From positions 1 to 53,460 of the forward strand of contig CALWFY010000164.1 in NCBI GenBank assembly GCA_944377775.1: a stretch of 53,460 nt of DNA, written 5' to 3'. Of the stretch, positions 1-53,460 are shown piece after piece. Numbering within the stretch: the stretch's first letter is position 1; each line of letters begins with the position of its first letter. A program made the position numbers and the translations under genes. Under the pieces are notes generated by a model. The model was not told the DNA's origin and ran no database searches. It worked only from the letters and a program-made list of their open reading frames with translations. The stretch comes from an uncultured Mediterraneibacter sp. (GTDB lineage: Bacteria > Bacillota > Clostridia > Lachnospirales > Lachnospiraceae).

Positions 1-879
1 CTTTACAGCCAGCTTCTCGATGCAGACAGCCTTCTCAATGATTTTAACCGTGAGCTGTCTGAATACGCAAAAAGTTTTGAGTTTTCGGAGGAACAGTTTA
101 AAGAGACAGAGGACCGCCTGAATCTGATTAATCATCTGAAGGCAAAATATGGAAATTCTGTCAGCGATATCCTGTCATATTGTGAGCAGAAAAGGAAAAG
201 AATAGAACAACTGAACGATTATGATTCTTTTCGGGCAGAATTAAAGGAAAAGAAAGAGAAGGCGCTGGCTCAAGTCCGGGTTATATCAGATAAGCTGCAT
301 GACGTGCGTGAAAAAAATGCGGCTGCCTTTTCCGAAGCGCTCCGCATTCAGCTGTCAGAACTTAATTTCCTGGATACAAGGCTGGAACTTCGTATTTCTG
401 ACCGGGGACAGTTTACTGCGGACGGAAGGGATGAGGCAGAATTTTATCTGGCATTAAATCCCGGGGAGCCCATGAAAGCGCTGGGAAATATTGCTTCCGG
501 AGGAGAACTTTCCCGTATCATGCTGGCAGTAAAAACCATTCTGGCGGACGAGGAAGATACGCCCACGCTGATCTTTGATGAGATTGACGCCGGCATATCC
601 GGCATTACGGCCGGAAAGGTTGCGGAAAAACTGCGGCTGATCGGAAAGAGACGCCAGGTGATCTGTATCACCCACCTGCCTCAGATCGCGGCGACAGCGG
701 ATGAGCATTTTCTTATTAAGAAGAAAGCTTCAGACAATTCTGTGGAGACTGAAATAGCGCTTTTGCATAAGGAGGGCTCCATAGAAGAACTTGCAAGACT
801 GTTAGGAGGAGCCAGTGTGACAGAGCATATCATGGAGAGTGCGAGAGAGATGAAAGAATTGGCAAAGGGTGAAAGATAA
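1..879 (+). CDS. recN: DNA repair protein RecN (C-terminal part; 5' end outside window)
   Basis: Open from base 1 in the frame of ORF 304..879; SMC-type signature ASGGELSR, Walker B LIFDEID, ITHLPQIA; upstream of spoIVB. Confidence 0.95.
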   Translation, partial: LYSQLLDADSLLNDFNRELSEYAKSFEFSEEQFKETEDRLNLINHLKAKYGNSVSDILSYCEQKRKRIEQLNDYDSFRAELKEKKEKALAQVRVISDKLHDVREKNAAAFSEALRIQLSELNFLDTRLELRISDRGQFTADGRDEAEFYLALNPGEPMKALGNIASGGELSRIMLAVKTILADEEDTPTLIFDEIDAGISGITAGKVAEKLRLIGKRRQVICITHLPQIAATADEHFLIKKKASDNSVETEIALLHKEGSIEELARLLGGASVTEHIMESAREMKELAKGER

Positions 880-913
880 TACCAGTGTGAAACAGGGAAA
901 ACTCACACATACT

Positions 914-950
914 AGAAACGGATACAGCGCATGTATCCGTTTCTTTTTAT
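914..950 (+). terminator. Rho-independent terminator after recN
   Basis: agaaacggataca-gcgca-tgtatccgtttct stem followed by a T run. Confidence 0.7.
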
Positions 951-977
951 TCATTCTGGAGGAAAGGATGTGCAAGT

Positions 978-2057
978 ATGGTGGGAAGCCGGAAACACGG
1001 GGTATATATGGTTTTGCTGCTTATAATTCCCGCTCTGGCGGGCGCGGCGGGTTGGAATTATGCGCAGATGCAGCATGACCGGATACAGGTACAGCAGGCG
1101 GAAGCCGGCACTGAAACGACAGATACCGGCACAGTACTTCTGGGAGGAATGCCGGTGGGAATATACATGGAGACAGACGGAGTCATGGTATTAAGTACAG
1201 ACCAGGTTGAAGGGATTGACGGTCAGGAGTATGAGCCGGCTGCCAATCTGGTGCGATCAGGCGACTATATTACAGCTGTAGACCATCAGGAGATATCCGG
1301 GAAACAGGAACTGCTGGATGCTGTGGATGAGATAGACGGCGATAAAGTGATACTTACAGTGCGCCGGGGAAATGAGACGCTGGATATTAAACTGGATCCT
1401 GTAGAGTATGCCCCCAGTGAATACCGTCTGGGCATTTGGGTGCGGGACAATGTGCAGGGGCTTGGAACCGTCACATTTCTGACGGACAAGAGCCGGTTTG
1501 GAGCCCTGGGACATGGGATACATGACGCGGACACGAACGTGCTGATGTCCATATCCGACGGCTCTGTATACCGCACGAGCATACAGGATATCATCAGGGG
1601 AGCAGATGGTTCACCGGGAAGCATGGAAGGAATTATTGTATATAATAATTACAATGTGCTGGGAAGCGTGGACAAGAACACAGAAGCCGGGATATACGGC
1701 ACGATTGACCGAATTGACGAACTGTTTGAGGAACAGATTCCGATCGAAACCGCGAAAAAGGAAGAGATTGTGACAGGGCCTGCAACAATCAGATGCTATA
1801 TTGACAATGAGTTAAAGGAATATGAAATTCAGGTGACAGATATTGACATGTCGGGTTCTGAGATAAACAAAGGGCTTGTCATTCAGGTGACAGACCCGGA
1901 ACTGCTGGAAAAAACAGGAGGAATCATTCAGGGCATGAGCGGAGGCCCGATTATTCAGAACGGAAAACTGATAGGCGCAGTGACTCATGTATTCGTTCAG
2001 GATTCGACAATGGGATATGGGATATTTATCGAGAATATGCTGGAACAGGTCGAATAG
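978..2057 (+). CDS. spoIVB: SpoIVB peptidase (PDZ + S55 protease)
   Basis: LGIWVRD, GALGHGI, TGGIIQGMSG.PIIQNGKLIGAVTHV motifs; lies between recN and spo0A. Confidence 0.96.
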   Translation: MVGSRKHGVYMVLLLIIPALAGAAGWNYAQMQHDRIQVQQAEAGTETTDTGTVLLGGMPVGIYMETDGVMVLSTDQVEGIDGQEYEPAANLVRSGDYITAVDHQEISGKQELLDAVDEIDGDKVILTVRRGNETLDIKLDPVEYAPSEYRLGIWVRDNVQGLGTVTFLTDKSRFGALGHGIHDADTNVLMSISDGSVYRTSIQDIIRGADGSPGSMEGIIVYNNYNVLGSVDKNTEAGIYGTIDRIDELFEEQIPIETAKKEEIVTGPATIRCYIDNELKEYEIQVTDIDMSGSEINKGLVIQVTDPELLEKTGGIIQGMSGGPIIQNGKLIGAVTHVFVQDSTMGYGIFIENMLEQVE

Positions 2058-2083
2058 TCTGAAACGTCGAAAATTGTGTCGAA
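2003..2083. promoter_or_regulatory. Cluster of Spo0A boxes upstream of spo0A
   Basis: TGTCGAA at 2077-2083; TTCGACA (reverse) at 2003-2009; one-mismatch GGTCGAA 2048-2054 and CGTCGAA 2065-2071. Confidence 0.7.
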
Positions 2084-2182
2084 TTAGAGCTACAAAATTT
2101 CCTTGATTCCGCAATCTGACACAAGATATAATAAGCGAGTGGCGTTTCAAGGCGAGTTCTCAAATCTAAAGGAGAGAAGAGA

Positions 2183-2974
2183 ATGGAGCATTTGAGTGTT
2201 GCCATCGCTGACGATAACCAGAAAATTCTCGATATGCTCGGTGAAATCATCAGTACGGACAAAGAGCTGAATCTGGTCGGCAAGGCAAAAAATGGCGAGG
2301 AGATGTGTCAGATTATTAAAGATAGACAGCCCGACGTTGTCCTTCTCGATCTGATCATGCCGAAAATGGACGGATTGACAGTTATGGAACAGGTAAATCA
2401 GGAGCAATCTGTCAATAAACGTCCGTATTTTATCGTGGTTACAGCGATAGGACAGGAAAAAATTACAGAAGACGCCTTTGACAGAGGCGCGAACTACTAT
2501 ATTATGAAACCTTTCAACAACGAAATGCTGCTGGACCGGATAAAATCTGTAAGCAGAATGTCCCGCAGCAGTGAGAAAAAAGAGGAAAACAGACAAGGGG
2601 GCGCTGTGCAGAAAGGCAGTCTTGAGAACCGGGTGACAAACATGCTCCATGAGATAGGTATTCCGGCTCATATCAAGGGATACCACTATCTCAGAGATGC
2701 GATCATCATGGCGGTAAACGATATGGATGTTTTAAATGCCATCACCAAAATTCTGTATCCGACGGTGGCAAAGAAGTATCAGACAACTTCCAGCCGTGTG
2801 GAGAGGGCCATACGGCATGCCATCGAGGTGGCGTGGAGCAGGGGAAAACTGGATACTCTGGATGAACTTTTCGGATATACGGTGAGCACAGGAAAAGGAA
2901 AGCCTACAAACTCAGAGTTTATTGCTCTGATAGCGGATACAATCCAACTCGAGTACAAACATGCGGGAAAGTAA
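2183..2974 (+). CDS. spo0A: Sporulation master regulator Spo0A
   Basis: Receiver domain plus [34 protein letters not shown]. Confidence 0.99.
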
Positions 2975-3096
2975 AAAAGGCGGCACAGCAGGAATGCGGG
3001 AACGATAAAACTCTTTGCATTATGCAGGAAATGGGGTATAATATACATTAGTGAATGCATCGGGGAGACTGATGCGGAAAACGGAGGATCGGAAGG

Positions 3097-4545
3097 ATGA
3101 AAAACATTTTATTTGCTGCTTCGGAATGTGTGCCATTTATTAAAACCGGCGGGCTTGCCGACGTTGTGGGTTCGCTCCCCAAGGATTTTGACAAAGAGAA
3201 ATATGATGTGCGCGTCGTTATTCCGAATTATACATGCATGAAGCAGGGGTGGAAAGAAAAGCTGGAGTATGTAACACACTTTTACATGGATATTGCAGGG
3301 CAGAACCAGTATGTGGGTGTACTCAGCACTGTTCTTAACGGTATCAGGTTCTACTTTATTGACAATGAACATTATTTCAGCGGATTCACACCCTATGACG
3401 GAGACCCGAAATGGGGAATTGAAAAATTTGCATTTTTCTCGAAAGCAGTATTGAGCATACTTCCTGTAATCGGCTTTCGGCCGGAATTGATTCACTGTCA
3501 TGACTGGCAGACCGGACTGATCCCGGTATATCTGGATAACTTCAGATTCATGGGAGAATATTACCGGGGAATCAAGACGGTTATGACAATACATAACCTG
3601 AAATTCCAGGGAGTCTGGGATACAAAGACTGTGCGTGAGATTACAGGACTTCCGGAATATTATTTTGTTCCCGACAAGATGGAGGCTTATAAAGATGCAA
3701 ATCTTTTAAAGGGCGGCATCGTGTATGCGGATAAAGTAACTACCGTGAGCAATAGCTATGCGGATGAGATTAAGACACCGTTTTACGGGGAGGGCCTTGA
3801 CGGGCTGATGTCAGCCAGATCAAATGATCTGCGCGGTATTGTGAACGGGCTGGATTATGAAGACTGGAATCCTCAGACTGATAAGAGGATCGCAAAGAAC
3901 TTTTCAATCGAAAACTTCCGAAGAGTTAAACCTTTGAATAAAAAGGCACTACAGGAAGAACTGGGACTGGAAGCAGACCCGAAAGTAATGCTGATCGGTA
4001 TGGTGTCCAGACTGACAGACCAGAAGGGGTTTGATCTGGTGGATTATGTTATGGATGAACTCTGCCAGGATGCAGTGCAGATCGTTGTACTTGGAACAGG
4101 TGATGTGAAATATGAAAACATGTTCCGCCATTTTGCATGGAAATATCCGGGGAAGGTATCGGCAAATATCTATTATTCAGATGAGCTTGCGCACAAGATT
4201 TATGCATCATGCGATGCCTTTTTGATGCCGTCTTTGTTCGAGCCATGCGGTCTCAGCCAGCTTATGAGCCTGCGTTACGGTACTCTGCCGATCGTCCGCG
4301 AGACCGGTGGATTAAGAGACACTGTACAGCCGTACAATGAATATGAAAAGACCGGAACCGGATTCAGTTTCTGCAATTATAATGCACATGAGATGCTGAA
4401 TACCGTTCGTTATGCCGAGAGAATTTATTATGATAAAAAGAGGGATTGGAATAAGATGGTAGAGCGCGCCATGAGTCAGGATTTCTCATGGAAGACGTCT
4501 GCAGGACATTATGAAGACCTTTATAAAGAACTGATCGGCGAATAG
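3097..4545 (+). CDS. glgA: Glycogen synthase
   Basis: KTGGLADV, HCHDWQ, FEPCGLSQL, RETGGL motifs. Confidence 0.97.
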   Translation: MKNILFAASECVPFIKTGGLADVVGSLPKDFDKEKYDVRVVIPNYTCMKQGWKEKLEYVTHFYMDIAGQNQYVGVLSTVLNGIRFYFIDNEHYFSGFTPYDGDPKWGIEKFAFFSKAVLSILPVIGFRPELIHCHDWQTGLIPVYLDNFRFMGEYYRGIKTVMTIHNLKFQGVWDTKTVREITGLPEYYFVPDKMEAYKDANLLKGGIVYADKVTTVSNSYADEIKTPFYGEGLDGLMSARSNDLRGIVNGLDYEDWNPQTDKRIAKNFSIENFRRVKPLNKKALQEELGLEADPKVMLIGMVSRLTDQKGFDLVDYVMDELCQDAVQIVVLGTGDVKYENMFRHFAWKYPGKVSANIYYSDELAHKIYASCDAFLMPSLFEPCGLSQLMSLRYGTLPIVRETGGLRDTVQPYNEYEKTGTGFSFCNYNAHEMLNTVRYAERIYYDKKRDWNKMVERAMSQDFSWKTSAGHYEDLYKELIGE

Positions 4546-4576
4546 ACTATACAGAAGACAGGAGAGTTTTGACCGG

Positions 4577-5446
4577 ATGAAGATAATCGACAGACTGAAT
4601 GAGGAAAGAATACACATATCATTTGAAGTGTTCCCGCCAAAGACGAATGAAGGATTCGATAAAGTGATCGCTGCGGTAGATGCAATGGCGCAGTTAAATC
4701 CTGCATTTATCAGTGTGACGTATGGGGCAGGAGGAGGCACGAGCAGAAACACAGGCAAGATTGCCTCCCATATTAAAGAAGACTTAGATACGCTCAGCCT
4801 GGCGCACCTGACCTGCGCGTCTTCCACAAAGGAAGAAGTGCAGAGAGTCATTGAAGATTTAAAGGAACTTGGTATTGAGAACATACTCGCTCTGCGGGGA
4901 GATATTCCCGAAAGAATAAATTTCCCTGACACGGATCGTTTCCGTTATGCCTGCGAGCTGGTGGAGGAGATCAGAAGACATGGGGATTTCTGTATCGGAG
5001 CAGCCTGCTATCCGGAAGGACATGTGGAGAATGAGCACAAGGAAGATGATATCCGGTATCTGAAACAAAAAGTGGACAGCGGAGTGGATTTCCTGACGAC
5101 TCAGATGTTTTTTGATAATGATGTCCACTATAATTTTCTATACCGGATACGGGAAGCCGGGATTACGGTTCCGGTTCTTCCGGGAATCATGCCCATTACG
5201 AGCGCTTCACAGATGAAGAAAAGCCAGGAACTCTCAGGCACTGTTTTTCCGCGCAGATTTCTGGCAATCCTGGATCGGTTCGGTTCTTCACCGGCAGCCA
5301 TGAAACAGGCCGGGATCGCCTATGCTACGGACCAGATCATCGACTTGCTTGCAAACGGTGTGAAGAATATACATATTTATACGATGAACAAACCGGATGT
5401 GGCGGCAGCAATCATGAATAATCTGTCTGAGATCATAAAGGTTTAG
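4577..5446 (+). CDS. metF: Methylenetetrahydrofolate reductase
   Basis: SFEVFPPK, SVTYGAGG, AHLTC, ALRGD, TQMFFD. Confidence 0.95.
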   Translation: MKIIDRLNEERIHISFEVFPPKTNEGFDKVIAAVDAMAQLNPAFISVTYGAGGGTSRNTGKIASHIKEDLDTLSLAHLTCASSTKEEVQRVIEDLKELGIENILALRGDIPERINFPDTDRFRYACELVEEIRRHGDFCIGAACYPEGHVENEHKEDDIRYLKQKVDSGVDFLTTQMFFDNDVHYNFLYRIREAGITVPVLPGIMPITSASQMKKSQELSGTVFPRRFLAILDRFGSSPAAMKQAGIAYATDQIIDLLANGVKNIHIYTMNKPDVAAAIMNNLSEIIKV

Positions 5447-5455
5447 GAGGCAGAT

Positions 5456-6100
5456 ATGGAGAGGCGGACAAGAGAGACCCTCCGATATCTGGGATACGGA
5501 AAAAATGCGGCAGATGAAAAAACTTTGGCGCTGATCAAAGATGTGTTTGCAGAATTGGAGCAAACTGCGGCGCCAAAGTCCATCTGTCGTGTTTTTGATT
5601 TAGAACAGACAGAGGATGGCGGAATATTTATCGGAAATCTTAAAATCAGGAGCAGCAGCTTAAGCCGGAATTTAAAAGGATGCGTCAAAGCTGTACTTTT
5701 TGGAGCAACACTGGGGACAGGAACAGACCGGCTTATCGCCCGTGCATCCTTGAAAGATATGGCGGAAGCGGTAGTCATTCAGGCGTGCGCAGCTGCCCTT
5801 CTGGAAGAATACTGCGATCAGGAACAGATGAAAATTGCAGAGAATATGGGAAAACAGGGACTGTACCTCAGACCAAGATTCAGCCCGGGATACGGAGATT
5901 TTGATATCGCGTATCAGGAACCGGTCATGCGGATGCTGGATTGTGCAAAGACGATCGGCCTGACCATGACGGACAGCTTTATGCTGACTCCCATGAAGTC
6001 TGTGACAGCCGTGATAGGGGCGGCACCGGTTAAAGAGCCGTGCCCTGTGGCGGGATGCGAGGCGTGTGGGAAAAAGGACTGTGAATACAGACGGAGATAA
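5456..6100 (+). CDS. Stand-alone B12 methionine synthase reactivation domain
   Basis: FGATLG, RFSPGYGD, LTPMKSVTAVIG, C-terminal CxxCxxxxC; directly upstream of metH. Confidence 0.9.
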   Translation: MERRTRETLRYLGYGKNAADEKTLALIKDVFAELEQTAAPKSICRVFDLEQTEDGGIFIGNLKIRSSSLSRNLKGCVKAVLFGATLGTGTDRLIARASLKDMAEAVVIQACAAALLEEYCDQEQMKIAENMGKQGLYLRPRFSPGYGDFDIAYQEPVMRMLDCAKTIGLTMTDSFMLTPMKSVTAVIGAAPVKEPCPVAGCEACGKKDCEYRRR

Positions 6101-6122
6101 CAGGAGAAAGGACTTACAGAAT

Positions 6123-8540
6123 ATGCTCAGAGAACGACTTGGAAAAGAACTGTTATATTTGGACGGCGGGATGGGAACCCTTCTGCAGGACAGAGGGCTT
6201 GCGCCCGGTGAACTGCCGGAAATATGGAATGTGACGCATCCGGAGGTAATCCGGGAGATACACAGGCTGTATATGGAAGCCGGAAGCGATATTGTGCTGA
6301 CAAACACATTCGGGGCAAACGCGCTGAAATTTCATGATACAAACTGTTCGCTGGAGGAAATTGTGACAGCCGCAGTGGGACATGTAAAGGCGGCGGCCGG
6401 CGAGTTGGGAAAAGAAGATAAAATCTTTACCGCTCTTGATGTAGGACCTACGGGAAAACTTTTAAAGCCTATGGGAGACCTTGAGTTTGAAACAGCTTAT
6501 GAGGCGTTCAAAGAAGTGATGGTGATGGGAGAAAAAGCAGGGGCGGACCTGATTCACATCGAGACAATGAGCGATACCTATGAACTGAAAGCCGCAGTGC
6601 TGGCTGCAAAGGAAAACACGTCTCTTCCGGTATTTGCAACCGTGGTCTTTGATGAGAGGCACAAATTGCTCACCGGAGCAGATGTGCCTGCTGTCACAGC
6701 GCTTCTGGAGGGACTCAGAGTGGATGCCATGGGAGTCAATTGCAGCATGGGGCCGGAGCAGATGCTTCCGGTACTGGAGGAACTGACAGCTTATACTTCC
6801 CTGCCGGTGATCGTAAAACCAAATGCCGGACTTCCAAAACAGAGAGACGGAAAGACTTATTATGATGTGGAGCCTGAGGTGTTTGCCTGTCTGATGCGAC
6901 AGATAACCCGGATGGGGGCGTCCGTGATCGGCGGATGCTGCGGGACAACGCCGGAACATATCCGCTCTATGACAGAAGTTTGCCGCAGAGACGATATCTT
7001 TCCGATCCGGGAGAAAGAATATACGGTCGTATCTTCCTATGGACAGAGTGTGTTTCTTGGAAACAGTACTGAGAAGAAGCACGGTTCTGTCATTATCGGC
7101 GAGCGGATCAATCCTACCGGGAAAAAACGATTTAAACAGGCGCTCAAAGAACACGATCTGGATTACATTCTGCGGGAGGGGATCGCGCAGCAGGATAACG
7201 GGGCTCATATTCTGGATGTAAATGTAGGGCTTCCGGACATTGACGAGCTTTCTCTTATGAGAGAAGTTGTGCTGGAACTACAGTCTGTTGTCAACCTGCC
7301 GCTTCAGATCGACACAGTGGATGCAGAGGCCATGGAAAATGCGCTGCGCATCTACAACGGAAAGGCAATGGTCAATTCTGTCAGCGGAAAACAGGAGTCC
7401 ATGGACAAAGTATTTCCCCTGATTCAGAAATACGGCGGTGTGGTGATCGGGCTTACACTTGATGAGAACGGGATACCTTCTGACGCTGATGGCCGGATAA
7501 AAATTGCCCGAAAGATCATCAGTGAAGCAGCAAAATACGGAATCAAAAAAAAGGATATTGTGATCGACGCCCTTGCGATGACGATCAGTTCTGAACCTGA
7601 GGGAGCCAAGGTAACATTGGAGACACTGCGCCGGCTGAGGGACGAGGTGAAAGTGAATACAGTGCTTGGCGTGTCCAATATCTCTTTCGGACTTCCCGCA
7701 CGCCCGGCTGTCAATGCATCGTTCTATACGCTGGCAATGATGAACGGATTAAGCGCAGGGATTATAAACCCATCTTCGGAGGATATGATGAAAGCCTGGT
7801 ATGCTTACCATGCTCTTATGAATCTGGATGAAAACTGTGCGGGCTATATAGAAAGATTCGGAAACGCTGCAGCGCCGGTTGGGGAGAATAGTAAAGATTT
7901 ATTGAAAAAAAACGATTCCCGGATGTCGCTGGCACCAGCCATCGAAAAGGGATTGAAAGAAGATGCGGCAAAAATCACTTCAGAAGCCATCAAAGAACGC
8001 GCGCCGCTGGATATTATCAATGAAGAACTGATTCCTGCTTTGAATCATGTGGGTGAAGGTTTTGAAAAGGGCACGATCTTTCTTCCCCAGCTGCTTATGA
8101 GCGCGGAGGCGGCAAAGAGCGCGTTCACAGTCCTTAAAGAACAGATGGACAAGAGCGGAGAAGCACAGGAGAAGAAGGGAACAGTAGTTATTGCCACTGT
8201 AAAAGGAGATATCCACGATATCGGAAAGAATATTGTCAGGGTGCTGCTGGATAATTACGGATTTCACGTCATTGATCTGGGGAAAGACGTGCCTCCGGAA
8301 AAGATCGTGGATACAGTGCTCAAATATGATGTCAGGCTGGTGGGCTTAAGCGCTCTTATGACCACAACAGTGACCAGCATGGAGGAGACGATCCGTCTGC
8401 TTAAAGAAAAGGCTCCAAAATGCCGCATCATGGTCGGAGGAGCAGTACTCAATCAAGAGTATGCGGACATGATCGGAGCTGATTTTTACGGGAAAGACGC
8501 CATGCAGTCCGTACATTATGCGCAGGATATCTTTGCGTAA
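6123..8540 (+). CDS. metH: Cobalamin-dependent methionine synthase (Hcy, pterin and B12 domains; no fused activation domain)
   Basis: LDGGMGT, GGCCGT, IGERINPTG, GDIHDIGKN; ATG at 6123 chosen after purine-rich RBS. Confidence 0.93.
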   Translation: MLRERLGKELLYLDGGMGTLLQDRGLAPGELPEIWNVTHPEVIREIHRLYMEAGSDIVLTNTFGANALKFHDTNCSLEEIVTAAVGHVKAAAGELGKEDKIFTALDVGPTGKLLKPMGDLEFETAYEAFKEVMVMGEKAGADLIHIETMSDTYELKAAVLAAKENTSLPVFATVVFDERHKLLTGADVPAVTALLEGLRVDAMGVNCSMGPEQMLPVLEELTAYTSLPVIVKPNAGLPKQRDGKTYYDVEPEVFACLMRQITRMGASVIGGCCGTTPEHIRSMTEVCRRDDIFPIREKEYTVVSSYGQSVFLGNSTEKKHGSVIIGERINPTGKKRFKQALKEHDLDYILREGIAQQDNGAHILDVNVGLPDIDELSLMREVVLELQSVVNLPLQIDTVDAEAMENALRIYNGKAMVNSVSGKQESMDKVFPLIQKYGGVVIGLTLDENGIPSDADGRIKIARKIISEAAKYGIKKKDIVIDALAMTISSEPEGAKVTLETLRRLRDEVKVNTVLGVSNISFGLPARPAVNASFYTLAMMNGLSAGIINPSSEDMMKAWYAYHALMNLDENCAGYIERFGNAAAPVGENSKDLLKKNDSRMSLAPAIEKGLKEDAAKITSEAIKERAPLDIINEELIPALNHVGEGFEKGTIFLPQLLMSAEAAKSAFTVLKEQMDKSGEAQEKKGTVVIATVKGDIHDIGKNIVRVLLDNYGFHVIDLGKDVPPEKIVDTVLKYDVRLVGLSALMTTTVTSMEETIRLLKEKAPKCRIMVGGAVLNQEYADMIGADFYGKDAMQSVHYAQDIFA

Positions 8541-8546
8541 CAGCTA

Positions 8547-8575
8547 TTGACAACAAATTACCAAAAAGATATATT
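8547..8575 (+). promoter_or_regulatory. Sigma-A promoter of hydrogenase gene
   Basis: TTGACA-17 nt-TATATT. Confidence 0.7.
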
Positions 8576-8641
8576 TGAAAGAGAAAAATACAGACCGGAA
8601 GCGAGCTTCCGACAAACATAAGATCAGGAGGATGAAAGTTT

Positions 8642-10153
8642 ATGATGAGAGGATTGCAGACTCCCGTAAGAGCGATCAGAAGACGGGTGTTTACAGAAGT
8701 GGCAAAGCTGGGATTTAAGGCAGATGCAGACACACTTCTTGATGATATGGAAGCAATTCCGTATGAGATTGTCAATGACGATACAGAGAAATACCGTGAA
8801 AGTACATACCGTTCCCGTGCGATCGTGCGCGAGAGACTCCGCCTGGCCATGGGACTGTCCCTGCGTCCGGAGAACAGACCGGTCCACCTGACAGCAGGAG
8901 TTGAGGCAAGCAATATTTCTGAGAAATATTATGAGCCGCCGCTTATGCAGGTGATTCCGTCTGCATGTGAGAGCTGTGAGGAGAATAAATATGAGGTGAG
9001 CAATGTCTGTAAAGGATGTCTGGCACATCCGTGTCAGGAAGTCTGCCCCAAGGGCGCTATTTCCATGGTAAACGGACGTTCTTACATTGATCAGGACAAA
9101 TGTATCAAATGCGGCAAATGTAAATCAGTCTGTCCGTATGATGCGATCGCCAAAAAAGAACGCCCCTGTCAGAAAGCATGCGGTGTGAATGCGATTGTCT
9201 CAGACAAATACGGTCGCGCCTATATTGACAATGATAAATGTGTATCCTGCGGAATGTGTATGGTGAGTTGCCCCTTTGGCGCCATTTCAGACAAATCTCA
9301 GATATTCCAGCTGGCGAGAGCGCTTTCTGAAGGCGAGGAGGTTATTGCGGAAATCGCTCCGGCATTTGTAGGGCAGTTTGGGGATAATATTACGCCCAGA
9401 AATATTAAGGCGGCGCTTCGAGAACTTGGATTTTCCGAAGTGTATGAAGTCGCTCTTGGAGCGGATATCGGCGCGATAGCTGAAGCGCACCATTATGTGG
9501 ACAAGGTAGTGCCAGGAGAGCTTCCGTTCCTTCTGACATCCTGCTGTCCGTCATGGGCGGTGCTGGCAAAGAAATTCTTCCCCGATCTGATCGACCAGAT
9601 ATCACAGGAGCTGACCCCCATGGTGGCGACCGCAAGGACGATCAAGCAGGAGCATCCGGATGCAAAAGTAGTGTTTATCGGGCCCTGCGCTTCAAAGAAG
9701 CTGGAGGCTTCCAGAAGATCTGTCAGAAGTGATGTTGATTTTGTGGTGACATTTGAAGAGATACAGGCAATGTTCGATGCCAGGGGGATTGACCTGACTG
9801 AGTACGAGGCAGAGTCTTCTTTCCACGATGCAACTGGAGCCGGAAGAGGTTACGGCTGTGCCGGAGGTGTGGCAGAGGCCATTGAAAAATGTATTAATGA
9901 ATATTATCCGGATGTACAGGTGAATATCGAGCACGCAGAGGGACTGGCAGAGTGTAAGAAAATACTGACGCTTGCAAAAGCGGGACGCATGAACGGATGC
10001 CTCATCGAGGGCATGGGATGCCCGGGAGGCTGTATTGCGGGCGCGGGTACGAATATTCCGGTGCAGAAAGCGAAGAAGAATCTTGCTGCTTTTGTAAAAA
10101 ATTCCAGCAAGGCGATTCCAGCAAAAGAGCTGGAGGAGATCGAACTGAAATAG
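8642..10153 (+). CDS. Monomeric [FeFe] hydrogenase (group B-like) with ferredoxin domains
   Basis: CxxCxxCxxxCP clusters; H-cluster motifs TSCCPSW, GPCASKKLE, EGMGCPGGC. Confidence 0.92.
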   Translation: MMRGLQTPVRAIRRRVFTEVAKLGFKADADTLLDDMEAIPYEIVNDDTEKYRESTYRSRAIVRERLRLAMGLSLRPENRPVHLTAGVEASNISEKYYEPPLMQVIPSACESCEENKYEVSNVCKGCLAHPCQEVCPKGAISMVNGRSYIDQDKCIKCGKCKSVCPYDAIAKKERPCQKACGVNAIVSDKYGRAYIDNDKCVSCGMCMVSCPFGAISDKSQIFQLARALSEGEEVIAEIAPAFVGQFGDNITPRNIKAALRELGFSEVYEVALGADIGAIAEAHHYVDKVVPGELPFLLTSCCPSWAVLAKKFFPDLIDQISQELTPMVATARTIKQEHPDAKVVFIGPCASKKLEASRRSVRSDVDFVVTFEEIQAMFDARGIDLTEYEAESSFHDATGAGRGYGCAGGVAEAIEKCINEYYPDVQVNIEHAEGLAECKKILTLAKAGRMNGCLIEGMGCPGGCIAGAGTNIPVQKAKKNLAAFVKNSSKAIPAKELEEIELK

Positions 10154-10164
10154 ACATTCTATTT

Positions 10165-10193
10165 AAGCGGGCGCTTTTCGAGCGTCCGCTTTA
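10165..10193 (+). terminator. GC-rich hairpin after hydrogenase gene
   Basis: aagcgggcgct/agcgtccgctt stem with short T tail. Confidence 0.55.
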
Positions 10194-10258
10194 CAAATAT
10201 ATCCTGCTGTGATATATTATAAAACAGGCTTTTTGGAGCAAAAGAGGAGGATTATACA

Positions 10259-12901
10259 ATGCAGCCATATGGAGTAAACGAGCTTAGAAAAATGTTTCTG
10301 GAGTTTTTTGAGAGCAAGGGGCATCTTGCAATGAAGAGCTTTTCTCTGGTGCCGCACAATGATAAGAGTCTGCTGCTTATCAATTCCGGAATGGCGCCGT
10401 TAAAACCGTATTTTACAGGACAGGAGATTCCGCCGAGGAAGCGGGTGACTACCTGTCAGAAATGTATCCGCACAGGTGATATCGAGAATGTGGGAAAAAC
10501 TGCGCGCCATGGTACATTTTTTGAAATGCTCGGCAACTTTTCATTTGGAGATTATTTTAAAGAAGAAGCGATTCAGTGGACCTGGGAGTTTTTGACCGAG
10601 GTAGTAGGGCTTGACCCGGACCGGCTGTACCCGTCCGTGTATGTGGACGACGACGAGGCATTTGAGATATGGAATAAGAAAATGGGCATTCCGGCTGAGC
10701 GTATCTTTAAGTTCGGAAAAGAAGATAACTTCTGGGAGCACGGTTCAGGTCCATGCGGTCCCTGTTCGGAAGTATACTACGACAGAGGCGAGAAGTACGG
10801 CTGCGGGAAACCGGACTGTACGGTGGGCTGTGACTGTGACCGCTATATGGAAATCTGGAATGACGTGTTCACTCAGTTCGACAATGACGGAAACGGAAAT
10901 TACAGTGAACTGGAACAGAAGAACATTGATACGGGAATGGGGCTGGAACGTCTGGCATCAGTCGTGCAGGACGTGGATTCTATCTTTGACGTGGATACGC
11001 TCAAGGCGCTCCGCGATCATGTGTGCAGTCTTGCCGGAAAAGAGTATGGAAAAGAATATAATGATGATGTGTCCATCCGTGTGATCACAGACCATATTCG
11101 TTCGGTTACATTTATGATTTCTGACGGCATTATGCCCTCCAATGAAGGAAGAGGCTATGTGCTGCGCCGTCTTTTAAGACGGGCTTGCCGTCATGGAAGA
11201 CTGCTGGGTATCCACAAGGGATTCCTTCCGGAGCTGGCACAGACAGTTATCGCTGGTTCCAAAGACGGATATCCGGAGCTGGAGGAGAAAAAAGAGTTCA
11301 TCCTCAAAGTGATTGCAAAAGAGGAGGAGCAGTTTAATAAGACCATCGACCAGGGGCTGGGTATTCTCTCTGATATGATCGCTGATATGCAGTCAAAGGG
11401 TGAGAAAATATTAAACGGCGATGATGCGTTCCGTCTCTATGATACTTACGGATTCCCTCTGGACCTGACAAAGGAAATTCTTGAGGAGAAGGGCATGGAT
11501 GTGGATGAGGACGGATTTAAGGCGTCCATGGAGGTTCAGAGAACTACAGCCAGAAACGCCCGTGAAGTGACAAACTACATGGGGGCTGACGTGACCGTGT
11601 ACGAGACCATTGATCCGAGTGTGACAAGCACTTTTGTAGGATATGACAATTTGAAATGGGAGTCTGACGTGACGGTTCTCACAACAGAGAATGAGCTTAC
11701 GGATGCGCTCACCGAGGGTCAGAGAGGAACGGTATTTGTTTCAGAGACTCCGTTCTATGCTACAAGCGGCGGACAGGAGGCTGATACAGGATATATCCGC
11801 ACCAGTGAAGGTGAGTTTAAGGTGGAAGATACCATCAAGCTCCTGGGTGGAAAAATCGGTCATGTAGGTGTCCTGACAAAGGGAATGATCAAGGCCGGAG
11901 ATAAGGTGACACTGGAAGTGGACAGCAGAAAGCGCGCACTCTCTGCAAGAAACCACAGTGCAACCCATCTTCTTCAGAAAGCGCTCCGCACAGTGCTCGG
12001 AACACATGTAGAACAGGCCGGCTCCAGCGTAAATGAAGACAGACTGCGTTTTGACTTTACCCATTTTTCAGCTCTGACTGAGGAAGAACTTAAGAAAGTA
12101 GAAGCTATTGTAAACGAACAGATATCAAACGGACTGCCTGTGATCGTGAAGAACATGCCGATCGAGGAGGCAAAGAAGACCGGAGCTCAGGCATTATTCG
12201 GCGAGAAGTACGGCGATATTGTGCGAGTAGTCAACATGAGCGATTTCTCTATTGAATTCTGCGGAGGAACTCATGTGAATAATACATCAGAGATCATGGC
12301 TTTTAAGATTCTCTCTGAGACAGGTGTTGCAGCAGGAGTCCGCAGAATCGAAGCGCTGACTTCTGACGGACTGATGAAGTATTACGCGGAAGTGGAAGAA
12401 AAGTTAAAGAGCGCCGCACAGCTTTTGAAGACAACACCGGACAGCTTAAGTGATAAGATCAGCCATATGATGGCGGAAAATAAATCCCTGCACAGTGAGA
12501 TCGACAGCTTAAAGAGCAAAATGGCTCAGGAAGCAGCAGGGGATGTGATGGATCAGGTAAAAGAAGTAAAGGGTGTGAAACTTCTTGCCGCACAGATCGA
12601 CGGCGTGGACATGAACGGTCTGCGTGATCTGGGTGACCAGCTCAAAGAAAAACTGGGAGAGGGCGTTGTCGTTCTTGCTTCAGGAAATGATGGGAAGGTC
12701 AGCCTTATGGCAACTGCCACAAACGGCGCAATGAAGCAGGGGGCTCACGCCGGAAATCTGGTAAAAGGCATCGCAGGCCTGGTTGGAGGCGGCGGAGGCG
12801 GCCGTCCGAACATGGCACAGGCAGGCGGAAAGAATCCGGCCGGTATACCTGATGCGCTGAAAAAGGCAGAGGAAGTACTGGAATCTCAGATTCAGGACTA
12901 A
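10259..12901 (+). CDS. alaS: Alanine--tRNA ligase
   Basis: HGTFFEMLGNFSFGDYFK, IDTGMGLER, editing HSATH/FCGGTH, C-terminal GGGGGG. Confidence 0.99.
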   Translation: MQPYGVNELRKMFLEFFESKGHLAMKSFSLVPHNDKSLLLINSGMAPLKPYFTGQEIPPRKRVTTCQKCIRTGDIENVGKTARHGTFFEMLGNFSFGDYFKEEAIQWTWEFLTEVVGLDPDRLYPSVYVDDDEAFEIWNKKMGIPAERIFKFGKEDNFWEHGSGPCGPCSEVYYDRGEKYGCGKPDCTVGCDCDRYMEIWNDVFTQFDNDGNGNYSELEQKNIDTGMGLERLASVVQDVDSIFDVDTLKALRDHVCSLAGKEYGKEYNDDVSIRVITDHIRSVTFMISDGIMPSNEGRGYVLRRLLRRACRHGRLLGIHKGFLPELAQTVIAGSKDGYPELEEKKEFILKVIAKEEEQFNKTIDQGLGILSDMIADMQSKGEKILNGDDAFRLYDTYGFPLDLTKEILEEKGMDVDEDGFKASMEVQRTTARNAREVTNYMGADVTVYETIDPSVTSTFVGYDNLKWESDVTVLTTENELTDALTEGQRGTVFVSETPFYATSGGQEADTGYIRTSEGEFKVEDTIKLLGGKIGHVGVLTKGMIKAGDKVTLEVDSRKRALSARNHSATHLLQKALRTVLGTHVEQAGSSVNEDRLRFDFTHFSALTEEELKKVEAIVNEQISNGLPVIVKNMPIEEAKKTGAQALFGEKYGDIVRVVNMSDFSIEFCGGTHVNNTSEIMAFKILSETGVAAGVRRIEALTSDGLMKYYAEVEEKLKSAAQLLKTTPDSLSDKISHMMAENKSLHSEIDSLKSKMAQEAAGDVMDQVKEVKGVKLLAAQIDGVDMNGLRDLGDQLKEKLGEGVVVLASGNDGKVSLMATATNGAMKQGAHAGNLVKGIAGLVGGGGGGRPNMAQAGGKNPAGIPDALKKAEEVLESQIQD

Positions 12902-12962
12902 TGCAAAATCTTCCTGTCATGGAGAAATTCGCCCGTTTTATAAGTTTTTCTCAGGAAAATAG

Positions 12963-12990
12963 TTGACGGGAGAAAAAAATATGTTATAAT
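12963..12990 (+). promoter_or_regulatory. Sigma-A promoter of rpsU
   Basis: TTGACG-16 nt-TATAAT with extended TGn -10. Confidence 0.7.
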
Positions 12991-13069
12991 CTTTGTTAGT
13001 GCAATAAAAATACCCGAACAGTCGTATTATGCACAATACCAGACTGGAGGGGAGGTTAGGTGTGAGACT

Positions 13070-13246
13070 ATGTCAAATGTAATCGTTAAAGAAAACGAGA
13101 CGTTAGATAGCGCTTTACGCAGATTCAAAAGAAACTGCGCTAAGGCTGGCATTCAGCAGGAGATCCGTAAAAGGGAGCACTATGAGAAGCCAAGCGTAAG
13201 ACGTAAGAAAAAATCTGAAGCTGCTAGAAAACGCAAATATAATTAA
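13070..13246 (+). CDS. rpsU: 30S ribosomal protein S21 (below ORF-track size cutoff)
   Basis: Manual translation [58 protein letters not shown]. Confidence 0.98.
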
Positions 13247-13258
13247 TCAGTGCACTTT

Positions 13259-13291
13259 AAGCAGGGTACCCTTTTGGGTATCCTGTTTTTC
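13259..13291 (+). terminator. Rho-independent terminator after rpsU
   Basis: aagcagggtaccc-tttt-gggtatcctgttttt. Confidence 0.85.
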
Positions 13292-13316
13292 ACTTTCAGG
13301 CAGAGGGGGAACAGCA

Positions 13317-13652
13317 ATGAAAATCATAAAAGGAATCGTAAATATTGTAACGTGGGCAGTGCTTATCATCTGTGCTGCAATATTACTTGTAAAATGGAAT
13401 GAGATTCCGGATCAGGTTGCCGTAAGTATAAGAGACAATGCTCCTGTTTTCGGAGATAAAGCGATGCTTCCCGTATTTGTGCTGACGGGAGCTGCTTTTA
13501 ACATTCTCACTTCCCTTGATACATTTTCCAATTCTTTTTTTCGTGCCATGAGGAATGCCGGCGCGCCCAGAAGCGCGATTGACGGTATGGTCTGCATTTT
13601 TCAAGGAATAGTGACATTTATTGTGGTCATGTTTATCTTCATGGCTGTTTAG
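13317..13652 (+). CDS. Small membrane protein (DUF1648-like)
   Basis: Three hydrophobic segments; W..IPD.V....G.K pattern; RBS gagggg. Confidence 0.6.
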   Translation: MKIIKGIVNIVTWAVLIICAAILLVKWNEIPDQVAVSIRDNAPVFGDKAMLPVFVLTGAAFNILTSLDTFSNSFFRAMRNAGAPRSAIDGMVCIFQGIVTFIVVMFIFMAV

Positions 13653-13736
13653 AGTGCGATTTTGAAACTGAGTGTTAAACTTCCTGCAAATTTATCGCCA
13701 TAAAGCGTTAAAACTGTAAAATAATGAAATTTTTCA

Positions 13737-13765
13737 TTGACAATCATTCATATACCTTATAAAAT
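13737..13765 (+). promoter_or_regulatory. Sigma-A promoter of gdhA
   Basis: TTGACA-17 nt-TAAAAT. Confidence 0.75.
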
Positions 13766-13767
13766 AA

Positions 13768-15174
<1,407 letters not shown>

Positions 15175-15205
15175 ATCTCTATTTATGAAAAAAGAGTTAA
15201 AAGCG

Positions 15206-15234
15206 TTGACAGAACCGGGAAATTCTATTATATT
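15206..15234 (+). promoter_or_regulatory. Sigma-A promoter driving the riboswitch leader
   Basis: TTGACA-17 nt-TATATT immediately before the aptamer. Confidence 0.8.
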
Positions 15235-15242
15235 ATTTCCTA

Positions 15243-15340
15243 GTAAAAGGGAGTAACTGGCGCTTGGTTTAAGCGTTTGCGATGACGTCAGTACGATGAG
15301 AGTGTTCATCCGTATCGTGATTAAACAGTGAGACTTTTAT
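15243..15340 (+). ncRNA. yybP-ykoY (Mn2+) riboswitch
   Basis: aaaagGGAGTAac...CGTCAGTACgatgag..ttcatcCG...GAGACtttt matches the family layout; upstream of a YoaB-type P-type ATPase. Confidence 0.85.
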
Positions 15341-15380
15341 TGCATTACATAATGGTGTGCAATAGAAGTCTCATTTTTTA
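15330..15380 (+). terminator. Riboswitch expression-platform terminator
   Basis: gagacttttattgca...tgcaatagaagtctc plus T run, overlapping the aptamer 3' strand. Confidence 0.85.
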
Positions 15381-15409
15381 TTTCGCACCGACAATAAAAG
15401 GAGGTTTAC

Positions 15410-18031
15410 ATGAAAAATTATTATCAATTATCCGCTGAGGAGGCGCTGAGGGAGATCAATGGTTCCACGGAGGCTCTCACGGAAGAACAGGTAAGGGAAC
15501 ATCAGGAAAAATATGGTCCCAATGAACTGGTGGAAGGAAAGAAGAAGACGGTCTTTCAGATATTTCTGGAACAGTATAAGGACTTTCTTGTCATTATCCT
15601 GATCATTGCTGCCATTGCTTCCGGATTTATGGGGAACATTGAGAGTGCGATCGTAATTTTAGTCGTGATCACGATGAATGCCGTTCTCGGAACCGTGCAG
15701 ACAGTGAAAGCGGAGCAGTCTCTTGCAAGCCTTAAGAAATTGTCCGGACCTGAGGCGAAAGTGCTTCGTGGAGGAAATGTGGTACCGATCCCGTCCTCAG
15801 AGGTGACAGTGGGAGATATCGTGATGCTGGATGCAGGAGACTATATTCCAGCGGATGGACGTCTCATGGAATGTGCCAGCCTAAAGGTGGATGAGAGCGC
15901 CCTGACAGGAGAGAGTCTCGGCGTGGAAAAAAATATTGATGTGATACAGGAAGACGAGGTTCCTTTAGGAGACAGGTTGAACATGGTTTATTCTGGAAGT
16001 TTTGTCACATACGGAAGAGGTTCTTTTGTGGTGACAGGCATCGGAATGGAGACTGAAGTGGGTAAGATCGCCAGTCTTTTAAAGACAACTTCAGAGAAGC
16101 GAACCCCGCTTCAGATCAATCTCGATCAATTCGGCCAGAAGCTGTCTATCCTGATCCTTGTATTTTGTGCGATTCTCTTCGGAGTCAGCATTTTCAGAGG
16201 TGACGCGATCGGAGATGCTTTCCTCTTCGCGGTAGCTCTTGCGGTTGCAGCTATTCCGGAGGCTTTGAGTTCTATCGTAACGATCGTGCTTTCTTTTGGA
16301 ACACAGAAGATGGCAAAAGAACATGCGATCATGCGTAAGCTTCAGGCTGTGGAAGGCCTGGGCAGTGTATCTGTTATCTGTTCTGATAAAACAGGAACAC
16401 TGACTCAGAACAAAATGACAGTTGAGGATTACTATGTCGATGAAGTCTGTATTAAAGCAGAGGATATCGACTTAAATGACCCGTCCCAGAGCAGACTGCT
16501 GATCGGAAGTATGCTCTGTAATGACTCCAAGAATACAGACGGGGTGGAGATCGGCGATCCGACAGAGACTGCACTGATCAATCTGGGAAGCCGTCTGGGA
16601 CTTGATCCCGAGGCAGTGCGTGCAAAATATCCGAGAGAGAGTGAGAATCCTTTTGACAGTGACAGAAAACTGATGTCAACGAAACATACGATGGAAGGCG
16701 TTCCCACCATGGTCGTAAAAGGTGCGGTGGACGTTCTCTTAGATCGGATGGACCGTATTCAGATCGGTTCAGAAGTCCGGGCGCTTACACCTCAGGACAA
16801 GGAGAATATAGAATCGCAGAATCAGGCCTTTTCAAGACAGGGACTCAGAGTGCTTGCTTTCGCATACAAAGTGGTTTCTGACGAGCTGGAACTGACACTG
16901 GAAGATGAGCAGGATTTGGTATTCCTTGGATTGATTGCTATGATGGATCCACCCAGAGAAGAGTCAAAGGCAGCTGTGGCAGATTGTAAGAGCGCGGGTA
17001 TCCGTCCGATCATGATCACGGGAGATCACAAGGTAACGGCTGCGGCAATCGCAAAAAGAATCGGGATTCTGGAAGATGAATCTGAAGCGTGCGAGGGCGC
17101 TGAGATCGACAAGATGTCTGACGAAGAAATGAAAGATTTTGTGGAGGGTATTTCTGTGTATGCCCGTGTTTCGCCGGAACATAAAATCCGTATCGTGCGT
17201 GCCTGGCAGGAGAAAGGCAATATTGTATCCATGACAGGAGACGGTGTCAATGACGCTCCCGCACTGAAGCAGGCGGACATCGGAGTGGCAATGGGCATCA
17301 CGGGAAGCGAGGTGTCCAAGGACGCGGCAGCCATGGTGCTGACGGACGACAATTTTGCGACCATAGTAAAAGCGGTTGAGAACGGAAGAAATATTTACAG
17401 GAATATCAAGAACTCCATTCAGTTCCTTCTCTCCGGAAACTTCGGAGCCATCCTGGCTGTGCTGTATGCATCCATCATGGCGCTTCCGGTTCCGTTTGCA
17501 CCCGTACACCTGTTGTTTATCAACCTTCTGACAGACAGTCTTCCGGCCATCGCGCTGGGATTGGAGCCGGGTTCCAAAGATGTAATGAAGGAAAAACCAA
17601 GACCGATGAACGAGTCGATTCTGACAAAAGATTTCCTGATCAAGATTGGAACAGAAGGCCTGTCGATTGCTGTGACCACAATGATTGCATTCATGATTGG
17701 GTATGGCGGAGAGAACGCGCTGCTTGGAAGCACAATGGCTTTTGCAACCCTGTGTTCCGCCAGATTGTTCCACGGATTTAACTGCAAATCAGACCGGCCG
17801 GTTGTGTTTACGAGAAAAGTGGTTAACAACAAATGGCTGATCGGGGCGTTTGTTCTTGGAATCGTGCTGATCACATGCGTTGTTATGATTCCGGGACTGC
17901 AGAACATCTTTAAGGTACAGACGCTGACAGTAAGACAGCTCTTTACTGTGTACGGTCTGGCAGCCGTTAATATTCCGATCATTCAGATTATGAAAGGAAT
18001 CCGGATGGCACTCAGCAAAGGAGGGCGTTGA
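15410..18031 (+). CDS. P-type IIA cation ATPase (YoaB-like, Mn2+/Ca2+)
   Basis: TGES, AIPEAL, DKTGT, TGDGVNDAP. Confidence 0.93.
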   Translation: MKNYYQLSAEEALREINGSTEALTEEQVREHQEKYGPNELVEGKKKTVFQIFLEQYKDFLVIILIIAAIASGFMGNIESAIVILVVITMNAVLGTVQTVKAEQSLASLKKLSGPEAKVLRGGNVVPIPSSEVTVGDIVMLDAGDYIPADGRLMECASLKVDESALTGESLGVEKNIDVIQEDEVPLGDRLNMVYSGSFVTYGRGSFVVTGIGMETEVGKIASLLKTTSEKRTPLQINLDQFGQKLSILILVFCAILFGVSIFRGDAIGDAFLFAVALAVAAIPEALSSIVTIVLSFGTQKMAKEHAIMRKLQAVEGLGSVSVICSDKTGTLTQNKMTVEDYYVDEVCIKAEDIDLNDPSQSRLLIGSMLCNDSKNTDGVEIGDPTETALINLGSRLGLDPEAVRAKYPRESENPFDSDRKLMSTKHTMEGVPTMVVKGAVDVLLDRMDRIQIGSEVRALTPQDKENIESQNQAFSRQGLRVLAFAYKVVSDELELTLEDEQDLVFLGLIAMMDPPREESKAAVADCKSAGIRPIMITGDHKVTAAAIAKRIGILEDESEACEGAEIDKMSDEEMKDFVEGISVYARVSPEHKIRIVRAWQEKGNIVSMTGDGVNDAPALKQADIGVAMGITGSEVSKDAAAMVLTDDNFATIVKAVENGRNIYRNIKNSIQFLLSGNFGAILAVLYASIMALPVPFAPVHLLFINLLTDSLPAIALGLEPGSKDVMKEKPRPMNESILTKDFLIKIGTEGLSIAVTTMIAFMIGYGGENALLGSTMAFATLCSARLFHGFNCKSDRPVVFTRKVVNNKWLIGAFVLGIVLITCVVMIPGLQNIFKVQTLTVRQLFTVYGLAAVNIPIIQIMKGIRMALSKGGR

Positions 18032-19854
18032 TGAAACAGGTACAAAGACCAAAGAAACCGCTGATTTTTTATTATCTGATTGCAATCGTGGTTCTTATTC
18101 TGCTGAATTCGCTTCTTGTTCCCAGGATTGCAAGCCGGAATATAGAGTAGGTAGACTATGGGACATTCCTTGACATGGTAGAGAAAAAAGAGGTATCTAC
18201 TGTGGAACTGGAGGGCGATTCCATTTACTTTACAGATAAGGAAGAAGAGCCGAATTATTATGAGACTACGACTTTCGAAGCCCAGGAACTTGTAGACCGG
18301 CTGAAAGAGGCCGGATGTGAGTTCGGTAGAGTGGCTGAGGAACCGATGAATCCTTTCATCAGTTTCTTGCTCACATGGATCGTACCGCTGCTGATCTTCT
18401 GGGGACTTGGGCAACTGCTGGCAAAGCAGATGATGAAGAAGATGGGCGGAGGCGGCAATCCGTTCATGCAGTTCGGCAAGAGTAATGCAAAAGTTTATGT
18501 CCAGTCCACTACAGGAATTACGTTCAATGATGTGGCCGGTGAAGATGAAGCAAAAGAACTGTTGTCTGAGATTGTTGATTTTCTGCATAATCCGCAGAAA
18601 TATCAGGAGATCGGAGCTGTCTGCCCGAAAGGAGCTCTGCTGGCAAGCCCTCCGGGAACCGGTAAAACTCTGCTGGCAAAGGCGGTTGCCGGGGAGGCAC
18701 ACGTTCCTTTCTTCTCGATCTCAGGTTCTGAGTTTGTAGAAATGTTCGTGGGCATGGGAGCGTCCAAAGTGCGAGACCTTTTCAAGTAGGCAAACGAAAA
18801 AGCGCCCTGTATCGTCTTTATTGACGAGATAGATACCATCGGAAAAAAGAGGGATGGACAGGGATTTTCGGGAAATGATGAGCGGGAGCAGACCTTAAAC
18901 AAGCTCCTTACAGAGATGGACGGATTTGACGCGTCCAAAGGCGTGGTCATACTGGCGGCTACAAACCGTCCGGACAGCCTGGATCCTGCGCTTCTGCGTC
19001 CGGGAAGATTCGACCGGAGAATACCGGTAGAACTGCCTGACCTTAAAGGGCGTGAGGAGATATTAAAAGTGCACGCGCGCAAAGTCAGACTGGGCGATAA
19101 TGTAGATTTCAACGCCATTGCCAGAGCTGCTTCCGGCGCATCAGGCGCAGAGCTTGCAAACATGATCAATGAGGCGGCATTAAAGGCAGTGCGGGAGAAC
19201 AGAAAGTTTGTCACACAGGCTGACCTGGAAGAAAGTATTGAGACAGTTATCGCGGGATATCAGAAGAAAAATCAGATACTTTCACCTAAGGAACGTCTGA
19301 TCGTATCCTACCATGAGATCGGACATGCACTTGTGGCAGCGCTTCAGACGAATTCTGCTCCTGTCACAAAGATTACGATTATTCCGAGAACATCAGGAGC
19401 ACTTGGATACACCATGCAGGTGGAGGAAGAGGAGCGGAATCTGATGTCAAAGGAAGAACTGACCAATAAGATTGCAACGCTCACCGGCGGACGATGCGCA
19501 GAAGAACTTATTTTCCATTCTGTAACCACGGGCGCGTCCAACGATATCGAGCAGGCAACCAAGCTGGCAAGAGCCATGATTACCCGCTACGGGATGAGCG
19601 ATCAATTCGGCATGGTTGCACTGGAGACTCAGACTAACGCTTATCTGGGCGGAGATTCCAGCCTGAACTGTTCGCCTGAGACAGCCGCGCTCATCGACCA
19701 TATGGTTGTGGAGCTGGTAAAAGAATCTTACCAAAAGGCAATGAACCTGTTGAGTGAGAATACAGAGAAACTTCATGAGCTGGCGAAGTACCTCTATGAA
19801 AAAGAGACGATCACCGGCGATGAATTTATGAGGATATTGAGCTATAATGCCTAG
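18031..19854 (+). pseudogene. ftsH: FtsH paralogue interrupted by two in-frame TAG codons
   Basis: One frame from ATG 18031 with TAG at 18148-50 and 18787-89; PPGTGKT, FIDEID, RPGRFDR, HEIGH present. Confidence 0.9.
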
Positions 19855-22276
19855 AAGAAGAGTACAGCAGACAGAAACGAAAAAAGACAGAAGAATACCG
19901 ACTACAAGATATAATCCGGACTATAAAAACGGACTGACCAGCCAGCAGGTACAGGAACACCGCCTGCACGGCTGGACCAACCAGGCTGTGGAGCCGCCTT
20001 CCAAGACGACAAAAGAGATAGTACATGAAAATGTGTTTACATATTTTAACCTTATTTTCGTCATACTGGCGGTCCTGCTCTGCCTGGTGGGCTCTTTCAG
20101 GGACCTTACCTTTCTTCCGGTTATCATTGCCAATACGCTGATTGGTATTGTGCAGGAAATCCGGGCAAAGCAGGTGCTTGATAAGCTGACTATGTTAAAT
20201 GCTCCCCATGCCATGGTTGTGCGGGATGGGAAACGGTCTGTCATTGATGCAGAAAAACTTGTGCTCGATGATATCGTGATTTTTAAGGCAGGAGATCAGG
20301 TCTGCGCGGACGCGGAGGTCTCGGCCGGGGAAGTACAGGTGAATGAGTCCCTGCTCACCGGTGAATCTGATGAAATCACAAAAAGAAGAGGGGATAAGCT
20401 GATGTCCGGCAGCTTTATTGTGTCCGGACAGTGTCATGCGAGACTTGACAAAGTGGGGCAGGATTCTTATATATCCAAACTGACGATCCAGGCGAAAGAG
20501 ATGCAGTCAGGTGAACAGTCTGAGATGATACGCTCCCTTGATAAGCTGGTGAAATGCGTGGGCGTGGCCATTATTCCCATCGGGCTTGTGCTGTTTGGCC
20601 AGGCGTTTTTTGTTCAGCATGATGGTTTCAGGGAGAGCGTGACCTCCATGATCGCAGCAGTGATCGGTATGATACCTGAAGGACTGTATCTGCTGGCGAG
20701 CGTGGCATTGGCTGTAAGTTCTATCCGTCTGGCACAGAAGAAAGTGCTTCTGCATGATATGAAGTGCATTGAGACGCTGGCGAGGGTAGATGTGCTGTGT
20801 GTAGATAAGACCGGAACGATCACGGAAAATACGATGAAGGTACAGGACGTGATCGAAACAGATGAATATGACGGAGAAAAGATGGAACCTCTCCGGACAC
20901 TGATCGGCGATTTTGCTGCCGCCATGACAAAAGATAATATCACGATGGCGGCAATCAAATCTTATTTCACTACAGCGTCGGAAAAGACAGCGGTTTCAAA
21001 GACAGGATTTTCCTCTGCTACAAAATACAGCAGCGTTACTTTTGAGGACGGGGCTTATGTGCTCGGTGCACCTGAGTTTGTCCTGAAAGAAAAGTATGGA
21101 GATTACGCGGAAGAGATCACAGAACATGCGGAGACAGGAGCCCGTGTTCTTGTATTTGGCTCCTATGACGGTGAGATTGATGGAAAACCTCTGGAGCATG
21201 GGGTTACACCGCTGGGATTCGTCTTACTGGCAAATCCCATACGAGAAGCGGCAAAAGAGACGTTTGAATATTTTGCAGAGCAGGGCGTGGAGGTCAAGGT
21301 TATTTCCGGAGATAATCCGGTGACCGTATCCAAAGTGGCAAAACAGGCGGGAATCCAAAACGCTGAAAATTATGTGGATGCCTCTGAACTTAAGGATGAG
21401 AAAGAACTTAGACAGGCTGTACTTAAAAATACAGTGTTCGGTCGTGTGACGCCGAATCAGAAAAGAAAATTTGTGCGCATATTAAAAGAGGCGGGACACA
21501 CAGTGGCCATGACCGGTGACGGTGTCAATGATGTGCTGGCTCTCAAGGATGCAGACTGCAGTATAGCCATGGCATCAGGCAGTGACGCGGCATCGCAGGC
21601 GTCCCAGCTTGTGCTGCTGGAGTCGGATTTTTCCTGTATGCCTCAGGTTGTGCTGGAGGGAAGAAGAGTGGTGAATAATATTCAGCGCTCGGCAAGTCTT
21701 TTCCTTGTGAAGAATATATTCTCTTTCCTGTTAAGCCTTATTTCAGTGGTGTTTATGTTCACCTATCCGCTGGAGCCGTCGCAGATTTCTCTGATCAGTA
21801 TGTTCACCATCGGCGTGCCCGCATTCTTCCTGGCGATGGAGCCGAACAAAAATATCATTAAGGGACATTTTCTTACAAATGTCTTTTTGAAAGCGCTTCC
21901 GGCAGCACTGACAGATGCACTGGCAGTAGGAGCCCTGGTTATTTTCGGCCGGACGTTCGGTGTGGATTCTACGGACATTTCCACTGCGGCTACCATGCTG
22001 CTGGCGATTGTGGGATTCTTGATCCTGTATAAGATCAGTGCTCCAATGAACAAGATTCGTGTGGCAATTCTGGGAGGATGCATTGCAGGACTTTTATTCT
22101 GCAGTATTTTCCTGAAAGACTTATTTGCCATTACCGGCATGACAATGGAATGTGTGATGCTGTTCGTTGTATTTGCCATTGCCACAGAGCCGGTGCTCAG
22201 ATATCTGACCGTGCTTGTGGAAAAGATGAGATTTTATTATCTGCGGCTGCGGGGAAGGAATCCGGAAAAAGAATGA
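19847..22276 (+). CDS. P-type ATPase (CtpE-like)
   Basis: TGES, IPEGL, DKTGT, TGDGVND; start overlaps ftsH stop. Confidence 0.9.
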   Translation: MPRRRVQQTETKKDRRIPTTRYNPDYKNGLTSQQVQEHRLHGWTNQAVEPPSKTTKEIVHENVFTYFNLIFVILAVLLCLVGSFRDLTFLPVIIANTLIGIVQEIRAKQVLDKLTMLNAPHAMVVRDGKRSVIDAEKLVLDDIVIFKAGDQVCADAEVSAGEVQVNESLLTGESDEITKRRGDKLMSGSFIVSGQCHARLDKVGQDSYISKLTIQAKEMQSGEQSEMIRSLDKLVKCVGVAIIPIGLVLFGQAFFVQHDGFRESVTSMIAAVIGMIPEGLYLLASVALAVSSIRLAQKKVLLHDMKCIETLARVDVLCVDKTGTITENTMKVQDVIETDEYDGEKMEPLRTLIGDFAAAMTKDNITMAAIKSYFTTASEKTAVSKTGFSSATKYSSVTFEDGAYVLGAPEFVLKEKYGDYAEEITEHAETGARVLVFGSYDGEIDGKPLEHGVTPLGFVLLANPIREAAKETFEYFAEQGVEVKVISGDNPVTVSKVAKQAGIQNAENYVDASELKDEKELRQAVLKNTVFGRVTPNQKRKFVRILKEAGHTVAMTGDGVNDVLALKDADCSIAMASGSDAASQASQLVLLESDFSCMPQVVLEGRRVVNNIQRSASLFLVKNIFSFLLSLISVVFMFTYPLEPSQISLISMFTIGVPAFFLAMEPNKNIIKGHFLTNVFLKALPAALTDALAVGALVIFGRTFGVDSTDISTAATMLLAIVGFLILYKISAPMNKIRVAILGGCIAGLLFCSIFLKDLFAITGMTMECVMLFVVFAIATEPVLRYLTVLVEKMRFYYLRLRGRNPEKE

Positions 22277-22312
22277 TCTCCTCTTGCAAGTGAAATAGGA
22301 TACTATGAAATG

Positions 22313-22351
22313 AAAAGATGCAGGAATGTTTTAAATGTTCCTGCATCTTTG
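22313..22351. terminator. Bidirectional terminator between convergent genes
   Basis: aaagatgcaggaat...gttcctgcatcttt. Confidence 0.8.
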
Positions 22352-23488
22352 TTACAGTAATGAAAAAAGATACTCCAGACCGAATCTGTCTTCACAATCT
22401 AAAAGCTTTTCCATTTTAATCTTATTAAAATCTGAGTGTTCCACTTCCCGCGCATACCGCCATGCAGTACGGATCAAATTGTCCTGCGTAAGCTGATCCG
22501 GATTCTGAAGCCACTGAGCACGGACAAGTTCCCGGATTAGGACCATGCCGGCAAAAGAGAATTTCATTTTCCCATAAGCATTTCCGCTGTACACGGCTCC
22601 GCAGAAATAAGTAAATACAAAATAGACCAGCAGTTGTTCTGCAGTTATATCTGTAAATATTTCTGAGAAAGAATGTTTTTGCTCAGCGGTGGAGGCAGGG
22701 GCGTTTTCTAAGGTCCTGCGGGCAGCGTTCAGGTATGGTTTCCAATCTTTCCGAAGAACTTCCAGATGATCGAATAAGCGGAACAGATTCCGCTTTGTTT
22801 TGCGGCGTATATCATAACGGTCCCCAAGATCATTCAAACGGTTCTGGAACCATTGCCATACGTTTGGACTGGAATAACGCTCTAATAAGCTGTCCACGTC
22901 GAAAAGGGCATTCTTGTCAATGCGTTCCTGCAGATCGTGGATCAGCGCAAGTGAAACAGCTGCTCTTAGTTGAATTGAATGTGATCTGTCCTGAAGGATA
23001 CGGAAAAGAAGACTTCGGGTATCAGCAAGCTTCGTGAAAAGGAAGAAATCAAAATCTTCATATGTTTCATCGAGCTCCGGATTTTGGGCATGGAGGAACC
23101 GGACCGGTTCTTTACAGGTCAGGATCATGCGTGCGGCGACAGGGCAGGAGAGGGACAGGGAAATCTCCCGGAGTCCTTCAAATTCTTCAATATGTCTCGG
23201 GTATGTGCGGCAGGTGCGGCAGAACGCTTTTTCCCCGCCGCCCTCCAGATAGAGATCGCAGAGATCTTGGTCATTTAAGAAGGCGCATCGGTCATCGTAC
23301 TGGTGAAAGCAGCCTTCCTTCCAGTCAATCTCGTTTTTGAGCCTGCTTCCAAGAGGACTTTTCATCTTTCGATATTTCTTCAGTGACGCCGGATCAATCT
23401 GAATCTGCCAGCCGGCACAACAGGTATCCGGACAGTCTCCGGCAGTGCAGTGAAAATTTTTGTAGTAATGGGGAATCGTATATTGCAA
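22352..23488 (-). CDS. fliB: FliB-family flagellin lysine N-methylase-like protein
   Basis: FxCxxxxCxDTCCxGW, CxFL..LC, CxTYPR, LSCP; TTG start after AAGGAGG. Confidence 0.85.
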   Translation of the reverse strand: MQYTIPHYYKNFHCTAGDCPDTCCAGWQIQIDPASLKKYRKMKSPLGSRLKNEIDWKEGCFHQYDDRCAFLNDQDLCDLYLEGGGEKAFCRTCRTYPRHIEEFEGLREISLSLSCPVAARMILTCKEPVRFLHAQNPELDETYEDFDFFLFTKLADTRSLLFRILQDRSHSIQLRAAVSLALIHDLQERIDKNALFDVDSLLERYSSPNVWQWFQNRLNDLGDRYDIRRKTKRNLFRLFDHLEVLRKDWKPYLNAARRTLENAPASTAEQKHSFSEIFTDITAEQLLVYFVFTYFCGAVYSGNAYGKMKFSFAGMVLIRELVRAQWLQNPDQLTQDNLIRTAWRYAREVEHSDFNKIKMEKLLDCEDRFGLEYLFSLL

Positions 23489-23506
23489 GTGGAAAACCTC
23501 CTTGAT

Positions 23507-24871
23507 TTATTTTTGAATGATTACAGCGCTGCGCTTTTTTCGGATATATCGGATCAAAAGCCCGATGATCAATCCCGTCACCGCCGGAACAACCCAGCCG
23601 AATCCCTGTTCCCCAAAAGGAATCAGATTTTCCGTCAGTTCTGTTAAGGTGTCCAGATGCAGGGGGGCCTGTGCATTTTCCGGCAGCGCCCGAAGAAATT
23701 CAAATATTGCCGCAAACGCGGTAAAACCGATTGTCCATCGGAGAACGATCTGGTCATTTTGGAATACTTTTCCGAACAAAGTCAGCAGGATCAGCATGAT
23801 TGCAAGCGGATAGAGGAACATGAGGACCGGAAGGGAATAGTCGATGATCAAATTCAATCCCAGGTTTGCAATCAGGAAAGAAAGAACACTGCAAGTGACT
23901 GCCCAGACACGGTAGGAGGGACCCTTTGGGAATATTTTTACAAATGTCTCGCTGCAGCTTGTGATCAGTCCGACTGCGGTTTTCAGACAGGCAACCGTAA
24001 CAGTGACTGCAAGTATAACCGCCCCGGCGCTTCTAAAATAATGTTCCGATATCTGTGCAAGAGCTTCCCCGCCGTTGCTGCCTGCGGCAAACAGCCCGCG
24101 GCTCTGAGTCCCTACTACGGCTGTCAGTACATAGATGAGGGCCATCAGGAGTGAACTGAAAATCCCTGCAGACACTGTGCTTTTTGCTACTTCTTCCGGC
24201 TTTTGGACTCCCAGGCTTCGGATTGCTTCCACCACAATGATCCCAAAAGCAAGACCTGCCAGAGCGTCCATTGTATTATATCCTTCCAAAAGACCGGTGG
24301 AAAAAGCATTTGCGATATAGTCGCCGGAGGGAGATGTCTCGGAAATACTTCCCATCGGGGAAATCAATGCGCGCAGGATGAGGATAGCAAGAAAAGTAAG
24401 GAACAGAGGATTCAGCACTTTCCCAATCCAGGTAAGGATTTCTCCGGGGCGGAGCGAAAAGAAGAGTACGGCTCCGAAAAAGACAAGGGAGAATACGGCC
24501 AGCCCCACAGTCTGCACGGAATCGGGGAGCATTCGTTCAATTCCCACGGTATAGGATACGGTCGCACACCTGGGAATCGCAAAGAAAGGCCCGATTGTAA
24601 GATAGAGTATACAGGTAAAGAAAAGACCATATTTCTTTCCCACGCGGCTGCTCAGTTCCAGAAGTCCGTTTTCCCGGCTGATTCCAAGAGCGGTTACGCC
24701 AAGAAGCGGGATTCCCACTCCTGTGATAAGGAAGCCGAGAGCGGCAGACCAGACATTGCTGCCCGCCAGCTGTCCCATGGAAACCGGGAAGATCAGATTA
24801 CCTGCCCCGAAAAACAATCCGAAGAGCATGCTTGCTACCGTGATGATTTCTCTGAAAGTTAATTTTTTCAT
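23507..24871 (-). CDS. brnQ: Branched-chain amino acid transporter
   Basis: FGLFFGAGNLIFP, IGPFFAIPR, GYNTMDAL, ACLKTAVGL. Confidence 0.95.
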   Translation of the reverse strand: MKKLTFREIITVASMLFGLFFGAGNLIFPVSMGQLAGSNVWSAALGFLITGVGIPLLGVTALGISRENGLLELSSRVGKKYGLFFTCILYLTIGPFFAIPRCATVSYTVGIERMLPDSVQTVGLAVFSLVFFGAVLFFSLRPGEILTWIGKVLNPLFLTFLAILILRALISPMGSISETSPSGDYIANAFSTGLLEGYNTMDALAGLAFGIIVVEAIRSLGVQKPEEVAKSTVSAGIFSSLLMALIYVLTAVVGTQSRGLFAAGSNGGEALAQISEHYFRSAGAVILAVTVTVACLKTAVGLITSCSETFVKIFPKGPSYRVWAVTCSVLSFLIANLGLNLIIDYSLPVLMFLYPLAIMLILLTLFGKVFQNDQIVLRWTIGFTAFAAIFEFLRALPENAQAPLHLDTLTELTENLIPFGEQGFGWVVPAVTGLIIGLLIRYIRKKRSAVIIQK

Positions 24872-24936
24872 AAACATAATCCCCTCAAAAAACTTGATGT
24901 TATTTAAGATTATAACGCAAACATGAGCAATATGGT

Positions 24937-25230
24937 ATAAGAAATTATGCAGTGAAGGCATGGCTGTACATTCAAACTAAGTATTAGACTTTTTTGTATC
25001 ATAGGACTAATATTATTTTAGGAAAGAAATTCCCAGTATTTTATGGAAATGGAGGAATTATTAATGGATAAAGAAAAAATGAAACAGGATTTAGGCGGGG
25101 GCAACGTATTTGAGATTGGAGAGCCTAACACAGCGTTTGCGCAGTATTTTATCGGACAGAGCTATTTGAAAATGCTCACCACAGAGTGAGCCGGCATTGG
25201 CAACGTGACATTTGAGCCAGGGTGCCGTAA
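24937..25230 (+). repeat. Left copy of ~294 bp direct repeat (cupin upstream region + 5' coding part; attL-like)
   Basis: Aligns to 30841-31133 with about 25 differences by manual count (~91%). Confidence 0.95.
25064..25230 (+). pseudogene. Truncated cupin 5' fragment
   Basis: MDKEKMKQDLGGG...LTTE*AGIGNVTFEPGCR; TGA at 25187-89; homology ends at 25230. Confidence 0.92.
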
Positions 25231-25246
25231 AATGTACTAAGATTTT

Positions 25247-25331
25247 AAGTGTGTATCGTGTGTATAGCGTTTGAAATACATGGGAATATTGTACAGTGTA
25301 CACAGTTGAGGATGAAAAGTGTGTATGGTGT
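25247..25331 (+). repeat. Direct repeats at island left end (putative recombinase binding sites)
   Basis: aagtgtgtatcgtgt (25247-61) and aagtgtgtatggtgt (25317-31), with further GTGTAY motifs between. Confidence 0.6.
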
Positions 25332-26039
25332 TGAGATAGATTGAGAAACTGGTTGAAGGAGAAAAATCCAGATGCCAGCTTTTTCGAGAAAACAGAAGAG
25401 TATATGTTAATATGAAATTAGGAGGATGGAAGAAGCGCAGGGGAGAGAATTTTCAAGTAGTGACAAAGTTTTCTTGAACAGTGTGAGGAAAATTTTGTCC
25501 TTTTTTGATTATAAAAAACAGGATGATATATTTTACGGCTGTGGCAGTGTGCGCAATACATCAGTCTGATGTATTGCTTCTTTCTGATACTGAAGCAGTA
25601 TGAATGCAAAATGGTATTATATTTTCCGGAAAGGATTAACGCCGAGGCGGAATCCATATCAGACAGAGGCCTGATGGATGATGAAGTGGAAATAATCAGG
25701 CAGAAGGATTCTGCTTGAATCAGTGGCTGATAAGATGCAGATAGACTGGAAGACAGTTCAGTCAGCACTCACGGTAAATGGAAATGCAGAGACGGTTTGT
25801 GAATGTACTGAGGCGCTGCCTGGAAAGTTCAGAGACAGGTTGCCAGAGATTGCGCCGGTAGGAGGTCTGGGAAGTCTGACGGCTGTATTTTTTCAAAAGA
25901 GAACAGCTGATTGATAATAAAACAGAAATTGAACAAGACTAATGCAGGATCTTCGATAATAAAAAGTAGTTGTTTTTAGCTTTTACATTGTAATATACTT
26001 TAGGTGTGGCGTATTTTCAGGACGGGGAGAGGAGCGGCT

Positions 26040-28952
26040 GTGGAAGAACAAAGGATACTATGTGAAGGACGTGAACAAGAATTGCAGATGTGCGGAGAAT
26101 ATATTAGTCAATATGATCCGACACAAAGTTTTGTTTTCAATCTCTACGGAGAAGGCGGGATCGGAAAGACTGTCGTAACGCAGGAACTTTACAGGAATTA
26201 CTTGGGCTGTATTACAGATTGTCATCGGGGAATAAAGACGGTCTATGTTAATGCGTCAGGGTGTTTTTCTATCCCTGCATTGCTGCTCAGGCTAAGAATG
26301 AGTCTGGGAGATGATCCGTACGATTTTGAAAAATTTGACATAATGTATGAATTGTTTTACGATGCATCTGAATATGTCAAATTAAAACGTATAAAAGAAC
26401 TTACAGCACCGGAAGGCGGAAATCTTGCAGGACTTATCTTGGACTTTGCTATGAATGAAGTGGATGAAGACTATAAGTCATTGAGGAAAAGCACTGTCGG
26501 CAATCCTCTTGTAGATTTTATTAAATTTACGGGGCCAATTCTTGATCGCATTCCTATAGCTCATATTTTTGATTGGGTTAAGAAGAGCAATGAATTAAAA
26601 ATGCGCTCTGGTTTAGTAGAGGATATCATTAAATCAAAAGGTATATTTAAAGAAGAGAAAAAACTGATTGAATTTTTCTGTGAGGCTGTTACAGATACGA
26701 AGGATTATCCATTATCGCCATTTCTCTTTTTTATTGATAATTTTCAGAACGGTTCTCTGGAAATGAACAGAGGATTCCGTTTTCAGAATTTGGATGGATT
26801 TTTTGAATTTATAAGACGATTTCCGGCTTTTTGGTTTATATCATCAAGAAATGTTTTAACCTATCACGCAGATAATAATTTTGCCCAATATGAATTAAAA
26901 GGGCTGAATGCTGACGCGGCGAAGAGGATTATCAGGCAGACACAGGGAGCGGAGAAAATAACTAATCTGAAAAATGTGTCAGAGAATATCCTCAGTCTTT
27001 CAAATGAAAATGTCAATGAGGACAACGGACAGAAGCTTGAACTGTACAGTCCGATCATTCTTCGTATTTTATGCCAGGTACTGGAGAAAGAAATCGAGAA
27101 AACCCGTGAGGATCATCCAGAACAAAATGCGTTAGAAATTTCACCGGAGATTTTTTCTGATATACCGGAACGGTCAGCTTTGACATACTATTATGAGATG
27201 GGAAAAACTTCTGTTGATCTGGATTGTTTCCATATATTGTCCTGTGCAGATGTGTGGGATGATTATACCCTTACGGTTTTAAAAGAACGGCTTCAGTTCT
27301 ATTTACTCAATACACGTCATATACTGGCGCGGGATTCGATGACGGAATTGTTAGGAGACAATTCTATTAAACTCCATGATCGTATTGCTGAAGCTCTCAG
27401 GGGAAGCGCAAATAACAGAATTCGTTTTGACGTATATGCGATTATGTATGATGCATTTCTGGAGATTCAGTTAACAAGCCCAATCCTTGAAGAAGGAGTT
27501 TTAAGAAACTTTTTTGTTTTTGCAAAGGAATATTGCGAGAATCTTGCATTTGGGGAATATAGATATAGAGGAAAAGACGCTTATAATGCTTATGTGTTTT
27601 TCTATAAGGCTTTTCTTAAATCGATAGAAAAGCTAAAAGAAAGAATTTCTGGAGCGATGATTGATATCTACTGGAATGTTGTCAGAGAATTTTCCAACAT
27701 TGCGGCTAAATCCAAAGTAAAAAATCTGGATGATATAACAGAGGCTTATCACCAGCTTGGAATTGTAACGTATGATGCAGGAGACAGCAAAAAAGCGGAA
27801 AAGATAGATGAAGAATTATTAGCGTTTGCCCAAAAGGCCGAATATAAGTATGGTGAGATCATAGCGGCTAATGCTTGTGCTGTTGATTGTTCGGCCAATC
27901 ATTTATACAATAAAGCGTATGAATATGGGGAAATTTCTCTTGAAGCGGCATTAAATGCTATTTTTGAAATAGCAGAAACTTCGGCTGCCCAGTTCTTGAA
28001 AAAAGTATGTGAGTTTTATTCTCAATATCTTATATTGCCTCAAAGTGACGGGCATAATACAAATTATGTTGAAAATCATGAAAATGAAATAAAAGAAAAC
28101 GCGGAACTTATACAGAAAATCTGTGATATTGAAAAAGGGCATCCTGCGTATAAAGCAAGAGAAATATGGGAAAGTATGCTGACAACAAGAGGCAGTATTC
28201 CATGGTATTTGCTTGAAGATTCTGTCTTGAAAAAAGAAAAAGCGGCATACGCTTTGCCATATGGTCAGGATACATATTATTTAAGAAAATATTATTATGG
28301 CGAAGAAGATCCAAAAACGCTGCAGTCTTATCATAATATCGGAGTATATTTAATGAAATATGCCGAGTATTGCGAAAAGGGTGATATCTGCGATAACAGA
28401 ATAGATATCGAAAATTCGTATACCAATGCAGAGAGAATATTTTTAAAAGTTCATGAAATTCGAAAGAAAGTACTTGGGGTTACACATAACATAACAAAAG
28501 AACAGTATTTCCGGGAACTTGAGGATAATGCCAATGCAGAGGAACTGAGTTTTCTGAATGTTTATGACAGAACTGCAATAGAGCGTATTTTTGAAGAGGG
28601 ATATGATAATTGCTCGGCGGCAGCTTTGGAGTCTTTGCAATATAAATCAAATGCATGCTATTTGATTTCTCAAAAATCCGAACTTTTTGAAGTGAAAAAG
28701 GAGAAGCTTGATGAGGCGGTCAGACTTTCCGACATAGTCACTGTTGCAAGAAGTTTCCTGTTTGGACCTTATCATAGGAAAACGCTTGAAAGCATGCGGT
28801 ACAGTGCTGAGTATTACTGGGCAAAAAGAAATAAAGAGATGGCAGGCAGAAGGATCAGATATGCATTTGGTCATTTAAATCAGGGTCAGATATCCGGCGA
28901 ACAATATAAAGAATATAAACACTTATTTGACATAATAACAACTGAAAAATAA
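26040..28952 (+). CDS. STAND-class NTPase with C-terminal TPR repeats (NLR-like)
   Basis: GRE, Walker A GEGGIGKT, Walker B FFIDNF, sensor ISSR, SPIIL, LHD (MHD-like), TPR G.E.P.TL / GP.H..TL; GTG start after GGAGAGGAG. Confidence 0.82.
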   Translation: MEEQRILCEGREQELQMCGEYISQYDPTQSFVFNLYGEGGIGKTVVTQELYRNYLGCITDCHRGIKTVYVNASGCFSIPALLLRLRMSLGDDPYDFEKFDIMYELFYDASEYVKLKRIKELTAPEGGNLAGLILDFAMNEVDEDYKSLRKSTVGNPLVDFIKFTGPILDRIPIAHIFDWVKKSNELKMRSGLVEDIIKSKGIFKEEKKLIEFFCEAVTDTKDYPLSPFLFFIDNFQNGSLEMNRGFRFQNLDGFFEFIRRFPAFWFISSRNVLTYHADNNFAQYELKGLNADAAKRIIRQTQGAEKITNLKNVSENILSLSNENVNEDNGQKLELYSPIILRILCQVLEKEIEKTREDHPEQNALEISPEIFSDIPERSALTYYYEMGKTSVDLDCFHILSCADVWDDYTLTVLKERLQFYLLNTRHILARDSMTELLGDNSIKLHDRIAEALRGSANNRIRFDVYAIMYDAFLEIQLTSPILEEGVLRNFFVFAKEYCENLAFGEYRYRGKDAYNAYVFFYKAFLKSIEKLKERISGAMIDIYWNVVREFSNIAAKSKVKNLDDITEAYHQLGIVTYDAGDSKKAEKIDEELLAFAQKAEYKYGEIIAANACAVDCSANHLYNKAYEYGEISLEAALNAIFEIAETSAAQFLKKVCEFYSQYLILPQSDGHNTNYVENHENEIKENAELIQKICDIEKGHPAYKAREIWESMLTTRGSIPWYLLEDSVLKKEKAAYALPYGQDTYYLRKYYYGEEDPKTLQSYHNIGVYLMKYAEYCEKGDICDNRIDIENSYTNAERIFLKVHEIRKKVLGVTHNITKEQYFRELEDNANAEELSFLNVYDRTAIERIFEEGYDNCSAAALESLQYKSNACYLISQKSELFEVKKEKLDEAVRLSDIVTVARSFLFGPYHRKTLESMRYSAEYYWAKRNKEMAGRRIRYAFGHLNQGQISGEQYKEYKHLFDIITTEK

Positions 28953-28997
28953 TCATTTGCGTATAAGATTTAGCGGTTGATGGCAGGAGAAGGAAAG

Positions 28998-29996
28998 ATG
29001 GAAAGTTATTATTTTAGATGCGGAGACAGCGTAGTTGATACACGGAGAAAAATAGATGAAGCAATCCGGCAGTGGCTTACTTCGAAGGAACTGATGGATA
29101 TTGTTGAAGCGTTTGGCGGGGGATATCCAAATACCAGCGATAATAAGAAACTGGCCGGCTGGCTTCTGGAATTCAGCGAAAACTGGGATTATCGGAAAAA
29201 GCAGAAAGAGGCAACAGACGCTAAAACCGGAGAAGCGGCCAGGTGGTTGGTGAAGAATGATTCTATTTCTGAGGAACAGGGGAAGGCGGTTTTCAGAGGA
29301 ATAGACAAGCTGGGATTAAGAAATGTGTCGAAACCGTATCTGGAAAGTTATGATTATATTGTAGCCCTTGGCGGAGCCAGAATGTCCTGCCTTTTTCGGC
29401 CACGATACGTCGGACAGTTGATTTCGCAGATGAAAAGTGCACCAGAATCAGCTGTGATGCTTTCCGGTATGCGTCCGGTCGCCGATACAGAAAGAACAGC
29501 GACTGATACGTATGCTCCCGGGGAAATGACGGAATATGATTTGATCAATGCGGGTGTGGAAAAAACCTTTAATCTCGAAAAAGAATACGAGGAAAGAAAA
29601 TACTGCCATCCAAACGCAAATAGATCATGGGCAATACGGACTTATGTCGCGCCCCAATATGATTTTAAGATACAGTCTGTTTCCGGTCCTTCATCGGATC
29701 CAGAGACCAGAAGGGCAAATTCAGCAGATACCTTTGCATTTTTTGTAAAAAAGGAGCAGATAAATCCACATAGCAAGATACTTCTTGTAACCAGCCAGAT
29801 TTATGTACCCTACCAGCAACTGGAGGCGGTCAGAACTTGGGCGATACCGAACGATGTGTATGTAGAAACAGTAGGATTTCCGACGGAGTGGAACGTAAAT
29901 CAGCAGGGCATGATGGAGACAGCTAATTATCTGCAGGAGATCAGATCTACTATTCAGGCAGTGAACCGTTATTTGAAAGAGTTTGGAACGGCATAG
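28998..29996 (+). CDS. Uncharacterised protein, divergent YdcF/DUF218-like (HUP fold)
   Basis: YIVALGGA, RRANSADT, ILLVTSQIY and YLQE in DUF218-like order; RBS AGGAGAAGG; 45 nt after the NTPase stop. Confidence 0.6.
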   Translation: MESYYFRCGDSVVDTRRKIDEAIRQWLTSKELMDIVEAFGGGYPNTSDNKKLAGWLLEFSENWDYRKKQKEATDAKTGEAARWLVKNDSISEEQGKAVFRGIDKLGLRNVSKPYLESYDYIVALGGARMSCLFRPRYVGQLISQMKSAPESAVMLSGMRPVADTERTATDTYAPGEMTEYDLINAGVEKTFNLEKEYEERKYCHPNANRSWAIRTYVAPQYDFKIQSVSGPSSDPETRRANSADTFAFFVKKEQINPHSKILLVTSQIYVPYQQLEAVRTWAIPNDVYVETVGFPTEWNVNQQGMMETANYLQEIRSTIQAVNRYLKEFGTA

Positions 29997-30135
29997 TAAA
30001 AAGAGTAGAGTATTTTATAAACCGATTATTTGACAGAAAATAGGACTTAATTTATATTCCCGTCTTTGATAGTTTAAAAAAGCAAAAATGGTTATATCCT
30101 TGATTCTATGGGGTGTAGCCATTTTCCCTTTTGTA

Positions 30136-30635
30136 ACGATGCTTGGAACAAGGATATCGGATACACTGACATTACAGCAGGATTGCCTGTATAAAGAGAA
30201 CGGACAGGATATGATCAGAATCTTCCAGCCGAAAACCAGAATGTATGTAAAACCTGTCAGCAGTGAACTGGCACAGTTAATCCGTAAAGCAATTGAGCAT
30301 AGAGTTCAAAAATATGGGAAGCGAAAATATATATTTGTAGATGACAAGTATCCGAATAAGCGTTGCAGTACAACACAATACAAAGGAAAGTACTTACATT
30401 AATCTGGAACGAAAAATTAAAAGACGATAATGGAAAACTATTCGGATTTAGTTCGCATCTTTACTGACATTATTATGGAGTAAAGCTGACAGAGATGCAT
30501 CTGGATGATTGGATTATCGCGAAATTGTTGGGATATAAAGATATAAGAAGCGTCCGTTACTATCGGAGGATAAGTAATCAAAGTATGGCAGACGACACAA
30601 GAGAATACAGAAATTATCTTTCGCAGATTATCGAT
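30136..30635 (+). pseudogene. Tyrosine recombinase (Tn554 TnpB-like) C-terminal remnant
   Basis: LGTRISD catalytic R; frameshift near 30363; HLY*H (TGA 30465-67 replaces the HxxR Arg); LLGY for LLGH; RYY. Confidence 0.8.
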
Positions 30636-30761
30636 CAGGCGATGATAAAAGAAGTAGAACTTCTACAACAGCAGATCAGAAAATTGAAAGCAGAGAATGA
30701 AACCCTGAAGTTTAGAAAAGCACTTAACAGAAAGGAACTCAATATTGTAAAAAACCTTTAA
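30630..30761 (+). pseudogene. TnpC/DUF6262-like coiled-coil tail fused to the recombinase remnant
   Basis: DQAMIKEVELLQQQIRKLKAENETL...KALNRKELN, recalled as typical of Tn554-like third genes; boundary approximate. Confidence 0.55.
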
Positions 30762-30780
30762 GTCGATAATAACAATGAAA

Positions 30781-30807
30781 TGCAAGACATACGAGGTATG
30801 TCTTGTA
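30781..30807. terminator. Hairpin after recombinase remnants
   Basis: tgcaagacatac-gag-gtatgtcttgta; no clear T tail. Confidence 0.45.
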
Positions 30808-30840
30808 GTCGTTGATGATTATAGATAGAATGCGAAAATA

Positions 30841-31133
30841 ATAAAAAACTATGCAGAAGGGGCATGACAGCACATTCAAACAAAGCATTAGACTTTTTTG
30901 TATCATAGGACTAATATTATTTTAGGAAAAAATTCCCAGTATTTTATGGAAATGGAGGAATTATTAATGGATAAAGAAAAAATGAAACAGGACTTAGGCG
31001 GAGGCAGCGTATTTGAGATTGGAGAGCCTAACACAGCGTTTGCTCAGTATTTTATCGGACAGAGCTATTTAAAGATGCTCACGACAGAGAGGGTAGGCAT
31101 TGGCAATGTGACATTTGAGCCAGGGTGCCGCAA
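30841..31133 (+). repeat. Right copy of direct repeat (attR-like; restores the cupin gene)
   Basis: Matches 24937-25230 and continues into intact CRNNWH. Confidence 0.95.
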
Positions 31134-31389
31134 TAACTGGCATGTTCATCATAAAGGGGGTCAGATTCTGCTTGTAACAGGCGGAAGAGGCTGGTATCAG
31201 GAGTGGGGAAAACCTGCACAGGAACTGCATGCGGGTGATGTGGTGAACATTCCGCCGGAAGTAAAACACTGGCATGGAGCAGCAAAGGACAGTTGGTTCC
31301 AGCATCTGGCAGTTGAGGTACCGGCAGAGGGAGCGTCCAACGAATGGTTAGAGCCCGTAGATTCGGAAGAGTATGATAAATTGAAATAA
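30967..31389 (+). CDS. Cupin domain protein
   Basis: FEPGCRNNWHVH..GQ and HWHGA cupin motifs; ATG after GGAGG. Confidence 0.93.
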   Translation: MDKEKMKQDLGGGSVFEIGEPNTAFAQYFIGQSYLKMLTTERVGIGNVTFEPGCRNNWHVHHKGGQILLVTGGRGWYQEWGKPAQELHAGDVVNIPPEVKHWHGAAKDSWFQHLAVEVPAEGASNEWLEPVDSEEYDKLK

Positions 31390-31414
31390 AGGGAAATACA
31401 GGAGCGTGATGAAA

Positions 31415-32284
31415 ATGACAATTTTTCAGGAAACTTATACATTAGAAAATGGAGTGAAAATCCCGAAACTGGCGCTGGGCACCTGGCTGATGGACAATAA
31501 AGGCGCAGAGGAAGCAGTAAAAAATGCCATTTCCATCGGATACCGCCACATTGATACAGCTCAGGCATACGGAAATGAGCAGGGCGTGGGCGAGGGTGTG
31601 CGCTGTTCCGGAATAGACAGAAGCGAAATCTTCGTGACATCCAAGGTGGCTGCAGAGCATAAAAGCTATGAATCAGCCATGGCATCCATAGATGAGTCTT
31701 TAAGGACAATGGGCTTTGAATATATTGATCTGATGTTGATTCACAGTCCTCAGCCGTGGGCGGATGTCAATCAGTCTGACAACAGGTATAAAGAGGAGAA
31801 TAAAGAGGTGTGGAGAGCTATGGAGGACGCTCTTAAGGCGGGAAAAGTCCGTGCCATTGGTATATCCAATTTCCTGAGAGAAGACGTTGAAAATCTTATG
31901 GAATCCTGCACGGTAAAACCAATGGTCAATCAGCTGCTTGCCCATATCACAAACACACCGTTTGAGCTGATTGATTACTGCAGAGAGCAGAACATTGTCG
32001 TGGAGGCGTATTCACCGGTTGCTCACGGGGAAGCGCTCAAGAATCAGGAGATCGTTCAGATGGCTGAGAAATACAGTGTTTCACCCGCACGGCTGTGCAT
32101 GAAATACGATCTTCAGCTGGGGTTGGTTGTCCTCCCGAAAACAGAAAATCCGCTTCATATGAAAGAAAATGCAGACATGGATTTCGTGATTTCGGACGAA
32201 GACATGGACATTCTGAAAAACCTGGACCACATTAAAGATTACGGAGAGAGCAGCTTTTTCCCGGTGTTCGGCGGGAAAATGTAA
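31415..32284 (+). CDS. Aldo/keto reductase
   Basis: LGTW, GYRHIDTAQAY, FVTSK, DLMLIH, IGISNF. Confidence 0.95.
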   Translation: MTIFQETYTLENGVKIPKLALGTWLMDNKGAEEAVKNAISIGYRHIDTAQAYGNEQGVGEGVRCSGIDRSEIFVTSKVAAEHKSYESAMASIDESLRTMGFEYIDLMLIHSPQPWADVNQSDNRYKEENKEVWRAMEDALKAGKVRAIGISNFLREDVENLMESCTVKPMVNQLLAHITNTPFELIDYCREQNIVVEAYSPVAHGEALKNQEIVQMAEKYSVSPARLCMKYDLQLGLVVLPKTENPLHMKENADMDFVISDEDMDILKNLDHIKDYGESSFFPVFGGKM

Positions 32285-32302
32285 GAAGAGGAGGAGTTTA
32301 TC

Positions 32303-32779
32303 ATGTCAAAGAAACTTGTTGCTTATTTTTCTGCCAGCGGCGTGACAAAAAGAGCTGCAGAACGGCTTGCCAAGGCCGCGGGGGCAGATTTGTTTGAAAT
32401 CAGACCTGCGGTTCCGTATACGGATGCTGATCTGAACTGGATGGATAAGAAAAGCCGCAGTTCCGTGGAGATGAATAATCCGGCATCCCGGCCGGAAATC
32501 GCAGAACGGCTTGAACACATGGAAGAGTATGATACCGTGTTTATCGGATTCCCGATCTGGTGGTATGTGGCGCCCACGATCATCAATACTTTTTTAGAAA
32601 GCTATGATTTTTCCGGGAAAACGATCATTCCTTTTGCAACTTCCGGAGGAAGCGGCCTCGGTCGGACTGTGGAAGTATTAAAACCCCTGTGCGATCAGAC
32701 GACAAAATGGCTTCCGGGTAAAATGCTGAACCGCGTTTCAGATAAACAGTTGGCAGAATGGGTTTCCGGTCTTGAATAG
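32303..32779 (+). CDS. Flavodoxin-like protein
   Basis: YFSASGVT, GFPIWW, FATSGGS. Confidence 0.92.
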   Translation: MSKKLVAYFSASGVTKRAAERLAKAAGADLFEIRPAVPYTDADLNWMDKKSRSSVEMNNPASRPEIAERLEHMEEYDTVFIGFPIWWYVAPTIINTFLESYDFSGKTIIPFATSGGSGLGRTVEVLKPLCDQTTKWLPGKMLNRVSDKQLAEWVSGLE

Positions 32780-34130
32780 AAACAGTGAAAAAGCGGCCGC
32801 AGCCATGTTCTCCAATAGAGATTTAAAGAACCTGATTATTCCGCTGTTTTTAGAACAGTTGCTTGTTGCCCTGGTGGGCATGGCGGACGTTTTTGTGGTA
32901 GGATTTGCAGGGGAGGCGGCGGTATCCGGCGTGTCGCTTGTAAATTCGTTTAATACAATATTCATCAATCTTTTTATAGCCCTGGCTTCCGGTGGGGCTG
33001 TTGTGATCAGCCAGTATATCGGCAGAGGGGAGAACAGTGAAGCTGGGAAAACTGCTGCTCAGCTTCTGACAGCATCCGTCCTGTTTTCCGTGGTATCCTC
33101 CGCTGTAATCCTGACGGCAAATGTGCCTCTCCTGCGGCTGATGTTCGGACGAGTGGAAAGCGACGTGATGGAAGCCTGTGTCACTTATCTGAGAATCTCC
33201 GTATATTCTTATCCCGCACTGGCTATCTACAATGCGGGAGCAGCGCTTTACCGCAGTTTTGGCAAAACCAGTACGACCATGTATATATCAGTTATTGCCA
33301 ATGTCATCAATGTGGCAGGAAACTGTATCGGCGTCTTTGCTCTCAATGCAGGAGTGGCCGGGGTGGCATGGCCTTCTCTGATTGCCCGGACTTTTTCTGC
33401 TGCAGTCATTACGGTATTGTGCTTTTCTGCAAAAAATCCGGTGCGATATACAAAAACATGGATTTTTAAACTGGACAGTGCTCTGCAGAAAAAGATTCTG
33501 CGGATTGCTGTCCCAAATGGGGTGGAGAGCGGGGGTTTCCAGTTTGTAAAAGTAGCGCTTTCCAGTGTTGTCGCTTTGTTTGGAACTTATCAGATTGCGG
33601 CAAACGGGGTGGCGCAGAGCATCTGGAGTATGGCTGCTCTGGTCTGTGTGACAATGGGGCCTGTTTTTATTACTGTCATCGGGCAGTGCATGGGTGCCGG
33701 TGATATTGAGCAGGCAGAGATGTATTTTAAGAAGTTGACAAAGATTACGATCATGTTTGCTGCCGTCTGGAATGGCCTGATTTTTGCTGCAACCCCGGTT
33801 GTGATGTCCTTTTATGCACTTTCAGAGGAGACAAAGCGTCTGACGATTCTTCTGGTGCTGATACACAATATATTCAACGCCATTGCCTTTCCGTTTGCCG
33901 ATCCGCTTGGGAAAGGGCTGCGGGCGACCGGGGATGTGAAGTTTACAACAGTTGTTTCCCTGATTACAACGATAGGAGTCCGGCTGGTATTCTCTGTGCT
34001 GTTCGCTGTTGTCATGAATTTTGGCGTAATAGGAATTGCCTGGGCGATGTGCCTGGACTGGGTGATCAGAGGAATCATCTTCTGGTGGAGGTTCCGGCAG
34101 AATAAGTGGAAAGAGTTTCGGGTGATATAA
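32772..34130 (+). CDS. MATE family efflux transporter
   Basis: Multiple TM segments; GEAAVSGVSL, SQYIG, GLRATGD. Confidence 0.92.
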   Translation: MNRNSEKAAAAMFSNRDLKNLIIPLFLEQLLVALVGMADVFVVGFAGEAAVSGVSLVNSFNTIFINLFIALASGGAVVISQYIGRGENSEAGKTAAQLLTASVLFSVVSSAVILTANVPLLRLMFGRVESDVMEACVTYLRISVYSYPALAIYNAGAALYRSFGKTSTTMYISVIANVINVAGNCIGVFALNAGVAGVAWPSLIARTFSAAVITVLCFSAKNPVRYTKTWIFKLDSALQKKILRIAVPNGVESGGFQFVKVALSSVVALFGTYQIAANGVAQSIWSMAALVCVTMGPVFITVIGQCMGAGDIEQAEMYFKKLTKITIMFAAVWNGLIFAATPVVMSFYALSEETKRLTILLVLIHNIFNAIAFPFADPLGKGLRATGDVKFTTVVSLITTIGVRLVFSVLFAVVMNFGVIGIAWAMCLDWVIRGIIFWWRFRQNKWKEFRVI

Positions 34131-34149
34131 AATACACCTTTGTGACATA

Positions 34150-34252
34150 GATTAAAAATACGTTCCCGGAAGCTGTATCATAACGCAAAACCGTTCCGCA
34201 CCTCACTTAAAGTTTTGCTTATATGATACAGTTTCCGGGAACTTCTTTAATC
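34150..34252. repeat. Long imperfect inverted repeat
   Basis: gttcccggaagctgtatcat..gcaaaac / gttttgc..atgatacagtttccgggaac with outer gattaaa/tttaatc. Confidence 0.8.
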
Positions 34253-34396
34253 AAGTCAGAAAATCTGCATTTTGCAGCCCGCGGTATAAGTTCCCAGGCG
34301 GAAGAGCCTGCCGGTCTCAAATCAGCCATGCAAATATATCATTCTTGTACAGACCGACAGCTGAAAGTATATGAAACTTCAGTTTGCAGGAAATAA

Positions 34397-34480
34397 GATA
34401 TCCGCAGAACTATGCTGCATGAGCGGCTCGTAGAGCGCAGCGGCCCGAAGCCGCGATGCAGTCATAGTTTTGCGGATATC
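34397..34480. repeat. Second long inverted repeat
   Basis: gatatccgcagaactatg-ctgcat / atgcag-t-catagttttgcggatatc with inner gcggct/agccgc. Confidence 0.8.
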
Positions 34481-34557
34481 GTATGTCATGGAAATTAAAG
34501 TTTCAATTACTCTCAGCTGTCTATCTGTATGAGAAAGATGTATTTTGCAGCGCTATA

Positions 34558-35937
34558 CTATTTCAGGAAAAACCGCACCATTTTCTCATGCAGTTTCCGA
34601 TAGGGCTGATACCGCATCGGCAGGTCAATCCAGGTCTTTTTATCTACAATACTCTTATAGTGGGAGAATGTGTCAAAACCAATTTTTCCGTGGTAAGCAC
34701 CCATGCCGCTTTCGCCGAATCCTCCAAATCCCATTTCCGTGGTGGCCAGGTGAATGATGGTGTCATTATTACATCCTCCGCCGAAGCCGCAGCGGGAAGT
34801 GACTTTCTTTGCCGCCATTTTGTCGGAGGTAAAGAAGTAAAGCGCCAGAGGATGGGGCATGGCATTGACACGGTGAATTACTTCGTCCAGACTGTCAAAA
34901 GTCAGGATTGGCATGATCGGTCCGAAGATTTCTTCCTGCATGACAGCATCAGAGAAGGTTACATTGTCCAGGACAGTGGGTTCAATGCGGAGTGTTTTCC
35001 GGTCAGAATTTCCGCCATGCACGACTTTCTTTTCGTCAATCAGTCCCAATATCCGGTCAAAATGTTTTTCATTAATGATTTTGCCGTAATTGGAATTTCG
35101 GAGCGGCTGTTTGCCATACTGTTTCTGAATCTGTTTTTTTACTTCTTTTATCAGCTTGTCTTTGACGGAGCGCTGACAGTAGATGTAGTCAGGTGCAACG
35201 CAGGTCTGCCCGCAGTTCAGATATTTCCCAAACACAATGCGTTTTGCCGCAAGGCGGATATTTGCGGTCTGATCCACGATACACGGGCTCTTTCCGCCCA
35301 GTTCCAGGGTGACGGGCGTCAGATGTTCCGCTGCATTTCGCATGACTTCTTTTCCTACAGCCTGGCTGCCGGTAAAGAAGATATAGTCAAAATGTTCCCG
35401 CAGAAGACAGGTGTTTTCCGCGCGTCCACCGGTAACCACGGCCACATACTGAGGCTCGAAGCACTCAGACAGAATGTTGACGATGACATCGCTGGTGTGC
35501 GGAGAATAAGCGCTGGGTTTGACCACTGCGGTATTTCCTGCTGCCAGTGCGTCCACCAGAGGAGAAAGTGTCAGCATGAAGGGATAATTCCACGGACTCA
35601 TGATCAGGGTTACACCATAAGGTGATGGTTTCTGGAAACTCCGGGAATGAAACTGTGCCAGCGGTGTACGGACAGTTTTTTCTCTGGCAAATCGCTTCGT
35701 ATGCTTCAGCATGTAGCTGAGTTCTTCCAGAACCATGCCGGTCTCACACATATAGCTTTCAAATCCGCTTTTCCCAAGGTCTTTCCGAAGGGCGTCGTGA
35801 ATTTCTTTCTCATGTTTGGAAATGGTATCGTATAATCTTCCAAGAGCGGTGAGCCGTGCATTGACCGGAAGGGTGGCTCCGGTCTGAAAATATTTTCTTT
35901 GTTTGGCTACAAGGCTGTTAATTTCCTGTTCTGTCAT
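34558..35937 (-). CDS. Aldehyde dehydrogenase (ALDH3-like)
   Basis: PWNYP, FTGS, LELGGKSP, GQTCVAPDY, EEIFGP. Confidence 0.95.
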   Translation of the reverse strand: MTEQEINSLVAKQRKYFQTGATLPVNARLTALGRLYDTISKHEKEIHDALRKDLGKSGFESYMCETGMVLEELSYMLKHTKRFAREKTVRTPLAQFHSRSFQKPSPYGVTLIMSPWNYPFMLTLSPLVDALAAGNTAVVKPSAYSPHTSDVIVNILSECFEPQYVAVVTGGRAENTCLLREHFDYIFFTGSQAVGKEVMRNAAEHLTPVTLELGGKSPCIVDQTANIRLAAKRIVFGKYLNCGQTCVAPDYIYCQRSVKDKLIKEVKKQIQKQYGKQPLRNSNYGKIINEKHFDRILGLIDEKKVVHGGNSDRKTLRIEPTVLDNVTFSDAVMQEEIFGPIMPILTFDSLDEVIHRVNAMPHPLALYFFTSDKMAAKKVTSRCGFGGGCNNDTIIHLATTEMGFGGFGESGMGAYHGKIGFDTFSHYKSIVDKKTWIDLPMRYQPYRKLHEKMVRFFLK

Positions 35938-35939
35938 GT

Positions 35940-37187
35940 TCAGTTTTCCCCTTTCTCAACGATATTTTCTGCGGAAGTTTCTCCGGATTCGCTCATCAGT
36001 TTGCGATAAAAAGGCTCCAGTTCCGATGCACTCATCAGGACAGGGACCGGGTAGAGAGGATTGGCCTCTTTATCGGCGTAGTGCGCCAGTTTGGGAATGT
36101 CTGTCTCACGGATTTCCGGGATATGATCGCCGATGCCAAAGCGTTTCTTCATGTCTTTGACAGCCTGGATGAAGCGTTCGGCAGCTTCCTCGCAGGGGGT
36201 GTCTTTATCAGCAAGACTTGCAGCCATGGCAAGGTGGGACAGTTTCTTGTAGATTTTCTCGCCGTAGGCCTCCAGGATCATGGGGAGGATTACCGCATTG
36301 GCAAGACCGTGGGGAACATTATATTCTCCGCCCAGGGAATGAGCGATGGCGTGTACATATCCTACATAAGATTTGGTAAATGCGCACCCGGCATAAAAAG
36401 ATGCGTGCAGCATATTGCGGCGTGCTTCCACGTTGCTGCCATCCTCATACGCTGTGTCAATGTTCTCAAAAATCAGTTTCACAGCAAGAAGGGCGTCCTT
36501 GCGTGTCCCGTAGGTGGTAGAATTTCCGATATAAGCCTCCACAGCGTGAGTAAGGGCATCCATGCCTGTGGTTGCAGTGATAAACGGCGGAAGGCTTAAG
36601 GTAACCTTGGGGTCCAGAACCGCATACCTGGGGATCAGCGGGAAATCGTTGATGGCATATTTATAGCGGGTCTGCGCATCCGTGATGACTGCTGCCAGTG
36701 TGGTTTCGCTTCCGGTGCCTGCGGTAGTGGGAACAGCCATCAGAAGGGGAAGCCTTTTGTGTACTTTTAAAATTCCTTTCATTTTTGCCAGAGACTGCTT
36801 TGGCTTGGCAATGCGGGCACCTACTGCCTTGGCGCAGTCCATGCTGGAGCCTCCGCCAAAACCGATGATGCAGTCACAGCCATTGTCCAGGTAAAGGTCC
36901 ATGGCTTCGGATACATTGGCAGTAGTAGGATTAGCAACGGTTTTATCATAGATACAGTAAGAAATCCCGGCACTGTCAAGCGATTTTTCCAGCCGGCGGG
37001 TCAGTCCAAGTTTTCGGATGCCTGCGTCAGTAATGATCAGGACTTTGCTGCATTTTTTCTTTTGAATGACTGCCGGAAGGGCTTTTACACTGCCGACAAT
37101 TTTTGGTTTTCGATAGGGCAGGAACGGCAGAGCTATTTTTAATCCTGTCTGAGAAGTCCTGCAATATACTTTTTTGAGATGGTTCAT
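35940..37187 (-). CDS. Iron-containing alcohol dehydrogenase
   Basis: GGGSSMD, PTTAGTGSE, DALTH, HAIAH, PHG. Confidence 0.95.
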   Translation of the reverse strand: MNHLKKVYCRTSQTGLKIALPFLPYRKPKIVGSVKALPAVIQKKKCSKVLIITDAGIRKLGLTRRLEKSLDSAGISYCIYDKTVANPTTANVSEAMDLYLDNGCDCIIGFGGGSSMDCAKAVGARIAKPKQSLAKMKGILKVHKRLPLLMAVPTTAGTGSETTLAAVITDAQTRYKYAINDFPLIPRYAVLDPKVTLSLPPFITATTGMDALTHAVEAYIGNSTTYGTRKDALLAVKLIFENIDTAYEDGSNVEARRNMLHASFYAGCAFTKSYVGYVHAIAHSLGGEYNVPHGLANAVILPMILEAYGEKIYKKLSHLAMAASLADKDTPCEEAAERFIQAVKDMKKRFGIGDHIPEIRETDIPKLAHYADKEANPLYPVPVLMSASELEPFYRKLMSESGETSAENIVEKGEN

Positions 37188-37439
37188 GATAACAAATCCT
37201 TTCCGGTGCGAAAGTATTGCGCATCTTATTTATATATTTCACCTGAAAAATATTAGCAGTTGCGTTGGAGTTTGTCAATAAATCAGGGGGTGTAGGAGCA
37301 GTGCGGAATCAGTTCTATATGCCTATGGGTTTCATGGAAGTTCTCATTCAAAAAGGAGTCTGTGTATGTTAAAATGGATTTTAGAAATTCGGGTTTGACA
37401 AATGACGTTAAAAATAATGCAGGCAGACGGAGGAGCTTT

Positions 37440-38651
37440 ATGAAGTACGATTTTACATCAATTATGGACCGCAGGGGCAGAGACGCCCTTGCCATAGACA
37501 GTGTGGGAGAAAAGATGTGGGGCAATGAACCGGAGAAACCACAGGATGGATTTGATTTTATCCCTATGTGGGTGGCGGATATGAATTTCCCCACATGCCC
37601 TTCGGTTACAGAAGCAATCATAAAGAGGGTACAGCATCCTGCTTTCGGGTATTTCCGACCCACTGAGGAGTATTATGATTCCATCATCAAATGGCAGAAA
37701 GATCATTTTGGCGTGAACAGCCTGGAGAAAGAGCATATCGGCTATGAGAACGGAGTGCACGGCTGTGTGACAAGCGCGGTTCAGGTGCTTTCCGAACCGG
37801 GAGACAAGATTCTTATCCACAGTCCGTTTTATCTCGGATTCCGTGAAGATATCGAGGGTCTGGGCCGGACATCCGTCTACACTCCGCTGAAAAAAGACAG
37901 CAGTGGGATATGGAGGATGGATTATGAAGACATGGACAGGAAGTTAAAGGAGAATCATATCCATCTCGCAATTTTCTGTTCGCCTCATAATCCTACCGGA
38001 CGAGTATGGGAACGCTGGGAACTGGAAAAGGCGATGGAGGTCTATGAGGCGAATGACTGTTATGTGATCAGTGATGAGATATGGGCTGACCTTACATTTT
38101 CCGGACATGATCACATCCCGACACAGATGACAAATGACTGGGCAAAGGAGCATGTGATTGCAGCTTATGCACCCAGCAAGACGTTTAATCTGGCGGGGCT
38201 GATCGGAAGCTATCACATCATATACAGCGAGTATCTGAGGGACCGTGTCTGTGGTCACGCCCATGCGACACATTATAATGAAATGAATGTGCTCTCCATG
38301 CACGCTCTGATTGGGGCATATCAGCCCCAGGGATATGAATGGCTGGAAGAATTAAGGACCGTGCTCCAGGAAAATGCCCGATATGCCGTGGATTTTATCC
38401 GGGATCACTTTGATGGGGTGGATGTGGCATGTCCGCAGGGAACTTATATGATCTTTCTTGATTGTACAGAATACTGCAGAAAATCCGGAAAGTCGATTGA
38501 TGAAGTATTAAAAGAAGGATGGAAAGTGGGCGTTGGCTGGCAGGATGGAAGAGCGTTCGGCGGGCCCTGTCATATCCGGATGAATCTGGCGTCGCCGAAG
38601 TCAAGGATCGCGGAGGCGTTTGAACGGTTGGAGGGATATGTATTTTTATGA
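37440..38651 (+). CDS. PLP-dependent MalY/PatB cystathionine beta-lyase family protein
   Basis: PMWVADM, PHNPTG, SDEIW, SKTFN. Confidence 0.92.
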   Translation: MKYDFTSIMDRRGRDALAIDSVGEKMWGNEPEKPQDGFDFIPMWVADMNFPTCPSVTEAIIKRVQHPAFGYFRPTEEYYDSIIKWQKDHFGVNSLEKEHIGYENGVHGCVTSAVQVLSEPGDKILIHSPFYLGFREDIEGLGRTSVYTPLKKDSSGIWRMDYEDMDRKLKENHIHLAIFCSPHNPTGRVWERWELEKAMEVYEANDCYVISDEIWADLTFSGHDHIPTQMTNDWAKEHVIAAYAPSKTFNLAGLIGSYHIIYSEYLRDRVCGHAHATHYNEMNVLSMHALIGAYQPQGYEWLEELRTVLQENARYAVDFIRDHFDGVDVACPQGTYMIFLDCTEYCRKSGKSIDEVLKEGWKVGVGWQDGRAFGGPCHIRMNLASPKSRIAEAFERLEGYVFL

Positions 38652-39450
38652 AAAAGTTATTTGCTGTTCTGTTCGGGATAACTATAGCGACTGTGTTGAG
38701 CGGCTGCGGAGAAAGGACCCAGATCAAGCTGCCGTTTGGGCTTTCGAAAGTGCATTGTGTTGAGATGTACCGTTATACTGTACCAGCTGATGCCGAGAAG
38801 AAGATCGCAGAGGAACCGGAGGACATTGAATCAATATATTCTCTGTTTGCCAATCAGAGAGTAAAAGTCAAAACCGCAGAAGATGATGATACCGTTGGCG
38901 GTGAGACAGTAAGTTTCAGGTTTCATCTTATGGATGATACAGATTATGAGATCAGCTATCATTATGGAGGGAGGAGAAACGGGAGTCTCCGGCTGCTGAC
39001 AGAGGAAAAGGAGTTTACTGCGTCCGTGGATGTAGGCGCATGCTGGGATGACTGTGACTGTGAAGCCTCTGAGGCAGAGGAGAGTGAGCTGCCCGGTTTG
39101 CAGAGCGCCAAACTTTCGGATGAAGATGAGAGTATGATAGATGGAACGGAGTTGAAAACGGGTGTTTACACAGCTGAGGGATTTACCAGTACTTTGAACC
39201 GAGGATAGAACTGTATAAGGATAATACAGCTGTGTTTACGTATTCGGTGTGCTCCAGCGAAATTCCCATGGGAAAGATCACAATAGAAGACAGTAGGCTG
39301 ATACTGACAGATGAAGTGATCCAGAAAGAGTATATTTTTTTGATTGACGGGGATGCGTTGATATTTGAAGCGGACGAATCAGCGGAAGTACCGCGTTTGG
39401 ATGAGAATACTGTTACAGACGGGGCGAGGTTTATTCGTTCGGAGGATTAA
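38648..39450 (+). pseudogene. Lipoprotein split by a frameshift near 39195
   Basis: Lipobox VLSGC; after stop at 39208 another frame (FEPRIELYKDNTAVFTYS...) reads openly into ORF 39232..39450. Confidence 0.6.
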
Positions 39451-39490
39451 GGAGGAGGTATCTCATTAAGAGTCAACTGGATTGGACATG

Positions 39491-39532
39491 AGAACCGAAC
39501 TTCACTTGATTGTGGAGTTCGGTTCTTTTTTA
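39491..39532 (+). terminator. Rho-independent terminator
   Basis: agaaccgaacttcac-ttgatt-gtggagttcggttct + T run. Confidence 0.85.
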
Positions 39533-39673
39533 TGTACTGAGATATAAAACTTCCGGAAACGGCAATAATAAGCGGGGAAACATTTAAAATATAATAGAAT
39601 TGTTGCCGATGGCGTGATATAATATATACTGGATTAGTAAAAATAGAGTTTGCAGATAAACGGAGAAAATCAG

Positions 39674-40564
39674 ATGCGATATCTTTCAGTTAATGAAATA
39701 TCGAAAAAATGGAATGTGTCGGAGCGCAGTGTAAGGAATTATTGCGCTCATGGGCGTGTAGAAGGGGCATGTCTTACCGGTAAGACATGGAATATACCTG
39801 AGAATGCTGAAAAACCAGAGCGTTCCAACAAGAGAAAAGAACAGCCGATTACTTTACTGGATATTTTGAAAGAGCAGAAGACAAGCAAATACCCCGGCGG
39901 CATTTACCATAAGACACAAATTGATTTAACATATAATTCAAACCATATGGAGGGAAGTCGTCTAACCCATGATCAAACCAGGTATATTTTTGAAACCAAT
40001 ACTATCGGTGTGGAAAATGAAGTGCTGAATGTGGACGATGTGATTGAAACAGTAAATCATTTCCGTTGTATTGATATGCTTATTGATCATGCAAAATCCG
40101 CTTTGACTGAGAAGTTTATTAAGGAATTGCATCTGATTCTGAAAAGTGGAACCAGTGATTCCAGAAAAGATTGGTTTGCTGTGGGAGATTATAAGAAACT
40201 GCCAAATGAAGTGGGCGGTATGGATACCACACTTCCGGAAGAAGTTTCCGATAAGATGAAAGCTCTGTTGAAAGAGTACAATGCTAAAGAAGAAAAGACC
40301 TTTGAGGATGTTCTGGATTTTCATGTGAAGTTTGAAAAAATCCACCCCTTCCAGAATGGCAACGGCCGTGTGGGCAGACTGATCATGTTCAAAGAGTGCC
40401 TGAAATATAATATTGTTCCGTTTATCATCGAAGATAATCTGCAACCGTTCTATTATCAGGGATTGAAAGAGTGGGGTAACGAAAAAGGATATCTGACAGA
40501 TACCTGCCTGACAGTACAGGATAAGTACAAAGCGTATTTAGATTATTTTAGAATCCAGTATTAA
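39674..40564 (+). CDS. Fic family protein with N-terminal HTH
   Basis: HTH (WNVSERSVRNYC), inhibitory-type SNHMEG, Fic motif HPFQNGNGRVGR. Confidence 0.9.
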   Translation: MRYLSVNEISKKWNVSERSVRNYCAHGRVEGACLTGKTWNIPENAEKPERSNKRKEQPITLLDILKEQKTSKYPGGIYHKTQIDLTYNSNHMEGSRLTHDQTRYIFETNTIGVENEVLNVDDVIETVNHFRCIDMLIDHAKSALTEKFIKELHLILKSGTSDSRKDWFAVGDYKKLPNEVGGMDTTLPEEVSDKMKALLKEYNAKEEKTFEDVLDFHVKFEKIHPFQNGNGRVGRLIMFKECLKYNIVPFIIEDNLQPFYYQGLKEWGNEKGYLTDTCLTVQDKYKAYLDYFRIQY

Positions 40565-40586
40565 AGCAAGGAAACGAGGTGCAGCT

Positions 40587-41690
40587 ATGTCAGCGGAAAA
40601 AAACTGGCAATTTGAACTTGAAGAATATATCAAACAGGGTGAACCCGGTCAAATTGAAAAAAGTGAAGCATGGCAGACTGCAATCGGACTGCAGGCTGTA
40701 GATGGTCTGGAAATCTCTGCATATCTGCTTGATACGGCCAAGGAACATATTGAGGGGAAAATCAGTATTGACGAAGCTCAAAAGCGCATTCAAAGCTATT
40801 ATGAGCAACGTACTGATCGAATTGAAATTGAAAATGATACAAAAGAAGCGGATATTGTATCGACAAGAATTGCAAAGCTGTTGGGGGAAAAAACATTTCA
40901 GTTTTCGCCAGCGGAATGGTTTACCATTCACCGGAGACTGTTTGAAGGTGTATTTTCCCACGCCGGTCAGATCAGAGAGTACAATATTATGAAAAAAGAA
41001 TGGGTGCTGAAAGGCGATACTGTCACCTATGCGGCATGGAACAGTATCAGAGATACTTTGGATTATGATTTTTCAACGGAGAAGCAGTTCTCATACGAGG
41101 GATTATCTGTGGAAGATTCCGTAAAACATCTGGTAAAGTTTGCATCTGATATTTGGCAGATTCATCCTTTCTGTGAGGGAAATACCAGAGCTACGGCTGT
41201 TTTTATGATTAAATACATGAAAACATTTGGCTTTAAGGTGAATAACGATGCTTTCGAGAAAAACTCTTGGTACTTTCGTAATGCGTTAGTAAGAGCAAAT
41301 TACAATGATCTGCAGAACGGTATTCACGCAACAACAAAGTTTTTGGAAATGTTCTTCAGTAATTTGATTCTCGGAACGGAATATGAACTCAAAAACAGAT
41401 ATATGCATGTGGACTATGTTTCGGGACAGAATGCTAATGACGTGCAAAGTGCAATGGAAAGTATTTCAAAGGGCAAAATTTGCACTTTGAATTGCCCTTT
41501 GGATGAGCTGGCTATTCTTCAGCTGATTATGGAGAATCCCAATATTACGCAGAAAGAAATAGCAAATAAAATTGGGAAATCGGAAAGAACAGTAAAAAAT
41601 AAAATTGCTTCATTGAAAGAAAAGGGATATATTCAAAGGTTAAACGGTAAGCGAAATGGTAAGTGGGAGATACTTATAGATTTAAGTTAG
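40587..41690 (+). CDS. Fic family protein with VbhA-like N-terminus and C-terminal HTH
   Basis: AIGLQAVDG, HPFCEGNTR, C-terminal ITQKEIA..SERTV winged helix. Confidence 0.9.
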   Translation: MSAEKNWQFELEEYIKQGEPGQIEKSEAWQTAIGLQAVDGLEISAYLLDTAKEHIEGKISIDEAQKRIQSYYEQRTDRIEIENDTKEADIVSTRIAKLLGEKTFQFSPAEWFTIHRRLFEGVFSHAGQIREYNIMKKEWVLKGDTVTYAAWNSIRDTLDYDFSTEKQFSYEGLSVEDSVKHLVKFASDIWQIHPFCEGNTRATAVFMIKYMKTFGFKVNNDAFEKNSWYFRNALVRANYNDLQNGIHATTKFLEMFFSNLILGTEYELKNRYMHVDYVSGQNANDVQSAMESISKGKICTLNCPLDELAILQLIMENPNITQKEIANKIGKSERTVKNKIASLKEKGYIQRLNGKRNGKWEILIDLS

Positions 41691-41805
41691 TTTGAAGTAC
41701 TAGGTAGTTTCAAAATAGTTGGCGAACAAATTACCGGAAGTTTTATTTTGCATAATGAAGTTTATTTCCTAGAAGCAAAATGGACAAATAAAAAAATTGT
41801 AATCT
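41691..41805 (+). pseudogene. PD-(D/E)xK restriction endonuclease remnant
   Basis: FEVLGSFKIVGEQITGSFILHNEVYFLEAKW resembles the Mrr-like GEQIDGSF...EAKW motif. Confidence 0.55.
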
Positions 41806-41978
41806 CACCATACATTTTAAAACTTATTTACCATGGCAGGAATTTCTCTTTTTACAAATCCCTTGTGTATGTAGGTTCCCAAATTGTACATTTATATATA
41901 GTTATAAGTAAATTACATCATATAACTTGCATTACACCATTATATAAGATACAATGATGATGTAATGGAGGCATAACT

Positions 41979-42953
41979 ATGGATAATACATTGACCTATT
42001 TGAAAGAAATATTCGGAATCAATATAAAAACAGAATGTGGGAAATTTTACAATGCTTTTCCTATGTATATGATGGAACGATATAAATTTTGTTTTATAAA
42101 AATTCCGGGCGATGATAAGTCTTATGTTTTGGTAGAACCATTAAAAAGACAAGATATAAATATAAATCAGCTGAAAAAGCAGATGAAACAAATATATGGC
42201 TATTCAGAATCTATGCCAATTTTTGTTTTTGAGAGCTTGCGTCTCTCCCAAAGAAATATATTAGTTAGAAATCAGATTCCTTTTATTCAACCGGATAATC
42301 AAATATATATACCGAATATAGCGATCAATTTAAGTCAAAAAGAAATAATCCAGAAAGATTATGGAAACGAATTTTCCATAGCTGCACAGGTAACGTATAT
42401 TTACCTTTTATTAAATGATATTAAAGAAACAAATGCACCACGCTTAGCGGCAGAAATGCCATATTCCAAAATAACATTTAATCGTGCATTATCAGAACTG
42501 GTAAGTCGGAAATTGCTTTATACAGAAGGTAAAGCTACCAGAAAAATGTATAAAACAATTGATAGGGATGAAATGTGGAAGAAAGGAAAGGAATTTCTTT
42601 TTAATCCTGTGGAAAAAGTGTTTTATGCCACTTACGATTTGTCCCATGAGGGATTATATATATCAGGTGAAACGGCATTAGCAAGATTGGGAGTATCCCT
42701 AACTGTGCCAGATACATTTTTTTATGCGACGACATCTGAAAAGATTAAAAGTATAGATAAAAAGAGGTTTGTTAATAAGTATGACATAGTTACGGAGGAC
42801 TATTTCGTTATAGAGCAATTTAAATATGATCCCGGGTTTTTGAGCACATCTCACTATGTTGATATCATATCTTTGTATGCGCAGCTTAAAGACAATGATG
42901 ATGAAAGAATGCAGATTGCCTTGGAAGAATTGCTGGAGGAGAAGAACTTATGA
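41979..42953 (+). CDS. Winged-helix protein, AbiEi-like antitoxin/regulator
   Basis: IPFI..Q.YIP, wHTH SKITFNRALSEL, SGETALA, VD..SLY..L...DER; coupled to the downstream NTase. Confidence 0.7.
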   Translation: MDNTLTYLKEIFGINIKTECGKFYNAFPMYMMERYKFCFIKIPGDDKSYVLVEPLKRQDININQLKKQMKQIYGYSESMPIFVFESLRLSQRNILVRNQIPFIQPDNQIYIPNIAINLSQKEIIQKDYGNEFSIAAQVTYIYLLLNDIKETNAPRLAAEMPYSKITFNRALSELVSRKLLYTEGKATRKMYKTIDRDEMWKKGKEFLFNPVEKVFYATYDLSHEGLYISGETALARLGVSLTVPDTFFYATTSEKIKSIDKKRFVNKYDIVTEDYFVIEQFKYDPGFLSTSHYVDIISLYAQLKDNDDERMQIALEELLEEKNL

Positions 42954-43687
42954 TCAGTATTAACGGACTAAATAAGTTCAGAGAATTTTTTGAGGAATAT
43001 GATAATAATTATGTGCTGATCGGTGGGACAGCATGTGCGATTATTTTCAATGAAATAGGAGAACCCTTTAGAGCTACAAAAGATATGGATATTGTTCTTA
43101 TAGTCGAAAATATAAATGATGAATTTGGACGAAAGTTGTGGGATTTCATCAAGAATGCTGGTTATGATGTTGAATTTGGCCAGGAAAAGAAATGCTTTTA
43201 CCGATTTAAAAATCCGAAAAATAATGATTTCCCAAAGATGATCGAATTGTTTTCATGTGATCAAAATGTTTCATTACCGGAAGATATCCACTTGATCCCT
43301 ATTCATGTTTCAGATGAAATATCAAGCTTGTCAGCTATTTTGTTAAATGAGGATTATTATCAGCTTATGATAAAGGGTAAGCGTGTAATAGACGGGCTCT
43401 CGGTTTTGGATGAAAAATATCTTATTCCATTTAAAGCCAAAGCTTGGTGCGAGCTTATAGAACGAAGAAAGCAGGGAGAAGAAGGGCAATCCCGGCATAT
43501 AAAAAAGCATTGTAAAGATATAGCTAATTTAGTTGGGCTATTGACGCCGGATGAGAGACTTGAGGTTTCGGGGATGGTAAAAACTGATATGCAGACTTTT
43601 GTGGATGATATTTTAACAAGTGAATTTGTGCCGGACAGTGTGGATGGCATAAAGTTACATAGAGTATTAAAAAAGATTTACTTATAA
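42950..43687 (+). CDS. AbiEii-like nucleotidyltransferase
   Basis: LIGGTA and RATKDMD Pol-beta motifs, K.KAW, KH..D; stop/start overlap with upstream gene. Confidence 0.8.
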   Translation: MISINGLNKFREFFEEYDNNYVLIGGTACAIIFNEIGEPFRATKDMDIVLIVENINDEFGRKLWDFIKNAGYDVEFGQEKKCFYRFKNPKNNDFPKMIELFSCDQNVSLPEDIHLIPIHVSDEISSLSAILLNEDYYQLMIKGKRVIDGLSVLDEKYLIPFKAKAWCELIERRKQGEEGQSRHIKKHCKDIANLVGLLTPDERLEVSGMVKTDMQTFVDDILTSEFVPDSVDGIKLHRVLKKIYL

Positions 43688-43786
43688 GAGAATTTATGAA
43701 GAAGATACAGAAGTTATAAGAAAAATAAAAGTTGTAAAAAGCCGTTAAATATAAGGAAATATGACAATTAGAGGAGAAGTGCGAAC

Positions 43787-44251
43787 ATGATAAAAATACT
43801 ATTCATCTGCCACGGCAACATCTGCCGCTCAACAATGGCCCAATACGTCTTCCAACACCTGGTCGACCAATCAGGCCTCACTGATTCTTTCTACATCGAC
43901 TCGGCTGCAACCAGCCGCGAGGAGATCGGCAATCCGGTCCATCACGGAACCCGGCGCAAGTTAAAGGAAGTGGGAATCCCCTGCGGCGATCACCGGGCCC
44001 GACAGATGCGCGCTGCAGAGTATGAGGAATTTGATTACATCATCGGGATGGATTCATGGAACATGCGCAATATCGGACGGATCATCGGAAACAATGACCC
44101 GGACAAAAAAGTGTACAAGCTCCTTGATTTTACAGACAGGAGAGGAGCAGATATTGCTGATCCCTGGTACACAGGAGATTTTGATGTTACTTACACAGAC
44201 GTAAAAGAGGGCTGTGAAGCCCTCCTTAAAGACTGCCTCTTACGCCTCTAA
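43787..44251 (+). CDS. Low molecular weight protein-tyrosine phosphatase
   Basis: CHGNICRS P-loop, DPWY. Confidence 0.96.
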   Translation: MIKILFICHGNICRSTMAQYVFQHLVDQSGLTDSFYIDSAATSREEIGNPVHHGTRRKLKEVGIPCGDHRARQMRAAEYEEFDYIIGMDSWNMRNIGRIIGNNDPDKKVYKLLDFTDRRGADIADPWYTGDFDVTYTDVKEGCEALLKDCLLRL

Positions 44252-44956
44252 GGCGTAGGAGAGCAGTTTTTTTAAATTGTGGTGAAACCGGCGGTTCTGG
44301 TTTTTAAGCCGCATCTTTTCTGTTCCGGATTTCGTTTCTTCGATGTAAGTGTCGTAGTGGGAAAACAGGATACGATAGTCTGCGGTCGGTTTCTGTCCCC
44401 AGCGGACGAGCACCCAGTTCATTGCGTCCGGCGTCCAGTATTCCATAGGGATACCGGCCATCTTAAGGACTGTGATGTACTGAACAGCCTGCATGGAAAG
44501 CCGGGCGATCTCCTGAGTCCGAAAAGTTTCTTCCTGTTTTTTGCTTTTTCCGATCTTTTTAAAAATCCGCTGTGGAAGGCTTTTTTTCTGAGATTCCCTC
44601 TCCATCAGACGGAGGCTTTTCTTCAGGATATCGTTCAGCTGGCTGGCTGTGTTCCAGTAAGTGACGAAAGAGGCCGGTTCTTCTTTTTCCCCGTCCTCAG
44701 GCCCCACTTTAAAGGTGCGGAATACCCGCTCCGTCTCGCCGAATGTTTCCCTGTTGTATTCTCTGCGCTTGTCCGGGTTAGACAGTACCCGGTAAGCTTC
44801 AAGGATTTCCTGCATAAAAGCAGTAGTGTCGATATCTTTATGTATATTTGCATCAGGATGGTACACTTTAGCCAATGCATTTTTGGCGGCCGTGATCTCG
44901 TCCAATGTCGCATCTCTGGAAACACCTAAAATGTCATAATAAGTGTGAGATTTCAT
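44240..44956 (-). CDS. DnaJ (J-domain) protein
   Basis: YYDILGV, HPD, EAYRVLS..KR..Y; unrecognised C-terminus. Confidence 0.88.
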   Translation of the reverse strand: MKSHTYYDILGVSRDATLDEITAAKNALAKVYHPDANIHKDIDTTAFMQEILEAYRVLSNPDKRREYNRETFGETERVFRTFKVGPEDGEKEEPASFVTYWNTASQLNDILKKSLRLMERESQKKSLPQRIFKKIGKSKKQEETFRTQEIARLSMQAVQYITVLKMAGIPMEYWTPDAMNWVLVRWGQKPTADYRILFSHYDTYIEETKSGTEKMRLKNQNRRFHHNLKKLLSYALEA

Positions 44957-45109
44957 AAATGACCTCCTTATTAAATTAACAATTTATTCTCCCGTGACTA
45001 ATATACGCCCGAGTATGGCAAAAGTCAATCATCCCGGGAGAAAATAAAAATGAATAATTCCGGGTGTGCACGCTTATATTTTTAACAGACGAACTTTAAA
45101 AGAGGTTTT

Positions 45110-46327
45110 GTGATGAAACGAATACAGGCGCTTATTCTGGGAATGGTTTTAGTTTTATCCTGTCTGTACGCACCCTTGAAGGTTCTGGGTGAGGAGGAAC
45201 AGGAAGAACAGCAGTCGGAACAAGCAGTTCAGGAGGAGGCGCAGGCGGAAGTGGAGGTCAGCGCGCCGTCAGCGATTCTTATGGAAGCGTCTACTGAAAG
45301 TGTTATTTATGAGAAAGACGCGGACACAGCGCGCCCTCCGGCCAGCGTGACAAAAGTCATGACACTTTTAATTATATTTGATGCGCTTGAGGAAGGAAGC
45401 ATAAAGCTGGAAGATGAAGTGACAACCTCCGAACATGCGGCATCCATGGGCGGTTCTCAGGTCTTTTTAGAACCGGGAGAGACCCAGACGGTTGACACAA
45501 TGATAAAATGCATTGCTGTGGCAAGCGCCAATGATGCCTGTGTAGCCATGGCTGAATACATATGCGGCAGTGAGGAGGAGTTTGTCCGCAGGATGAACGA
45601 ACGCGCAAAAGGTCTGGGGATGGAAAACACCAACTTTGTCAACTGCAATGGGCTGGATACTGAGGGGCATGTGATCAGTGCAAGAGACATTGCTCTGATG
45701 TCGAGAGAGCTGATTACCAAATATCCTCAGATTCATGATTATGCTATGATCTGGATGGAAAATATCACCCACACTACGAGCAAAGGGACGTCGGAGTTTG
45801 GACTGACAAATACGAATAAGCTGGTGCGCCAGTATGAGTATGCAACAGGACTTAAAACCGGCTCCACAGGGGAGGCAAAGTTCTGCGTCTCCGCCACCGG
45901 AGAGAAAAACGGGATTGAGCTGATTGCAGTAGTTATGGGTGCAGAGACTTCAAAGGAGCGGTTTGCAGACGCAGTAAAACTGTTAAATCATGGGTTTGGG
46001 AAATGTCAGCTTTATACGGATGAAGAACCGTCTGAAGTACAGACTGTGAAAGTAGAAGGCGGAGTTGCTGATACAGTCAGTGTGGAGCGGGCAGAGGCAT
46101 TTTCCTACTTGGATACTTCGGGCGCAAATTTAAACGGAATAGAGAAAAAAGTCGACATGCAGAAAAAGATACAGGCTCCAATCAAAAAGGGAGATGTGAT
46201 CGGCCACATCATCTATACCCTTGACGGCAGCGAGATCGGAAGGACAGAGCTGATCGCAGGAGAGGATGTAAAAAAGGCCAAATTTATAGATTATTTTATA
46301 AAATCGCTGAAAAAAGCGGCCATATAA
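45110..46327 (+). CDS. dacF: D-alanyl-D-alanine carboxypeptidase (DacF-like)
   Basis: Signal peptide, PASVTK, SAN, KTG; MGGSQVFL. Confidence 0.85.
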   Translation: MMKRIQALILGMVLVLSCLYAPLKVLGEEEQEEQQSEQAVQEEAQAEVEVSAPSAILMEASTESVIYEKDADTARPPASVTKVMTLLIIFDALEEGSIKLEDEVTTSEHAASMGGSQVFLEPGETQTVDTMIKCIAVASANDACVAMAEYICGSEEEFVRRMNERAKGLGMENTNFVNCNGLDTEGHVISARDIALMSRELITKYPQIHDYAMIWMENITHTTSKGTSEFGLTNTNKLVRQYEYATGLKTGSTGEAKFCVSATGEKNGIELIAVVMGAETSKERFADAVKLLNHGFGKCQLYTDEEPSEVQTVKVEGGVADTVSVERAEAFSYLDTSGANLNGIEKKVDMQKKIQAPIKKGDVIGHIIYTLDGSEIGRTELIAGEDVKKAKFIDYFIKSLKKAAI

Positions 46328-46454
46328 AACAGGTTTATAACAACTGCCGCATCTTGACCCTCCGGCATGCAGAAGATATAATATGTGCAGAAAACGGCAG
46401 AGACAGATTTTGACAGAGAACTGCCATACTATTTAGGCTATGGAGGGATTTCCT

Positions 46455-47120
46455 ATGAATTATGCAAAAATGATTGACCATACATTGCTGAAACCCGAGG
46501 CTTCAAAAGAGGATATCAAAAAGCTGTGTGAAGAAGCTGTGGAGTACGGATTCTGTTCTGTGTGTGTAAATTCCGCGTTTGTTGCTTACTGTGCGGAGCT
46601 TTTAAAAGATACAGAAGTGAAAGTGTGTACAGTGATCGGATTCCCCTTAGGAGCCATGTCCACGAAGGCAAAAGCCGCTGAAGCAGAAATCGCTGTGGCG
46701 GACGGAGCAGCTGAACTGGATATGGTGCTCCCTGTGGGAATGGTAAAGAGCGGGGACTGGGATTATGTAAAAAATGATATTGAAGCAGTAGTAAAAGCCG
46801 CGGGAGACCATGCGCTGGTAAAAGTGATTCTGGAGACCTGCCTGCTTACAGATGAAGAAAAGGTAAAAGCCTGCCTGGCTGCAAAAGAGGCGGACGCGGC
46901 ATTTGTGAAAACTTCCACCGGATTTTCTTCAGGAGGGGCTGAAGCGAAAGACGTGGCTTTGATGCGCCGTACTGTGGGAACCGACATGGGAGTGAAAGCT
47001 TCCGGCGGAATCCGCTGTTTAAATGACGCTGAAGAAATGGTGAAAGCCGGAGCAGACAGGATTGGAGCCAGCGCTGGTATCGCCATTGTAAAAGAGCAGG
47101 AAAGGGCAGAAAAAGCGTGA
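46455..47120 (+). CDS. deoC: Deoxyribose-phosphate aldolase
   Basis: [33 protein letters not shown]. Confidence 0.97.
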
Positions 47121-48037
47121 TGAATATCCTTTATATTTTGATTATCCTTCTGCTTGTTCTTGCCTTGGCTGCGGCGCTGGAGATATACAGGGAGCTTCAT
47201 CATTTTTGTGTTACCCGGTATGATGTCACATCAGAGAAGCTCTCAGGCACGGCCAGGGAAGTGAAACTCCTTTTTTTAAGTGATCTGCATAATCGTACAT
47301 ATGGAAGAGAAAACAGAAGGCTGCTTCAAAGCATCAAAGAGGAGGCGCCGGATATCATTCTGATCGGCGGGGACATGCTTGTGGGAAAGGCAAATGTTCC
47401 CTGTGATACAGCTCTGGATTTTGTGCGGCAGCTGCCGGAAATCTGTCCGGTGATCTATGCAAACGGCAACCATGAGTTAAGAATGAAAGAGGACGGGAAA
47501 GTTTACGGGGATACATATGCGCAATACAAAAATTCTCTTGAAAAGTGCGGGGTACATTTTCTGGAAAATGAAAGTCTCCGGGTAGAACTGGGAGAGAAAA
47601 ACCTGCATATATTCGGACTGGAACTTCCGGTATCTTCCTGCAGGAAATTTAAAAAGGCACCTGTTACCGCAAAAGATATTGAGACGTATCTCGGAGCGCG
47701 GGCGAATGAAAAAAAAGACAGTTATACGATCCTGCTGGCGCACAATCCGGCATACATGGAGGCTTATCTTGAGTGGGGCGCTGACATGGTTTTAAGCGGA
47801 CATCTCCACGGCGGCCTTGTGCGCGTGCCGGGAATCGGAGGAATCGTCACTCCTCAGGGCTTCCTTTTTCCAAAATATTCAGGGGAAATAACCCGGGCAG
47901 GAGAACAGACCGTGATCGTGAGCAGAGGATTGGGTACACACACCATGAATATCCGCCTCTTTAATACGCCTGAGCTCATCTCGATCCGCCTTGGCGGGAA
48001 AGACGCCGGACACGGCAGCAAAGCGGGACAGCCGTAA
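47120..48037 (+). CDS. Membrane-anchored metallophosphoesterase (YkuE-like)
   Basis: SDLH, GGD, GNHE, AHNP, SGHLHGG, SRGLG. Confidence 0.92.
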   Translation: MNILYILIILLLVLALAAALEIYRELHHFCVTRYDVTSEKLSGTAREVKLLFLSDLHNRTYGRENRRLLQSIKEEAPDIILIGGDMLVGKANVPCDTALDFVRQLPEICPVIYANGNHELRMKEDGKVYGDTYAQYKNSLEKCGVHFLENESLRVELGEKNLHIFGLELPVSSCRKFKKAPVTAKDIETYLGARANEKKDSYTILLAHNPAYMEAYLEWGADMVLSGHLHGGLVRVPGIGGIVTPQGFLFPKYSGEITRAGEQTVIVSRGLGTHTMNIRLFNTPELISIRLGGKDAGHGSKAGQP

Positions 48038-48116
48038 AAAAATATTGTAAAAACAGACGGATTCCCTTATAATTTAATACTGGTATATTTTAAAATACAT
48101 TGTTCGGAGAAAATAC

Positions 48117-48896
48117 ATGGGAATACCGGTAAAGCTGGAAGTGTTTGAAGGTCCGCTGGACCTTCTGCTTCATTTGATTGATAAAAATAAAATAGATATC
48201 TATGATATACCGATTGTTGAGATTACGAATCAGTACATGGAATACATAAGGAACATGCAGAGAGAAGACTTAAATGTCATGAGCGAATTCCTTGTCATGG
48301 CTGCAACTCTTCTGGATATCAAATGCAGGATGCTCCTTCCCAAGGAAGTGACTGAGGACGGAGAGGAAGAAGACCCCAGACAGGAACTGGTGGAACAGCT
48401 TCTCCAGTATAAGATGTACAAGTACATGGCGGAAGAATTAAAAGACCGTCAGACGGATTCCGATCTTGTCCTGTACAGAGAACCGGCGGTGCCGGAGGAA
48501 GTTAAGGAGTATGTTGAGCCGGTGGATCTGGATATTCTTCTGGGGGATTTGACTCTTGCCCGTCTCAATGCTGTTTTTCAGGATGTGATGAAACGCCAGG
48601 TGGACAAGATCGACCCGGTCCGGAGCAAGTTCGGGAAAATCGAGAAAGAGGAAGTCTCTCTCTCGGATAAATTTACATATATTCATGGATACTTAAAAAC
48701 GCATAAAAGATTTGGTTTCCGGCAGCTTCTGGAGAAGCAGCACAGCAAGATGCATGTGGTCGTTACATTTCTGGCGATTCTCGAGATGATGAAACTGGGA
48801 GAAATCCGGGTGGAGCAGGACGGCACATGTCAGGAGATCATAATTGAAAGGACAGGAAATACAGATGGAGATAGAGATGCTTCAGAGCGCCATTGA
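48117..48896 (+). CDS. scpA: Segregation and condensation protein A
   Basis: FEGPLDLLLHLI, VTFLAILEM. Confidence 0.96.
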   Translation: MGIPVKLEVFEGPLDLLLHLIDKNKIDIYDIPIVEITNQYMEYIRNMQREDLNVMSEFLVMAATLLDIKCRMLLPKEVTEDGEEEDPRQELVEQLLQYKMYKYMAEELKDRQTDSDLVLYREPAVPEEVKEYVEPVDLDILLGDLTLARLNAVFQDVMKRQVDKIDPVRSKFGKIEKEEVSLSDKFTYIHGYLKTHKRFGFRQLLEKQHSKMHVVVTFLAILEMMKLGEIRVEQDGTCQEIIIERTGNTDGDRDASERH

Positions 48897-49434
48897 GGCG
48901 ATTCTTTTTGCGATGGGCGATTCAGTGGAGCTTGAGAAACTGGCTTCAGCCATTGAGCATGACGAGGAGACGACGAGGAAGCTCATTCACAATATGATGG
49001 ATAAATACGAAGCCCAGGACCGGGGAATCCGGATCATTGAGCTTGACAATGCCTATCAGCTCTGTACAAAAAAGGAAATGTACGAATATCTCATACGCGT
49101 GGCAAAACAGCCCCGCAGGTATGTGCTTACGGACGTTCTTTTAGAAACTCTGTCCATTATCGCATACAGACAGCCTGTGACAAAGCTGGAGATTGAGAAA
49201 ATCCGCGGCGTGAAGTCAGACCATGCGGTAAATAAGCTGGTAGAATACGGACTGGTGGAGGAGACAGGGCGCCTGGACGCACCCGGAAGACCCCTTCTTT
49301 TTGGAACAACGGAAGAGTTCTTACGAAGATTCAGCGTGCATTCTCTTGATGAACTTCCGGTGCTCGACCAGGAACAGATCGAGCATTTCAAAGAGGAGGC
49401 TGAAGACGAGGCTCAGCTGAAACTGGATATCTGA
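48865..49434 (+). CDS. scpB: Segregation and condensation protein B
   Basis: IEAILF, LETLSIIAYRQPVT, IRGV, PGRP..FGTT. Confidence 0.96.
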   Translation: MEIEMLQSAIEAILFAMGDSVELEKLASAIEHDEETTRKLIHNMMDKYEAQDRGIRIIELDNAYQLCTKKEMYEYLIRVAKQPRRYVLTDVLLETLSIIAYRQPVTKLEIEKIRGVKSDHAVNKLVEYGLVEETGRLDAPGRPLLFGTTEEFLRRFSVHSLDELPVLDQEQIEHFKEEAEDEAQLKLDI

Positions 49435-49463
49435 TCAGGCTGCTGATGCCGGAACTGTCATGA

Positions 49464-49492
49464 TTCTATTTTGCGGTGCGGCCGCATATAGT
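49464..49492 (+). promoter_or_regulatory. Putative sigma-E promoter of dacB
   Basis: TTCTATT-14 nt-CATATAGT fits sigma-E consensus; dacB is sigma-E dependent in B. subtilis. Confidence 0.55.
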
Positions 49493-49525
49493 GGGAATGA
49501 GACGGGAATGGCAGAGGTATCCTGG

Positions 49526-50788
49526 ATGAAAAAAAGAAAAAATCGAATAAAAACAGCGCTGGTTTTACTGATTTGTATCATGGCATACGCTGTGCTGCAG
49601 CCCTTTGCACCTTATATGATTCAGGCAGAGGAGGAGAGCGGCAGTGATACTGAGATAAAACCGTCTGAATTGTACGCCCGGTCAGCGGTCCTTATGGATG
49701 CTCAAACAGGGCGTATTTTATTTGCAAAAAACGCGCAGGAAGAGATGCCTATGGCCAGCACGACAAAGATCATGACCTGTATTCTTGCCCTGGAGGAGGG
49801 AAATATGTCTGATCAGGTTGCTGTCAGTCAGGAGGCAGCCTCTCAGCCTGAGGTAAAACTGGGGATGCAGACCGGCCAGAAATTTTACCTGAAAGACCTG
49901 CTTTATTCACTCATGCTGGAATCTCATAATGACGCGGCTGTTGCTGTTGCGGAGCATGTGGGCGGGAGCGTACAGGGATTTGCAGATAAAATGAACCAGA
50001 AAGCTGAAGAATTAGGCTGTACTTCTACTTATTTTATTACTCCAAACGGTCTGGACGCGCAGGATGAGAACGGCATTCATCACACGACTGCGGAAGATTT
50101 GGGACGGATTATGAAATACTGCATCATGGATTCGGCGGAGAAAGATCGGTTTTTGGAGATTACACAGACTCCGTCATATACTTTTTCGGACTGCAGCGGA
50201 TCGGGAAATTATACCTGCAACAACCATAATACGTTCCTTAAGATGATGGACGGGGCGCTTTCCGGCAAGACCGGATTTACTGCGGATGCAGGATACTGTT
50301 ATGTGGGCGCGCTTCAAAGAGATGACAGGACGTTTATCGTCGCCCTGCTGGCATGCGGATGGCCGAATAATAAAGGGTATAAGTGGTCGGATACAAAGAA
50401 GCTGATGACTTACGGAATTGAAAACTATTTTTATCGGGAGGCTGCACCGGAACTTCCGAAAGATACCATAAGTGTAAAGAATGGGTTTAACGGAGGATTT
50501 CCGCAGAAAGAACCGGTGGAAGCCCAGGTGAAGACGGGAGGCAGTTCCCGCAGTTTTCTTATGAAAGAGTCAGAAAAAATAGAAAGGACAGAAGATTTCC
50601 CGGAGGAGATTACAGCTCCCGTAAAAACCGGGGATCAGCTGGGGGAGATTGTGTACACAGTGGACGGGAAAATCATGGCAGTATATCCTGTATTTGCAGC
50701 CGAAGATGTGGAAAAACGTACATTTAAAGTGTGTTTATCTTACACAGGAAAAATGTTTTTATGCCAGCAGGATAAAATAAATCAATAA
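49526..50788 (+). CDS. dacB: D-alanyl-D-alanine carboxypeptidase (DacB-like)
   Basis: PMASTTK, SHN, KTG; follows scpAB. Confidence 0.8.
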   Translation: MKKRKNRIKTALVLLICIMAYAVLQPFAPYMIQAEEESGSDTEIKPSELYARSAVLMDAQTGRILFAKNAQEEMPMASTTKIMTCILALEEGNMSDQVAVSQEAASQPEVKLGMQTGQKFYLKDLLYSLMLESHNDAAVAVAEHVGGSVQGFADKMNQKAEELGCTSTYFITPNGLDAQDENGIHHTTAEDLGRIMKYCIMDSAEKDRFLEITQTPSYTFSDCSGSGNYTCNNHNTFLKMMDGALSGKTGFTADAGYCYVGALQRDDRTFIVALLACGWPNNKGYKWSDTKKLMTYGIENYFYREAAPELPKDTISVKNGFNGGFPQKEPVEAQVKTGGSSRSFLMKESEKIERTEDFPEEITAPVKTGDQLGEIVYTVDGKIMAVYPVFAAEDVEKRTFKVCLSYTGKMFLCQQDKINQ

Positions 50789-50890
50789 AAATGATTAATT
50801 TTGTCACTGTTATAGCGTGAAAAGCTGTGTTAGTATAGGTGAGAATAAAAAAGAACAACTAAATTGATTATATATAAGGAGTGTACTGCT

Positions 50891-52879
50891 ATGGAAAATT
50901 GGAGGAAATACGAAAAGGCATATTTTATGCCCCCTGAGCCGTGCTATGACTGGGTGAAAAAAGATGCAGTGGATAAAGCGCCCATCTGGTGCAGTGTTGA
51001 TCTGCGGGATGGAAATCAGGCTCTGATTGAACCCATGAGTCTGGATGAAAAACTGGAATTTTTCCAGCTTTTGGTGGATGTGGGATTTAAAGTGATTGAG
51101 GTCGGATTTCCGGCAGCCTCAGAGACTGAGTACCAGTTTCTGCGAACACTGATCGAGCAGAATATGATTCCCGATGATGTGACAATACAGGTACTGACTC
51201 AGGCGAGAGAGCACATCATCAGGAGAACATTCGAGGCGGTAAAGGGAGCGCCCCACGCGATCATCCATGTGTACAATTCTACATCAGTGGCACAGAGAGA
51301 GCAGGTGTTCCGAAAAGATAAAGACGAGATTAAGAAGATCGCGGTGGACGGAGCAAAGCTGCTGAAGCGTCTGGCAAAAGAGACGAGCGGAAATTTCACA
51401 TTTGAATACAGTCCTGAGAGTTTTCAGGGAACCGAGGTGGATTATGCCCTTGATGTGTGCAATGCGGTTCTGAATGTATGGAAACCGACAAAAAATAATA
51501 AGGCAATCATCAATCTCCCGACAACAGTCGAGAATGCCATGCCTCATGTGTTTGCAAGTCAGGTGGAATATTTTAATAAACACCTGCTTCACAGGGAAAA
51601 TGTTATCCTTTCTCTGCATCCGCACAATGACAGGGGTTCAGGCATCAGTGATGCAGAGCTTGGTATCCTTGCCGGCGCGGACCGTATTGAAGGCACGCTG
51701 TTTGGAAACGGCGAGCGCACCGGAAATGTAGACATCATCACGCTTGCCATGAACATGTTTTCCCAGGGCGTTGACCCAAAACTTGATTTTTCGAACATGA
51801 GCGACATCTGTGAAGTGTACGAGCGCGTGACGCGGATGCATGTATCCCCGCGCCAGCCTTATGCCGGCGAATTGGTATTTACCGCATTTTCCGGTTCCCA
51901 TCAGGATGCGATTGCAAAAGGAATGGCATGGAGGGAAGAGCATGACTGCGACAAATGGACAGTGCCGTATCTTCCCATCGACCCGCAGGATGTGGGGAGA
52001 AGATATGATTCGGATGTCATCCGCATCAACAGCCAGTCAGGCAAAGGCGGCGTAAACTACATCTTAAAGCAGAGCTTTGGTATCAGCCTTCCGGAGAAGA
52101 TGAAAGAGGAGGTGGGATACCTTGTCAAAGATGTTTCCGACAAGGCACACAAAGAGCTTACGCCTGATTGGGTATACCACATATTTGAGGATAATTATAT
52201 TAACGCGAAGTCTGTATTCACCGTGGATGAATGTCACTTTACGCAGGAAGACGGCATCATGGCGGAAGCAACGATCCACCACAACGGCAATAACCGAAAG
52301 ATCATGGGTGTAGGAAACGGACGACTGGATGCAGTGAGCAATGCCATCAAGCACTATTTTGACGTGAGCTATGAACTGGCATTTTATGAAGAACATTCAC
52401 TGACAAAAGGGTCTTCCTCCAGAGCGGTCGCATATGTGGGCGTGATCTGTAATAAGAAGCGTTACTGGGGAGTCGGGATTGACGCGGATATTATTAAGGC
52501 TTCCATAGAAGCTCTTGTTGTGGCAGTAAATAAGATTAAAGAGGTAGCAGAAAGACAGAACGGAAAAGATGAGCGGCTTCTGGAAATTACAAATTATATT
52601 TATGCAAATTACAAAGATGTAACACTTGATATCCTGTCGGAGAAGTTTTTCCTTTCTAAACCTTATCTCTCTAAATATATTAAAGAGAAATCCGGCATGA
52701 CTTTCGGTGATATTCTGAAAAAGATTCGGATGAAAAAGGCGAGAGCCATGCTGAGGGGAAGCAGCGCGACTGTTGAAAGCATTGCTGAGTCCGTGGGATA
52801 TCAGAATGTGGAGCATTTTAACCGGGTGTTTAAGAAGATGTACAATATCACACCGGTGCAGTATCGGAATCGGAAATAA
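50891..52879 (+). CDS. leuA: 2-isopropylmalate synthase fused to a C-terminal AraC-type HTH
   Basis: [32 protein letters not shown]; last ~105 aa has YLSKYIK..G.TF and [20 protein letters not shown]. Confidence 0.92.
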
Positions 52880-52891
52880 ATACAAAGGTAT

Positions 52892-52941
52892 AAAGAGCGC
52901 GTCCAGCTGAGAGACTGATGTCCTTTTTGGGCGCGTTTTTT
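52892..52941 (+). terminator. Terminator after leuA
   Basis: gagcgcgtcca...tgggcgcgttt + T run (large loop). Confidence 0.55.
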
Positions 52942-53090
52942 CTGTGTTTTAACCAGGGGAAATGTCTATGTCAAAAAAATGTCAATTATGGGTATTTTTG
53001 AATTGAAATTCCTGGTGTGTTGATATATACTAAAATAGGCAGAAATTTTCGTTTATTTTAAACAAATTTATTGATATGGAGGGCTAGATT

Positions 53091-53460
53091 ATGAGCTACA
53101 ATGCAACAAAGAACTCAGCAAGCAGACGAATTGTCACGCTGCTTGATGAGGGCAGCTTTGTTGAGATCGGCGGCGCTGTTACAGCGAGAAGTACAGATTT
53201 CAACATGCAGCAGAAAGAGACTCCGTCTGACGGCGTTATTACCGGATATGGAGTGATTGACGGTAACCTTGTATATGTGTACAGTCAGGATGCCACGGTT
53301 CTCAACGGGGCGATCGGCGAGATGCACGCCCAAAAGATTGCCAATATCTATGATATGGCAATGAAGATGGGCGCGCCGGTGATCGGACTGATTGACTGCG
53401 CAGGCTTAAGACTGCAGGAGGCTACCGATGCGCTGGAGGCGTTTGGCGGATTATATTACA
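53091..53460 (+). CDS. Acyl-CoA carboxylase/decarboxylase carboxyltransferase subunit (runs off window)
   Basis: Manual translation RIVTLLDEGSFVEIG...DGVITGYG..DG..VYVYSQD..G.IGEMH..KI...GAPVIGLIDCAGLRLQE. Confidence 0.9.
   Translation, partial: MSYNATKNSASRRIVTLLDEGSFVEIGGAVTARSTDFNMQQKETPSDGVITGYGVIDGNLVYVYSQDATVLNGAIGEMHAQKIANIYDMAMKMGAPVIGLIDCAGLRLQEATDALEAFGGLYY

Follow-up and report, generated by a model that had tools for sequence, protein, structure and literature searches.

Organization of the Locus

The window, that is, the whole stretch of 53,460 nucleotides analysed, harbors a cassette of two genes on its forward strand. Gene 1 (26,040–28,952) starts with a GTG codon at 26,040 that is preceded by AGGAG, and encodes a 970-aa STAND ATPase-TPR protein without an N-terminal effector domain, while gene 2 (28,998–29,996) encodes a soluble 332-aa protein of the Rv3785_N family (PF27209), whose predicted fold is of the YdcF/DUF218-like HUP type. 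As stated in an earlier note made from the sequence alone, the ATG of gene 2 at 28,998 lies exactly 45 nt past the stop of gene 1 and has its own ribosome-binding site (GGAGAAGGAAAG). Differences from relatives at codon positions 1, 2 and 3 were 0.27, 0.18 and 0.50 for gene 1 and 0.27, 0.21 and 0.58 for gene 2, and both genes are under codon-type constraint.

The GC content of the cassette is 0.38 versus 0.47 in the flanks, and a direct repeat of ~300 bp lies on both sides, with copies 86–92% identical and 5.9 kb apart. The left copy (24,937–25,230, forward strand) covers the promoter region as well as a defunct 5′ copy of a cupin gene (25,064–25,237), broken by an in-frame stop; the right copy (30,841–31,133, forward strand) extends into the intact cupin gene (30,967–31,389). 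A tyrosine recombinase remnant, spread over two frames and with a DUF6262 fragment behind it, was located at 30,139–30,761 on the forward strand, both profile matches being below cut-off. Its recombinase part (30,139–30,632) is 50–59% identical to the integrases of loci L084 and L085, and the remnant resembles the last integrase of three-integrase plus DUF6262 elements. No match to any integrase tried was found in 25,240–26,000. The earlier picture of intact genes amid broken flanks stands for genes 1 and 2 and for the left cupin copy with its stop, but a recombinase remnant was found on the right only. The equivalent site in a relative carries a TOTE primase-helicase and a HEPN/MNT pair in place of the cassette. 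A joint from 25,155 to 31,182 that skips the cassette was not accepted as an excision, because one of its sides comprises only 20 letters. The scan for promoters and terminators performed at about chance level and made no call immediately upstream of gene 1.

Gene 1 Encodes a STAND ATPase with C-Terminal TPRs

The motifs reported earlier for gene 1 were all recovered, namely GRE at residue 10, GEGGIGKT at 37, FFIDNF at 230, ISSR at 267, SPIIL at 337, LHD at 445, YGEEDPKTL at 753 and FGPYHRKTL at 908. The protein combines the features by which STANDs are recognized: Walker A and B, a GRxxE-type N-terminal motif (which we take the GRE to be), a conserved Pro (the P338 region, presumably GxP-like), an MHD-like motif (presumably L445/H446, closing the winged helix) and C-terminal repeats. 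The ATPase begins at residue 10 and, as had been argued, leaves no room for an N-terminal effector. Among 29 sequences, the Walker A residues G37, G40, G42 and K43 are at least 90% conserved, and D233, N234, R270, P338, L445 and H446 are invariant.

The helical-repeat C-terminus was identified as TPR by matches above the Pfam cut-offs (TPR_12, 41.9 bits; TPR_10, 28.4 bits), while the AAA_16 and NB-ARC matches were below cut-off. The proposed STAND fold was borne out by the structural model, whose best Foldseek match is the STAND-TPR crystal structure 6mfv (E 3e-5, with low TM-scores of 0.18/0.23); ZAR1 and ORC/Cdc6 were also among the matches. The model places helices and a hairpin in the helical-domain/winged-helix region. 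A helical insertion at about residues 96–225 (26,325–26,714, forward strand; model helices 97–217) lies between Walker A and Walker B, and a membrane-spanning insertion was ruled out by hydropathy, with a 19-residue maximum of 1.3 in the window protein.

Gene 2 Belongs to the Rv3785_N Family

The PF27209 (Rv3785_N) domain is carried by 119 of 120 listed gene-2 homologues, among them the cluster of the window protein itself, with an Atlas score of 0.97, and the family contains ~770 clusters at 50% identity (E ≤ 1e-10). Conserved positions include WDxR, R82, LGG, R134, R159, E165, E179, RRAN[TS]xD, Q273 and YLQE. The DUF218/HUP-like label given in the earlier note holds at the level of the fold, but not as a Pfam assignment, the search for PF02698 (DUF218) having returned 0 families at E ≤ 1. 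The best structural match of the gene 2 model is YdcF (3ca8; Z 9.4, rmsd 4.2, 197 aligned), the sole chain with Z ≥ 8 among 48,161, with the runner-up at 7.3, and the comparison of the gene 2 and DUF218 profiles gave a probability of 55%, against 0.05% for the reversed control. Foldseek of the model against pdb gave no clear match, the PDB sequence search with gene 2 (A1 query) found nothing significant, and hhalign of the same query against single SanA or single YdcF was not significant.

According to the parts of two reports covered (10.64898/2026.10.14.759067; PMC12176290), the DUF218/Upr family comprises UprA (SanA), UprB (ElyC), UprC and YdcF. Gene 2 shares with this family the predicted HUP-type core and an alignable LGG, Arg and Glu in the first half, as well as a Ser/Thr at the T125 position and a late Glu, whose equivalence is inferred from motif order. 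In contrast, it has ~90 additional N-terminal residues containing WDxR, no Pfam DUF218 match, and no membrane anchor with an extracytoplasmic domain (maximum hydropathy 0.76), being cytoplasmic like YdcF. The Thr-His-Arg-Glu tetrad of Upr is not fully kept: Ser/Thr occupies the inferred T125 position in 127 of 128 family sequences and Glu the inferred tetrad Glu position in 128 of 128, while His149 is replaced by Tyr/Phe and Arg152 by Tyr/Phe or Gln, so that only half of the catalytic tetrad appears to be retained. The equivalences of S242, Y269 and E314 rest on motif order, because the global DUF218 profile alignment is unreliable in the second half. A functional study of PF27209 or Rv3785 was not found in the literature searched, where the Rv3785 listings, judged by title and abstract start, were mostly variant surveys.

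Pairing of the Two Genes across Bacteria

The expected synteny of homologues was observed in 9 of 61 GTDB gene-2 loci (L001, L005, L007, L010, L014–L017 and L019), where a gene-1 relative, of 19–47% identity where measured, adjoins gene 2. Starting from gene 1, which is the unbiased direction, gene 2 lay within 1.1 kb in five of six metagenome loci, the sixth contig ending inside gene 1, and L097 provided one additional pair. The pairs occur in Bacillota, Thermodesulfobacteriota and Melainabacteria, with gene-1 identities of 19–63% and in both gene orders, and Walker A lies inside the first 57 residues of the gene-1 protein in all 13 unfused pairs. The group of L014–L019 and P0150 is split from the window's group in the gene-1 and gene-2 trees alike, the window and L065 are sisters in both, and the distances of the two genes are correlated (Mantel rho 0.61 for n = 14, with related sequences not being independent). 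Co-inheritance of genes 1 and 2 is supported by these comparisons.

In the window's gene-2 clade, 11 of 11 dereplicated members adjoin, or sit one gene from, a STAND or TIR/TPR-S gene. The distant actinobacterial loci, which make up 36 of the 61 GTDB loci, contain no gene-1 relative (0/36) and no adjacent STAND where neighbours were scanned (0/11); unlike gene 2 of the window, the mycobacterial PF27209 members, and likewise the Microbacteriaceae homologues, have no STAND neighbour. Large genes near the mycobacterial homologues were ruled out as gene-1 relatives, the one scanned (L024) being a class I tRNA synthetase. Prediction of the complex of gene 1 residues 1–660 with gene 2 gave no answer, scoring 0.00 in two runs without folded controls.

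Fusions and Other STAND Partners of Gene 2

The gene-2 domain is fused N-terminal to a gene-1-family STAND in P0150, P0317 and P0318, which do not reflect one assembly error because the sequences are 80–87% identical, and the fusion places gene 2 at the N-terminal effector position of the STAND in one lineage. Gene 2 also adjoins or is fused to STANDs bearing their own N-terminal domains, including SIR2 (L004), PNP (L008), DUF4062 (L002/L003), wHTH (L096), TIR and TIR-PNP (P0316), together with protease-like N-termini; because the partners at L004, L008, L002, L003, L096 and P0316 already have such a domain, gene 2 is not needed there as the sole effector. One gene-2 partner is DUF4760-like. 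In actinobacterial fusions, gene 2 lies at the far C-terminus, and the N-terminus is transglutaminase-like as a lead only (Atlas 0.82–0.84), its GTCLD motif presumably pointing the same way, again as a lead. The earlier proposal that gene 2 supplies the effector in trans is favored by the N-terminal fusion, synteny and co-inheritance, but its occurrence beside effector-bearing STANDs and at C-termini speaks against it.

These latter arrangements would fit a defence module to which gene 2 contributes as an accessory (a guardee, a decoy, or the maker or remover of a TPR-sensed ligand), with gene 1 acting via a host target or its helical insertion in the manner of bNACHT01. The C-terminal fusion after the repeats is the usual sensor position, P0292 is a wHTH-BTAD-gene 2 fusion, and bNACHT01, according to the part of Kibby et al. 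covered (10.1101/2022.07.19.500537), protects alone and belongs to a clade without fused effectors. Like gene 1 it is a STAND lacking a fused effector, but its stand-alone NACHT carries a short SNaCT tail, whereas gene 1 has ~500 aa of TPRs, weak AAA_16/NB-ARC matches instead of NACHT, and a constant partner. With gene 2 in the effector slot of the N-terminal fusion lineage and as the sole intact enzyme-like gene of the window cassette, we consider an accessory role rather unlikely.

Distribution and Genomic Neighbours

Gene 2 was detected in 5 of 73 genomes of the genus and 1 of 398 of the class, and gene 1 in none of 400 genomes of the family; the distribution of the cassette is patchy. A gene-2 homologue was absent from the phage collection and IMG/VR. 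Neither gene matched PADLOC, as the claim of novelty had anticipated, with a 2023 library that does not include models for Avs7–21 and the 2026 sensor clusters. The suggested co-occurrence with defence genes was also seen, with PADLOC-type neighbours at L002, L003, L006, L007, L012, L066 and L069 in a test of 70 proteins chosen by hand and run without a background control.

The pairs at L014, L015, L017 and L019 sit among acyl-adenylate enzymes rather than defence genes, which would suit a non-immune signalling or metabolic cassette, its STAND-TPR protein controlling an enzyme whose substrates are sugar or lipid precursors of the cell envelope. Polysaccharide-synthesis genes beside L003, L005, L018 and L069, mycobacterial gene-2 homologues with a sugar epimerase/dehydratase on one side and a GT2-M23 gene on the other, and MurB close to both plasmid matches point the same way. 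The highly patchy presence, the integrase/resolvase neighbours, the swapping of partners among SIR2, PNP, TIR and DUF4062 proteins, and a site common to other conflict cargo argue otherwise, and we regard this reading as unlikely. That the genes are independent defence-island passengers without functional coupling is very improbable: both are rare and mobile and most gene-2 loci lack gene 1, but their adjacency outlasts order swaps and 80% gene-1 divergence, their trees match at the main split, fusions are known, and every complete gene-1 locus examined also had gene 2.

Proposed Function and Relation to Known Systems

We give a probability of about one half to the reading of the cassette as a horizontally moved two-gene defence module, in which the STAND-TPR sensor switches on a separate YdcF/DUF218-fold enzyme as its output. 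Distantly related bacteria have the two genes side by side or fused, and the cassette is therefore likely a new kind of bacterial immune module. In Avs proteins, the ligand of the TPR-like sensor is a phage protein. By analogy with known STAND biology, the TPR array of gene 1 would bind an invader ligand and the ATPase would oligomerize, after which the gene 2 enzyme would be activated, probably by direct contact with gene 1, as suggested by the lineage in which gene 2 is fused N-terminally to a STAND. DUF218 enzymes are described as cleaving the C55-PP-sugar bond by hydrolysis in the part of 10.64898/2026.10.14.759067 covered, and the chemistry of gene 2 may possibly be a similar sugar-phosphate hydrolysis. 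In the most speculative step, gene 2 would hydrolyse the sugar-1-(di)phosphate bond of a cytoplasmic substrate, candidates being lipid I/II, an NDP-sugar and possibly some other phosphate-rich nucleotide, and this would halt growth of the infected cell. We hold it to be rather improbable that a bacterial NLR acts through a cytoplasmic hydrolase of the Upr/DUF218 type recruited in trans, and that this enzyme, by cutting sugar-1-diphosphate precursors of the cell wall, kills or stalls the infected cell.

As far as the parts of Lee et al. 2026 (PMC13581612) covered describe Avs, gene 1 resembles it in its STAND NTPase and long TPR-like C-terminal sensor, and the cassette likewise in being mobile, patchy and close to defence genes; in contrast, gene 1 lacks a fused N-terminal effector, is accompanied by a separate YdcF-fold protein and has no PADLOC match. 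DUF218, YdcF and Rv3785 are absent from the main text of that article, and DUF218, YdcF, ElyC and SanA from the part of its supplements searched. DUF218/Upr proteins were not reported together with STANDs in the literature searched, and what looked like DUF218 in two papers turned out to be DUF2188 and DUF2185. The assertion that no named system has this pairing likewise agrees with that literature, comprising part of the PMC13581612 supplements and bioRxiv articles without theirs. Because STAND surveys score clades by fused effectors and known neighbours, they can easily overlook an effector-less clade whose partner is separate and unannotated.

If confirmed, gene 2 would represent a new family of effectors or accessories able to join unrelated STANDs at either end, would connect immunity with the recently solved chemistry of DUF218, and would offer a testable handle on an uncharacterised family, with a cassette of two genes and 4 kb that is small enough to be easily tested. 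Should the hydrolase reading be true, it would add a new immune effector chemistry, in a module swappable among many STANDs, and the first function for the Rv3785_N family.

Structure and predicted folds of the two genes

Both ORFs and every motif quoted in the earlier note were found in the window. Gene 1 (26040-28952) encodes a STAND ATPase-TPR protein of 970 aa, and its Walker A already begins at residue 37; as claimed, this leaves no room for an effector domain ahead of the ATPase. TPR_12 and TPR_10 scored above the Pfam cut-offs, with weak AAA_16 and NB-ARC matches. In the predicted structure (pLDDT 79), a P-loop domain carrying a helical insertion of ~130 residues is accompanied by a helical domain and a winged helix, and the tail is a long array of helical repeats; its top Foldseek match was a solved STAND-TPR structure with a low TM-score, and the family profile also matched ZAR1, ORC/Cdc6 and the Pins TPRs. 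The family is small, with 22 proteins obtained by a word-based search.

Gene 2 (28998-29996, 332 aa) begins 45 nt 3′ of gene 1 with its own Shine-Dalgarno, as described before. Both genes diverge from their relatives mostly at third codon positions, and neither was matched by PADLOC, a search proposed in the earlier note. No match to gene 2 was obtained in the local Pfam and no significant one in NCBIfam; its family is PF27209 (Rv3785_N), with 770 representatives at E ≤ 1e-10. The best structural match of its model (pLDDT 91) was YdcF, which represents the DUF218 fold (Z 9.4, rmsd 4.2, 197 residues; runner-up 7.3); Foldseek gave no clear match, and a profile of 128 homologues matched a 31-sequence DUF218 profile with a probability of 55% (reversed control 0.05%). 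DUF218 proteins were recently shown to act as hydrolases on undecaprenyl-linked glycans, breaking the sugar-diphosphate bond with T125, H149, R152 and E182 (10.64898/2026.10.14.759067); PMC12176290 also describes the triad. With equivalence inferred from motif order, the gene 2 family keeps the Ser/Thr (127/128) and the Glu (128/128) of this tetrad but not the His and Arg, and no membrane anchor was found in the gene 2 protein. Gene 2 is therefore, by prediction, enzyme-like with a DUF218 fold but outside canonical DUF218 membership, so that the predicted YdcF-like fold survives from its former DUF218/HUP-like label and the membership does not. Several near-invariant arginines are also present in the family, and would suit a phosphate-rich substrate.

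Genomic site and distribution

The cassette has a GC of 0.38 against 0.47 in its flanks, and lies between two ~300-bp copies of a cupin gene start, 5.9 kb apart, the left one dead and the right one intact. A recombinase remnant spread over two frames lies 3′ of gene 2, as does a DUF6262 fragment, and both match three-integrase elements of relatives. In a related genome, G402, a partial and a full copy are arranged in the same way, and between them lie a TOTE primase-helicase-PLD gene and, in addition, a HEPN/nucleotidyltransferase pair (L081:3313-8122), so the site is a hot spot taking variable conflict-type cargo. A second low-GC stretch (0.32-0.40) occupies 40000-44000 of the window, with ORFs at 40587, 41979, 42950 and 43787, the one at 41979 being similar to a gene without annotation close to the site in G402. 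The window's stretch was found in gut metagenomes, several from chicken; among genomes of the same genus gene 2 was found in 5 of 73, and among those of the same class in 1 of 398, while gene 1 was found in none of 400 genomes of the same family.

Linkage and fusions

A search of GTDB with gene 2 gave 61 loci, and at nine of them a gene-1 relative adjoins gene 2; in the reverse direction, gene 2 lies within 1.1 kb of gene 1 at five of six metagenome loci found with gene 1, the contig of the sixth ending inside gene 1. The synteny, whose absence the earlier note named as a refutation, is recurrent, and both gene orders occur. Of the 25 loci outside a distant actinobacterial group, 12 have a STAND of one sort or another next door in the same orientation, and two more have a DUF4062-STAND within one gene. 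After merging near-copies (≥90% identical in gene 2: L001/L065 and L005/L068/L069), 12 distinct adjacent rows remained, the window included. In the window's gene-2 clade, each of the 11 dereplicated rows has a STAND or TIR/TPR-S gene either directly next to it or one gene away. Two loci, L015:10933-14123 and L070:3302-6285, have their STAND gene broken into two ORFs, by decay or assembly error.

Fusions were also observed: gene 2 is fused N-terminally to a gene-1-family STAND in three proteins (80-87% mutual identity), C-terminally to a TIR-PNP-NACHT protein, and at the C-terminus of an actinobacterial ~1200-aa STAND-TPR family, one member being from Streptomyces sp. NPDC088196. The members P0219, P0225, P0229, P0241, P0242, P0252, P0270, P0283 and P0319-P0322 run STAND, TPRs, then gene-2 domain, and their N-terminus may hold a transglutaminase-like domain (GTCLD).

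Proposed function and alternatives

We favour, at a probability of about 0.5, a scheme in which the STAND would sense an invader via its TPRs, oligomerise and activate gene 2; sensing, activation and phenotype are modelled on Avs/NLR biology as given in PMC13581612 and 10.1101/2022.07.19.500537. Gene 2, the candidate output enzyme, is the sole intact enzyme-like gene in the cassette, and its N-terminal fusion occupies the usual effector position. The weakest step is its substrate: analogy with the DUF218 (Upr) enzymes and the recurrent polysaccharide-gene neighbours suggest that it might be a sugar-1-(di)phosphate, but it might also be another nucleotide.

PADLOC matches near gene 2 were RT_UG24, RT_UG10, ThsB, CARF-HEPN-mCpol, SspD, PDC-S15, PDC-S72 and NDT; they came from 70 hand-picked neighbour proteins without a background, a weakness counted against the favoured scheme. 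At L012:4937-10978, gene 2 comes after TIR and TIR/TPR-S genes and adjoins CARF-HEPN-mCpol and Macro genes, and at L068:7804-8958 a DUF4062-diadenylate cyclase fusion is directly 3′ of the pair. Six partner STANDs carry an N-terminal domain of their own, and another gene-2 set is paired instead with a putative membrane protein of ~235 aa, both counted against the favoured scheme; that gene 2 is an accessory within a defence module is a less probable, tentative alternative. The ~235-aa protein, a second recurring partner of the gene-2 family (L006:1188-1913, L009:10926-11630, L022:10900-11592, L023:10934-11650), lies directly downstream of the gene-2 homologue, has a hydrophobic N-terminus and a weak DUF4760 match, shows 26-42% identity between loci from four phyla, and is fused in P0224.

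Slightly less probable still is a non-immune role of the pair in envelope or lipid signalling; four pairs lie among acyl-adenylate enzymes, which was again counted against the favoured scheme. These four (L014, L015, L017, L019) form one clade of the pair, surrounded by AMP-binding enzymes and acyltransferases and in three loci behind a resolvase, with gene 2 fused to an NT5C nucleotidase at L019. Inside a polysaccharide cluster at L005:8701-11523, the genes that come after the pair are cytidylyltransferase-like, a kinase, one of unknown kind and a histidine phosphatase. Among 11 distant actinobacterial loci whose neighbours were scanned, mycobacterial copies of gene 2 have a sugar epimerase on one side and a GT2-M23 gene on the other, and copies in Microbacteriaceae come after nadD-like and rsfS genes. 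No gene-1 relative was found at the 36 distant actinobacterial gene-2 loci, also counted against the favoured scheme. The gene-1 and gene-2 trees of 14 pairs have their main split in common, as well as several sister pairs (Mantel rho 0.61, kin not being independent). Mere hitch-hiking of the two genes is very improbable.

That a STAND works with an enzyme encoded by a gene of its own is a known theme, as in Avs1 with its MBL nuclease and in CARD-NLR systems. A STAND partner of the DUF218, YdcF or Rv3785 family was not reported in the literature searched or in the 2026 STAND survey (PMC13581612; main text and seven supplements), nor found in the 2020 conflict-system paper. The pair is therefore a case of that known theme, and what is new in it is the partner family.
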